In this document: positions 1 through 64,000 of the stretch, in pieces | Layout of the letters: each line of letters begins with the position of its first letter | How positions within the stretch are numbered: position 1 is the stretch's first letter | Assembly: GCA_001938485.1 (NCBI GenBank) | Contig: MQRK01175485.1 | Location: 1 to 64,000 of the forward strand | Length of the DNA: 64,000 bases | Origin: Girardia tigrina | Taxonomy: Eukaryota | Direction of reading: 5' to 3' | Translations under genes and position numbers: made by a program | The notes under the pieces: generated by a model | Seen by the model: the letters and a program-made list of their open reading frames with translations, nothing else | What the model was told of the DNA's origin: nothing | Database searches by the model: none

Positions 1-495
1 GGAACCGTCGACCAATCATAAGTGTTTTTAGGTAATCGCGACCGTTGCTAGGGAACCAGGAACCAATCAGAAGCGTTTCTAAGGTGATCGCGACCGTTGC
101 TATGGCGATCGCGACCGTTGCTAGGGAACCGTCGACCAATCAGAAGCGTTGCTAAGGTGATCGCGACCGTTGCTATGGCGATCGCGACCGTTGCTAGGGA
201 ACNNNNNNNNNNNNNNNNNNNNNNNNNNNNNNNNNNNNNNNNNNNNNNNNNNATCGCGACCGTTGCTAGGGAACCAGGAACCAACCAGAAGCGTTTCTAA
301 GGTGATCGCGACCGTTGCTATGGCGATCGCGACCGTTGCTAGGGAACCGTCGACCAATCAGAAGCGTTGCTAAGGTGATCGCGACCGTTGCTAGGGAACC
401 GGGCGGCCAATCGGAAGCGTTGCCAAGATGATCGCGACCGTTGCCATGGTAACCGCGACCGTTGCTAAGGTGATCGCGACCGTTGCCATGGTAAC
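1..495. repeat. GC-rich satellite: 21-bp subunit (GATCGCGACCGTTGCTAWGGY) inside 73-bp units that alternate as two variants (146-bp higher-order repeat)
   Basis: GGAACC recurs at 52, 125, 198 and at 270, 343 (73-bp spacing). Variant B (AGGAACC...GTTTCTA) alternates with variant A (GTCGACC...GTTGCTA). The array runs off the window start and contains an N gap. Confidence 0.95.
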
Positions 496-519
496 CCGGG
501 GGGGGGGTCGGGGCAGAAC

Positions 520-960
520 ATACATTTTTCCCCTACTGGTTGTAATATGTCTTTGAAGCTTCACTTTCTCAATTCCCATCTTTTCTTCTTCTCTGCCAAT
601 GGAGATGTATCTGATGAGAATGGTGAGCGTTTTCATCAGACTATTTCTACAATGGAACGCAGATACAAAGGTAAGTAGAATCCTGCCATGCTTGCAGATT
701 TCTGCTGGAATTTGAAGCGCCATGAACCCGATGCAAAATTCAAACGCCAGGCTAAATATAATTAAATACAAATAAACAATTTGTGTTATAAGTGATTACA
801 AATATTCCAAACATGTTCATACACGTTCCATCATAAAATCGTTATTACAATAAAATGTGACGTGCTACAACCTAACTCATGTTAGAATCGCATCTGATTT
901 AATAAAGATAATCTTATTTCATTGTTGTTTTTTTCAAAAGCTAAAAATTGTTGTACAGTG
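520..960 (+). mobile_element. Chapaev3-like (CMC) DNA transposon, 3' fragment with pseudogenised transposase C-terminus and terminal repeat
   Basis: 538-765 translates as GCNMSLKLHFLNSHLFFF..VSDENGERFHQTISTMERRYKGK*NPAMLADFCWNLKR, a motif string I recognise from Chapaev3-type transposases. The element ends ...TTGTTGTACAGTG at 960 (reverse complement CACTGTACAAC). Confidence 0.75.
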
Positions 961-1153
961 TTATTAGAAATTATTATTTTTTCAATAGAAAGAACTCCTT
1001 TTATAAATTTTACAAAACACAAAAAACTTAAAAGAAATTATTGCGTTAGTTTGAAAGTTCCATATTTATTTGATACATCCCATTACAGTTAAAGTGCTCC
1101 TCTAAATGTGTGCTGAATGGAATCTAAAATCTTTCAGACCCACCTTTTACAAA

Positions 1154-1656
1154 TGTGAGGAATATTTTAAATTTTGTATGTTGAATTTTGTATGTTGAGT
1201 TTAGTATTTGAAATGTGTTTCTCCCACCCAGATGGAAATTTGGTATTTTGGATGTTCGTGATGAATAGTTATTCAAGCATAGTTTGTATTTTAAATTTCA
1301 ACATAAGGTATTAAAAAACTTTTAAAATATTAAATTTTAATTTCAAAAATTTAAATAAAGTAAATAACTTTTAACTTGTTTTTAATTTTAAGTAAATAAA
1401 TGTTTTTTAAATAAAATCATTTTTTAAATTAAATTAATTTTTAGATAAAATTATTACCGAAATTATAAAAGTAGAATTTTAAAAAATAAAATCTGAAATG
1501 ATTTAAAATGAAAATATGTTCGAATAATTGTTTATTAACAAAAATTTATCAATTTAGACAGATGTCAAATTCTGAAAGCTTGGCTGAGTTGTCAAAAAGA
1601 CAATTCTAATTGTATTGAAAATAAATATTCGAAAACCAATATTGGTGTTCTTAATA
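1154..1656 (+). mobile_element. Solo LTR (Gypsy-associated family A)
   Basis: TGTGAGGAAT...GTTCTTAATA with a 5-bp TSD ACAAA (1149-1153 and 1657-1661). Similar along its length to 9554-10066 and to the PPT-preceded LTR at 28266-28712. Confidence 0.85.
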
Positions 1657-1776
1657 ACAAAGAATCATCTTCTTCAAATTTAAAGAAGGTGCTATAGTCC
1701 ATTAATTTCTACTTTAGAATACAAAAGATATGATTTTGTATTTCTTATTTATTATATTGACCTTTATTTGTTTTAG

Positions 1777-4700
1777 TCTACAGATGATTTAGCAAATGCA
1801 TTTAAATTTGCCAGCAAAAACGCAAGGAATAAATTAGATGAAATGAAACGCCGAGAGATTGAGAGATTAAATATTTATGAATTGAAACTGAAACAAATAA
1901 TCAAGAGAAACTTAAGATTACCGAAACATGAAAGGGATAATTTGGCCAGAAATGTTTTGACAGATGATAAATCTCATCTTCATCTGGAAGATGGTTCTGA
2001 TTTTACAGAAAATGATCTACGGAAATTAATATCCAAAGTTTATTATCAAAATTATTATCAATATAAATATTAAACTCAGGTTAAACATGATTTACAAATG
2101 ACTGATGCAGCTAAAGAACGTCAATATCGTCGAAGTAAATGGAGAAAGAATTGGAAACGTGCAAGAGATTTAGAAAGGATTAAAGATGAAGAAAAAAGAA
2201 AAGCAAAAATAAAAGAATGGAGCAATTATAAAAATAGATTTGGTAATCGTGCAGAAGTTAATGAACCAGTTGAGTTGATTGAGACCTTAAAAATATTATT
2301 TAAATATTTCTTTTTTTCTAAGGGAAGTGAAGACCAAATAAAGGACGTTTGGAAATCAGTCGATCATTTAGATGCGGAATATTTCAACATAAAAACATTT
2401 TTCAATATACATGGTAAGTTTTTGAGTATGGATTTTTAAATGAAAGAAAAACATCAAATACTTAATTCCTCGTTGATATTTATTTTAAAATTTAAAATAG
2501 AATTTTCAACATGGCAATTACATATTGATTGAAGAGAGGAAAACAAGTTATCTTTTTTCATATCAACTAGAAACTCATTAAAAATGACAAAATTCACTAA
2601 TATTATACGTGTTAATTTTTAAAATTTGCAATTTTGTTCTTCACTTTTTGCTCAATTTAAAATAAAAGTTAGTATTGGGTTCTTGATCAAAAGAAGTTGT
2701 CATTAACGCAAAACTTTTTTCTACAACAATTTAAGTTTTTTAAACAAATATTTTCGAGGAACTTTTGCACTTTCTTTTTACACAAACCATTATAAATAAG
2801 AATTGATATAAATATAATTATGGTTGTTGTATTTATTACGAATTAAAATTCTATACTTTTTTTAATAAAAAATTATAAAGTGTATTTATTAAAATTTTGT
2901 CACAAAAATTTTGTTGCATCTTTTATTAAATTTTAATTTTATTGTACCTTTAAATTTACCTGTTTCTAAGTTAAATTTCCCAATTCTAGACAATAGCATT
3001 TTTCATTTCGTTTTCATAATAGTTTTAAAAATTACTTTTCGATTTAATAAAAATAATGTTTAGAAAATAGAATTTAAAATCGCAATTTCGATTAATTTAA
3101 CAACTTTTAAATTATCTCTTTTTTACATAAAAATAAAATTATATTTCCATTAATAATTACGTTTTCCAAAATAAAATTAAAATCGCATTTTCATTTAAGT
3201 CGATTTAATTGTTTTACATGTATATTTTGATTCCAATTACAATTTCCAAAAAAAAATTATAATTACATTTTTAATTTACTTCGATTTAATCGTGTAAAAT
3301 AAAGTTACAAAAAATAGTTTAGTTTATTTTCATTTCGCAAATAAAATATTAAACTTTATATTACTTTTGATTTTATTTCAATTAAATATTTTTATCAAAA
3401 TTGAAATTAACTTTTTTTACTTTATAGTAAATCTTCGCATAAATCTTTTAATAAACCTACCGTAAAATTTATTTTATTGCTTACATAAATTAATTTTACA
3501 TTAAATTTCTGAAAATCTTATTTTAACATATTTATAACAATATTTTACGGAATGTAATTGTTTAATTATTAATTTGATAAGATTGTAAATTCAAAAATTT
3601 TATGAACTCAACAACGCTCCCAACAATTAGTTTTGAGCATTTTTTAGATTTACAAATTTAGATTTACAAATTATCTAATTTTGCAGGTCGAAAAAAACAA
3701 ACTTTTAATACATAATATAAAATACTATATGTATATATGTGAGGAATATTGATATGTTTGATGTGTTTGAATGTTTTGTGTTCATTTCGAATTGTCTCTC
3801 TTACTCAGATTGCTGATTAATTGTTATTATCCGAAACTAATTTGATTTAAATTAAGACTTAATGTTTAAATGTATTTTTAATTTAAAATCATTGAAAAAT
3901 ATTAAATGATGTGATTAATTTGTGATTGTGTAATCAATTTATGTAGTGGCTTTTTAATTAAATAATTTTACTAAATTGGTTGAGATTGTCGCTTGAACAT
4001 TTATTTTAGGATGTTGAGTCCTAATTAATAAAGCTTCACACGCAACTCTCTCCCAATGATTCGCAAAATTTGAACACAGAACTTTAAAATTATTTATCTC
4101 AAAACTACCTTTACATTTCTTTTTTTACTACTCCGTTTGACCTATGTTCAGATTTAGTTTATCAATATTCTTGTAATGTGTGTTATGCCACATACACTGG
4201 AGAGACGTCTTCTCATCTCTGCAAACGAATCCAAGAACACGGTCAAACTTATGGTAATAGTAATATTGCTGAACATAGAAAGAAATGTAAAGGTAGTTTT
4301 GAGATAAAGAATTTTAAAGTTCTATGTTCAAATTTTGCAAATTATTGGGAGAGAGTTGCGTGTGAAGCTTTATTAATCAGGACTCACAACCCTAAAATAA
4401 ATGACTAATTTTATTATAAATTTTTTAACAAATTAATATTTTTAAAAATTAATATTTGTTTGAATTTTAATCAATGAAATTCATGTTAAATATTTTAAAA
4501 GGCTTTTCGTATATAAAATTGGTTTAGAAAATTGAATAAAAATTAATAATCAATTCTTTTTTATGTCAACGACTGAAGGCTCAACTATGAAAATTGTCTT
4601 AAGGATGATGTGTGTATAATAAAATTATAATCAAAGTGTGAGTATTGAGAGAGTTACACAAAACGTAAATATCATATAAAAAGTAGAAAATTAAAATCAA

Positions 4701-7700
4701 TAGCAATTTACACCAACATTCATTGTTTTGCAATTCATCCTTACAAATCACTTCTCTATTCTCTGCTTTATAATTAGATAATTTACACTACACTGTGTCC
4801 AGAAAGTCCGGTGCAATTCTCACAACATGTAAAGAACAAGTTTATTTATCAAACACAAAAAGTACATTTTTGAGGATGTGAATGGCATATTAAAACTCTG
4901 TAGGATGATTTTTTATTTTAAATAATTTCAAAATCTATATCTTATCTTTTTTACTATCATAACGTTTAGGTTTGGTACGGACGTTATTTATGTTTGATAT
5001 GTTATTTTTGATACTTCAAATTAACATGGGTAATTTTCAAATAATATTTACATGAATATGAACACTTGTTTTAGAAAAAAACAGAATAAAATTTAAAAAT
5101 AACCTTTAACAAAACTCAAACATGTAACCACACATATTTTGTAATCTCTGAATAATAGTTAGTTAATAATTATAATGATCTAAGTATTTGTCATTTCAAT
5201 ATAGCAAACCATGAACAGTTACATAGATATTTTATTTTTATTAAATTATATATTACTAGCTGAGCTATCCGACTCTGCTGGAGAAAATACTTATACCATC
5301 CGAGAGAGGACAAGAGGCTTGAATTTTACAAAAGCTTCCCATTTAAACTGATATGCAACATCATGAGTCGCTAATTTATATAATTTATCCCAGTGCTTTC
5401 TAATTCATATTTCTGTGTTTCATATTTTATATTTCCTGTCCAATCTTGAATCTGAAAATAAAATAAGTAATTTTCGTTTTCCAGATACTCTCAAACTATT
5501 TTTCTTCGAAAGATTTTCAATAGTATTGTTTATTTTTGTTTTCAGTTTTTGGATCAACCTATCAGATTGTCAAAAGGATAAATGACCTTTAAAGTTAATG
5601 AAAAAAGTTCAATTTACATTAGCATCTTAAAAAAACTCCGTTTATTGTTCTATTATGTTGTTTCAATAATTATAAAATCATTTTTTCAACAGTTTGAAAA
5701 TACTACAATCTGATTGATCGACTTGAAAACTTGGAGATTTATCCGACGGTACATTATATTTTTGAAAAGAAGTAGCTCTGGACTTTTCTTTCGATAAAGA
5801 GACTATTTCTGAAAAATGTAGTTACATTTGAATGCAAGGTATAAAAACCCATATTAAAAAGACAGACAACCTTTCTACTTTAATTACATAGAAGAAAATT
5901 ACAAGTATCTTTTAAAAGTAACACTGATCGTAGAAGCAGCACGGAAGCGCGGTTACTACGCTCTGGCCCTAGTGTCGAGTCCCGAGGTTGTGTCGATAAC
6001 ATGGCAAGGAAAGTCTCATCCATATTCGGCAGATCCAACCCGTCATCCACACTACTGGTCATGACTATCATCAATGCCTCATTAGACTTCTTTTGAGCTT
6101 TCGAACTTGGTATATGATAGTGGTCAATTTTATGGGGAACTTTTGTCATTCGATCAAAGATTTAGTGAAATTCGACTCTAACACGACCCGATCTACATGA
6201 TGATCTCCTTTTATCATTAAAATATATTTTTGACTGTTATTTCCCACAATCTTTTTAATAAAAAATCAGATTCCAAAAATTTTATATATACAACAAAGCA
6301 TCCAAGTTTTATCTTCTCGTCATCCAAAACTCTTTACACCAAATGCTCACAAATATTAGAACCTTTTTTCGAAATTTCAAAATTCATCATCCAACAAACG
6401 TTTAAACAAACGTTTTTTAAAACATTTTCGAAAACTCTGCAAAAACATTGAAATTTTGTTAAAACCAACAAGCCTTCGAGGCCATCCTATTTGATTCTCT
6501 GCGAATTTTGAAAGAATTTGTACTAAAACCTTTCAGTTTGCTACTTCGATATATTTTTCAACAATGTTGACAAAGATTATCACTAACAATGTTAACAGTT
6601 TTATTGATGGAAACAAACTAAATAAAACATTATAATTCTTACCTATCCTAAATCGTTTTCCGAAAATTTTGAGCTTTTTACTTATTTTTTTAGTAAAAAA
6701 GAAAGCATGTTTTTCACTATTTTAAATAAGGTGTCTATAGACAATAAATATCACTGAAATAAATTGAAAAACTGCAAAAATATTTTAAAAAGTATTATAT
6801 TTTACAGTGCGTTCCAAAAGTCTTTTCGCACCCATAAAAATCATCACTTATACAAATTTCCTAAGTAAAAAGACGATGAAGTGGAAGTAAATATTATATT
6901 TACAAATAAAAATGTTATTTTTAATATTTTGTGNNNNNNNNNNNNNNNNNNNNNNNNNNNNNNNNNNNNNNNNNNNNNNNNNNNNNNNNNNNNNNNNNNN
7001 NNNNNNNNNNNNNNNNNNNNNNNNNNNNNNNNNNNNNNNNNNNNNNNNNNNNNNNNNNNNNNNNNNNNNNNNNNNNNNNNNNNNNNNNNNNNNNNNNNNN
7101 NNNNNNNNNNNNNNNNNNNNNNNNNNNNNNNNNNNNNNNNNNNNNNNNNNNNNNNNNNNNNNNNNNNNNNNNNNNNNNNNNNNNNNNNNNNNNNNNNNNN
7201 NNNNNNNNNNNNNNNNNNNNNNNNNNNNNNNNNNNNNNNNNNNNNNNNNNNNNNCTGAAATATAAAATTTGGAAGAGGGAATACCAAGCATTGCCCTGTA
7301 ATGTCTATGTTATTGACAATTAGGTCTTGATAGTTCTTCGAATTTAAATTTCTGTTTATCCGTTTTAAGATACGAATACAAAATCTGGAGAAAGATCCCG
7401 ATACATGAACTTGGGCACCGTGTTGGAGGACCTTCTTAGTACAAATGTGACTAAGCCTTTCATTGTCAAACCTCCTAACGATTTCGCTACGAGTGTGGCT
7501 ATATGTGCGAAACATAGATTCATCGCTAAAAACTACATTCGACCACTTATCGATGTCCCAATTTTGTTTATCCTGAGCCCATTCAACTCTTCTTTTTCGT
7601 TGCTTTCCATTCAATAAAGGCTTGCAAACAGCATAATGACTTTTTAAGCCGTACTTTATCAAAATTCTATTCACTGTACTTCGTGATGTATGTATCATTC

Positions 7701-8808
7701 CAGTTGCATTGAAAGCTCCTGTTATTTTACTTATCGACATGCGCCTATTTTTCAAGCATATACGGTGAATAATTCTTTCAGAACGTTTTACTAATTTCGA
7801 AAATCGTCCACTACGTTTTTTATCTTCATATGTACCTAATGGCTTGAACTTATGTACATTTTTTTTTGAATGCCCCGCTTTGAAACAATAATACCATGTC
7901 TAACCTTCATAATTTCTTGTATCCGACCCGTTGAATGACCCTCTTTCATTAATTCTACAATAATAATCCTAAACCTTATATCTATAATTCGAGTTGTCAT
8001 CAAATCTAAAAGATAGATATTTAATTAATTCATCTTAAAAAAAGATGGTCTTGATATTTCAATTTTAAATTTACTAAAATTATTTAAATTAAAGCATTTA
8101 AACAAATTAAAAAATTTAATAAATAGCATAAATCAAAATTTCAATGGGTGCGAACAGACTTTTGGAACGCACTGTATATTTTTAAGTCTATTTATCTATT
8201 TCGATAATCAAATAACATCCTAAGAGATCTTTAACGTACAGAAAATGCGTTGTCTTCTTAAATAGGAACAACATGATTTATAAGAAAACAATTTTTACAC
8301 CCTATGCGGCTAATGGTTTGAAAAAGTTCCGTTGAAAATGATTCAATTATTTTTCTTTTTAGATTTAAATCAAGATGGCCAGTGGGATATTGAAGAAATT
8401 GAAGCCTTAGTTTTGCCAAATGTAAAAATTAATAAGTCCATTATATGAAACCTAATCTTGTCATTCATAAAGATTCAGAAAAATTACGAAGCAGACGGTA
8501 AAGAATTAGATTCTGAAGAAAAATATCACGAAATAATGAAAATGAGGCAACATTTTATGGAGAAAATGGATAAAAACAATGACAAGATCGTGTCTTATGA
8601 AGAATTTGAAAATTATTCTAAAGCAAATGAATTTAAACACAATTCAAAATGGAAAGTAAATAAAATAAAAGTTTCCAATCGTTTTTAATTAATTTTCAAT
8701 TAGCTTTTTGAAACGAGTGATGAGATGAAGTTTTCCGAGGAAGAGACAAAACTTTTTGAAAAAGAAGTATTGGAAATTCAAAATTTATTCCCTGTAAGTT
8801 TTTTTTAA
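1777..8808 (+). CDS. NUCB: Nucleobindin (NUCB1/NUCB2-like EF-hand Ca-binding protein), multi-exon; 5' end unresolved
   Basis: GT-AG exons at 1777-2037, 2080-2268, 2323-2413, 8363-8421, 8473-8655 and 8704-(8793 or stop 8808) join in frame. Motifs: RNKLDEMKRREIERL, VNEP|GSEDQIKDVWKSVDHLD..FNIKTFFNIH|D, EF1 DLNQDGQWDIEE, MKMRQHFMEKM, EF2 DKNNDKIVSYEEF, FSEEETKLFE. All align with the nucleobindin family. Confidence 0.88.
3738..4010 (+). mobile_element. LTR family A fragment in the large NUCB intron
   Basis: Begins TGTGAGGAATATT...CTCTCTTACTCAGAT like the other family A copies. The 3' end is not resolved and may resume after the Penelope fragment. Confidence 0.6.
4142..4408 (+). mobile_element. 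Penelope-like retroelement GIY-YIG endonuclease fragment
   Basis: LVYQYSCNVCYATYTGETSSHLCKRIQEH...IAEH...EALLIRTHNPKIN matches the PLE GIY-YIG pattern VY-C-C-YxGET-R-EH-E-I-P-N. Confidence 0.85.
6805..8174 (-). mobile_element. Tc1-family transposon, full length, decayed transposase
   Basis: About 29-bp TIRs (CAGTGCGTTCCAAAAGTCTTTTCGCACCC and its inverse) with TA on both sides. Minus-strand ORF has KPLL..QRKRRVEWA..WSNVVFSDES. Internal N gap. Confidence 0.93.
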
Positions 8809-9553
8809 ATATATGATTTTATTACGTAAGTTTATTTTGGGAATTGATTATAATACAAAAAATAATAAGTGATCGCAGAGTGATCATTGAGCACGACCGC
8901 TGCACTTCAGCGTTGGTGGTGTTTATCCTTTTCTCCGTGGAATTTTATCAATTCCCACCTCTGGGATATGGAGCTCACACTGCCATCTCCTCTGTCTGAC
9001 AACAATTTTGCAATCAACGTATCTGGTCCAAATGAGGACCGATTCTCATTCTATTATTGATTTCTGTTTTCCGTCTAAGCTTGATTAACAATCAACCATA
9101 ACAGAAATCTCGTCATAAATCTCACAATATACCCTCTGAACTTGCAGTAAATATTAAATAATTTCTTCACAATTAACTTGCCTTGCGCTCTTGTAAACTG
9201 CAGTCATATCGACATTTACATTCTCAACCCCCGAAATTCTTTCTAGACAAGCTGCTTCTCATTCTAATTTGTTGCATTAAAAAATTTCTAATCCATTTAA
9301 ATTTTATTTAACTCGCAAAAGTTACCAATTATTTTAAAATTCTTTATTAGATTCAAATTATTTTTAATAATTGTGTTACCGCAATCTACATGTATTTTTG
9401 AAATAATAACAATATACATAAATCCGTTTTATATCTATTTTTTATTACTTAAGAATTTTATTCTTAAATAATTATATATCAAACCTACAATTTTTAATAT
9501 GAATAAAAAAATTTTCAACACTAAATTTTTTACAAATTTAGAGCAAACATCTA

Positions 9554-10066
9554 TGTGAGGAATATTTTAAATTTGGTATGTTGAAATTGGTTTGTTGAAT
9601 TTTGTGTGTTCAGTTTAGTATTTGGAAATGTGTTTCTCCCACCCAGATGGAAAATTGATATTTTGGATGTTCACGATAAATAATTATTCGAATATAATTT
9701 TCATTTTAAAGTACAGCATAAGATATTTAAAAACATTAAAAATATTAAATCGTTTCAAAATTTCATATCAAAATTTAAATAAAATAAATAGTTTTAACTA
9801 AGTTTTGAATTAAATAAATGTTCTTTCTTTCCATAAAATAATTTTTAAATAAAATTATTACTAAAATTACAAAATTTTAACTTTAAAAATAAAATCTGAA
9901 AATAATGAAAAATTTGTTCGAATAATTGTTTATTAATAAACATTAACTAAAAATTATCAATTTACAACGATGTCGAATTATGAAAACTTTGCTGAGAGTT
10001 GTCCAAAAGACAATTCTGATTGTATTGAAAATAAAAGTTCGAAAACCCATGTTGGTGTTCTTAATA
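9554..10066 (+). mobile_element. Solo LTR (family A)
   Basis: TGTGAGGAAT...GTTCTTAATA with a 5-bp TSD ATCTA (9549-9553 and 10067-10071). Confidence 0.88.
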
Positions 10067-11299
10067 ATCTATTTAAACATGATAATTTCACAAAAAATAC
10101 ATTATTTAATTCAGTTTATGCGGAGCAGTTCAGATTGCAGCGCAGTTCCCTGCCGACAGAAATAGAATTAAACAAAAAATCAGTTTGATTTTCGAACAAT
10201 ACGTGATACATAATAAATAATTATAAGTTAGTTAAAATTTCAACTTGCCAAATAATTTATTAAAAAAAAATCAAATTTAATATTATTTAATTTTAATTAA
10301 ATCCAATATTAAAAAAACGTGAATCACTTTGTTTAAAGCAGTCGAAACATGTTTTAATGAATGATTGTTAAACTGAAATCTCATTTGTGTCCTTTGAGCC
10401 GTGAAGTCTAATCTTGTTTATCTTCAGCCTTCTAATTCAAGCAGCGCAGCAGAAAATATTAAAGCAGCAGAAAATCCGAAAACAGCAGAAAATATTATTC
10501 AATGACATTTTCGTAAACCAAATATATTTGTAGTTAGTAAAATAAGCTTGTTGTGTTTAATTTATGATTGTCAAATAATAATTAAATTTTGGTTTTAATG
10601 GTTTTTAAAAAATCATGTATCAAAAAAATATATTTAACAATAATTATAAATTTATTTATTTTTGATGAAAAATTTTCGTTTTCTTTATTCATTCAAATGA
10701 CAAAGAAAGGTTTTTAGCATTCATTTCTTGGATAATATTTTGGAATTTGTAAATACGTCACGATGTTTATTAATTTTATTTTATTTGAAAATATCATAAT
10801 AATAATTGGAAAAAAATGGAAAAAAAACCAAGTCAAACAAATCTCATACAGATAGTCAATAATTATGAAATAACTCACAATAATTAAAGACTAAATTGAA
10901 TGATGTGAAGGTAAAAAATATTCAAGGTATTTATAAAATTAGAAATTTGGTGAAGAAATTAGTTGAAAAAAATAACCAGAAAAAACATTCGTGTATGTTT
11001 GGATTATTATTACAGATAAAAATGCGTCAAACAATCCGATTTAGTTTAATCACAAAAAGAATAATTGATTGAATAGAATCGGATAACTTGATTTAATTTA
11101 ATTACAATAAAAATTATTTAAAATCAATATTTATAAATATTCAAATATATTAAAAATTACATATATTTATGTAAAACTAATATAAATTTTGTTTAAAAAC
11201 ACTTTTTTAAGATTATGATATTTTGTTTTAAAATATAAAAATACCTATGCTTAATGGATATTCGTCTTATTCTTATTAAAAAAAATCAACTAGTTTTCC

Positions 11300-11493
11300 A
11301 AATCGACAAACTATTGGTAATGTCCATTATCAACAGTGGAGATTTAAATTGTCCCAAAGACGATTCTTTGAACTGTTTGTCCACGAAAATGGATGGAAAA
11401 AGAGGTATGTTGAAGAGAAAAAAATGCGATTGAATCGGACATTATATACTACCATTTACTAATGTCTCCGATGGACTTTCGGGGCAACCCTAT
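11300..11493 (+). mobile_element. Mariner 3'-end remnant
   Basis: Ends in a mariner-like TIR (GGACTTTCGGGGCAACCCTA), preceded by sequence that resembles a decayed transposase C-terminus. Confidence 0.4.
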
Positions 11494-11602
11494 GAACTCT
11501 CCCTACATCGAGCACGTCCGCACATCCAACAAAAAACTAAGATCTATGTGGTTTGCTGGATACAAGACGAAAATTTAATTTACGAAAACCGAACATTAAA
11601 TA

Positions 11603-12867
11603 TTGGGTTGTTCGGAAAGTCATTTCGTTTTTTTTTAATACTTGTTTTAAATGTATTTTTTATATTAATAATCATTGACTATGTTATTTATTTTAGCAGT
11701 TGGTAATCAAGGTTAGATTTGGAAAATTTTAGAATAATTAAAAACATTTATATTTGATTTTTGACCTATCAAAGATGGAAAGCAAGATTCAGCATTTACG
11801 GCATGTAATACTTTTTTACTTCCGAAAAGGTAAAAATGCTGCACAAGCAAGAAGAAAATTATGCGAAGTGTATGGAGAAGATGTGTTAACAGAACGCCAC
11901 TGCCAAAACTGGTTTAAAAAATTTAGGTCCGGAAATTTTGATATTGAAGATTCTTCACGTTCCGGAAGGCCCATGGAGGTCGACGAAGACGTAATAAAGG
12001 TATTAATTGATTTAATCCGGCGAATAACAACTCGGGAAATTGCCCAGACATTACATTTATCTAATTCGACCGTCCATGATCAATTGAAGCGCCTCGGTTT
12101 TACATCAAAACTCGACACATGGATTCCTCATAATCTTACCGAATGAAATTTATGCTCTCGTTTAGACATCTGCGATATGCTTCTCAAACGTCAAGAAAAT
12201 GATCCATTTTTGAAGCGCATCGTCACTGGAGATGAGAAATGGGTAGTCTACAATAATGTAAAACGCAAGAGATCTTGNNNNNNNNNNNNNNNNNNNNNNN
12301 NNNNNNNNNNNNNNNNNNNNNNNNNNNNAAAAAAGTGATGCTATCTGTTTGGTGGGATTTCAAAGGAATCGTATTTTATGAGCTTCTTCCGGACAAAACT
12401 ACGATCAATTCGGACGTCTACTGTCATCAGCTGGACAAATTAAATGAATCCCTTAAACACAAAAGACCAAAATTGATCAATAGAAAAGGTGTAGTGTTTC
12501 ACCAAGATAATGTCAGATAAGTTTGGTAACTTACCAAAAGCTTTTAAAGCTTGGATGGAACATCATACCTCACCCACCATATTCTCCAGACTTCTACCTT
12601 CTGATTATCATTTGTTCCGGTCTCTACAAAATTATTTAGATGGTAACACTTTTGCATCAAATGAAGATGTTAAAAATCACCTGGAAAAGTTTTTTTGCAG
12701 CAAAGAACAAATATTTTATGAACGTGGAATAATGTCACTGCCAGGAAGATGGAAGAAGGTATTGGACCACTATAGTAAATATGTATTTCAATAAAATAAT
12801 TATTCGTCATAAAAATTTGTCTTTTACTTTAATACAAAAAAACGAAATGACTTTCCAAACAACCCAA
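11603..12867 (+). mobile_element. Mariner transposon, full length, pseudogenised
   Basis: TIRs TTGGGTTGTTCGGAAAGTCATTTCGTTTT and inverse, TA flanks. Transposase from ATG 11775 to about 12794 with SRSGRP, WIPHNL, TGDEKW, HQDN, PSDYHLFRSL. Stop at 12144 and later frameshifts. Confidence 0.95.
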
Positions 12868-12869
12868 TA

Positions 12870-13206
12870 GTTTTGGAAATTTAAAAGAAAATTAACATTT
12901 AAAAAATTTTAATTGAAAAAAAACAATAAAAAAATAATATAAACTACTTATAATTATATTCATAAGTAGATCTTTTTCAATTAATATTGTTCTGGAAATC
13001 CGAATTTTACGTTTTTCCCATTTTGGAACCTTAAACAGTTTTTTTTGGCTTAAATTTTCACATAATCATTTATTGACACCGAGAATGAGTAAGTGTGCAA
13101 ATATTGGAGAAAATTGATTGAATAAAAGACCTTCAAAAACAGGTTTCTAAATTCCATGGATACAAATATATATAGAAAGTAAGCTAATATAAAAAATGGA
13201 AAAAAT
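12870..13206 (+). repeat. Dispersed non-autonomous element (Helentron/HINE-like family B), 5'-truncated copy
   Basis: Near identical to 24720-25047 and to 54645-54790 (-): ATAATCATTT..CACCGAGAATGAGTAAGTGT..AAACAGGTTTCTAAATTCCATGGATAC..GCTAATA. Confidence 0.65.
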
Positions 13207-14039
13207 GTACAGTTTACTCATAAAATAATAACAGTTTAGAAAAATAAATGTTATTTTTTCAATTTATTTTTGTTTTTGACCCCTAAAATCGATTTTTTGT
13301 TGTCTAAAGGTACACAAAATATAATGATAGCAAGTTTTAAAAAAGTATTTTTATTTATTCACAGAAATTACATTAATTTTTTTGAAACTTGAATTTCCTA
13401 TAAAATTTTCAAAGACATTCTATAAATTATATAATTTAATTAAATATATTTCTATATCTTTCAAATAATCTTCTCTGAAAGTTATTAATCAGACTAAAGT
13501 TTCGACGAGCTCACCGCGGCGTTATTATCACAAGCAAAGAGAGAAGTGATAGTGTAAACAGTTACGAAGAAAATTTTATCCCGAGATTTCGAGGAGTCTC
13601 TTTTTATTATCATTACTACTCTAGTGTCAAAATAGATTTAAATGATAAAATAAGTATAAATATTATATATTACAGGTTTTGCCTAAATTTTGGTAATCAT
13701 TTAATATAAACTAAATAGAAATTTTTTCTATGGGAAATGTTAATATAGGAAATAAAATTGTATAATACTTTTTCAGTTAAGTCATTCAAGAAGAATAATA
13801 TTATTATTGTTACAGTCGAGATCTAAAGGGGTTCGGAAATAACTCAATAACTTCTTTTTATAAGTTAGACTCATCTAAAATCTTTTTTTCAAAATTATCG
13901 TTGATTTTATTTTCTGCTTGGATCACTCAACGTTTTTATTTTGATTTTCAATATAAATAAAGAAAAGCAAAAGAAAAATTTAAATCTGCAGCCAACCTAT
14001 TTTTTGAACCACCATTTCCGTAAATCTCAAATTGTATTC

Positions 14040-14900
14040 GTGTTTCATGAAAATATCATGTTCCTCTTCTTGGGTTGAGAGTCTCTTTATTTTGCATAAT
14101 AACTTCCTTGCTTCATACCAAGATGAATCCATCGGACGATTATATTGTTGTTTAGATTCTGTTATTCCACTTAATCTGCTCTCATTACTTTTATTAGATC
14201 TTTCATAGGGTATTCTATATTCTGTTCTTAATATGGGTTGTCTGTCCTATGTTTCAGCCAATCGATATACATATCTTCTATATTCTAGTTTCTCATATAT
14301 TTTACCTTGATGTTTGTCTTTCTTTGTCATCTCTGCATATGATATTTTCACGGTTAATAAATCATTCCTTTCTTTTTTTAATATATTATTTACATACATC
14401 TTAGCTTCCACTCTCATTTCCTCCTCAGAGATGTTTAGTTTGAAAACAAATTGATCCTTTAGATTTTGAGATTTTATCAACTTTTTTAATAGTTCATTTA
14501 AAATTTCTTCATCACTGTGTTTCCTGAAACTTTCTATTGTATTCCTAACCCGTAATTAAAATGTTAAAAGTCTTTCATTCTCACCTTGAAGAATTCGGCT
14601 GAGTTAGTCAAATTTTTCTAACAGCGGTACTTTCTCTTCTGGTACCATTCTTTGGATTCCATAACTGATATGAGTTTCTTACCATCTTCTGTTGCATTTC
14701 CCTAAAGCTTCAAAGTATAAATAAATGTTACACCAAAGAATACTGAGCAATGGCATTTGTCTCTGTGCTATGTTTTTCCTTCTTCAGGATCAACACCATT
14801 GTATTCCTTCATTTTATTCTCGAGGGTTTCCTTAACGATTGATGGAATTTCTAGTTTTGGAAGCCTCAGAATTTGATCGGAATATTACCGTTCTCAACAG
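14040..14900 (-). mobile_element. Decayed LTR-retrotransposon gag-like remnant
   Basis: Minus-strand fragments MKEYNGVDPEEG.. and SRILQGENERLLTF*LRVRNTIE..EILNELLKKLIKSQNLK resemble a retrotransposon gag (QGxNE motif). Many stops. Confidence 0.45.
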
Positions 14901-14959
14901 TTAAATCTCTAGATTTCATATCAGAAAAGGGCCTTCAGTCTCTTTCAAATGGTATTGAG

Positions 14960-17900
14960 CCTAGGGCTCTTAAGAGGATCCACCCAAACTAAAGTCTTAA
15001 GGGCTCCCCGATAAGCCCCCTATGGGTCAGTGACTATCCGCCTCTAAGCAGTCGGTTTTCCAGTGATGAAAGACCAGCCATTGAACTTGGAACCATTACC
15101 ATACATGACTTTGCCTGTCCAGGTGGATGCATAACATCCGCGAAATGGGCACTAAAAATTCCATTTTACCTTCATGTCAAGCGGTAGTCTCTATGAGTTT
15201 CTTCAGCGATCTCTACATTCTGGTTCCTCGACATACATACAGTTGCGTCCTGCCACTGAGAATTGAATTGGTTGGTTTGAAGTTTGCCTTCTGACGGTGT
15301 TTCCAAGTTGTCTGTTCTCTGATGTTCTGGCTCTTCTGGTTGTTCTTTGTGATTCTTTTGGATGTGTATCCTTTGCTATCCTGCACAAGTGTATTCCTTT
15401 TGGCAGTGAGGGCATACATATATTCCTTTCTTCTCTCTCTTCGGCTTTTTTCGGTGGTTGTTCTGAAGTTGTTGTTGCCTTGATGCTCTGTTTGATGCGT
15501 TGTTTTACAATATGCTCTGTGTGTAAAGAGCAAGTGTCTGTTGAGCTCCTTGATCTTAGCAAACACTTTGAAGTATGATTCCATCAGGCAGTCGTGCGGT
15601 CTGAGTCTGGATAGGATGAGTCTCATTTCTCTTGTGTCTACCTCTCGGACAATTTTCATTGTATTCATGATTTTCTTAATTTTGCATACACAGTTAATAA
15701 GTCTGCATTTTGGACTGCTCTGCAAAAATCATCAAATTTGAACTGGTCTCCAATCAAACAGTTCAAGTCAATTTTTAAGACATTCTTTCAGGTGTTGGTT
15801 TTTTTCTTCCACTCACTTTCTGTCCTCCAAATATTGATTTTTTTCACGTTGTCCAAACACTCATCCAGTTCCAGTTTAGTATGGAATGAAAGTCGCCTTT
15901 GTAAGAATTCATCTTCATTGTATATAGTAAGCCAATATCTAACAGTTCCATCTTGATCTTCTCTGTCTAATGTACTCCTAGTGCTTTTCTGGTACATAGG
16001 TTGTGGAATGCATTCAGCTCTTTAACATGATCTACATTTGTTCTTCAGTTTTCACTCCTGCAGTAGATCTCTGGGAGTTCTGGAGAAACAACTTGTAGTT
16101 CTTTAATATTGGCTTTAGTGTTTTAAATTTGTTGTACCTTTCTGAACTCTTTATCTGCTGTCCTTCTCTGGGTTTCCTCTACAATCGATTATAGAGCCCA
16201 AGTTACTGAACTCATCCACCCATTCAATTCCACATGAGTTCGCTATCTGCTGTCGCACATATGTGGCCATTGAGATTAATGATCTTTGTTTGATCAATGT
16301 TGATCTTCAGCCCTATACTCAAGAACACTGAGTTGAGTATTTTGAAATTTCTTTATATGTCCTGTAATCCTCGTTCAGTAAGCACAGGTCATCTCCATAC
16401 GCTAATCTGTTTAATGTTATTTCGTTTCATTTATTGCAACTGATTCTGACTCCACCGGATATTCCTTCTCGTACTGCAGTTTTCACTGCCTAATCGAAGA
16501 CCAAGTTGAATAGTAAAGGTCCAAGGGCACAGCCTTGTCTGACCCCTTTCTCCATACTGAGAACCCTTTCCCAATACTACCAGCAAAACCTTCGTGAAAA
16601 TTCATTATAAGATCCAGTATGCGACCCTGTATTCCAAATCCTCTAAGGTAGCGATTCCAAACCTTTTTTTGATCATGGATCGGTAAAATTATATTAATTT
16701 CTTTGCGGATTGGTCAGCATACATTAAATATATTACTTGATGCATATTATATAGATATTACATATACATAAATTTCATTTAAACATTACAGTGAGACACA
16801 AAATACAACACAATAAAATTAGATCGATTCAATGTGAAATCTCCTGTTGCTTTTTATTTAAAATCTTCTCAAGGCGCTGCTGTAACGATGTTTTAGATAG
16901 ACACAGAGCAGCATTTACTTGAATTCGATTTCGATATTTGGTTTTAATAGCCGTCATGGAAGAAAACGTTTTTTTCACAAAGGTATGTTGTTGCAAAAGT
17001 AATCAAAAGCTTCATAGCCTTTTCATTGAGAATCGGATACTCTTTCCTCACAGAAATCCAGAACTGTGTTAAAGACATTGATTTAAAATTTGTTTCTATA
17101 GTGCAGTCAGCCGACAATTCAATGCGATTTTTCTTCTCTTTTGGTTTAAGTTTCATGGAGTTCATGTCTGCTTTAAATGGATCACAAATCCAAACGTTCC
17201 CAGTGCGAGGATCTTCATCTTCAGGGTAATAGTGATCAACGTAGTTAACCAATGCCTGCAGATGCTGACTTACTATACTACAAATAACTGTTCTGTTCAA
17301 GTCAATAGACATCAAATAGTAATCCAGAAGGGTAAAGATCGGCAATTCTTTTTTTGTTAAGAACTGCTTTCACAATAACAGTTTATTTTTTAATGCTTCC
17401 ACCCTATTCTAAAGTGTGAAAATATTCGTCATCCTTCCTAGGAGAGACAAGTTTAAATTATTGAGAATTTAGAATATATCAGCCAAGTAAACAGCCTTCG
17501 CAATCCATTCCTTAATTTCTTATCCCTTTATTTTCTCCTTATCATAATGTCGAACAAAACTTTGTCTTAGCTTCATTCTTGTATGAATTTCACAACTATT
17601 ATTGTCTGATTGCTTTGTCACCCGAACATCAGAATCCAATGAACTCCGCACACATTCAACACAAGTATCAGTACTACGTAATTCCTCTTGGCGAAGCTCA
17701 CGCTTCAAAAAGCTGTCAATCTTTTGCTGTTTTATTATGTAACACTTTTAACCCATAGATTTGAAAATATAAAAATAAACAATTTAAATTCTAAATTAAT
17801 TACACTGATTCAAACAATTATCAATAAAACTTAAATTTTATAATTATAGGGTTTTCACTTTCAATTGAGAATTTTTTATTTTAAAATGAGATATTTTCAT

Positions 17901-18340
17901 TTTAAATTGAGAATTTTTGAATTTGAATTGATTTTTTATTTTGAAACTATTCTTTTTTTACTTGAGATTTATTATTTTGAAATGATTTTTCTATTTTGAA
18001 CTGAATTTTTGTCTTCAGTTATAATTTTTTATAATTTTGCCAACTTCATATTTTGATTTAAAGTTCAAAATGTCAAAAATTTTTACACGGACCGGTAGAA
18101 TTCTACTGCGGACCGGAGGTTGGAGACCACTACTCTAAGGCAATCCCAATTCTTGGGAAGTTATCGAATGCCTTTTTGAGGTCGATAAATATTGTGCATA
18201 TTTCTTTGTTTCGGTATCTTGTCTCTTCTTGAACCTGACGAAAAATTCAAACCGGGTGTGCTGTGACTCTTTTTGGTCTAAATTCAAATTGCCATAGACC
18301 GAGTATTGATTCAAGATGTGGTATCAATCTGTTTACAAAA
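14960..18340 (-). mobile_element. RTE/L2-type non-LTR retrotransposon ORF2 remnant, interrupted by a hAT
   Basis: RT motifs: QFEFRP..IFIDLKKAFD (18340-18150), then after the hAT KGVRQGCALGPLLFNLVFD, LAYGDDLCL and GLKINIDQTK. C-terminal C2H2-like motifs at 15100-15600. Confidence 0.85.
16649..18132 (-). mobile_element. hAT (Buster/Charlie, ZBED5-like) internally deleted transposon
   Basis: 8-bp TSD CTCTAAGG (16641-16648 and 18133-18140, central TA). Imperfect TIRs TAGCGATTCCAAACCT / TAGTGGTCTCCAACCT. N-terminus (KIDSFLKRE..RHYDKE) is joined to the dimerisation domain FWISVRKEYPILNEKAMKLLITFATTYLCEK. Confidence 0.92.
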
Positions 18341-18869
18341 TTCTATATTTCTTTATTTCATATAAACAAAAAAACAATTTTCCAATATTTAAAATCGTCT
18401 ATTTTAATATAATTAATTAATGATTAGCACATTCAATTGGCCGTTTGGTTTTATAAAGATTTCAAGCATATTTTCAAACAAAAATACTATAATAACAATT
18501 TCAGCTGTTGAGTTTTTCGTTTTCAATTAAAATGGATATTACTTTTATTTCCTTTCACAAATATTATTTGAAGAAGCATACAAAAACCAGACAAAAAACC
18601 CAATTTTAAATAATTGACAAATACATAAAAAACATACTGATAAATTTACACATGTTTACAAGTTTTTTTAATATTAACATATGAAAATTTACATGAATAC
18701 ACACATTTACATATACACATTTCACCCCTCAACAAAATCCAACACCAAACCAATTCATCCTCGTCATTCGCAAATTGCGAGGCACCAAATATAAAATTTT
18801 ACTACCATTCTAATTAATTACAATTGATTAAATGAATTAATTAATTAAATTAAATTAAACTTAATTGAT

Positions 18870-19444
18870 TACAATTCTAAGTAATGTTCTGTTCGTAATA
18901 TATTACCATATCTATTATTTACCAAACCTCTATAATTTACCATTATTTAAAACAATCTTTTCTGATATAGTAACTTTATATATTAAATTTAACTACTAAA
19001 ATTTAATTTCTTAAACTTTGTTTTTATTTTTGATCAAATTGTTTAAATATTATTTATCTAAATTTTAACTCTCCTAAACGGTTAAAAACAGACGAAAAAT
19101 TAGAAATTATTATGTATGCAAAAGATAACAAAACTGCATCCCATACCAGAATAGCAGAAATATTTTCTCAGATATTTGGAAAAAAATGCAAGAAGAAATA
19201 TATTAAATTATTTAAAATCTGAAAAAGATATAAGAAATACAGTTTCAAACAACAAAAATGCCTTAAATATCGCAAGGCAATTAAACTACCGAGAGATTGG
19301 CAAAATTGGTAGTTTCTTAGATTGAAATAATTGAAGAAAAAGGAGGATTTTATAATAACCAATAATACCTCTATAATTTACCACACTCTCAAATTTACCT
19401 CTTTTTCGAATCTCGGAATTCAGAAAATGACAGAGAGTTGACTG
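18870..19444 (+). mobile_element. pogo/Tigger-derived non-autonomous remnant
   Basis: Right TIR ..CAGAGAGTTGACTG followed by TA. Repeated ACCTCTATAATTTACC subterminal motif. CENP-B-like HTH fragment KRLKTDEKLEIIMYAKDN..HTRIAEIF. Left end approximate. Confidence 0.55.
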
Positions 19445-19458
19445 TATATTAAATAATA

Positions 19459-20729
19459 TTAGAGTGAACCAAAAGTCTTTTCGTATTTTTTATTAAAAAT
19501 TTAAACATAATTTTACAACAAATAAAAAACATTTAAGTTTCAAAGTAAAAGCCATTTGAATCTATAGCTTGAACCCATCTATGGGCTAGTTGTGCGATCC
19601 CGCTGCGGTACCAATCCTTGTTCTTAGAAGCGAAGAACTGGTGATACCAGTTTTCGACCTCGGCCAGATTATTAAAGAAAGTGTGCCATAGAGCGGAAAA
19701 GGTGATAGTCGGATGGCGCAAGATATGGACTATACGCTGGGTGTGGAAGAAGTTCAAAGGCGTCAAGATTTTTGATTTTTTTTCTTTGTTTGTTTGGCGG
19801 TGTGCGGTTTTGCATTGTCCTGTTGTAGAAGAACTCGCTTTCGATTGATCAAAGCTGGCTATTTCTCGCCAAGTGCCGCATACATTCGATCAAGTTGGTC
19901 ACAGTAAAGGTCAACGTCGATGGTATGACTATTTGGATCCAGCTCGAAGTGAATCACGCCTTTGAAATTCCACCAAACACACAAAAGTGCCTTCCTTGAG
20001 AAACGATCTCGTTTCGCTACCGATTTTGCCATTTGTCCGGGGTCCAACCATTGATTTTTTGGTCTGGATTACTGAAGTAAACCCACTTTTCATCGTAAGT
20101 TACAATTGGACAGATGAAATGGTCATTGCGCGGATTTTCAAGCAATTTTTGACAAGTTTCGAAACGCTTTTCGGCTTGAATTTGTGTCAATTCATAAAGC
20201 ACTTCTCGACATTGTATATTGACCTTGCCAAGAGCGTGAAGGTGTCGTACAATGGATGTTTGAGGAATATTGAGTTCGGCCAACAATCTGCGAGTACTTA
20301 TTGACGGATTTGTCTCGACGGCTTCACGAATTGCTCCTGAATCTACGGTGATAGGTCGACCTGAACGTGCATTGTCTCTGAGGTCAATGTCGCCTTCGTT
20401 GAACCTTTTGAACCAATTTTATGTAGTATGATTTGAGACCACATTATCGCCTTCAACTTCGCATATCTTCTTTGTTGCTGCAGTTGCGTTTAAGCCCTGT
20501 TTCCAGTAATGGCTTAAAAGAACACAAATTTCAAAATTTTCCATGATTTTTCTAAACGACCATAAAAATTATATTAACGACTAATTAGAAGTTTTAATAT
20601 ATATTGTGATAGAGCAATTCAAGAGCTTTAAAAACATATAACACATATATAAAATATCTTTATTTGGTAATAAGAAACAATTGAACAAAAAGACCTAGAA
20701 AATACGAAAAGACTTTTGGTTCACCCTAT
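19459..20729 (-). mobile_element. Mariner transposon, full length, pseudogenised
   Basis: TIRs TTAGAGTGAACCAAAAGTCTTTTCGTATTTT and inverse. Transposase from ATG 20544 to 19533 (MENFEICVLLSHYWKQG, RSGRP, VTYDEKW, QQDNAKPH) with frameshifts. Confidence 0.93.
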
Positions 20730-20871
20730 TTTAAGGTGTTTCATAAAATGTTTTTCTTATGAAAGACAATAATAGTTGTGAAATTCATACAAGAATGAAG
20801 CTAAGGCAAAGTTTTGTTCGACATTATGATAAGGAGAAAATAAAGGGATAAGAAATAAAAAAAAAAGCTCT

Positions 20872-21018
20872 TGATAGAGCAATTCAAGAGCTTTAAAAAC
20901 ATATAACACATATAAAATATCTTTATTTGGTAATAAGAAACAATTGAACAAAAAGACCTAGAAAATACGAAAAGACTTTTGGTTCACCCTATTTTAAGGT
21001 GTTTCATAAAATGTTTTT
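20872..21018 (+). repeat. Near-perfect direct duplicate of 20607-20755 (mariner 5' end, TIR and flank)
   Basis: About 147 bp identical apart from a short AT indel. Confidence 0.9.
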
Positions 21019-21487
21019 TTTTAATTTCAAAAGTTTTATTATATTTCGTATGAACCTTTTTCATGCTGAGAATGAATCTGTTATCAGAATTTCTCCACAT
21101 TGAAAGAAAGTTCAAAACCTTTTACCATTTTGGTTTCAAGTAAGTTACAAAAAAATATTATGCAATACTTGATGATAAACTGAATAATACTAAATAATAA
21201 AAATAATAAAAGCCAACATAAAAAGGATTTATTTAAGATGGATTTTTTAATTTACATGTGTCGTTGACATATCTGATAAGAGAATTTCTCAAATTACAAA
21301 CAGAAGTAAATCTACCAAACTTTTCTTTAGCTAATCGAAAAATTCTCTCAACAGCTTTATTTTTAATTGGGTTGTAGTCCACCTTTCCTTTTAATTCGTG
21401 CTATGTAAGTATTATTATTGACATTAACGATAATTTTTAGCTGGGTACAATCAACAACAGTCCTGACACTGAACTAAACAGGAGCCG

Positions 21488-21545
<58 letters not shown>

Positions 21546-21595
21546 NNNNNNNNNNNNNNNNNNNNNNNNNNNNNNNNNNNNNNNNNNNNNNNNNN

Positions 21596-21645
<50 letters not shown>
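21488..21645. repeat. (TA)n microsatellite spanning a gap
   Basis: Direct inspection. Confidence 0.95.
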
Positions 21646-21648
<3 letters not shown>

Positions 21649-21859
21649 GTGTGTATGTGTGTGAATATATAATATCAAATTGATGAGACACACTAATTCA
21701 ACCGTTTAAGGTTTAAAAATTGTTATTCAAGTAAAATTATTTAATAAAAATTGAACTGAAACTCATGAAAAATAATTGATTAAAATTTATTGAAACAAAA
21801 GAATCATTATGAGATTCTATAGTTAAATCTGGAAATAAACAATATTTTATTTACACGCA

Positions 21860-24800
21860 TCAAGATTTTGGCTGCATGTTTACGATTTCTTTTTTCTGTT
21901 TCAAGCGATCTTTGAAGCGCCTCAGATGCATCACAATGCCTCGAAAGCTCTGATGAAATATAAACAAAAGCCAGCTTAAGAGAGTAAAAATCGCTCCAAC
22001 AACCAAAATGACAAGGATTTCCGCAATTAATATTCTCGTGGTGTACAACAACATTAAATATGTGGGATTATAATCCTTGTCTATTGAAAAGATAGAATGA
22101 AGTATACTACTTAAATTTAAAGGATTCCTCCATTTAATTTCAGGACATGTTACGGAACTGCAAAGGGTCCAATCTATCATCGATCCTACACAAGAGGTAT
22201 CTCCGAGACAATCTCGAAATTTGTATTGCAGTCTTCTTGGTCCACATCGAGGATAACATTGTGACCATGATGTCCACGCTAAAAGTCAATACGGAAATCA
22301 AGGAAACATTAAAGTTTTTATTTAAAATGTACCTGACTAATGATGATAAATATATTTTACACAATTTGTAATACATTATCCCTTACCTGGCGCACTTATT
22401 GGCATAAAAAATGTTTTCAATTCAAAATTGACAAATTAGGATAATTTGAAGCTCAGGGGTCCATCATTTATTTTATCGCAGATACAACTAACAAGTAAGT
22501 TTGTAGAAAGCAGAAACAAAGGTTTTTTAAATTTTAATAATAAAATGTCCAGATCAGTCGTAATTAGTGCGGCTGTAGTCTATCTCTAAATTCTGCGTAC
22601 CGATGAAGAGAACGGAAATTAATTGTCTTGAATATAGCAAACCAATTTCATTTTTTTCATATACAGTAAAATCCGGTTATCTGTGAATCCGGCTATACCG
22701 AACAAAAATTCGTGTGATTTAGCATTTCGGATTAACCGGAATTTAGTGTAATTGATTAATGTAATATATGTATATTAAGATTGCTTTTGGATGTTAATAA
22801 TAATGCGTCATTTTGGCATTTCAATAAAGACTAAAAATCAGCTCTGGATGAACAAAGTCTCACATATAGCAGCTCTACGTGTCCCGGACTTGCTTGAGAC
22901 TCAACTAAAAAGATGAATTCGTAGAGCATATTAATGTTGATTGCTCCTCTCCAGAACTCAATCACTTAACTTTGATAAAGAAAACAATGTTGACACCACG
23001 CTTCTGAACATTCACAATTTGTTACGAATTTATTTATGATGACAACTAATTGTACCGGATAGATATTATTTTAAAAATTACGTTGATAACAAACTATCTG
23101 TAAGAAGCGTTTATATCACTTTCGTTATCACTAGAATCAATGTTCATAATTTAACACCAGAATTTAATAAACATAATATTTAATAAACATTAAAATAAAC
23201 GTAATAGTCTATCATTTATTTAATTATCGATTTCTGTTTCCGTAATAAAAATATATCGTTTCTTTTCTTTTATTTGTATGAGTCAGTTAATTTTCATTTC
23301 GCTGATCGATATTTAAATAATTTAAAAACATAAAAATAATTTTTTATATAAAAATTTTTAAATTGAATTTTTCTAATAGAATTTCTGAAAAGAATTTGTG
23401 AAGATATTTTTAAAAGATAAAAATTTTAAAAATAAGAATTTTTATTTTCTTTAAATAATAGAGATTGGTGTAATGACAGTTAAATTGGACGAAGCAAAAA
23501 TATTTGTTCGAATTTTGTTTATAATAAAATCATTATTGCGCTATGAATGACTTCAACTATTGATTTAACTAACAATCAGAATTTTTAAAACAATAATCTT
23601 TAACCTATAAAATTAAATAAAATTATATAACTTATAATAAATAAAATAATACCTGTCCAAGTACCTAAAGGAAATTGACAATAAAATCCGGTATAACCGT
23701 CTGGACAATTACATTTAATAGTAATTTCAGAAACCTGAACGCATTGCCCCCCGTTCAAGCAAGTCGAGATGGAACACATGCTTAACTTCTTCTTTTTAAA
23801 ACAGTTCATATACGAGAAATTAGGATCATGTTCGAATTCATTTGGACACACACATGTATATTCTATATTAAGATTTAAATAATAATTCAAAAATAAATTT
23901 GACTTTATTTAAAGACATTTTTTCTATTTAGTTTCAAGTCTCAATGGAGGAATCTTCCTCCTCAGTTGAATTTATGCAACTAAACTTCCACAACTATTTT
24001 ATAACTTCCAATCTCTTTCTTCATTTTTATATAAATTTATATTGAAAATGGTCGGTGTATAATATATATTACGACAGGATTCCCACATCTGATAATAATA
24101 TTTTAATAACCCTTTGGTTTCTGAAGTTGAATATTTCTGTAAAATCATCACAGAAAGAATCAATTGCGTATTATTGGAGATTCGTGAACTAAGGAGAATG
24201 CAAAGAAATTATATCCCGGTAGATAAAAGATTAAATTTTTATGATAACCCTGAATTTGTATAAAACAGGACTAATCCAAATTTTCATGTTATCCACCTTT
24301 TCTCACAAAAGTACTCTCACAAACACGAGGTTCTTGATGCAAAGCCGTTGGATGCACGACATTCTTAGTTCCACCAGCATCAGGAGTAAATTCTTTCCAG
24401 TTGCAACTTGGATCTGATATTTAAATAAGTAATTTTTATTCCAGATACTCTTAAACAAATTTTCTTCTAAAGAATGTCAATAATTTGTTCATTTTTATTT
24501 ACAATGTCATCAGTTGTTCAATCAGTACATTGAAATTTATATGACTGCATATTTTAAAGTATGAATATGATATTTAATAAGATAAAAGTTAAATTTAACT
24601 TAGCATCTTGAAAATTTACCTACTTATGTTCTACTCTCTTGTATTTAAAGTTATAACTAGTAAATCAAAAAATTAAATTTGTATATCCATTCTTTATGAA
24701 GACAGAACCCTACTTTGCCAACAAAGTTTTCAAAATTTAAAAAATTTAACTTTTAAAAAATTTTAATTAAAAGAACACAATAAAAATTAATATAAACTAC

Positions 24801-27800
24801 TTATAATTTATAAATAGATATCTTGCAATTAATATTGCTCGTGAACTCCTAATTTTCCGTTTATTTCCCATTGTGGGATCTTAAAAAGTTTCTTCGATCA
24901 AAATTTCACATAATCATTTCTTATCACCGAGAATGAGTAAGTGTACAAAGATTGGAGAAAATCGATTGAGTAAAAAGTATTCAAAAACAGGTTTCTAAAT
25001 TCCATGGATACATATAGAAAGTAGGCTAATAAAAAGAATGAAAAAAGTAGATTTTCAACAGTTGGAAAGTACTACTATGTGATCACTCGACTGTAGAACT
25101 CACAGTTTTCTCCAGTGCCACTATAATTTTATTTATTACTGTGTACATGATATAAAAGTTGTTAATAAATAACGAATAATTTAAATAAATTTAATAAAGG
25201 AAAAAGTTTTGTCATTGAATAAATATATAGATAAGAATTTATTAATAACACGCGATAGAAAAACCGGGTCTAGGACACAAAAATAGCCCCGATAAAAAAT
25301 CCTAAAAAATTATATTATTTTGCTAGATTCATTATATATTTCGTATTATCATTAGCAAACAGACACAAAGCAATGTCATTAAACACATTTTATTTTTAAT
25401 GTTCCTAAATTATCTTGTAAATGTAATGATAATAATTATAAACAAATTTTAAAAATACACAAATCAAAGCAGTTTAAAAATATATTTTAAAAAATCTTCT
25501 AAATTTAAAAAGAATTTAAGACTTTCAATAATAATGCTTTTAAAATTAAACTTCGTGGAGAAGAACTTGGGGTAAGGTTCAACGATCATTCCAATTGTTT
25601 AGATACAGCACAACAAGAATTAATTAAAGTTGTAGGAGTGCCCAAGTAAATTATAAACCAATTTTTGCTAGGGAGAAGTGAAGATGGAAGATATAATTTA
25701 CCCACCGTTAGCCATTTGTGTAGCAATCTGAGACGTTGTCATTAAGTTGTCAATAATATATGTCCTTCGAATATTAATGAAATAGACTTTGCAGATCTTT
25801 TAAAAAAAGCATAATTATTAGGATTTTTCTGATTGGTTCCATTCCCATAAATAATAAAACTCGAAAATCTACAAATGTTGGAAACAACACATCGCTGGTT
25901 TACGGAGAGAACTTTCAAAACTGATTATTAGGTTCGTGAACAAAATTGGAATTCATAATTTTGTAAACTTTATTTCTACTACAATTTTCATTACTGAAAC
26001 AAATTTATGAGGAACAATATTTTAGTTACATAATCCAGATCTCAAAATTCTAAATACAAATAATAATATCGATAAATATAAATATGTTATTTTATTCAAT
26101 TTTGATTTCTTTTTATTTTAAATCATTCGATTATAAATTATTTCTTTTTAATTTGTTTTTTAATAAAATTGCAAAAAATAACTTAGAAATTTAATATGCA
26201 AAATATTTAGCAATATTTAAATTTATTATTATTTAATAGAGATTCATTAATTATAAAATTTATTTGTTTTTAATAAAACTTTCCGTGTACAATAAATATT
26301 CTAATTTTATTTTAAATAGTGTTACAAAATATATCGAAATCTTCTTTACAATATTCTTTAACTTCGAAAATGATATTTTAATTGTGAATTTTTAAAACTT
26401 AATTTTTATAAAAATTTGTCTCAATTTAATTAAAATATTATCATTACTCTAAAATNNNNNNNNNNNNNNNNNNNNNNNNNNNNNNNNNNNNNNNNNNNNN
26501 NNNNNNNNNNNNNNNNNNNNNNNNNNNNTATTTCAATTTAATTGGTAGAAATGTTACCTATAAAATATATTTTATAAAATCTTATTTATTTTAATTAGTA
26601 AAAAATATTATCTATAAACTTAAATTTTTTATTTAAAGATTATTTCAACTTAATTAGTCGAACATAATTTTTAATCCATCCAAAATATAAATGTTTTTAA
26701 AAAATATCAAAAATTTAAAGTTCACCAAAAGTAACCCCGACACTGATAAAATTCTTTTTTCAACTCTATAGAATTCATGTGCTACTTCATGGACGAACAA
26801 ATTCCTGTATTTATACACCTCTAAAAAACAAAACTCGAGAAATATATATGAAACCGTTTCAGATATTAACTAGGATATAGGTCAACTTGAAGCCGATGTC
26901 ATTAATGGTTGATTTTGAATTCGCAGTTATAAAAAGTTTAGAAAGATTCATCCGTGACATTGAAACGAAAAGATTTTTTTAATCTAAATCACATCATTTG
27001 GCAGATAATTCAAGAAAATGGTTTGCAACACCTTGGATTTGCACTTCACCTGAGAATGATCCCAGCTCTTGCTTTTGTTCCGAATGATAAAGTTTTCATA
27101 GTTTTTGAAGAATTAAATAAATTTTAACGATCTAAAAACTTACCAGTCGTAGATTATTTTGAATATTATTTTATCGGACGACATCAATGCCAAGTATGAA
27201 GTTTTTAAATGATACAATTAAGATGTGTTATATGTTTAAACATAAACATTTTTCGATTTGGGAATTAGTATTCTAGTGCTTTTGTCCTGTTACCAGAAAA
27301 CCCGTGAGAGATTTGTTCTTGTGATAAAGTCGAGAACAGTACGCTTTTGTATAAGTTTCACTGTCACTAATTAATCAGAACTCAAATATTGAACAAAAAG
27401 CATCTCAAAGTGTGGTTTAGTGAACATTTACAGTCGAGAGATCACTCAGCAGCCATTTGGTCGGGAACCAATTAATTATTGTCCGGTAAAACGAATAAGA
27501 ATTAAATATTCATATTTTTTATAATTTTCTTTTACAAATAATAAATTTTAATTTTAGAAACACGATTAACAAAAAAATCTTGGATAACCTTAATCTAAAA
27601 TTAATTTTTGTCAATGAATAATATAATGTATATTCCAACATTAATAAAATAATCCATATGACTGACCATCCTTTGTAACATGATAACATTGACCCCCTTC
27701 TAGAACTCGACAACTTTCATATCCGGATGGTAGTTTACCGTCACTGGAAGGTAAAAGGCATCTGGAATCCTTTAACGAGCAATCAACGCCATGATATCCT

Positions 27801-30800
27801 TTCTTACAATTGCAAATAGGGTACAATGAGTAAGTCGTAACTTCACAACTCTTTGTGTTTGAGGAGACACAATATTTATTTAAATCATTTATGCCACATG
27901 GAATCGAAGGAAGAGATACACATTGATGGGTATTCTGATCCCATGCCAAACCAAATCGACAAGTACACCTAAAATAAATACTGAGTTTGTCTTCTTCCAT
28001 CATATCACAACCTTTTTTCTTAAAATTCAAAAAAAAATGATGAATCGATTTATTTAACCTTTATAAATTAAATGCCTAATTATTTCAATTTTCAGCTTTC
28101 CCCTCAATTGTTTTAAGTATAAATATTTAACCTAAGAGCTGTGCAATACGATGTCATAAACTTTTGTACCTTTTTGCCAAAAAAATTTTAAATCATGTAT
28201 AATAAAAGTATGGTGTACTTAAGTAACTACATCTTAATAACACTACCCGACACTCAAATTTAGACTGTTAAGATAACTCACACATTTATTACTGCATTTA
28301 TTACAATTACAATTTTGGTCATCTTTATGACAATCTGTATTTGGTCATCTTTACGACAATCCGTATTAGTGCTTTCCCTCATATTCATCGACCAAATTGT
28401 AATAATTCTCATTCAGAAATCTGAACTAACTTAAAGCTACATATTCGTTTAAAAATATTTACTACAAATGTTTTTGGTTAAAATTAAAATTACTATTTAT
28501 CATTTAAAAATATTAACTTAATTATATACAAAATTAAAATTAATAAAATCATTAAAAATTTACAGTTATTATAAATTAAAAGTAAATTTGAATAAATTAG
28601 TTTCAGATAATAAAATTTAAAATATTAATCAGTCATTTGAGTAGGAGAAGCACAATCCCAAATCAATACAACATTCAAAGGCAAAACATCAACGTTCCAA
28701 GTATTCCTAACATCCTCCTCGATTTAAATCGCTTTTGTTATTCCAAATTCCTGATCACAATTCTACCATTATCTAACCCCAAATCATAACTTCTTTCATG
28801 CCTTCGTTTTTTTACTATGGCTGGACCCATTAATAGAGCTTCTTTCTTTGTTGCATTTTTCTTCTTTATTAACACTTTGTCCCCAGTATGAAATATTCGT
28901 TTTTTCTGTATAGCATTTTCGCTCTTTTCCTTCTTGTCACAAATATGTTTCTTCTGGAAGTTGATATTTTTTGTATTTACTATGATTGACTATTCGAACA
29001 TAATTAAAATAATAATTTGATAAGTTTATATTTTTAAAATTAACAATTAAAATTAAGTTTAATATTTTTTAAAAAAGAAAAGCATTTAATTAGATTTAAA
29101 TAAAATTAATGACATTAAAATTAAATTCATTTTTAACGATTTTATAAAATTTTTCTTCTTTTGAGGTTTTATAAAGAAATGGTTAAAATTATTATTTTTA
29201 ATTAATATTTTTAGAAATTAAATATTTTAAAAAGATTTAGAAAATTTGTTCGAATATTCATGATTAAAAATATAAATAACAAAAACAATTGATAATAATC
29301 AAATTTTATTTGAAAATTGTCTCCATGATCTTAACACTATCAAATATCATTCCTGTCTGAGAAATACCTGTGGTACCTTGAATTATGCTATTCAAAATGA
29401 ATTATATTTCTGGCAAAATTTTCGTCCAATCTTTGTGGGCTTAACTCTTAAATGCATGATTTTTCCTTTTTAAATACTATAAATGTATTTGAAAGTGTTG
29501 CGCCAAGTTGTCAAATTTTGACAGTCAAAAAAGTGAACTGCCTTATCATGAAAGTTTGCGATCAAAACTAAGATAGATATTTTTAGCACCTATTAAAATT
29601 AAAAAAATACACTGTGTTTGAATTACCGTTTATAAATTATGTAAGGAAGAAAACACTGATGTACATATACATCATCATGCATTTAAGGGTTAATCTTTTA
29701 TCCTTATATTCATAGAGTCTCTAATTGTTCTAAATTGACTTTCAATGATTCTGTCGGTTGACTGATGATAAGGACAATAGTAAACTATTTCTGCTTTAAA
29801 TTTCTTTAATTGGTCTTTGAAGTGTCGATTCAAATAGTTTACCTCTATAGGCATGAATCACTTTTGGTAGTTCGAATTTCCATATCTATCAGTTTAGTAA
29901 TACATTCCTTGCAGTTTTCTCATCTTGATGAGCTAATGCATTTAAACTAATATACCTGCTAAATTGATCGATTATAGCAAATATGTACCGATACTGATTA
30001 ATATTCCAATGGTCACTGACTTATATTTCTTATTTTCTTAAGAATATGTGGTTAAAACTAGATATAACGATACGAGAAAATTTTTATTTGCCCAAATTCA
30101 CTCGATTCGCCACTCGTGCCAATAATAGTTTATTAAAACAACAATGTTATTTATCATTAATTTCGTCATCACATGCCCCCGTGATCTCATCATCATATGT
30201 TACATAGTCGCCAAACCAAATGGGCTGTCTTCGGGTCCTCAGTGGTAGACCCAGTGAAGCAGGATTACTCGACCCGTTCGGGGTGCCGTCGACCAACATC
30301 TCTTCGTCCACAGTCACCAACTCATCTTCCCACTCTGAGGCCTGTCCAAACTTTGTTAGTTGTCGCTCCGCTGACACATGCCTCGAGTCTGCAATATGCC
30401 TTGGAATACAATCCACGTCAACCGACGTTCCAGAGTTAACTCGCGACACAAGTCCTCTCTGCCATCGAGCTGTACACCGTGCACTACCGGGCTTCACATA
30501 AACCTGCTCACGAACCTTGAACTCACTCCCATTATAGCATCCTTTTTCCGGCTTAATCATCGGGAATCGTCAATCGTACCGAGAAGTTCCATTACTGGGA
30601 GCTGACTCGCCATCCGTCCCGCTTTTTTGTGTTATTTTGTAGTAGAACACCATATCCAGCATATCACCTTTAGTCCTTGTTGTCATTCTCTTTATCGTCC
30701 GATGGTTCCTCTCAACGATACCGTTCCCGGATGGTCTGTAAGCACAGCGGTACCTAACTACGACATTCCACTTGCTGCACAGGTGTTGCAATTTATCCGA

Positions 30801-31910
30801 TCGGAAATACTTACCATTGTCGCATAATAGTTTATTCGGCGGACCCTTTTCTCTGAATATTTCGGCCAAAAGTTCCGTCACCCAGTCAGCACTCGCACCA
30901 ATAATAGTTTATTAAAACAACAATGTTATTTATCATTAATTTCGTCATCACAGAATAAATATTTCATTGTCTTTATTTTTATTTTTTAAGTTAAATAAAT
31001 GAATACTAAATTTTTAAATAAATTAGTACTAAATTGAATAATTAATAATATTCATTTTAATAATTTAATTATTAAATTCGGCATTTTTGTCCGCAGCGTT
31101 ATTCTTTGCAACGTTTTGTCGTAGATCCAAAAAATACAGCGTTTTATTTTATTTTTGCTTATGACTACATCTATCCTATTTAATTAGTTCAATTGACTAT
31201 TAAAAAAGTAAACAGGTGTAAATCATTGAATTCGAACAACAATGTACTAACTTATACTGATGGTCGAAAACTCCTTTATCGATTAATGTACATGTATTCG
31301 GTATCATTAACATATTCTTACTACAAACTCCCTTATTACCACAAAGATTCGGACACATTCCATCATAGTCCCACACGCCTGCTCCATTGACTGCACAGAT
31401 AAGATAAATGTATAGAAAAACTATTTCCTCATAATCTACAAAAAGCGGAACGATTCCTCCCCGTTTTCTCTCTGCGTGTAAAAAGCGGTAAAGATTTATA
31501 ACCCTAGGAAAGTAATACAATGGCATGGTCTTTTCTTTGTCATACCATTTACTATCGATTTCTAGTAGATATCCTATCAATTCCACGTTACTAGTAGACA
31601 TAGAGCTTGTTGTTTCGGTTTGACCGATTTTAAAAGTTGTTCCATCGGGGAACGTCGATGACATATCTATATTCCTCGGAAATCCCTTTAGAAAACATTC
31701 TTTAAATTTGGGATTTTGCATGTTCCACAGAGAAATAAATCTCGGCACTCCGGCCGTATAATCGAATACATCACTCGTAAAGTCCGCAAGAGGATCTGAT
31801 GTTTTCTCGAATTCAGTCCAGATTAAATCGTAAATGTCTCGATCAGCCGAACAATATAACACAGAAATTAGATTAAGAAAACTGATCAATAGAATATCAT
31901 AAAAAATCAT
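21860..31910 (-). CDS. Single-pass membrane protein: signal peptide, uncharacterised ~165-aa domain, 4-5 EGF-like repeats, thrombospondin type-1 (TSP1) domain, TM and short basic tail (529 aa, 4 exons)
   Basis: Exons 31910-31252, 27968-27667, 23862-23653 and 22278-21860 have GT-AG junctions with matching phases (2,1,1); total 1590 nt. Junction peptides YK|CTC, KD|EYTCVC and WT|AWTSWSQCYPRCG (TSP1). EGF motif CLNGGQC..CNCPDGYTGFYC. TM ILIAEILVILVVGAIFTLLSWLLFIF. Confidence 0.88.
22664..22748. mobile_element. 85-bp pogo/Tigger-type MITE
   Basis: TA + CAGTAAAATCCGGTTA ... TAACCGGAATTTAGTG + TA: imperfect TIRs with TA flanks. Confidence 0.7.
24656..25047 (+). repeat. Helentron/HINE-like family B, apparently complete copy
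   Basis: Starts ACTAGTAAATC and ends GCTAATAAAAAGAATGAAAAAA. It interrupts a repeat that is contiguous at 5445-5755. Other copies at 12870 and 54645-55134. Confidence 0.65.
25260..27200 (+). mobile_element. MULE/Mutator transposase remnant
   Basis: 26761-27200 reads QLYRIH..CIYTPLKNKTREIY..LKPMSLMVDFEFAVIK..IWQIIQENGL..LRMIPALAFVP..VVDYFEYYFIG, a typical animal MULE core. The left boundary is approximate. Confidence 0.75.
28266..30030 (-). mobile_element. Gypsy LTR retrotransposon 3' part: decayed integrase, PPT and 3' LTR (family A)
   Basis: Integrase fragments YIFAIIDQFSRY..WKFELPKVIH, WTKILPEI..GTTGIS and FHTGDKVLIK..MGPAIV. PPT GAGGAGGA (28720-28713) directly precedes the LTR at 28712-28266, which has TGTTA/TAACA ends. 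Confidence 0.85.
30111..30952 (-). mobile_element. Miniature Gypsy-type element with identical 52-bp LTRs, PBS, truncated integrase and PPT
   Basis: 30122-30173 and 30901-30952 are identical (TGTGATGACG... on the - strand). TGGTGCGAGTG follows the 5' copy and GGGGGCA precedes the 3' copy. Integrase core LLCDNGKYF..AYRPSGNGIVERNHRTIK. Confidence 0.8.
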
Positions 31911-33515
31911 ACTACATATTTATCAATTTATTGCTTTAAATTTATTTTTTTAAATATCTTTATACCAACGACATTTAATAAAATATGATTTAATTCATTT
32001 TATCAATTTGTGGTTTATTGTATGCATAAAAAAGATGATTTTTTATAAGTAATTTTATGTATTTATTTATAATAAATGGTATAAAATACCGAAATTTTTC
32101 ATATTTTAAGATTTTTTAATATGGTGATTTTAACTGTATAAGTCTTTATACTTACCTAATTCAATCAAAAATCTCTAAAACTGTATGAAAAAAGAAATTC
32201 ACAATGTTCTAACCACTTTTATTTTGAACGATATTTATTACTGGTAAGAAAAAGACATTCGTTTTTAAGAGATCATTTGTTTGTTTTAGTTAGCGGCATT
32301 TTTAAGAAAATGAACAATGTTGAGTACCACAGTATGGGTGCTGGCAGAGATTTTTGTAGGAGGGGACAAATATTATATAACCGACATAAGTATGTATATA
32401 TATAACAAAAAAAGAAACACTGAATTCAAATTTTATTTTATTTCCAGGAATCTCTCTTGAATAAAAATTGAAGCCTTCTTCGGTCATTAGCAAACTCGTT
32501 AATTACTCTACCCATGAATTTTACCTTGTTTTTCTTAGTTTTTTTCCCAGTGTACCTTAACACGCAAAGGCCCAGATAAACGACCATCAGACATAGTAGA
32601 ACTCAACCAAGTTTTGACTTTTTGTAATGTACTAAAGGACTTCTCTACTGTACACGTGGTTGTAGGTAACGTTAATGAAATCAAAATTGCAGGACGGATT
32701 ATGGAAACAAACTAGTTTTTTGATAACAAATCCAGAAATTCAAAATTACATAATTATAAGTTCTCTGATGTCCACCTTAAACCACATCATTGCTTCATTT
32801 TCGAAATTTTCGATATTGCATATATTATTTATGACATTTATTTTTTCAACATACTTTTGACGATTGAGGTTATTAGTTTGAATTGGATGTAAAGCGAAAA
32901 GATTGAACTGTGCAGAATTACTTTCAGAAAAGTAGCATTTCAAAAAACTATTAGATTATTTAAAAACAAATGCAGGTTTTTGAATAAATTGAATAAGTCA
33001 AATCAGCAATCGTAGAAGCATTCATATTTTCTAAAAGGATAAATCCTATAAATTCTTCTCTTATTACATATTTTCCTTCAATTATATCAAAAAAATAGCA
33101 CACTTATCGATAATTGTTCGTTTCCAGATATATCTTCAGTTACATCCGCTAAAAGTGGAAAGCCAATGGAGTTATTGACTGCCAAAAGAATATCTTTACG
33201 AAGGATATTTTCTCATATATTCATTATTTCATTTCGCGTCATGTAGGAGGTATAACTTGTGTAACGAGGAGTTGTTTCTAAATGCGTTTTTAATGCGTTA
33301 TCACCGGCCTCTATTCGAAAAAAAATAAATCTTACACATTTCCCGTATCACTTTCTTTTCTTTTCAGATAAAATTCTATATAATTTGTTTCTATTCTCCA
33401 GAACAGTTGTTCGTATAGAATCATCGAGTGGCACATTTACCATATCTCTTTCTATTCCACTCATGATAAATTTCGATATAATTTGTTTCTATTCTCCAGA
33501 ACAATTGTTCATATA

Positions 33516-35290
33516 TTAACATGGCAAGAAAGTTTTTTCCGTTACTCTCCACTTCTAAATAAGAAAGAAAATTACCATTCTAATGCTATTTTTTTGTTAA
33601 TTCATGTTTATAAATATTTTTTGGCAAAANNNNNNNNNNNNNNNNNNNNNNNNNNNNNNNNNNNNNNNNNNNNNNNNNNNNNNNNNNNNNNNNNNNNNNN
33701 NNNNNNNNNNNNNNNNNNNNNNNNNNNNNNNNNNNNNNNNNNNNNNNNNNNNNNNNNNNNNNNNNNNNNNNNNNNNNNNNNNNNNNNNNNNNNNNNNNNN
33801 NNNNNNNNNNNNNNNNNNNNNNNNNNNNNNNNNNNNNNNNNNNNNNNNNNNNNNNNNNNNNNNNNNNNNNNNNNNNNNNNNNNNNNNNNATTAAAAAAAT
33901 AAATAATACATTCAAAAATTATTTTAAATCTTTTTACTTTACAATTAAATTAAATTATTTTTAATTAGTAAGAATCAAAGAAAATATCAATCATCCATCT
34001 GTGTAGGAAAGGCACAATCCGAATCAACATTCTACATGCACAATATCAATACAAAATTCAAAACATTCCTCACATATATATTAATTTGTGTCATATGATC
34101 ACTTTTCATATTGGATTTAAAAGGTTGTCGGTAAAAATGGAGTTTTCAAAATCTAACAGTCGATCCTATGCATACGTTGAGTGGAAAAATGGAACGACTG
34201 CAGCTGAAACCTAAAGAAAGTTGTTCAATGCCTTAACTAATGATTGCCCAACGGAACGTACAATAAGAAACTGGTTCTCTGATTTTACCCCAGGCAAGCG
34301 GCTATCGTTGGACGATTACCCACGAAGTGGACGTCCTTCAGCAGCAACAACTGATGATTTGATTTAAAAAGTTAGAAACATAATTAATTGAGCAGTATGA
34401 AAGAATGTCTTTAAGACACATAAGTGAAATGCTTGATGTCAACAAAGAATCAATAAGGACAATCCTCCATGAAAATTTGAACAGGAAAAAGATTTTGAGC
34501 ATCTGGGTGCCTTATCAACAGACTGATGATCACAAACGACAACGTATTGAATCCTCAAGAAATCTTTTGCAACTTGTGCAACAATATGGGAAAGAATACT
34601 TGATGAAACGATGGATAACAGTTGATGAAACGTGGATATCATTTCCCCTACATTATGGAGATCCGACTTAGGAGTATGGGCAAGTGAAGATGATCCTCGA
34701 CCACGTGCTGTTCAAAACAAAAAATTTGGACTAAGTACAATGCTTATTTTTGCATTCACAGCTGATGGTAAGTTTCACATCGAAGTAACAAAATCTGGTG
34801 AGGCTATCAATTCTGAAAGATATACAGAATTCATTCAAAATAGTCTTACGAAGTTTAGTAAAGACAGACGACGAGTGAATATGCGAGAAATTCTTTGGCA
34901 GCATGATAATGCTTGACCACATTCATCCAAGTTTACCACGGAGTTTTTTCAGAAAAAAACATGTTGAATTGATTAAACAAGCTCCATATTCGCCTGATTT
35001 AAATCAGTGTGACAAATGGCTATTCAAATTTTTAAAAGGATCACTAAGAACAACATCATTTGCAAGTGAGAGAGAGGTCTTACAAGCGGTCAGTGATATT
35101 ATGAGGAATTTCTCACGAGTAAAACTTTCCCATGAATTTGATAAACTTTTTACACATGCTGAAAATGTTATTTGTTGTTATGGTTAATATATACTGTTGT
35201 GTAGAAATATAAATTTGTTGTTTTATATTTGTTTTATTTAGAAATTAGAAATACAGAGGAGTAACGGAAAAAACTTTTTTGCCATATTAA
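33516..35290 (+). mobile_element. Mariner transposon (pseudogenised) carrying an LTR family A fragment in its 5' region
   Basis: TIRs TTAACATGGCAAGAAAGTTTTTTCCGTTACT and inverse, TA flanks. Transposase from ATG 34137 to about 35205: PRSGRP, WVPYQQ, TVDETWI, WQHDNA, APYSPDLNQCD. Confidence 0.92.
33985..34074 (-). mobile_element. LTR family A 5' fragment
   Basis: Reverse complement reads TGTGAGGAATGTTTTG...CCTTTCCTACACAGATGG. The remainder probably lies in the adjacent N gap. Confidence 0.6.
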
Positions 35291-36649
35291 TAGAATCATC
35301 AAGTTGACATAAAATATACTTACTGCAATCATTCTTTACACCCAGAAAAGTTTGAGCATCTTGTTGAGATTATTTGTGTCACCCAGATTGAATATGGCAT
35401 TTCGCAAATTCATGAAACTATTTATACTTTGAAAAAGCCGACGTAATAAGTACACCTTGAAAACCACGATGAACGTTTTGAGGAAACAGTATGCAATTTA
35501 GTTTTGGAAAATAACCAAACCAAAATTTAATCAAAAAATAATAATTCTTAAAATTTTACATCTTAAACTGTATGACTGTTCGAGATTATTAACCCAGATG
35601 AAATAGTCATAAAGATAAAAAAGAAATTTAATGCTCTATCTAGTAAACATGTTATTACAGAAGTGTTTGGAAATTTTCAAATATTAATGTTGTCGTAACG
35701 CTCTAATTTAATTTATGATAAATAAAAGAATTTTAAAAAAATAAGAATGTCCTATTTTCCAGGGGGAGGGCAATTTATTATTTACCAATATTAATTTATC
35801 TAACATTTCCTTTCCAGATATATCTGTTTCATCAGCTAAAAGTTAGGACTCATTTAAGTGATTCAAAGTCAAAACAATATCTTCAAAAACAATGTTCCCT
35901 CAATTTTTATCACTGCCCAAATTATCAGACCCTGTGCGAAATTAAAAATGAGGCAACGATTTCAAATACGCAATTTACCTTTCCCAAACGTAAAGCTGTC
36001 AATACATTGCGCACCTTAGATGGAACATTGTTCACGAAGGATATTTTGTTGAGGTTATGTTTTAAAATCTATAGTTAGTGTATTTTATTAATAAAAAATA
36101 TGGATAAATATTTATGTTCTCATAGGTGGAATACTTATGTTGTTAGTAAAGTAATTTAAAATTATATAAAAATTGTAAATAAACTTATTTTCATAAATTG
36201 AAAATATTTATGATATTAAAACAAAATTTAAGAAAATTCAGAATCTGTCATAAGAAAGAGAAAAATAGTTTGTTTAATTACAGATTTCAAAGAGAAATAA
36301 TAAAAGATTATATAAAAGAATAAATAAATTAAATAATATTTTATAAATAAATTAATTAAAAGAAAAATTAATTAAAACGTACCAAAAAATTTTTGTCCTT
36401 AAAAACGAATTTACTGATTATTTTTTGACCTGATCACAGTGATTTTTTTAACTGATCGGATCACTGCAGTTGAATCAATCTGATCGAGGCAGTTTGGCAT
36501 TTGCGGGTTATGTTAAATGCCAGTCTCATGAAGGACGATGGTCAGAAGCAAAGCAACGTAATTTTACATTTGCATCGAAATTAACTGACCTTTAATCGGT
36601 AAAAATCAATGAGGAGAAATATTATAAAAAAACGAAATATATATATATA

Positions 36650-37576
36650 TAGGGTGACCTTAAAACTGACCTAAAATATATATTTCTAGACTTTATTATC
36701 AAAGATTTTTGACTTTATTTTTTTTAATATAAAAAAGTTTAATATAAAACAGAGTTGATACAAATTACCTTATCTTAACACCTTTAAGATAGAAAAAAGA
36801 CTTAATCCAAACCAAACTTATTTTTTTAAACACAAAAGAAGTATTAGAGGATATCATTAATCTTCCTTGTTTTTATTATATGCTAAACTCAAATAGTGAA
36901 CAGCATTTGATGGAATGAAGTTCCTATCTTTCCGCAAAATGTTACCAAGAAAAGAAAAGCAGCGTTCAACATCAGCCGAGGTTTGTTGACAATTAAACAG
37001 CAACGAATAAGTGCTGCGAGAAATATCCTGTCGGTTATGAGGGACGAAATCAAGTATTTCGTTCTTTTCTAAACATTTTGCTATGTAACCAGTTATATTG
37101 AAAAGATGCCGTACTTAAATCATTGTATAAATCATAGTATATGATCTGCTTTTGGTCACTTCAACATAGTTTAACAAACAAGCATATTTTGTGATGTTTA
37201 TCAACTCTTCTACTAAATTCTCTAGCGTTAAGGCTGTTCTAACACGGGTAATAAGAACTTCACCATCTGTGATTTTTCTCGATGTTTATGAACAAATATA
37301 CAATAAAAATTAAAAAAGTGAGAATTTTATTTCAATGAAATAGAACTTATTAAAAAAATTTCTCGCTTTTTTAATTTTTATTGTGTATTTATTACGCTAA
37401 ATAATCAACAATAAGCATTTTTCAATATTTTGACCAAACGTCAAATTTATACCTTATTTTGACCTAATAACTTCCTTCACAATGTGGTTGGGCCTAAAAA
37501 AATAAAAGATTTGTGTATAATTTTTAAAAATAACTTTGCATTTCAATTTTGACTTTATTGACTTTTGGTCACCCTC
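36650..37576 (-). mobile_element. hAT-like deletion derivative
   Basis: Ends AGGGTGACC ... GGTCACCCT. Minus-strand fragment LLFNCQQTSADVERCFSFLGNILRKDRNF is a hAT dimerisation-type motif. Confidence 0.7.
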
Positions 37577-37799
37577 ATAAATAAAATTGCTATATTGGAA
37601 ATATATAGTATAACCAAAAAAATATATAAATTCTCTGTTGAGATTGAGTAACCGGATAAGGTTCTCAGCAACTATAAAATCGGCCAGGCGCCTCAACGTG
37701 GTACTAAAACTTTTTCTGTTATTTATTTTGTAAATTTATATAAATATAAATAAAGATTTTACACTATTTGTTTTTCTTATAATAAGAATATATAAATAC

Positions 37800-38975
37800 C
37801 AGAAAACCTCAATAGCCGCCTCCGAACCAACAACTCAGACAATCAATGCACCTGTACCCGCTTATTTCCTGAAATTATTGAACGTACCCAGAAACAAACT
37901 GTTGCAGAATCGCTCATTATTTCCACCTCAGTTACATTCCACGCCAGGGTTATATTGACTACCTTCAACACATCTTCTAATTCTGCCAGATTAATGGGAC
38001 AGACATCATTTTTCTCCCGTAACCTGTAATTATCTTCTACAATCATTTGATCTATCTCCAAACATACACCGATCGCGAGGCTACTAGTGTCACACCATAC
38101 ACGACCCATTTGTGACTTAGGAATACTCCACACTCCGCCCACTGGATTACATTAATTCAAACACTTCTGAATATTCTCCTCTCTCACAAATATTCCCCCA
38201 CTCACTTCTTGAAGGGTGTTGTCCCGTTTCCATTTACTCCCTTCATTCACTTCAACCACCCTCAACCCTAAAACTCGTCACCGCACAATACTTCGACTGG
38301 TTTAGTCTGAAGTCCAAAATCGTTGAGTGTCTTCAACACCTTCTGACTGCTAACCATACTCAAGTCCACAATTATATCATACCCATATGAATCTGTGGCA
38401 TCTCTAACAACATGGTTACTCGATAAAACGAACTGGATTACCGCCGACATTATTTTTGGCTCCTCGTTCAATACAAATCTGATACGGATCAGCACATACG
38501 ACTTTCCTCTAAACCGAACTACCTAGAACTTCCAAAGCTCTTGCGATACATGCAATTGCATGTATGCTGTCTTCAGATCTATAATGCATAGGTTTGATCC
38601 GATTCTGCGTCTTCTTCTGAGCTTTTCGGCACAAATATCACTTTCTGTCGAATGAATGGACACAAATTCATTCAGTTCCCTGAAATCTAACACTGGCCTT
38701 ACTTTGAATTTGTTGTGTTGAAGAGCGGTGAACATCCATTGGGTCCGAGTTTCGAGCAGTTCGTAGAATCTATCGACTTGATCGAAACTCGCAGAGATAG
38801 GCGGGAGGAAAGACCCAAAAGAATCGAGGCATTTCCGATAAATGTCCTCTGCGAATGGAGATCCGTCCTCCTAAGGGCAAAAATCGACGATTTTTCGTAG
38901 GATTTGATAGAGAATGCCGAGGCCAGGGGGTGTGCTGCGCTGTCGAAAAAGGGACCGAACGAACAAAACTGTATG
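37800..38975 (-). mobile_element. Gypsy-type pol remnant (RT and RNase H fragments)
   Basis: KVRPVLDFRELNEFVS..IIDLKTAYMQLHV..LWKF; SYGYDIIV (decayed YxDD region); VWCDTSSLAIGV..INLAELEDV..SDSATV (RNase H). Confidence 0.85.
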
Positions 38976-39439
38976 CTATATATATATATATATATTTAAA
39001 TGGAAATAATAATGAAAATATAAATAATAAATTTAATGAAAAGAATACAGATAATGCTTCTAAAGAATTTTCACTCTCCTTTTCATCGACAACAAAACGC
39101 TTCCACTGCGCTGCTACCGTAACATGGCGTTTATGTGTTTTTACCAAAAAATTGTCATCATTTTTCAAGTTTATAAATAAAATAAACTGTATATTAAATC
39201 TTTCAAAAAAAATATTAGTGATGACAACACTATTTTTTTGTAAATAACAATTTTTTAACTTATTTAATTGAAAAATCATAAAACATTCTAAAATATTGGC
39301 GAAGAATTTGAAAATGTAAATTACATTGTCGATACAAGGAATGTGGAATAGCAATTTGAATGTATTTCCAAATTTGAAATATAAAAAAATTTCAAAAATG
39401 ACTTAAATACGAACATTAATTCCGATTTCTTATACAAAA

Positions 39440-39666
39440 TAATCGATAAAATTATTTACGTAATCTATACAAAGTCCACAACAAATAGATTAAGACAAAA
39501 CAATAAATTACGGACTCTATTATTGATTTATTAAGAAATAATGCAGAATAATCAAATATGTCACACACAATTGAAAGATCAATTATTCGCATATTCCATC
39601 GGATCTCTTCAATGAAAATCATTCCTTTGGCTCACTTCAATAACGAATCTTTGTTCCTGTCGTATG
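39440..39666 (-). pseudogene. Decayed partial duplicate of the ATP6V1F 3' coding end and 3' UTR
   Basis: Translates YDRNKDSLLK*AKGMIFIEEIR versus [22 protein letters not shown] in the intact gene. The downstream sequence matches 40060-40180 (AATAATCA.ATAT.TCACACACAA). Confidence 0.8.
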
Positions 39667-40179
39667 TCAAAAATTGTAAATGTACTAAAATCAATAATCG
39701 AATGTCATTTTAATTACTTTTCTACGCAAAGCCTAACTACATAAATCAAGTAGAAATTATAAAAGCAATATTTTAATTTATTCTATGATTAGAACAACAT
39801 TTAATAGATTAAAAATACTTTAATAAAAATAATTCAGTTAAAAAATAAATCAATTGAAAATTCTGACAATGAAAAACCACTTCTTGATCGGGAAGAGACA
39901 ACAGGAAGTATTACCAAATATCAGAGATATCAAAATTCTATTATCATTTCATTAACAAATAAAAAACGAAAATTATTTATACTAAACTAATTGATAGAAT
40001 TTACATAATCAATACAAAGTCGACGATAACAAAGACAATAAGACAAACCATTCACAAACAATAAATAATCGATAAAATTATTATAATGATAAAAAAGTAA
40101 TCGATTTATTAAAAGAAATAATACACAATAATCAGATATATCACACACAAACAATCGATAGATCGATTATTCTCATCTT

Positions 40180-40542
40180 CTATCGGAAATCCTCAGCGCT
40201 AAACATCCCCTTGGCGCGCTTGAGTATCGAGTCCTTGCTCGGGTCGTACGGGTGATCACGACTCGGTATCTCGAGCACGGCCGGTGTCGCCAGCACGTGC
40301 TTGTCGAGAATGTGTCGGATCTGCTCAGCGATATTCTGGACAATTAATATTATTGCTATGTCGCTGCGCTTGACGAACTCATGGAATGCGTTCTCGATAT
40401 CGGCCAGCGATGTGTCCTTCTCAACCACCAGGAAATTCGGTTTCCTCTCGTTGTTCAACTCTCCAACACCACCTAACAAAAATCCGGTACATGTATCTTC
40501 ATCACCGATTACCGCTATTAATTTTCCTTTTGCGAGCGACAT
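40180..40542 (-). CDS. ATP6V1F: V-type proton ATPase subunit F (14 kDa), intronless, 120 aa
   Basis: [79 protein letters not shown] is the classic V1 subunit F sequence. ATG at 40542; the ORF-track start at 40548 is TTG. Confidence 0.97.
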
Positions 40543-43312
40543 CAACAATTAATTTAATGGAATATAAACAATCGACAAATAATCAATTGAAATTGAATCG
40601 GTTTATTTAAACAAATTTAATTTGAGGATTTTTTTGGGGTTTTGATAAAAAAATTTTGGCTTTTTTTGTTGTGATTATTTATTAAATTATAAATTTTAGA
40701 TAAGATTTTGGCTTAATAAAAAATAATTTTTTAGAATATTCTTTGAAAATATTAATGAAACAACAATATAAAAAAATAGTTAATGTTAATGTAATTTTTA
40801 AGATTATTAAAGTTATAAATAATATTTTAATGGTAGTAAAAGTACTTTTCAGATTGTTATTGAAATATTATATAGAGAAACCAACATTTTTAAATGTGAA
40901 TTAAAAAATATTCGAGATTGTATTAAATTTTAAATTATATTTTGTAACATAAAATTAAGTACGATATCTTCCCTTTTTATTTCACGTAAAAAAAACTCCT
41001 ATAGTTTTTAAATTAAATTTTTGAAAAATATATGTGGCTTTTGGACACTTTAATATACGGAAAATAATTTAGAGACATAATTTAAAAAACATTTATAATT
41101 AAGAAGTTTTTTCTATGATTAAAAAATCAAGTTATTTAAAAAATTCAAAAAAAACTTTCGTTTGGTTTTTCAAATATATTTTTGAATTAATCATTTTAAA
41201 ATGTTAATCAAATTTAAAGTGTTATTTGTAAAAACATAATAAATCATAATAAAATGTATTAAATCCGTTCTGATCTAGACAGCATTCTTTCAAACTCATT
41301 ATTTGCTGAAACTGCAAATAATTAAATTTAACAAACATTTCAGATAATTTCTTTATAAAAAAATTAAATATTTTCCTAAAAGTAAGTCTTGCAACAATAT
41401 GATTTTAAATTTTTAATCATTAGGTTTATGAATGGTAGATTACTTTATAATTCTTCCTCTATTATAAATTTCATTAGAAAGAACATAATTACTGTAATTA
41501 AGAAACTGATGTACCTGGATTTTTTTCAAATATATATAATAATTATAAATAATTATTAATGCACAAAGCAAATTAACATTTTCTCGATTTTGGACAGAAA
41601 ATGACTCAGACTATGATAATAATATATATCCTATTTCAACTCCCTTCACTTACTTATACCACAGATCATTAGAAAACGATCGTATTCGAAACGACCGGCA
41701 ACTGATAAAAAATAATTATTTGGTGTTGCAAAGGTCAAAAGTTTTTCCAATGCTACTTCAATCATATATTATTGTTAATTTAATGTTTGTTATTTTAATG
41801 CATAAAACGGATTATAACTTCAAATAATTAGCCCTTGTATATTGTGAAGCACTACTTATTAAAGTAATATGATGCTAAGTAAAATCTTTTAAGAATTTAA
41901 AAAGGCTATTTAACTCAGATACGTAAGAGCGTAGTTGTTTTAATGTCCTTCGTAAATCTTCTTAAGGACATTATCAGTTTTCATCCCATTTATAATAGAT
42001 AATTTTCAATTTTAAAAATTTTTCACAGTTAAATAGATTTTAATCTTATCAATGTAAACTTTCTTTTTAAAAATTATAAACCTTTATAATGTTAAAATAT
42101 ATTTTTGTTCTTCTATAAAAGATCTTTAAGTTAAAAAATCTTAAATACTTTATTTTTCATTTTTGTTAATTTAAAAAGTATATTGACATAAAATAAGAGA
42201 AAATTATTTGTAAAAATAAAAAATTTAAATTTAAATGAATTAATTAATTTCCAAATCATTTGTTTGATTTTCACTATAAATAGTATATTTTTCTAAAATA
42301 TACGTATAATTTATAAAACATGGTATTTTTCATTTTAAGTTGAGTATTTTTCAACTCGAATTGTTTTATTTAACTTTTCCTTAACATTTAATAATTTTAT
42401 TTTATTTTTTGGCTTTTGATTTTTCATTTTGAATTAAGTTTTTGTCTTGCATTAAACTATCAATTTGAGTTATGGTACTGTTAGTTTTATTTTTTAAATA
42501 AATACTTCAGAATTGAAAATCAGTTAAAAGGGAAAAATATTTATTTGGAAACGAAAATTCCTAGATTTTTTAAAATGAAAATTTAATTCTTTCATTTTAA
42601 AAAATATACTTACGGTTTGTGATTTTATAAATTTGAATTGGAAAATTATACGATAGCTTTGCAAAACTATGGCTATTATCTTGAAAATTGTTCTAATTAT
42701 TTGGAAAATTAAGCTAATCGTTTTTGAAAAATTTACTAACGAATTACAAAATTGTACGATCAACTGATTGCACAACTAAAAATCAAATGAAAATGAAAAA
42801 AATAAAAAAAGTAAAATTAAAAAATGTCAACTATAAAATATATAAATTAATTGTTTTTAATAAAAATATATTAACTATTTAGAAAATTTGGACAATCATA
42901 TAATTATTTAAAAAGTTATACAATTATTTTTACAAGTAAATTAATATTTCAGAAAATTTTACTGATGGTATGAAAAACTATACAAATAACTTGGAAAAAC
43001 TTTCTAATGGTTTCGAAATTTATACTATCAGTTTTAAAAAATCTATAATTAATGTTTAGAAAATTATAATAATGACTTTTAAAAAGTATTCTAAAGTTTT
43101 CATGAATATTATACTAATAACTTTATAATTATATAATAATAATAATATTCTACCAATTTAAAGTGATCAATCGTTTTGTTTTACTGTAGTCAAGGTTTAA
43201 TTATATATTTAATAATTTAATTTCGTAATCGAATCACTTTCTAAGTCGATTTTCTCACATATATACGGAAAATTCTGACGAATTCTCATCGAAAATCAAC
43301 GAAATTCAGACA

Positions 43313-46300
43313 ATGCGGAATGTTCCAGTCGGCCAGTGTATATTCGATGCGATTTTCAGGAATATCAAGAAACGCAAAGGGTAAATTGATTCCATAAGAC
43401 TCAGTCGCGTCATAGAATTGATCGATATTCACTGGTTTATTGCAGATACAAGGTGCTCATGTTCTTTTTCACGCTGCTCATCTACACGACCTTCCACATG
43501 AGCCGCAAGCCGATCAGCGTGGTCAAGTCCATGTTGCATCGCAACTGCACCGAGCGAGCCGCGCACGACCAAATCGTGGTGACGAGCGACAACGACACTT
43601 ACTGCGACTGGGCGCCCTTCGGTCATTACTCGTTGATTTTCGATAATTATTATTAATTCTTTGATTATTAATTATTATGAATTATTTCTGTAATTAATTA
43701 TTATTTAATTATTACTAATAATTATACAATTAATAGTAATATTTTTTTTAATATTTTTATATTAATTTTAATAATAAATATTATTAGTTATAATTATTTC
43801 TATTATAATTATTATTATTATTAATAATAATTTTTATGATTATTAATTATTATTAATTATAAAAATTATTATTAGTTTTCATTTTATAAATTATAATATT
43901 AAATTTTAAATTAAATTAATAATATTTAATATTTATATTAATTAATAATAATTATTATTATCAATTATTATTAAATTATAAATATTAATAACTAAATTAA
44001 TAATTTTTTATTTATTAAAAATAATTATTATAAATTATTTGTTATTATTTTATTCTATTTTTATTAATAATAATTATTTATAATATCACTATTAGTTATC
44101 AATTTAATTTATAATAGTTATTTTTATTTTTTATTATTTCTAATAGTTATAAAATTAATAATAATATTTTTTTATATTTTTATATTAATTTTAATAATAA
44201 ATATTATTAGTTATAATTATTTCTATTATTATTATTGATTATTAATAATTTTATGATTATTAATGATTATTAATTATAAAAATTATTATTAGTTTTTGTT
44301 TTATAAATTATAATATTAAATTTTAAATTAAATTAATAATATTTAATATTTATATTAATTAATATTAATTATTATTATCAGTTATTATTAAATTATAAAT
44401 ATTAATAACTAAATTAATAATTTTTTATTTATTAAAAATAATTATTATAAATTATTTGTTATTATTTTATTCTATTTTCATTAATAATAATTATTTATAA
44501 TATCACTATTAGTTATCAATTTAATTTATAACAGTTATTTTTATTTTTTATTATTTCTAATAATAATAATAATTATCATTAATTATTAATATCAATAATA
44601 TTTTAAAATTACTATTAGTTATTATTAATTTTATTTTCAATAAGTATTTTTATTAATACTATTTTAAATATTATTTTTATTTTATGTCAGTGCTGTCCAA
44701 CTTCGGTGAAATGGCGAAAAAAATCTTTATTCCGCGGGCCGCATACCAAAAAATTAGTGTTTCTATTTATTTTTAAGGTCAAAATTTTGAATAATCTTTT
44801 CAAGTGATCGATGGTTTACTATTTCACATGGAATTACAAATGTTCTACTCAAAATATGTACCCTGCAGAACAACTTATTCCGCTAATTAAGCGAGTAATC
44901 GAATAAGCTGTCCCACAGGAACATAAATGTCCCAAACTAGCCTAGTGCAGAATTAGACGAATTTGGTGTAAAAAGAATAAAAGAACGAAACGGATGAACA
45001 ACTTTTAAAACTTTATTGAGTCAATAGTGAAAATTATTAACCTGTAGGTACAACAGTTCCCAGCCAGTAAAGAATTAACACGTAGAACCATCAGTCTCCA
45101 GTCGATTATCGCGTGAGCTGGTACACAGTTTCCAATAGATTGTTGAGCGAAATGTTTCTTGGCCGTTTGCTTTTTTTCTTATTCGACTTCTATTTTTTCT
45201 TAACTATTTGAGTCCTTGAAAACGGTTTCGAAGGGTATAAAGATCGTCTAAACCGAGACTTTGATTGCCTGTCGGCGGTGTAATAATTGTACTGACGATT
45301 TCTAATTAGAAATTTTTAATTTCTAATTGATATTTTATTTCTAATTGATACTACTAAAGCGGCTGAAATCTGTGCTGTTTTGCAACATTTTCTTTATTTC
45401 TTCGACATCTGTGCTTGTTTTTTTTTAAATCGTAAAATATTTTAAAATCAACAATAAGAAAGCAACACATAAAATCACAGACAATAAAAAAAACTATGTA
45501 CATTCACAAGAGGTCAAAAATAACAAACACCATCCGTTTACAAAAGTGAGGTTCACATACCCGAATAAAAAGACATTTTTTGTCTTGAAAATATTTAAAA
45601 TCATAAAACAGAAAACGGAAAACAAATATCGTTCATTACACTATTTATTTCATTAATAATAATAATTAACAAGTAAACAAAAATAACTAATCAAATATTA
45701 ATTCTTTGGGCACTGTTAGTCTTTTAAATATCGCCATTGGTTTACATTTGTTCCATCGGCAGTTACAGTTGATATTACTGTGAAATTATATTTTTCATTT
45801 CCGGTTGTTTCGATCAGAATATCTTTTTTCCTATTTCCTCAACTGTCCTTGTACCCGGAATATCGGAACTAACAGAAACTTCATCCATATTCCCAAGATG
45901 CTTCCAATCGATATCTCTCTCTTTATCTTTAATACAAAGTAAAATTGATTCTTTTTTTTCTTCCCAATCAGCTGGCAACGATTGTCCGACTGAAGTTACT
46001 GCTCTCATGCTCAAATTATTTCTTTCATAAATCTTGTGCACCAACCATTCGTTCCTTTACAATTTTCTATATTAAAATCAAATTTTGCCATTTTTTTCCT
46101 CTTTCATCAACTGTCCTTGTACCCGGAATATCGAAACTAACAGAAACTTCTTTCAGTTCATGTGGTAACCACATATCGAGTTTACTGACGAATCCAAGTT
46201 TCTTTAAATGACTTCCAACACTTGATTTTGATATTTCCAGAGTCTCTGCAACTTCTCTTGTCGTCANNNNNNNNNNNNNNNNNNNNNNNNNNNNNNNNNN

Positions 46301-46801
46301 NNNNNNNNNNNNNNNNNNNNNNNNNNNNNNNNNNNNNNNNNNNNNNNNNNNNNNNNNNNNNNNNNNNNNNNNNNNNNNNNNNNNNNNNNNNNNNNNNNNN
46401 NNNNNNNNNNNNNNNNNNNNNNNNNNTTGCACAGCGGTTTTCCCTTTGCGAAAATAATGCAACAAAACATGACGAATATGCTCATTTTGATTTTCCATTT
46501 CGAATTGACGGTAAAGTAATAAATTAAAACAAAATCAATTAATACAGTGCACTCTCGATTATCCGGGCTAATGCTGGGGAGGATTGGCACGGTTAATTGA
46601 GAAACACGGTTAATCAGAATCATCAAATTTTTATTTTATTTTCGAATACAATATCATCTACACAACATAAATTTTTAACACATTATTTTTATATTCATTA
46701 TTTATCAAGAGACCCAAAAAATAAGTAAAAATATAATATTTTAACATAAATCATAAAATGAAACATCAATAAAACATCAAAATATAAAAAAAATATACAT
46801 A

Positions 46802-46833
<32 letters not shown>

Positions 46834-49800
46834 CAAATTAAAAAAATCTGTTATTTTTGTTTGTTTTTGACGTCTTTTTAAAGAATTTCTAATGTCACAT
46901 CTAAATATCCGTAAAGCCATAATATTATTATATTCTGTTCCCCTTTGATTAGCATACTCTAATAGTGTTTCTATACAATTTAATGCCGTTTCATGGCTTA
47001 CGTAACCACTGATAATTTCTTCGCTTGAAGTATCACTCTCATCTTCTTCCTCTTAAGTGACAAGAGAAACGATTTCATGGTCATCCATGCGTTGAAATCC
47101 GGGGTCATTCAAATCACGGTTGAGCCATTCTTATATATTTTCTTCATCCACGTCTTTAAAAAAATTATATTTTCTAATAATCCACACAATTCAGGTACAA
47201 AATTTTCTTCATTCTCTTCCGGATCCATTAAATCTTTTTCTATGTCAGGAAGAATCTTTCTCCATGATCGAACGAGTGTTACCGGCTTCACTTTTGTCCA
47301 AGATTGCGCTATCCCATGTATAGCATCCAATATTGTTATTTTTTTCCAAAAATTGATCAAATTATCATCTTTCTCAACAAGAGTTTTCAGAAGTTTTTGA
47401 CGATATAGACGTTTCATCGATGATATAACACCTTGGTCCATGGGTTGAATCAGTGATGTAACATTAGGGGGCATAAATTTTGTGATCATAAGTCCATCGT
47501 TTGTCTTTAATATGCTTTCATTCGGATGAGAAGGAGCATTATCTAATAACAAAACTGCTTTCTGTGGCAATCCCTTATTTTTTGAAAATAATTGCACCTC
47601 TGGGACCCATTTCTTTTTGAACCAATCTTCAAAAATTTCCCTGTCCATCCATGCCCCTTTCTGACTATAATAATCGACGGGAAGATTTTTTACTGTGGTT
47701 CCCTTAAAGGATCGAGGTTTTTTTGATTTTCCGATTACTAACAGTTTCAATTTATGCGATCCGGATGCATTCCCGCAACATAAAACCGTAATTCTCTCTT
47801 TGGAGGATTTATGTCCAGGAGCAGACTTTTCTCTTATTGAAGCTAGCGTTTTTGTTGGTAAACACTTCCAGTACAAGCCAGTTTCATCTGCATTATAAAT
47901 TTGATCAGGTTGCAAATTTTCTCTTTGCAAAAATTCTTGAAATTCGACACAGAAGTCGTGAGCAGCGTCAGTATTTGAACTGAGGCGTTCTCCCTGAATC
48001 GTAAGCTGACGAATCCCGTATCGCTGTTTGAACCTCGTCATCCAGCCTAACGAGGCGTTGAAATTTTCTTCGATTCCTAAATTTTTATGAAATGTCTTCG
48101 CTGCTTCGATGCACATTTCGCCGCTGATTGGTATTCCCTCTGTTCGTTTTTGATTGAACCATATCAGCATGGCTGCATCCAAATCTTCGAATGTCGACGT
48201 TTTCATACTCTTTCGTTTCGAAGGGCCTGCAGAACTATCGCAATCTCTAGCAAACGCCTCTAACTTATTTTTTTGTTTGACTATATCTCGAACAGTTTGA
48301 ATACCAATTGTATATTCTTCGGAAAGTTTTGACATGGATTCTCCTTTTTCGCATCTCTCAATCAACGTAAGTTTCTGTTTTATCGTGAGTACGATTCTTT
48401 TTCGTTTTTTTTGTTAATTGTTCTTTCTCCATTTTTAAACGGTACAGATATGTAGAGCTAAAATATGAATTTTTGAGATTATATATAACAATAAAAATAA
48501 TATCAAACAGAAAGAAATTAAAAATAATCAAACATACGAGAGTAATGAAAAAAACTGCACTTTATATTATCATACACGCACTTCTCCGCTGCAAGGAAAC
48601 AGAGCAACTGAACAAACAAACTTCGAAAGACCGAAGATTTTGTGAACATTAGATTTTTTACAACAAACGAAGTTCCGAGAACTGACAAATGTGGGCAATA
48701 AATATCGAAATTAATGGCAGTGTGACGTTCCTGCGCGACCCTGTACATATTTTTTTTCAAATAACGCGCATATTCAAGATCGCAATTCATTAATGCGTCT
48801 TAAAATCGTCTTAGATAAAAGAATAATCAAACTAAACTTTTATTAAAAAATATTTATTTTCAGGCACGATTAATCCGCAAACCGGTTAATCCGCGCACGG
48901 TTAATCGAGAGTACACTGTATTTCGTATAAACATAGTCTGGAAATTGAGGTTTCAGAATATATAATTGAATTTAAATTTTATCACATCGTTTTATATTTT
49001 CAAGCTTTTTATTAGGACGTACTCAAAAACGCAATAATTATTTGTCGCGAATTTATATAACAAAATATTTAATTTATTAATTTTATTTTTTTTGAAAACA
49101 AACTGTAAATCATCATTAAGAGTCAGAACTATTTCATAAAATGATATTAGATCGTTACAAAACCATATGAGACAATAACAAGATAATAAGTAGAGCAAAA
49201 AGAAAGGAAGAACACATGATAAAGTTCTCGAAATTGTCTTTTGTTCAAAATTTATCTCCTTACATTATTTGAAATTCCGAATAAAAAACATTTGACAAAA
49301 TTTATAGTTCCATAAGAGTTACAACGTCCACGTAAGCTGTACAACATAATAGTGACTTGGTACCAATGTGAAACGTTTTAACCTTTTGTTTGCTACAAAA
49401 ATATTTAGAAACAGACATCATAAATATCATATGCTATGGCATTCCGCACAGTAATAGATAAATATTTTGGTTTTGAAATATTATCTAACTATTTTACATT
49501 CATTATTGCTAGTTACATAATAACTATTGTCTTTTCACTATGAGCAGATTACTCATTGTTAAAGTAACGATTCTGATTAGTCAACTAACAACCAAGATTC
49601 GCGTTACTTTAACAGAAAGAAAATTGATTAAATGACTAACAAAACTAAGCTAATCAAAAAGATATTTTTTAATGAGCTTAGTTATAGGTGAATATAATAA
49701 AAATAAACGAATGTCCATAAAAAAAATGTTAGCTTTTAACAAACAACTATATAATTGGTACAACAATTACTTACATCAAATTTGAGAACAAATACAGACA

Positions 49801-52800
49801 CATAGATTTCGAAATGAGATAAGTTCCAGAAAGTAATGTCGAATCCAAAAGTTGTTTTGTAGATTGGTCTGATAATCACCCAAGAAAAAACGGTGTTATC
49901 AGCATTTGACTGTTCTGCTTGAATTTCTCTAGTTATGCGTTTTTAATTATTTCTTTTATTGCTTTTTATTGATTTTATTATTTTTATAATATAATTATAT
50001 AATTATATAATTAAGCTTCTTCTTGGCTTTCTTTTCTTTCTTGACTTTCTTCTTTATCTTTTAAATCATATGATCTTCTTATTCTTCTAAATAAACTAAT
50101 CCAAAAAAATAAAATAATCTACAAATTTCACCAGTAAATGATTGAAAGCATAGCAGAACGCATACATAGCAGAAAGGCGTTTAAAATTTGAAAGTATCGT
50201 GTTAGACAAGACTAAATGTTTTTTTTTATCACAAAAGGAAAGGAAAGTATGAATTACATAAACAAAAGATTGCCAGGCTCATACCAAAAAAAACAAATAT
50301 ATTTACATGAGATAAAAAAAATAAAAATTATCTTGGTTGATAATCAGGTGTGTTACTGTGTAGTTATTACACTCATCATCAAACATATGATGTAAACTGT
50401 GCTGATTATATTCATTGTCATAGATTTATTAATCTTTGAAGTTATTTCAAGTAAAATACAGTCTACATGGTATTATTTTACCTTTTAATAATTAATAATG
50501 TGACCTAGAGATTATCCTTAATTATTAATACACTTTATGAATAATCATTTACTTTTCAAAAATGGTAAATATTTTTTACGGAAACTGTTTTAAAAATATG
50601 AGATTTCAATTATTAATAACGAAGATTTTTCACAAAAATTATATCGTTCGGAAGTGTTGATGAATCAATATTTTTTAGTTGAGGTAATAATGAGGTGAAA
50701 TAATATATATTTAAATTTAGATTTTGAATAATATGAATCGAATTTCATCTGTATTTCATAACAATTTGTAAATAAATGATATCACAATATTTAATGGGAA
50801 TATATACAAATCGCTTCAAAGAAAATTAGGTCAAAAAGTGTACTAAAGTATCATTTATATTAATTTAAAGAATAAGTATAATCATACCAAAAAAATTTTT
50901 GGTGTACAAGCTTTTATAATTTGTCATATGTTTGCGGTTCTGTATCTATTTCACCCACTTCCCACATTTTTTTTGACTGAATTATCAAAGCCTGCATGGC
51001 GAAAACCCGCTTTGTATTTGCATTTAGATGTAGCAAATTTCAAAGCCTACTACTGAGGAAAACATGAGAACGACACTTTAATTACTTTTTGCGGCCAAAC
51101 TAAAGGCGGTAGATGAGCAGTGACAGTGAAAAAGTGTATTGTCACCTAGAATACATCAGTCCTGAAAGTTTCATGTCGCTAGGTGAACGGGAAGTGGGTG
51201 AATCTTCGATCGCAAGATTTGATGCATCTAGACAGATAAACAAACAAATGAAACGTAATAAAATCTTGTAAAAAATACAAATATTGTTTTTTATATTTAT
51301 ATTATATATTATTATATCTTTTCATTAATTATTACACATTATTAACAACATCACAATTTGAATGTAAACATTTATTTACAACACAAACAGATTCTTCACA
51401 ACAATTTTCAGAGGTCATCTTTCTTTGATTGATATAGTTTTTGTTTAAGTATTCAAATCTAAAAAAAAACAATGAATGGGAAAGTTTTCAATATTAATTT
51501 TTAATTTCTTAAATTTTATTGGATAAATGGCATTACGTAATTTTTAAAATGAACATTAATTTTTGAAATATATTAAATTTAATAAGTTAAAATCGTTTAC
51601 TAAAAATATTATTAAAATTCATAATTATAAAACTTTAATTAATTAGTACTTAAAATTAATATCATTAGATTCAAATAATAAATCATTAAACATATCAATC
51701 CCATCTGAGTAGGAGAGTCACAAATCATATCACAAATCAGCATACAAACAACAAACTTACAACATTCTAAATTATCCCTCACACACATCATTAAACATAC
51801 AATCACAAACGCATTCATACATACGATCAATCATATACCTACATTGAGTTCCTATTGTAGCACACTAATCACTTCTCCCTGTGATCGTGCGTCCTCGTTT
51901 CCCTGATCATTTCTGAATTTTCTGTTACCTACAGGATATTCCAGTCTTTTGCCATCTTCTCTTCTATACGTTCCTTCAGAATAGTCCCCTTTTCTAGAGT
52001 CTTCTCTTATGTACAATTCCTCATCTAGTTCGTCCACTTCTGCTACTAGGTATTTCCTATTCGTATATGTTAGTCGTTCTCTATACCGTTGCTTCGAGTA
52101 ATTTTGCCTGTTATTCCATCGATTATTTCCATTATCCATTTTCCAATGATCACGCTCCCTAAACCTATTAGGGTTTTCATAACACTGTGTTATTAAATGC
52201 CCTTTTCCATTACAATGACTACACTTCACGTTTGGGCACTCTCTTCTAACATGCTTTTCTTCATGGCATGCCCAACAGGTAATTTTTCGAACTTTAAAAT
52301 TTCTTCTTGTTTCTTGTTCTATGAATTTCTCGTTCTGTGGTCTTGGTGTTCTTTTTTTATTTTCCACTGTTCTCCATTCATTTTCTCTTTTTGTGTTATA
52401 TGCCGCTACAGGAGCATTTCTTTTCTTTTTATCAAATTCGAACATTCTCGTTTGAATGTCTTCAATCTCTTCAGATTTCTTGACACCTCTGACAGCTATT
52501 TCTTTCTGCACGTTCTCGTCATTTATCAGATTAGCGTAGACTAAATTTGATAGTTTTTTTACCCAACTTTTTCTCAATTAACTTTTCAATGATTTCATCA
52601 GCCTTTCTAAATGTTACTGTTGGATAATATCGATTTTTGAGCATCGAACAAAATTCCTCAATCGATTCATTTGAGGAGAATATGGTGGCAAGAACTTCAC
52701 CATATACTCCTTTTCATTTAAAGCTGCCAAAATAGGGCGAGTGTTGTGGATACTGGCGTTTTCAATTATGAAACACCTGATTTGACCACTTTCAACGACT

Positions 52801-55495
52801 GGAAAATTATGAGTAATGAAATTTACAAATTCTCCTGAACATATGCTACTAATCTTCATAGAATGCCTTAATATGCCGTTTATTCCTACCGCATAAAGTA
52901 ATGACACATTAACACCTTTGAATTTCTTAACATTAACAAAACACTCTGTATTCTTTGGCGAATAGCCATATTTTTTTGTCAGATATAGATTGAATCCCGA
53001 TTCATAGAAGTTAAATTGTCATCTGAAATATTAGAAATCTCATTAGCAAACTGTAGCCTTTTCTGTTTGTATGTGTTACTATTTCTATTTAAAGGGACAA
53101 GAGTTAATATCTTCCTACTATATCCCATTAATTTCAAGATTTTACAAACACCTGAAACAGATTTTATGGATTCTCTTTCTGCCGATTTCTGGGAAAGGTC
53201 CTTTAATGAGAGCGTGAGATTTATAGATAATTCAAATGATATGATTTCTTTCTCCCTCTCCTAGTTTTTTTCTCAGCAGCCTTTTCTTCTCATTTGCTGG
53301 AACATAGGAAATTCCATTTTCAAAATCACCTCTTCTAAACAGATTCATAAGCTTCTGAACCACAGGATTTGATAAATTCAAGCTCAACATTATTTCCTTT
53401 TGTTTTGTTTCTTGGTTCAGAAGATTTAAAAAGCTGTAAGATTTAAGTGTATTGTCTCCTGTGAAATATTCTATCGTTTCTACCTTTCGTGTCTTACAGG
53501 TGATCCAGCCTCATTGTTTGAATGTTAGTTATCAAAATATTTTTCATACTCATCATCATAATAAACCATTGTAATTATTTTTTAAGATTGGTGTGTTTTA
53601 AAATTTTGATTAAGCTATTAAATTCAAAGTTATTATTATAACCATAAAATCTTTATTTTAATAACGATTAAAAATAATCTCAATTAAATAGAAATAATTA
53701 TGATTTTATCCAGTATAAATTAAAGTTGCATAGAAACAGAATCAAGGTTTATAAAACGGAATTAAGATTTTATAAAAACAAAGAAAGGATTTTATAAAAA
53801 TGAAAAAAAAATGTTAAATAAAATGACGAAAATGTATTGTTTAGGTCGTTTTGATTATAATGCACAACCCTAAATTTTCATTCATAATCGATGGATAATC
53901 TGTAGTTGAAAACAATATCGGAGTCCGTAGATAATAATGATTATTTTTCCTTTCTACCATCGATTTCCAAATAAAATAATATCCATTTTGTTGGTGAAAC
54001 TTCTTTAAAATATTCTCAATAAAGCGAGATACTTTTTGGACATTAATTAATAAATTAAATGATGTAATCAGTAATTCATCTCGTAAATTTGTTTACAAAG
54101 ATGACGAAAAGTTTCTTTTATGTTTATGGAATTTACACTCATTACAAGAAAATTGACGAACAAGACTGGAACATAAATGCAGCAAAGTTGGAAATTCGTT
54201 TTATGAGAACACTTAATTTTTTCACATTGGGAATGATTTTAAATTGTTTTACAGTTTTATAATCTTAACCCTAATCTTACCAAATATGGATCACAGCTGA
54301 CCCGAAAATCAGATTTATGTAATTAATTCGTAATTTTATAATTCATGGTTCTATTTAATCCGATATTTTGGCACAATATGGCATTTTATAATGAAAATGT
54401 CCGATGTATAAATGTATAAAAATGTTAAAAATAAATAAATTTTATATTTAGAGTACAAAAATATTAATATTCTTAAAAATGGTCATGTGTGACCTATTTC
54501 TAATAACTAACGTTTTAAATTTATTTTGGTACGGCTAGGGTTACGTGATTTCTATTATATTTTTTAAACCTTCCAAATGATCCAGTCAAGTATTTGATTA
54601 TCCGTTAACGTCTTTGTCGAGTTTTTAACCCATCTCAGTTTCTTTTTTCCATTCTTTTTATTAGCTTACTTTATATATATGTATATCCATGGAATTTCGA
54701 AACTTATTTTTGACTCATTCAATTTTCTCTAAACTTTGCACATTTACTCATTTTCGATGACAATAAATGATAATGTACAAATTTGATCAAATTAGTAAAT
54801 CAAAAAAAATATTTTTCCAAAAACACTTCTATTATTGGCATACAAATGTTTAAACTGTATTATATAGAAATGTTTTGGTTTTTTCCTTCCATGCTTTATA
54901 TTAAATTTATTGTGTTATTAGTAACTATTTATTTGCAAAATGGAGTTGTAATTTTTTTGTATAAAATTTTCCCTTCTACAAAAGATTTCATTAGTTATTA
55001 ATAACATAATAAGTTTATTAAAAAATGTAATAGTAATTTTCCCTTCTACAAAAGATTACAAAAAAAATTCTGTTGACCAAGTAGAGTTCTGTCCACATAA
55101 AGAATGGATTAAAAAAATTTTTTGATTTACTAGTTTCTTTATTAATTATTTTGTTAGGGGCATTTGTATTTTACTATTTCTTAATTTCATATAGAAAATT
55201 TCTTCCATTTTTTATTATTATAAAATTGCAGATAAAGAAAATTGGACCACACTGTTGGCAAATTTGGACTTGGCGTTTTTGTTGGCGTATGCGGTGAGCA
55301 TGTTTGTGAGGTACTGACGCGTTGTTTGGTCGATAACCTATGATTTCTGTGTATCACAGCGGCCACATCGCCGAGCGCGTCAATATTCGCTATTTTCTTA
55401 CTATAGGGATGTTATTGTGTGGCATCTCGACTGCTCTGTTCGGGATGGGCTATTACCTGGGCATCCACAACTTCTATTATTATCTCTTTGTTCAG
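43313..55495 (+). CDS. SLC37A2: SLC37A1/A2-like sugar-phosphate:phosphate exchanger (MFS), first four exons; remaining exons not seen in the window
   Basis: Exons 43313-43380, 43446-43621, 55232-55310 and 55360-55495 have matching phases. Protein: YTTFHMSRKPISVVKSMLHRNC..CDWAPF|DKENWTTLLANLDLAFLLAYAVSMFVS|GHIAERVNIRYFLTIGML..LFGMGYYLGIHNFYYYLFVQ. Orthology within SLC37A1/A2 is not resolvable by eye. Confidence 0.92.
43735..44565. repeat. Two-copy tandem duplication (~425-bp unit) of almost pure A/T sequence
   Basis: 43737... and 44162... start with the same TAATATTTTTTT..ATATTTTTATATTAATTTTAATAATAAATATTATTAGTTATAATT and stay aligned for about 400 bp. Confidence 0.85.
45690..46150 (-). mobile_element. 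pogo (POGK/POGZ-like) DDE transposase fragment
   Basis: NLSMRAVTSVGQSLP..LGNMDEVSVSSDIPGTRTV..TTGNEKYNFTV..ADGTNVKP. Confidence 0.8.
46150..46544 (-). mobile_element. Mariner 5' fragment (host of the Tigger insertion)
   Basis: MENQNEHIRHVLLHYFRKGKTAVQ..TTREVAETLEISKSSVGSHLKKLGFVSKLDMWLPHELKE. Confidence 0.85.
46545..48918 (-). mobile_element. Tigger/Jerky-like pogo transposon, full length (2374 bp), near-intact transposase
   Basis: TIRs CAGTGCACTCTCGATTA / CAGTGTACTCTCGATTA with TA flanks. ATG at 48432. CENP-B HTH, then IYNADETGL, LLLDNAPSH and QPMDQGVI. Acidic tail and a C-terminal QTKITDFF motif at about 46840-46865. Confidence 0.95.
50905..51270 (+). mobile_element. Non-autonomous Helentron/HINE-like or MITE-like element with nested inverted repeats
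   Basis: Terminal IR TACAAGCTTTTAT / ATAAAATCTTGTA, and a perfect internal 14-bp IR TTCACCCACTTCCC (50950) / GGGAAGTGGGTGAA (51189). Confidence 0.65.
51340..51783 (-). mobile_element. Solo LTR (family A, divergent)
   Basis: Minus strand TGTGAGGGAT...CTCTCCTACTCAGATGG...GTTGTTAATA with a 5-bp TSD CACAT (51335-51339 and 51784-51788). Confidence 0.8.
51852..52605 (-). mobile_element. LTR-retrotransposon gag C-terminal fragment with two CCHC zinc knuckles
   Basis: CWACHEEKHVRREC and CSHCNGKGHLITQC within a 241-aa ORF. Confidence 0.85.
52610..53520 (-). mobile_element. Tc1/IS630-like transposase remnant
   Basis: ESGFNLY..GYSPK..NVSLLYAVG..IIENASIH..KFLPPYSPQMN, with upstream HTH-like fragments. 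Confidence 0.8.
54269..54540. mobile_element. piggyBac-like MITE (~272 bp)
   Basis: TTAA|CCCTAATCTTACCAAA ... TTTGGTACGGCTAGGG|TTAC (13/16 TIR match), with GGTCA-TGACC-type subterminal palindromes. Confidence 0.65.
54645..55134 (-). repeat. Helentron/HINE-like family B copy
   Basis: Reverse complement of the 24656-25047 element ends (ACTAGTAAATCAAAAA..TCCATTCTTTATG..CAGAAC; ..CCATGGATA..AAGCTAATAAAAAGAATGG). Confidence 0.6.
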
Positions 55496-56392
55496 GTTTG
55501 TTGAGTATTTATTGATTTAATGGTTATTATGTTAATTATTTAATATTATTTTAGTATTATACATTTATTGTTATATTATTATTGTTATCATTTACTTATA
55601 TATATCATTATATTATTATCATTTACTTTTTAATAATTTATATTCTCGAAGAATTTAATTTAATAAAATAAATATTTTATTTATTATGTTTATTTTCAAG
55701 TTCTATAATTACTCGTCGTTTAAATTATTTTTAGAGCATTTTATAGATTATTATTTTTATTTGTTTATCGATAAAATTGCGTTACAAATGAGTTTATAAT
55801 AATTTCTATTTCAATAATTTTTGCTTTTTGATTTGATTTTTCATAAATTTTATTTTTTACTAATTTAATAAAATTATGTTTTTTTCAATTCAAAATATGT
55901 GTTAAATTTTTTTTAATAATTTTTTAAAATTTCTTACATTTAATAATTATTTTTTTATGTTTATTTTCTATTTTATCATTTCCCGTGTCATTTTTTATTA
56001 ATTGATATTAATTATTAGTAATTATTACCAATTGACTATTATCGATAATTAAGTGTATTTCTCAAAAAAATCAAAAAAATGTTTATTCCATATAAAATTC
56101 CACTAAAATATCTCGCGGATATTGATTGATTATCATTGATTGACCTTTGATCTGAGACATGTGAGAGTGAGTGTATGTGACACAGATTCGGTTAGTTGCG
56201 TCAGTGTGGTCGTCACTGCGATTATCATCGATTTGACATTATTTGATCGAGTTCCTCATTTTTGAATTTGTCATTATTCGTTTATTATTGTTTAGTTTGA
56301 TCGATTTATGTAACTATATATTATAAAAAATAATATTAATAAATATCAAGTGATCATATAAATCAAAAAAAAAGTTTAATAATCTGTAATTA

Positions 56393-58071
56393 TGTTAAGA
56401 GAACTAACATTTATCACAAAATGTATTACAATTACAATTTGGATCATCTTTGTGACAATTATTTCACTCATATTCATCGATCAAAAGATGAATTTTCTTT
56501 ATCCCATAATCTAAACTAACTTGAACTTTAATAAGCCTCCCCCGACTGAACGGATAACTGAGTATTGTAGAGACTACAGTGCCAGCATTGGCGTACAGGG
56601 TGAGTCATAAAATCTGTATCGTGTAAAAACCATATATAGACAATACAGAGCCTACTGACTTTCTCACACGGCTTTAGATGCAAGAATGCGAGGTTTCAGT
56701 GCACGGGCACGCTTCGATTTCCCAGTCAGTCATGATCCCTCGTACCGTGATTCTGTAGAGCTTTTGGCTGAAAGGGAAACTGAAATATCCCCACATCAGT
56801 TGTATTACTTAACCGAAAGTCGAGAACCACCCTTGGAATCACTCCTGAGTCCGTCTCCCCGGTACTGTCGATGGACGCTGACACATCATGCATCGCGATA
56901 TGGTTCGAAGATTTTTTACATATTTCATCTGCATTATTTTGTGAAGCACTAATACCACTGGTACTGCCTTGGGTTCGGTGATCGATCAATAAATGTCTCT
57001 TTAACCATCCATCCGTTTTATATGTCTTGTGACAATTTTCCATGGGACATCGGAAAGGTTTGTCACTAACCTGACGCTGCGGCATCGTGACTGTATGCAC
57101 GTTTTTGATGTGTCTTCTTAGTTCCTTCTGTTCCGCAAAAACTTTGAAACAAGAAGAATACGTGTATTGCACTGCTTTGATACGCGGCTGGAGCATTTTC
57201 GGGTACTCTTTTCTTTGTTCAATCACTTCTATCAGTTTTTCAGACACAGTTCCTTTGATTAGGTGTTTGAATTTCTCGACAGTGTCGAGAATTCCTCTCT
57301 CATTCAAGCATTTCTGGTATTCGACCAGATCTTCTTGGCCGCCGAATAACCAGAGAATATGGCGGGCGATACGCTCTTTCATCAACTGCTTTTTACGGCC
57401 GTAACTTTTCTATTTCTTGAGGCCGTTTCTGAGTTTAATACTCTTTTTACCTCACGTACACATTTTCGTCTATTGTACTCAAAGAATACAATACGCCGTT
57501 TCACCAGTACCACATGCGCCTCGGGAAACCAATTGACATATCCGTATTACGTATTCTGTCAAGTTTAGTTTTACCAAGAGCAGTGCGTGTGCAGGTATTA
57601 TGAAAAGCTTGTAGCCGGGCTACCTCTTTTTCAGGTGTTGCCTAGCACTCACTGCCGGGAAAATGCCTGATCTTTAAAAAAAACTTGAACCTTAATATTC
57701 TTGTACAAATATTTACTATAAATTTTATGGGTTAAAATTAAAATGACTTAATTTTTTAAAAATTTTAATTTGATTTATTAATTTAAAAATAAAATTAATA
57801 AAATCATTTAAAATTTACAATGATAATTAATAAATATTAATTAATAAAAACTGACACAGTAAATGATAAAATAGAAAATATACATAAAAAAATTAATTAT
57901 TAAAATTTAAAATTTACAATTAAAGTAAGTTTAACAATTAAATATTAATTTGAGTTAAATTAGTTTCAGATAATAAGAATTAAAATATTAATTAGCACCT
58001 GAGTAGAAGAGACAATTTCAAATCAACACACAACATTCAATCAGAAAATATCAAAATTCCAAACATTCCTC
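56393..58071 (-). mobile_element. LTR family A copy split by a LINE insertion
   Basis: 56393-56533 and 57682-58071 align colinearly with the LTR at 28266-28712. Confidence 0.75.
56534..57681 (-). mobile_element. 5'-truncated RTE-like LINE with C-terminal C2H2 zinc fingers
   Basis: GSEC*ATPEKEVARLQAFHNTCTRTALGKTKLDRIRN is the RTE-type post-RT motif. Fingers include FRCPMENCHKTYKTDGWLKRHLLIDH. 16-bp TSD AACTTGAACYTTAATA at 56518-56533 and 57682-57697. Confidence 0.88.
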
Positions 58072-58705
58072 GAAGGTTTAATTAAAAGACTTAAGAAATA
58101 ACGCTATTGAAATTGTTGCCTAAATGCTTCTAAAAGTCGTATAAGTATCTTAATAGATTGTTGCATGTTTTCTTAAATAATCAGTCGTTTTTCATGACAA
58201 GTAGGCTGAAGTCGCCCAAAACAAAAGATAGGTTTGAAAGCCTAAATTAACATAATATATAGAGAGGGATTATCGGTTATATTATTCAAAGATTCCAGAA
58301 AACCCATTTATTAAGTTAAGCTATAATATTTCCGGCTTTTAAAAGACATATTTCGATATTTTGATATACAATGCTCTACAAATAATGGAAAATGCATTAC
58401 AATTTTATGTTTAACACGGAAAATAAAGTTGCAATAATTTTTCCTTCTCTAACTATTCATCGGGTTATGAACTAGTTTCAATTGATTTAAGAATGTAAAA
58501 ACAAAGGATATAAAAACTTTCGCTTTGATATCGCTAAGGATGACGCATGAGACACTTGACTTTCATTATTTCATCGCTTGTATTTTGGAGCGATAAATTT
58601 TCAATAAGCAATAAAATATTGATAAAGAATAAAAATAATTGATATTATGTTTGGATCATAAAATGCTTTCGCTCAGAGAGATTTTTCGTACTCGCTGTTT
58701 TTTAG

Positions 58706-58780
58706 TATATATATATATATATATATATATNNNNNNNNNNNNNNNNNNNNNNNNNNNNNNNNNNNNNNNNNNNNNNNNNN

Positions 58781-58832
<52 letters not shown>
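58706..58832. repeat. (TA)n microsatellite spanning a gap
   Basis: Direct inspection. Confidence 0.95.
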
Positions 58833-58835
<3 letters not shown>

Positions 58836-60589
58836 TTAAATTTTATTTAAACACATTTATAATTCGTTATCTACAGCAAATAACGAAATTCTGTAATAAT
58901 TTTAATAATAAGAGGAGAAGATTGATCTGTTTTTTTCAAATAAATAAATTTTACTCTTTATTATATACACAAATAAAACTCAAAGGAATTGATCATAATT
59001 CATATAAATATTTAAAAAATATGATAAATTGTTTCTAAAACACAAAAAATATTCATCATAATGTATTCTTAATTTTGACTTATCAACTGTCATCATCAGA
59101 CTAAGGGAACATTCATTTAAAACGTAGAGCTTACATTTGCAATTTAAAACCCATACTCCTTTAAAAATAACTAACTACAAAAGTTTTCAAAAAGCAAACA
59201 TCAGAAATTATGCAATCAAATAACTTCAATAACTCAAGAACGCTGGAACTGAGATAAGATTTCATTTTTTTCTTTTTTCTCCCTTGCTCTTTCACATTTT
59301 AAATGCAAACTTTGTTTTAATTATTGTTTCATTTAGGATCTTAAACTCACACTACGAGTGAATTTTCATTACGTGTTCAAATTTGAGTAATTGAAAATTC
59401 ATAGGAACGTTATATAACAAAATTTTTATGCCCCCTGTAACGAAATGTCATAACATATTATGCAATATTACCTCTAAAAATAACAATGACATACAAAATA
59501 ATTGATTATTCAATTTATAAAAAAATACTTTCAATAAATTTGAAGAAGATGGTGCTTGGACAAAAATTTTAGGATCATAAATACTTCACATATCACACAT
59601 ACTTTATTGTGAAGGAATGAATCACATGGTATGTTTAAATATGGTTTATGATGCTTTATTAACATGATTTAACCACAAACCTTTCATAATTTGTGTCAAA
59701 ATTATTTATGGCAGTTTTAAAATCTTTATCATGACCATCACTAGAACTATCTATAAATTTTAATTTAATTCTATTTCGATCTATATTAATAAAATATTTT
59801 AAGGGATTTGAAATAATTTTGACACAAACTATAAAAGTATATATAATTGGTACTAAATTCAATAATCAAAACTAAAATAGACAATGTAGTTCCACGCATG
59901 ATTTGATCAATTTCCTAGTTCCGAATTTTATTTTTGCTAAAATATTGTTTTGAAACGAAAAAAATAATTTTTATTAGAAAATTTTTATTTTGTACGCGTT
60001 AACGCCTTTTAAATATGTACGTGTAGTTACATGATTAAAGATTTGTATCTATAAATTTTTTTTAATTATAAATTTACAGACATTAATTTGTGTATATCAA
60101 AACACAATAACAATTGTTTATATAAAACGGGTGAATGATATTTTATATATTTGAATAAATATTTAACATTTGAATAAATAAATGAAAGTTTAAAAATTTT
60201 TAATAGTTTTATTTTATAATTGTGGATAAATATATATATACGCTTCACCCAGGCTAACTCATAACCACTCTGCTTAAAATGATTCTCGACTATCAATCAT
60301 ACTTCAGATCTAGAAACTCTGTCGGCAGAGTTATCAAGGTTATCCAGAGCTAAAAACTGGAATAGATTTAGAATCTATTCCGGAATTTGTAACTTTATCA
60401 AATCTTCAAATCTTGATAACATATTAATTTTAAACTGTTCAAGATGATCTGTAAAATTTAGGATTTTGTCTTGAGAGAATTCAGGTGCCTTGTTATCTGA
60501 AAATGAAAACCTTTTGAGGGTGAGAAAATGAATCAGCTCTTTCGACCAATATTTGCCATGTGAATATTAAACTTGGCGATGAAATATGA

Positions 60590-62213
60590 AATAGTTCCTT
60601 TAGCCTTGATAAGATTCATCTTGTTTCCTTGAAGTCCTACAATGACTTCGTTCATTTTTTCAAAAGATCTGCATGATGCGCAAGCTACAACTTATGTTGT
60701 TTCAAATTCTCACTTAAAATATGATAACACGAGTAAAGAAACTTTAGTAACCATGTCAAATAATTTAAAGAAACGGCGCAAACAGTTTCCTTTAGAAAGC
60801 CCACCTTACGCCTGCATGTAGAAGCAACGTTTGAATTCCTCATCATTTTCATGGCAAAGTTGTCGGAACAGACGGTCCTTGAGAGAATTAGTTTTGGTCT
60901 TGTTGACACTAGAAATAACCAGTTGTAGGGTTTCATGCAAGACATCACTCCTTTTTTCGCAGCTAAGTGGTAGCGAAGAATGACACAGGGAATAGTGATG
61001 GCATCTGGCTCTGCTTTCTTGAAGTGGGCTAGAAACCCAGCATGATAGCCTATCATGGTACAGTTTGTTGCGCAAGCACTCACGTTTGTTAAGGAAATCT
61101 CTTTTCATAAAAATAATCTTTCACCACTTTAATAAACGACGATCCTTTCGTATCAGCAATCAGTGTTCTAGCAAACATAATTTCCTCTGTAATTTCCTTT
61201 TGTTCATTTATAAACCTCGCATAAACTAATAATATTGCTTTATTATCGATTACAGTTGCTTCATCAATCTGTAATGCAAATTTACTTTTTTTAAACATTT
61301 TTGTAAATTTTAATTCCATGTCTGTGATCATCTCGTCAACTCGCTTGGAAATGGTATTATTGCTCAAAAAAACCAATCGACATACATTTTTACTAGGGCA
61401 TTAGCCTGGCATGATTTCAACGATATTTTTGGTAGCTGGTAAAAGTAGATTTTCTCCAATTGTGTGAGATTTACCACAATTTGCAATCGATAATTTACAA
61501 GTTTATAATTCATTCAAAGTAGGCCATTTATCAGCTTGGGCTTCGAGGTGTCGAAAATAATTAAGTTCTTAAGTTTTTTTAACAGTATGTGCGCTTGATA
61601 AATGATCTTTCATTAGCGATGGCTTCATTGCTTCATTACTATTAAATGTTTTATTACATAAAAGACAATGCGGAAATTCTACATTTGGACGTGATGAGAT
61701 CAAACTGAATTTTAAATGCTCAGATATGTATTGACGACACTTCATTTTTGAATTCATTTCTAAAATATTTAATAAAAACTAACTAAAGAAAATAAAAAAA
61801 GTAGAAATCAAAAGAAAAAGACAATTTAATAGATGAATTTAACCAATATGTATAAATATTTTTATATTATTAAATAAAAAACACATCCAATTATATAAGA
61901 ATATTCATAATATTATTATAAAAATTATACTTTTAAAACAAAAATAATTATTTCTTTTTCAATTTCTAACTCATTAAAAATACATAATGTTATTAGATAT
62001 TGGGTTAAAGTAATTTTTAAAATATATTAAAGTATATATAATGTTTGAAATTGTAGTTTTTTTAGAAAACAAAAGATCATTGAAATACCTATTTTTTATA
62101 TATTTTTTTATGTTTGAACTAAATTAATATTTTATAATAACATATTAATTTTCCCCCTTTGAATATCCATCGCCAACAAATAACCAAAATCAACCCCAGG
62201 TTGGGAACCACTG
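60590..62213 (-). mobile_element. hAT (Buster/Charlie, SCAND3/ZBED-like) 5' portion, pseudogenised
   Basis: 5' TIR CAGTGGTTCCCAACCTGGGG with flank AACTAAAC (nnnTAnnn). ATG at 61757, BED finger (CLLCNKT..NEAMKPS..HL..H), LSNNTISKRV, FALQIDEAT, KDRLFRQLCHENDEEF. Confidence 0.9.
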
Positions 62214-64000
62214 AACTAAACAAAGGACTCTGAACATATCTATATACATATGTAGAAAATTATATATTGAAGATTGATTAAAAGTAGCACAAATCATCTT
62301 TAATGTCGATAATCTATAATATAATATAAGTTATTTATTTTACTTTAGTTTTTTATTAACCGAATATAAAGTATAGTTTCATTTCAAAATTCAGTATTTT
62401 AGTTTAGGCTTTGTTTATTTAATATATTTAATGTAAAGGTTTTTATTACAACTTTTTGATTCTATCATACTAATCTTAAGAAAGCAAATTCTGATGCTTA
62501 AAATTTATAATAATTTATAAAGGCTGGTAAGATCAGGGTAATGGTTATTTCTAGAAAATCCAAATGAAAAACCAGGTCATTTTAGGACTTAACCAGAAAT
62601 GGTATAAACATCTATTATTGAAGATATTCTTGTATCTTACGGTATTATTTTTTTTATAAAAGTAACTGAAGCATGATCGTTTGTTAAGCTATGAAATTCT
62701 TTTTTTTCGTAGGATAATGGCGAATCACATTTCGATTTGTAACAAAAAAAAGAAAATCTAAAAAGATCTTTTGAATAAATTATGCATACTAAATTAACTC
62801 TAAAAATAATTCTAGGTATAGTTAATGTGAAGAAGAACAAGTGTATCCAAAAGCAAATATCCAAGTTGGTGCATAAAACAGGCCTGTAGAGATTTTTTTC
62901 TTATAAATAAACTCGTTTTGTAAAAATAAATGGACAAAGAACAAATCAAATAATCCTTTCCAAAATATTTCACTTTAAAAAAAGAAAAAAAGATTTTTTC
63001 TTTTAAGAAAGAAAAGATTTTTGGTAGCAACAAATTTATCAAATTTAAAAAAACCGTAAAATATGATTAATTTAGATCATAAAGAAACGTAAGACTTTTT
63101 TATTGATATTCGAAAAGTTCAGAAATTCAATATTTATATGAAAATTTAATTTTTTTTATTATATTTAATATGCAAGATGACCAATAAATTTGTTCAAATG
63201 TTCATTTCATTTATTCAAGAATTAAAAAGGTCTAATTTTATACTGATAAAATAAATTTCATTGATTCTGCAATGTCTTCATTTAAGTTTTGAAAATAATA
63301 TCTAATTAGTTTAAGAAATTTTGAGTTATTTTGAGAACATTCTGTATGAATGATTTTAGCGTTTCAAAGCCTATTAAAATTGGAAGTTCGATTAATTTCT
63401 TTTAAGTTTCGTCGAATTTAATCTTTTATCAATGAAGAAAGACCAAAAATCAGAGAATTTAGAATCAACAATATTTGGTAATCGTTATATTCATCTTGAT
63501 TTTTTCGATATCAAACGATTCGGCACAGGATCTACATATATCTTCTATTCGTCGTGTCTGTTTCTGTATAACAAGTGGTGCCATCTTGTTATCATAACTG
63601 TGACCAGATTACCATTTTTATTTTTGCTTGTTTTCGAGCACTATTGATCTTTCTTTAATCTCATTACTAATAATGTTGTGGAAAAAATGCTCATAGAATA
63701 CTTACTTTTGGATTTATTGTGAGTTTAATTGATTTAATTACTATTGAAGTTTGAGAATAGTAAAAACATTCACAAAATGGATTTACGTAGGCTGTCAGAA
63801 AAGTTGTTAGCCTAACACAGATAAACTGCAAAAAGATAGATGTGTTAGAAAGTCATTTATGTCATATGAACACGTGTTAAATTTCATTTTGATGTGTCAT
63901 TTCTTTCTTTGTTTAAAAGCCATTGAAAATTGATTTGACATTGATCTTTTTAGTAATGGATAAATTCAAGAATCAGCGGTAGTTGAATATTTATTTATGA

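Follow-up and report, generated by a model that had tools for sequence, protein, structure and literature searches.

A tandem array of motifs that resemble binding sites of the transcription factors RFX and NF-Y occupies the first 495 positions of the 64,000-nucleotide stretch of Girardia tigrina DNA analysed here (the window, contig MQRK01175485.1). It raises two questions, namely what kind of sequence carries the array and whether the host factors are likely to read it. Positions 1–537 almost certainly represent a terminal inverted repeat (TIR) of a Maverick/Polinton-derived element, and the locus has the following features.

1–537, unstranded: outer part of the right TIR, very probably of a Maverick/Polinton-derived element; the reverse complement of 451–537 matches the partner end, and the arms of complete copies face each other
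1–495, plus strand: subterminal array; its 21-bp units bear RFX-type half-sites and are joined with 31-bp CCAAT units into 52- and 73-bp blocks
203–252, unstranded: 50-N assembly gap, whose flanks overlap by 22 bases and so yield an apparent 146-bp period
440–453, unstranded: perfect X-box (GTNRCC-N2-RGYAAC; consensus from the accessible part of PMC10530576)
482–495, unstranded: outermost perfect X-box, starting 56 bases short of the terminus (median in the family 78)
10–18, 61–69, 134–142, 352–360 and 405–413, plus strand: five RRCCAATSR boxes, with one CCAAC variant at 281–285
496–510, unstranded: shortened C-run/G-run dyad, a longer GC hairpin in other copies
523–537, minus strand: terminal 15-mer (10,884 exact genome copies, control 1); the element begins AGTAG when read inward
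538–543, unstranded: 6-bp target-site duplication GGTTGT, with an identical hexamer outside the partner end
538–765, plus strand: 3′ portion of an older multi-copy transposase-like reading frame split by the element; uninterrupted in 11 of 11 paralogues

An element end and its family

The partner (left) end of the window copy lies inverted on contig C208029, where positions 1–87 are identical to window 451–537 at 87 of 87 bases. This contig also carries the upstream half of the interrupted frame and the hexamer GGTTGT. It was found with a pattern predicted from the empty sites, which gave one match, as did the reversed control pattern. All 11 fetched paralogues of the 538–765 frame continue through the site without an element, and in 5 of 5 intact paralogues tested the flanks overlap by 5–6 bases, corresponding to the target duplication at the window locus. 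The 44-residue piece of the interrupted frame has no match in Pfam. Because the contig begins inside the element and the interior of the window copy is unassembled, this copy may be gene-less. Its two ends (451–537 and C208029:1–87) are identical and have a private shortened junction; the polymerase-bearing relatives differ (dS ~0.26). Such identity suggests either homogenisation of the arms at each replication or a recent insertion.

The array has 2,870 candidates in the genome, of which 40 were scored. Fetched copies run from the array through the GC dyad to one common end, beyond which the sequences are unrelated. If ends are paired, the count of the terminal 15-mer corresponds to at least about 5,400 elements. 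Target duplications of 6 bp flank nine of nine two-ended copies, that is, the window copy and eight others of 1,965–8,518 bp; six are perfect (the window locus and five more) and three agree at 5 of 6 positions, and L102, in which the left terminus is deleted, was excluded from the count. The TIR is ~2.1 kb in C196640, and left and right arms are 84–100% identical. Family ends read AGTAG(G) and do not contain the exact (AGT)2 motif; AGTAG is common to seven full-size Mavericks of the same genome.

The defining features of Mavericks are TIRs, 6-bp duplications, AGT- or AG-repeat ends, and polymerase, integrase, and capsid genes (accessible parts of PMC8097293, bioRxiv 10.1101/2023.08.22.554363, and PMC6431247). 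The family has the TIR, the 6-bp duplication, an AG-type end, and the polymerase, but no integrase or capsid gene was located inside the elements mapped; it is therefore classed as derived from Mavericks and not counted among the autonomous ones. The original prediction named an ordinary internal repeat of a known transposon as one case that would tell against it. In form this is what the array is, a subterminal part of a Maverick-type TIR, and the RFX/NF-Y half of the prediction survives as a proposal about the element's own regulation. Elsewhere in the window, 43644–44685 is very AT-rich and contains a 417-bp tandem duplication.

The array and its candidate readers

Most of the motif inventory first reported for the array holds. 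GTTGCTA occurs at 12 places, always followed by one of the three tails described for it, TCGCGA recurs 11 times, CCAAT boxes are recurrent (five RRCCAATSR in 1–413 and the CCAAC variant), the 21- and 73-bp periods are real, and both of the 14-mers said to be clean X-boxes are perfect. The latter are the sole matches to GTNRCCNNRGYAAC in the 64 kb, where 0.01 are expected, and 0 of 100 shuffles equal their count. Further features are 52/53-bp units, the 50-N gap, and the element end at 537. Taken alone across the whole window, the CCAAT motif is not enriched over shuffled sequence (10 vs 6.4 expected; 11 of 100 shuffles reach 10). Single units were shuffled as well, because tandem copies are not independent; in 20,000 shuffles an X-box arose in 0.5% and a half-site together with a CCAAT box in 0.06–0.12%, figures that carry no correction for the choice among possible motifs.

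RFX proteins recognise the X-box GTNRCC N0–3 RGYAAC and the monomer site GTTRCY, which are conserved across fungi and animals according to the accessible part of PMC10530576. The array motifs match both of these as well as the CCAAT consensus. The host encodes RFX domains, one of which is close to that of human RFX1 (E 2.5e-32). In the genome, GTTGCCATGGYAAC has 33,974 strand matches (control 2), which amount to ~28,000 sites if the first 100 matches are typical, since palindromic sites are counted twice. X-boxes placed 20–140 bases before an element end give 13,184 genome matches (control 0). Of 15 termini chosen without regard to the motif, 14 have an X-box no more than 160 bp away; the same holds for 37 of 46 that were chosen through the polymerase or the inner arm, some of which are chance matches to the end. 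The distance from CCAAT to GTTGCTAGG is 32–33 bases in 30 of 62 cases, which we take to be the MHC-II spacing, and 54 in 17 of 62.

Unit variation was compared across 566 units from 67 arms, with 29 common types (present in three or more arms); the units are not independent. The left half-site GTNRCY is kept in 28 of these 29 types, among which five core letters never change, and private changes do strike its letters. For the left half-site plus GG, there are 2 shared and 33 private variants vs 34 and 90 in the flanks (nominal p 0.006); once the three fixed letters of the right half-site are added, the figures are 32/52 and the signal is gone. The right half-site is broken in 19 of the 29 types. 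The homotypic RFX/NF-Y array first proposed remains a candidate: its motifs fit the published consensus, the host has an RFX1-like domain, and shared variants spare the left half-site, but the full X-box is kept in only 10 of the 29 common unit types.

Contigs of runs with four organism labels cover 29 of 29 bins of 253–537. The 21 differences listed for them leave both perfect X-boxes and the CCAAT cores at 354 and 407 untouched, but they leave 454–481 untouched as well; a half-site is broken by one of them, and at two positions the window copy itself departs from the rest. Among runs holding the stretch (contigs, with RNA status mostly guessed), the shares are 0.14–0.21 outside organism A. 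In the inner arm of one family copy (L011:6600–8000), words containing ATCGAT are clustered, with 9 strand matches vs 0.3 in 1,000 shuffles; they resemble the insect DRE motif and are not independent, because they are part of a short internal repeat.

A search of 80 metagenomic relatives of the polymerase gave four scattered lone X-box matches and no array, and IMG/VR gave 25 single X-box matches and no clusters. No X-box is present in the TIRs of the seven full-size Mavericks. Its absence from these other Maverick TIRs and from the 80 metagenomic relatives marks the array as family-specific. Two metagenomic contigs with inverted repeats around a polymerase (L294 and L303) were rejected as examples of the TIR–polymerase–TIR structure of the family. 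The former (L294:42–6148) has 313-bp inverted repeats with CAG…CTG ends around broken PolB frames and is possibly a cut-and-paste transposon that carries a Maverick polymerase.

Published work bears on these motifs and is cited here from the accessible portions of each paper. RFX5 and NF-Y co-occur widely in human cells, NF-Y binds LTRs (PMC4889920), and the X–Y spacing matters at MHC-II promoters (PMC4381081). Like the MHC-II X–Y module, the array combines an RFX-type site with a CCAAT box at a fixed distance (PMC4381081, PMC4889920); unlike that module, it shows no CRE/X2 site, is repeated inside a mobile element, and resides in a non-vertebrate host. In a planarian, piRNAs repress Polintons, and open promoters are enriched in CCAAT boxes (PMC10558129). 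A literature search found nothing on insect RFX and PCNA.

Use of the array by RFX and NF-Y has about an even chance of being real. Only slightly less probable is that neither factor reads it and that it is a slippage-amplified palindromic unit or a site for a protein encoded by the element or its helper, an outcome that would affect only the enhancer or origin step proposed below and is compatible with the rest. The mostly degenerate right half-site and the lack of arrays in other Mavericks fit this alternative, dyads may arise readily near replicon ends, and motif presence alone did not predict regulation at planarian promoters (PMC10558129, accessible part). It accounts less well for two different canonical motifs standing together in one unit and for the X-box near nearly all termini chosen without the motif. 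The purines before CCAAT, which vary through all four RR pairs, also speak against it, but transition bias predicts the same.

Layout of the long copies and competing identities

The longest complete copies (C196640, 7,710 bp; C246418, 7,749 bp; C243178, 8,518 bp) consist of an arm of ~2.1 kb, ~3.6 kb of polymerase frames, and a second arm that starts at the polymerase 3′ end. The enclosed frames match PF03175 and PF02945 (protein-primed family-B polymerase) in relatives of the window copy, whose own interior is unassembled, and motifs A, B, and C are present in natural stretches of the polymerase. One such stretch of 443 residues has 6,007 candidates in the genome, of which only about 30 were mapped; among the 94 long matches listed, identity is 71–100%. 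Database relatives are 47–58% identical, the named ones being mostly arthropod proteins, and the closest virus-labelled match is the PolB of Ladona dragonfly adintovirus (53%). These polymerase matches first suggested an insect host; one host protein has a trematode as its best named match (48%), with vertebrates not far behind and nothing at a stricter cut-off, a weak fit to a flatworm. Purifying selection acts on the family polymerase: all 990 pairwise comparisons of 45 distinct copies give a dN/dS below 1 (median 0.24; median dS 0.26). The enzyme was therefore required during the spread of the family, although stops are absent from only 13 of the 45 stretches.

Gene content was searched in 62 family loci with the non-polymerase proteins of two full-size Mavericks. 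Capsid and ATPase queries had no match in these loci. The integrase queries gave two weak matches (27–28%), one outside its element; for the other, in L072 (27%), the position relative to an element could not be established, and none was placed inside one. The same queries do find all three genes in other Mavericks of the genome. None of the 95 listed family-polymerase contigs is among the 125 listed capsid contigs, compared with 5 of 61 other polymerase contigs, and none is among the 18 listed ATPase contigs. One locus (L113), where the arm adjoins a polymerase of a different class, was not counted with the family. A subfamily has an extra 202-residue frame convergent with the polymerase (L110:2650–3255, also L095, L186, L198, and L202), for which Pfam gives no match.

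The family is probably a polymerase-only, helper-dependent kind of Maverick. A considerably less probable account is that of an ordinary Maverick family in which full-length members with the same TIR were broken up in the assembly, the polymerase-only copies being inactive remnants of deletion. The assembly is indeed fragmented (255,254 contigs), and since arms break contigs a full-length member could be hidden; a small share of copies was mapped, and most polymerase copies contain stops. Yet the polymerase end passes into the arm in one continuous alignment at 10 of 23 loci (the other 13 being truncated, interrupted, or unmatched), a junction thus common to copies that stand at the median dS given above. 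The listed family-polymerase contigs do not overlap with those of capsid or ATPase, and in the full-size elements examined the TIRs are short and different, and the polymerases share only 29–38% identity with that of the family.

Less likely still is a DNA transposon of the cut-and-paste type that captured a polymerase and has long TIRs with internal repeats (Foldback/Galileo-like, or a hAT with 6-bp duplications). It would suit the long repetitive TIRs and the very high copy number, which is unusual for Polintons; the accessible part of PMC3014272 gives fewer than 10 copies in Anolis. Against such a transposon, the AGTAG ends are shared with the true Mavericks of the genome, a dN/dS of 0.24 is not expected of a passenger polymerase, and no transposase was seen inside the elements examined.

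Two further identities are hardly credible. Helitron or Helentron 3′ ends, which would fit the subterminal tandem repeats and a GC hairpin ~25 bases before a CT-containing end (in other copies, probably what suggested a Helitron in the first place), were rejected for the family, since the same end stands inverted on both sides and 6-bp duplications occur in 9 of 9 copies, whereas Helitrons have asymmetric ends and are not known to make a target duplication. A nucleosome-length higher-order repeat in a host satellite, whether centromere-like or phasing, was one of the original prediction's readings and is wrong for this locus; it fits the 21- and 73-bp periods but not the short, dispersed arrays (under ~600 bp), always bounded by the same terminus. 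The 146-bp repeat itself falls away: it arises solely when the gap is closed on the 22 bases common to 181–202 and 253–274. Positions 35–175 and 253–393 differ at 1 of 141 sites, and the self-match is 0.55 at lag 146 vs 0.77 at lag 73. In 67 other arms, second-neighbour CCAAT spacings are 146 in 1 of 44 cases and 124–126 in 22 of 44, so a 146-bp period is not a property of the family.

Full-size Mavericks, known systems, and a proposed route

Capsid genes give 127 matches in the genome, most of them stop-free. Seven full-size Mavericks with readable TIRs (C234723, C197927, C220222, C224481, C188483, C238657, and C222732) were reached through ATPase and capsid searches. They are ~14–17 kb long, have TIRs that are 95–100% identical, and look young. 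Their arms are short (about 200–450 bp) and end in AGTAGT, and one of the elements has 12 of 16 terminal bases in common with the polymerase-only family. The two that were scanned contain integrase (with a phospholipase-A2-like domain), capsid, ATPase, and adenovirus protein-X-like frames. As candidate parents all seven were rejected, none having the family arm or polymerase. Eight further stretch pairs checked for full-size elements gave no TIR pair. Family arms beside some full-size Mavericks point away from them and are separate insertions.

Polintons are mostly portrayed as elements of low copy number that carry the complete set of genes. Kapitonov and Jurka are said to have described, in 2006, non-autonomous Polinton derivatives with a deleted interior between retained ends. 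The gene-less family copies of 2–5 kb fit such derivatives; unlike them, the long form keeps a selected polymerase, and a parent with the same polymerase was not found. Geminivirus alphasatellites and phage satellites encode their own replicase and obtain other functions from a helper. The family seems to work similarly, with helper functions likely borrowed, but the enzymes are unrelated, the borrowed function would be integration, and it is not a member of either group.

The following comparisons are with the accessible portions of the sources cited. Like animal Mavericks/Polintons (adintoviruses), the family has long TIRs, AG…CT ends, 6-bp duplications, and a protein-primed PolB with an HNH/EndoVII-like domain (PMC8097293; PMC8502044; bioRxiv 10.1101/2023.08.22.554363). 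Unlike animal Mavericks of 13–25 kb, its long copies measure 7.7–8.5 kb, with integrase, ATPase, and capsid not found in the elements mapped, and its copy number is at least about 5,000. The TIR of ~2.1 kb contrasts with 46–1,447 bp in vertebrate Mavericks, and the end motif is AGTAGG vs the Maverick (AGT)2. The PolB-only segments of Drosophila Vesanto virus and bidnaviruses are likewise linear DNAs of a few kb with inverted ends and a PolB homologue as the main gene, but they belong to free multipartite viruses, whereas the family element is integrated, with Maverick-type ends and duplications (PMC8363768).

The family may have originated by copy-back, in which the left 2 kb would have been duplicated onto the polymerase 3′ end and replaced all other genes. 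The element would then replicate as linear DNA, primed at its termini by its own polymerase, and would be integrated by the integrase of a resident Maverick (the helper) that reads the shared AGTAG end and leaves the 6-bp duplication. Gene-less derivatives of 2–6 kb would use polymerase and integrase in trans. The distant polymerase of a helper probably cannot substitute, which would explain the selection on the family polymerase. Through its predicted X-box and CCAAT sites, the array may recruit host RFX and NF-Y and serve as a putative enhancer ~1.6–2.1 kb upstream of the polymerase frame or as an auxiliary origin bound by host factors.

Taken together, a high-copy Maverick-derived TIR, polymerase-only long copies, a likely borrowed integrase, and an array that may recruit RFX and NF-Y form a reading that is likely correct. 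It amounts to a polymerase-only Maverick derivative of very high copy number, for which a predicted RFX/NF-Y array is a plausible addition. The boldest extension is doubtful: a Maverick satellite, that is, a one-gene linear replicon with a selected polymerase and no full-length parent, which would parasitise the integrase of unrelated Mavericks and use the RFX and NF-Y array of its TIR as a self-switch. If this were true, the ~28,000 perfect X-boxes it would have seeded would be enough to titrate RFX or rewire its targets.

A selected polymerase-only form at thousands of copies would show that a satellite and its helper can divide replication and integration between them, and it would ease study of the proposed protein-primed transposition model. 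A TIR built of RFX and NF-Y motifs would be a concrete candidate for the host link that switches on Mavericks, and in this genome element ends will dominate the output of any scan for RFX motifs. A search of literature listings showed no paper on polymerase-only Mavericks or on RFX arrays in TIRs.

Two individual copies bear separate mention. In one (L106:1642–5596, contig C225650), the right arm is reduced to ~15 terminal bases and the 6-bp duplication is still perfect; integration may need no more than the terminus, or else the arm may have been lost afterwards. In the other (L063:3093–8203, contig C229336), a gene-less family copy sits inside the polymerase gene of another Maverick.
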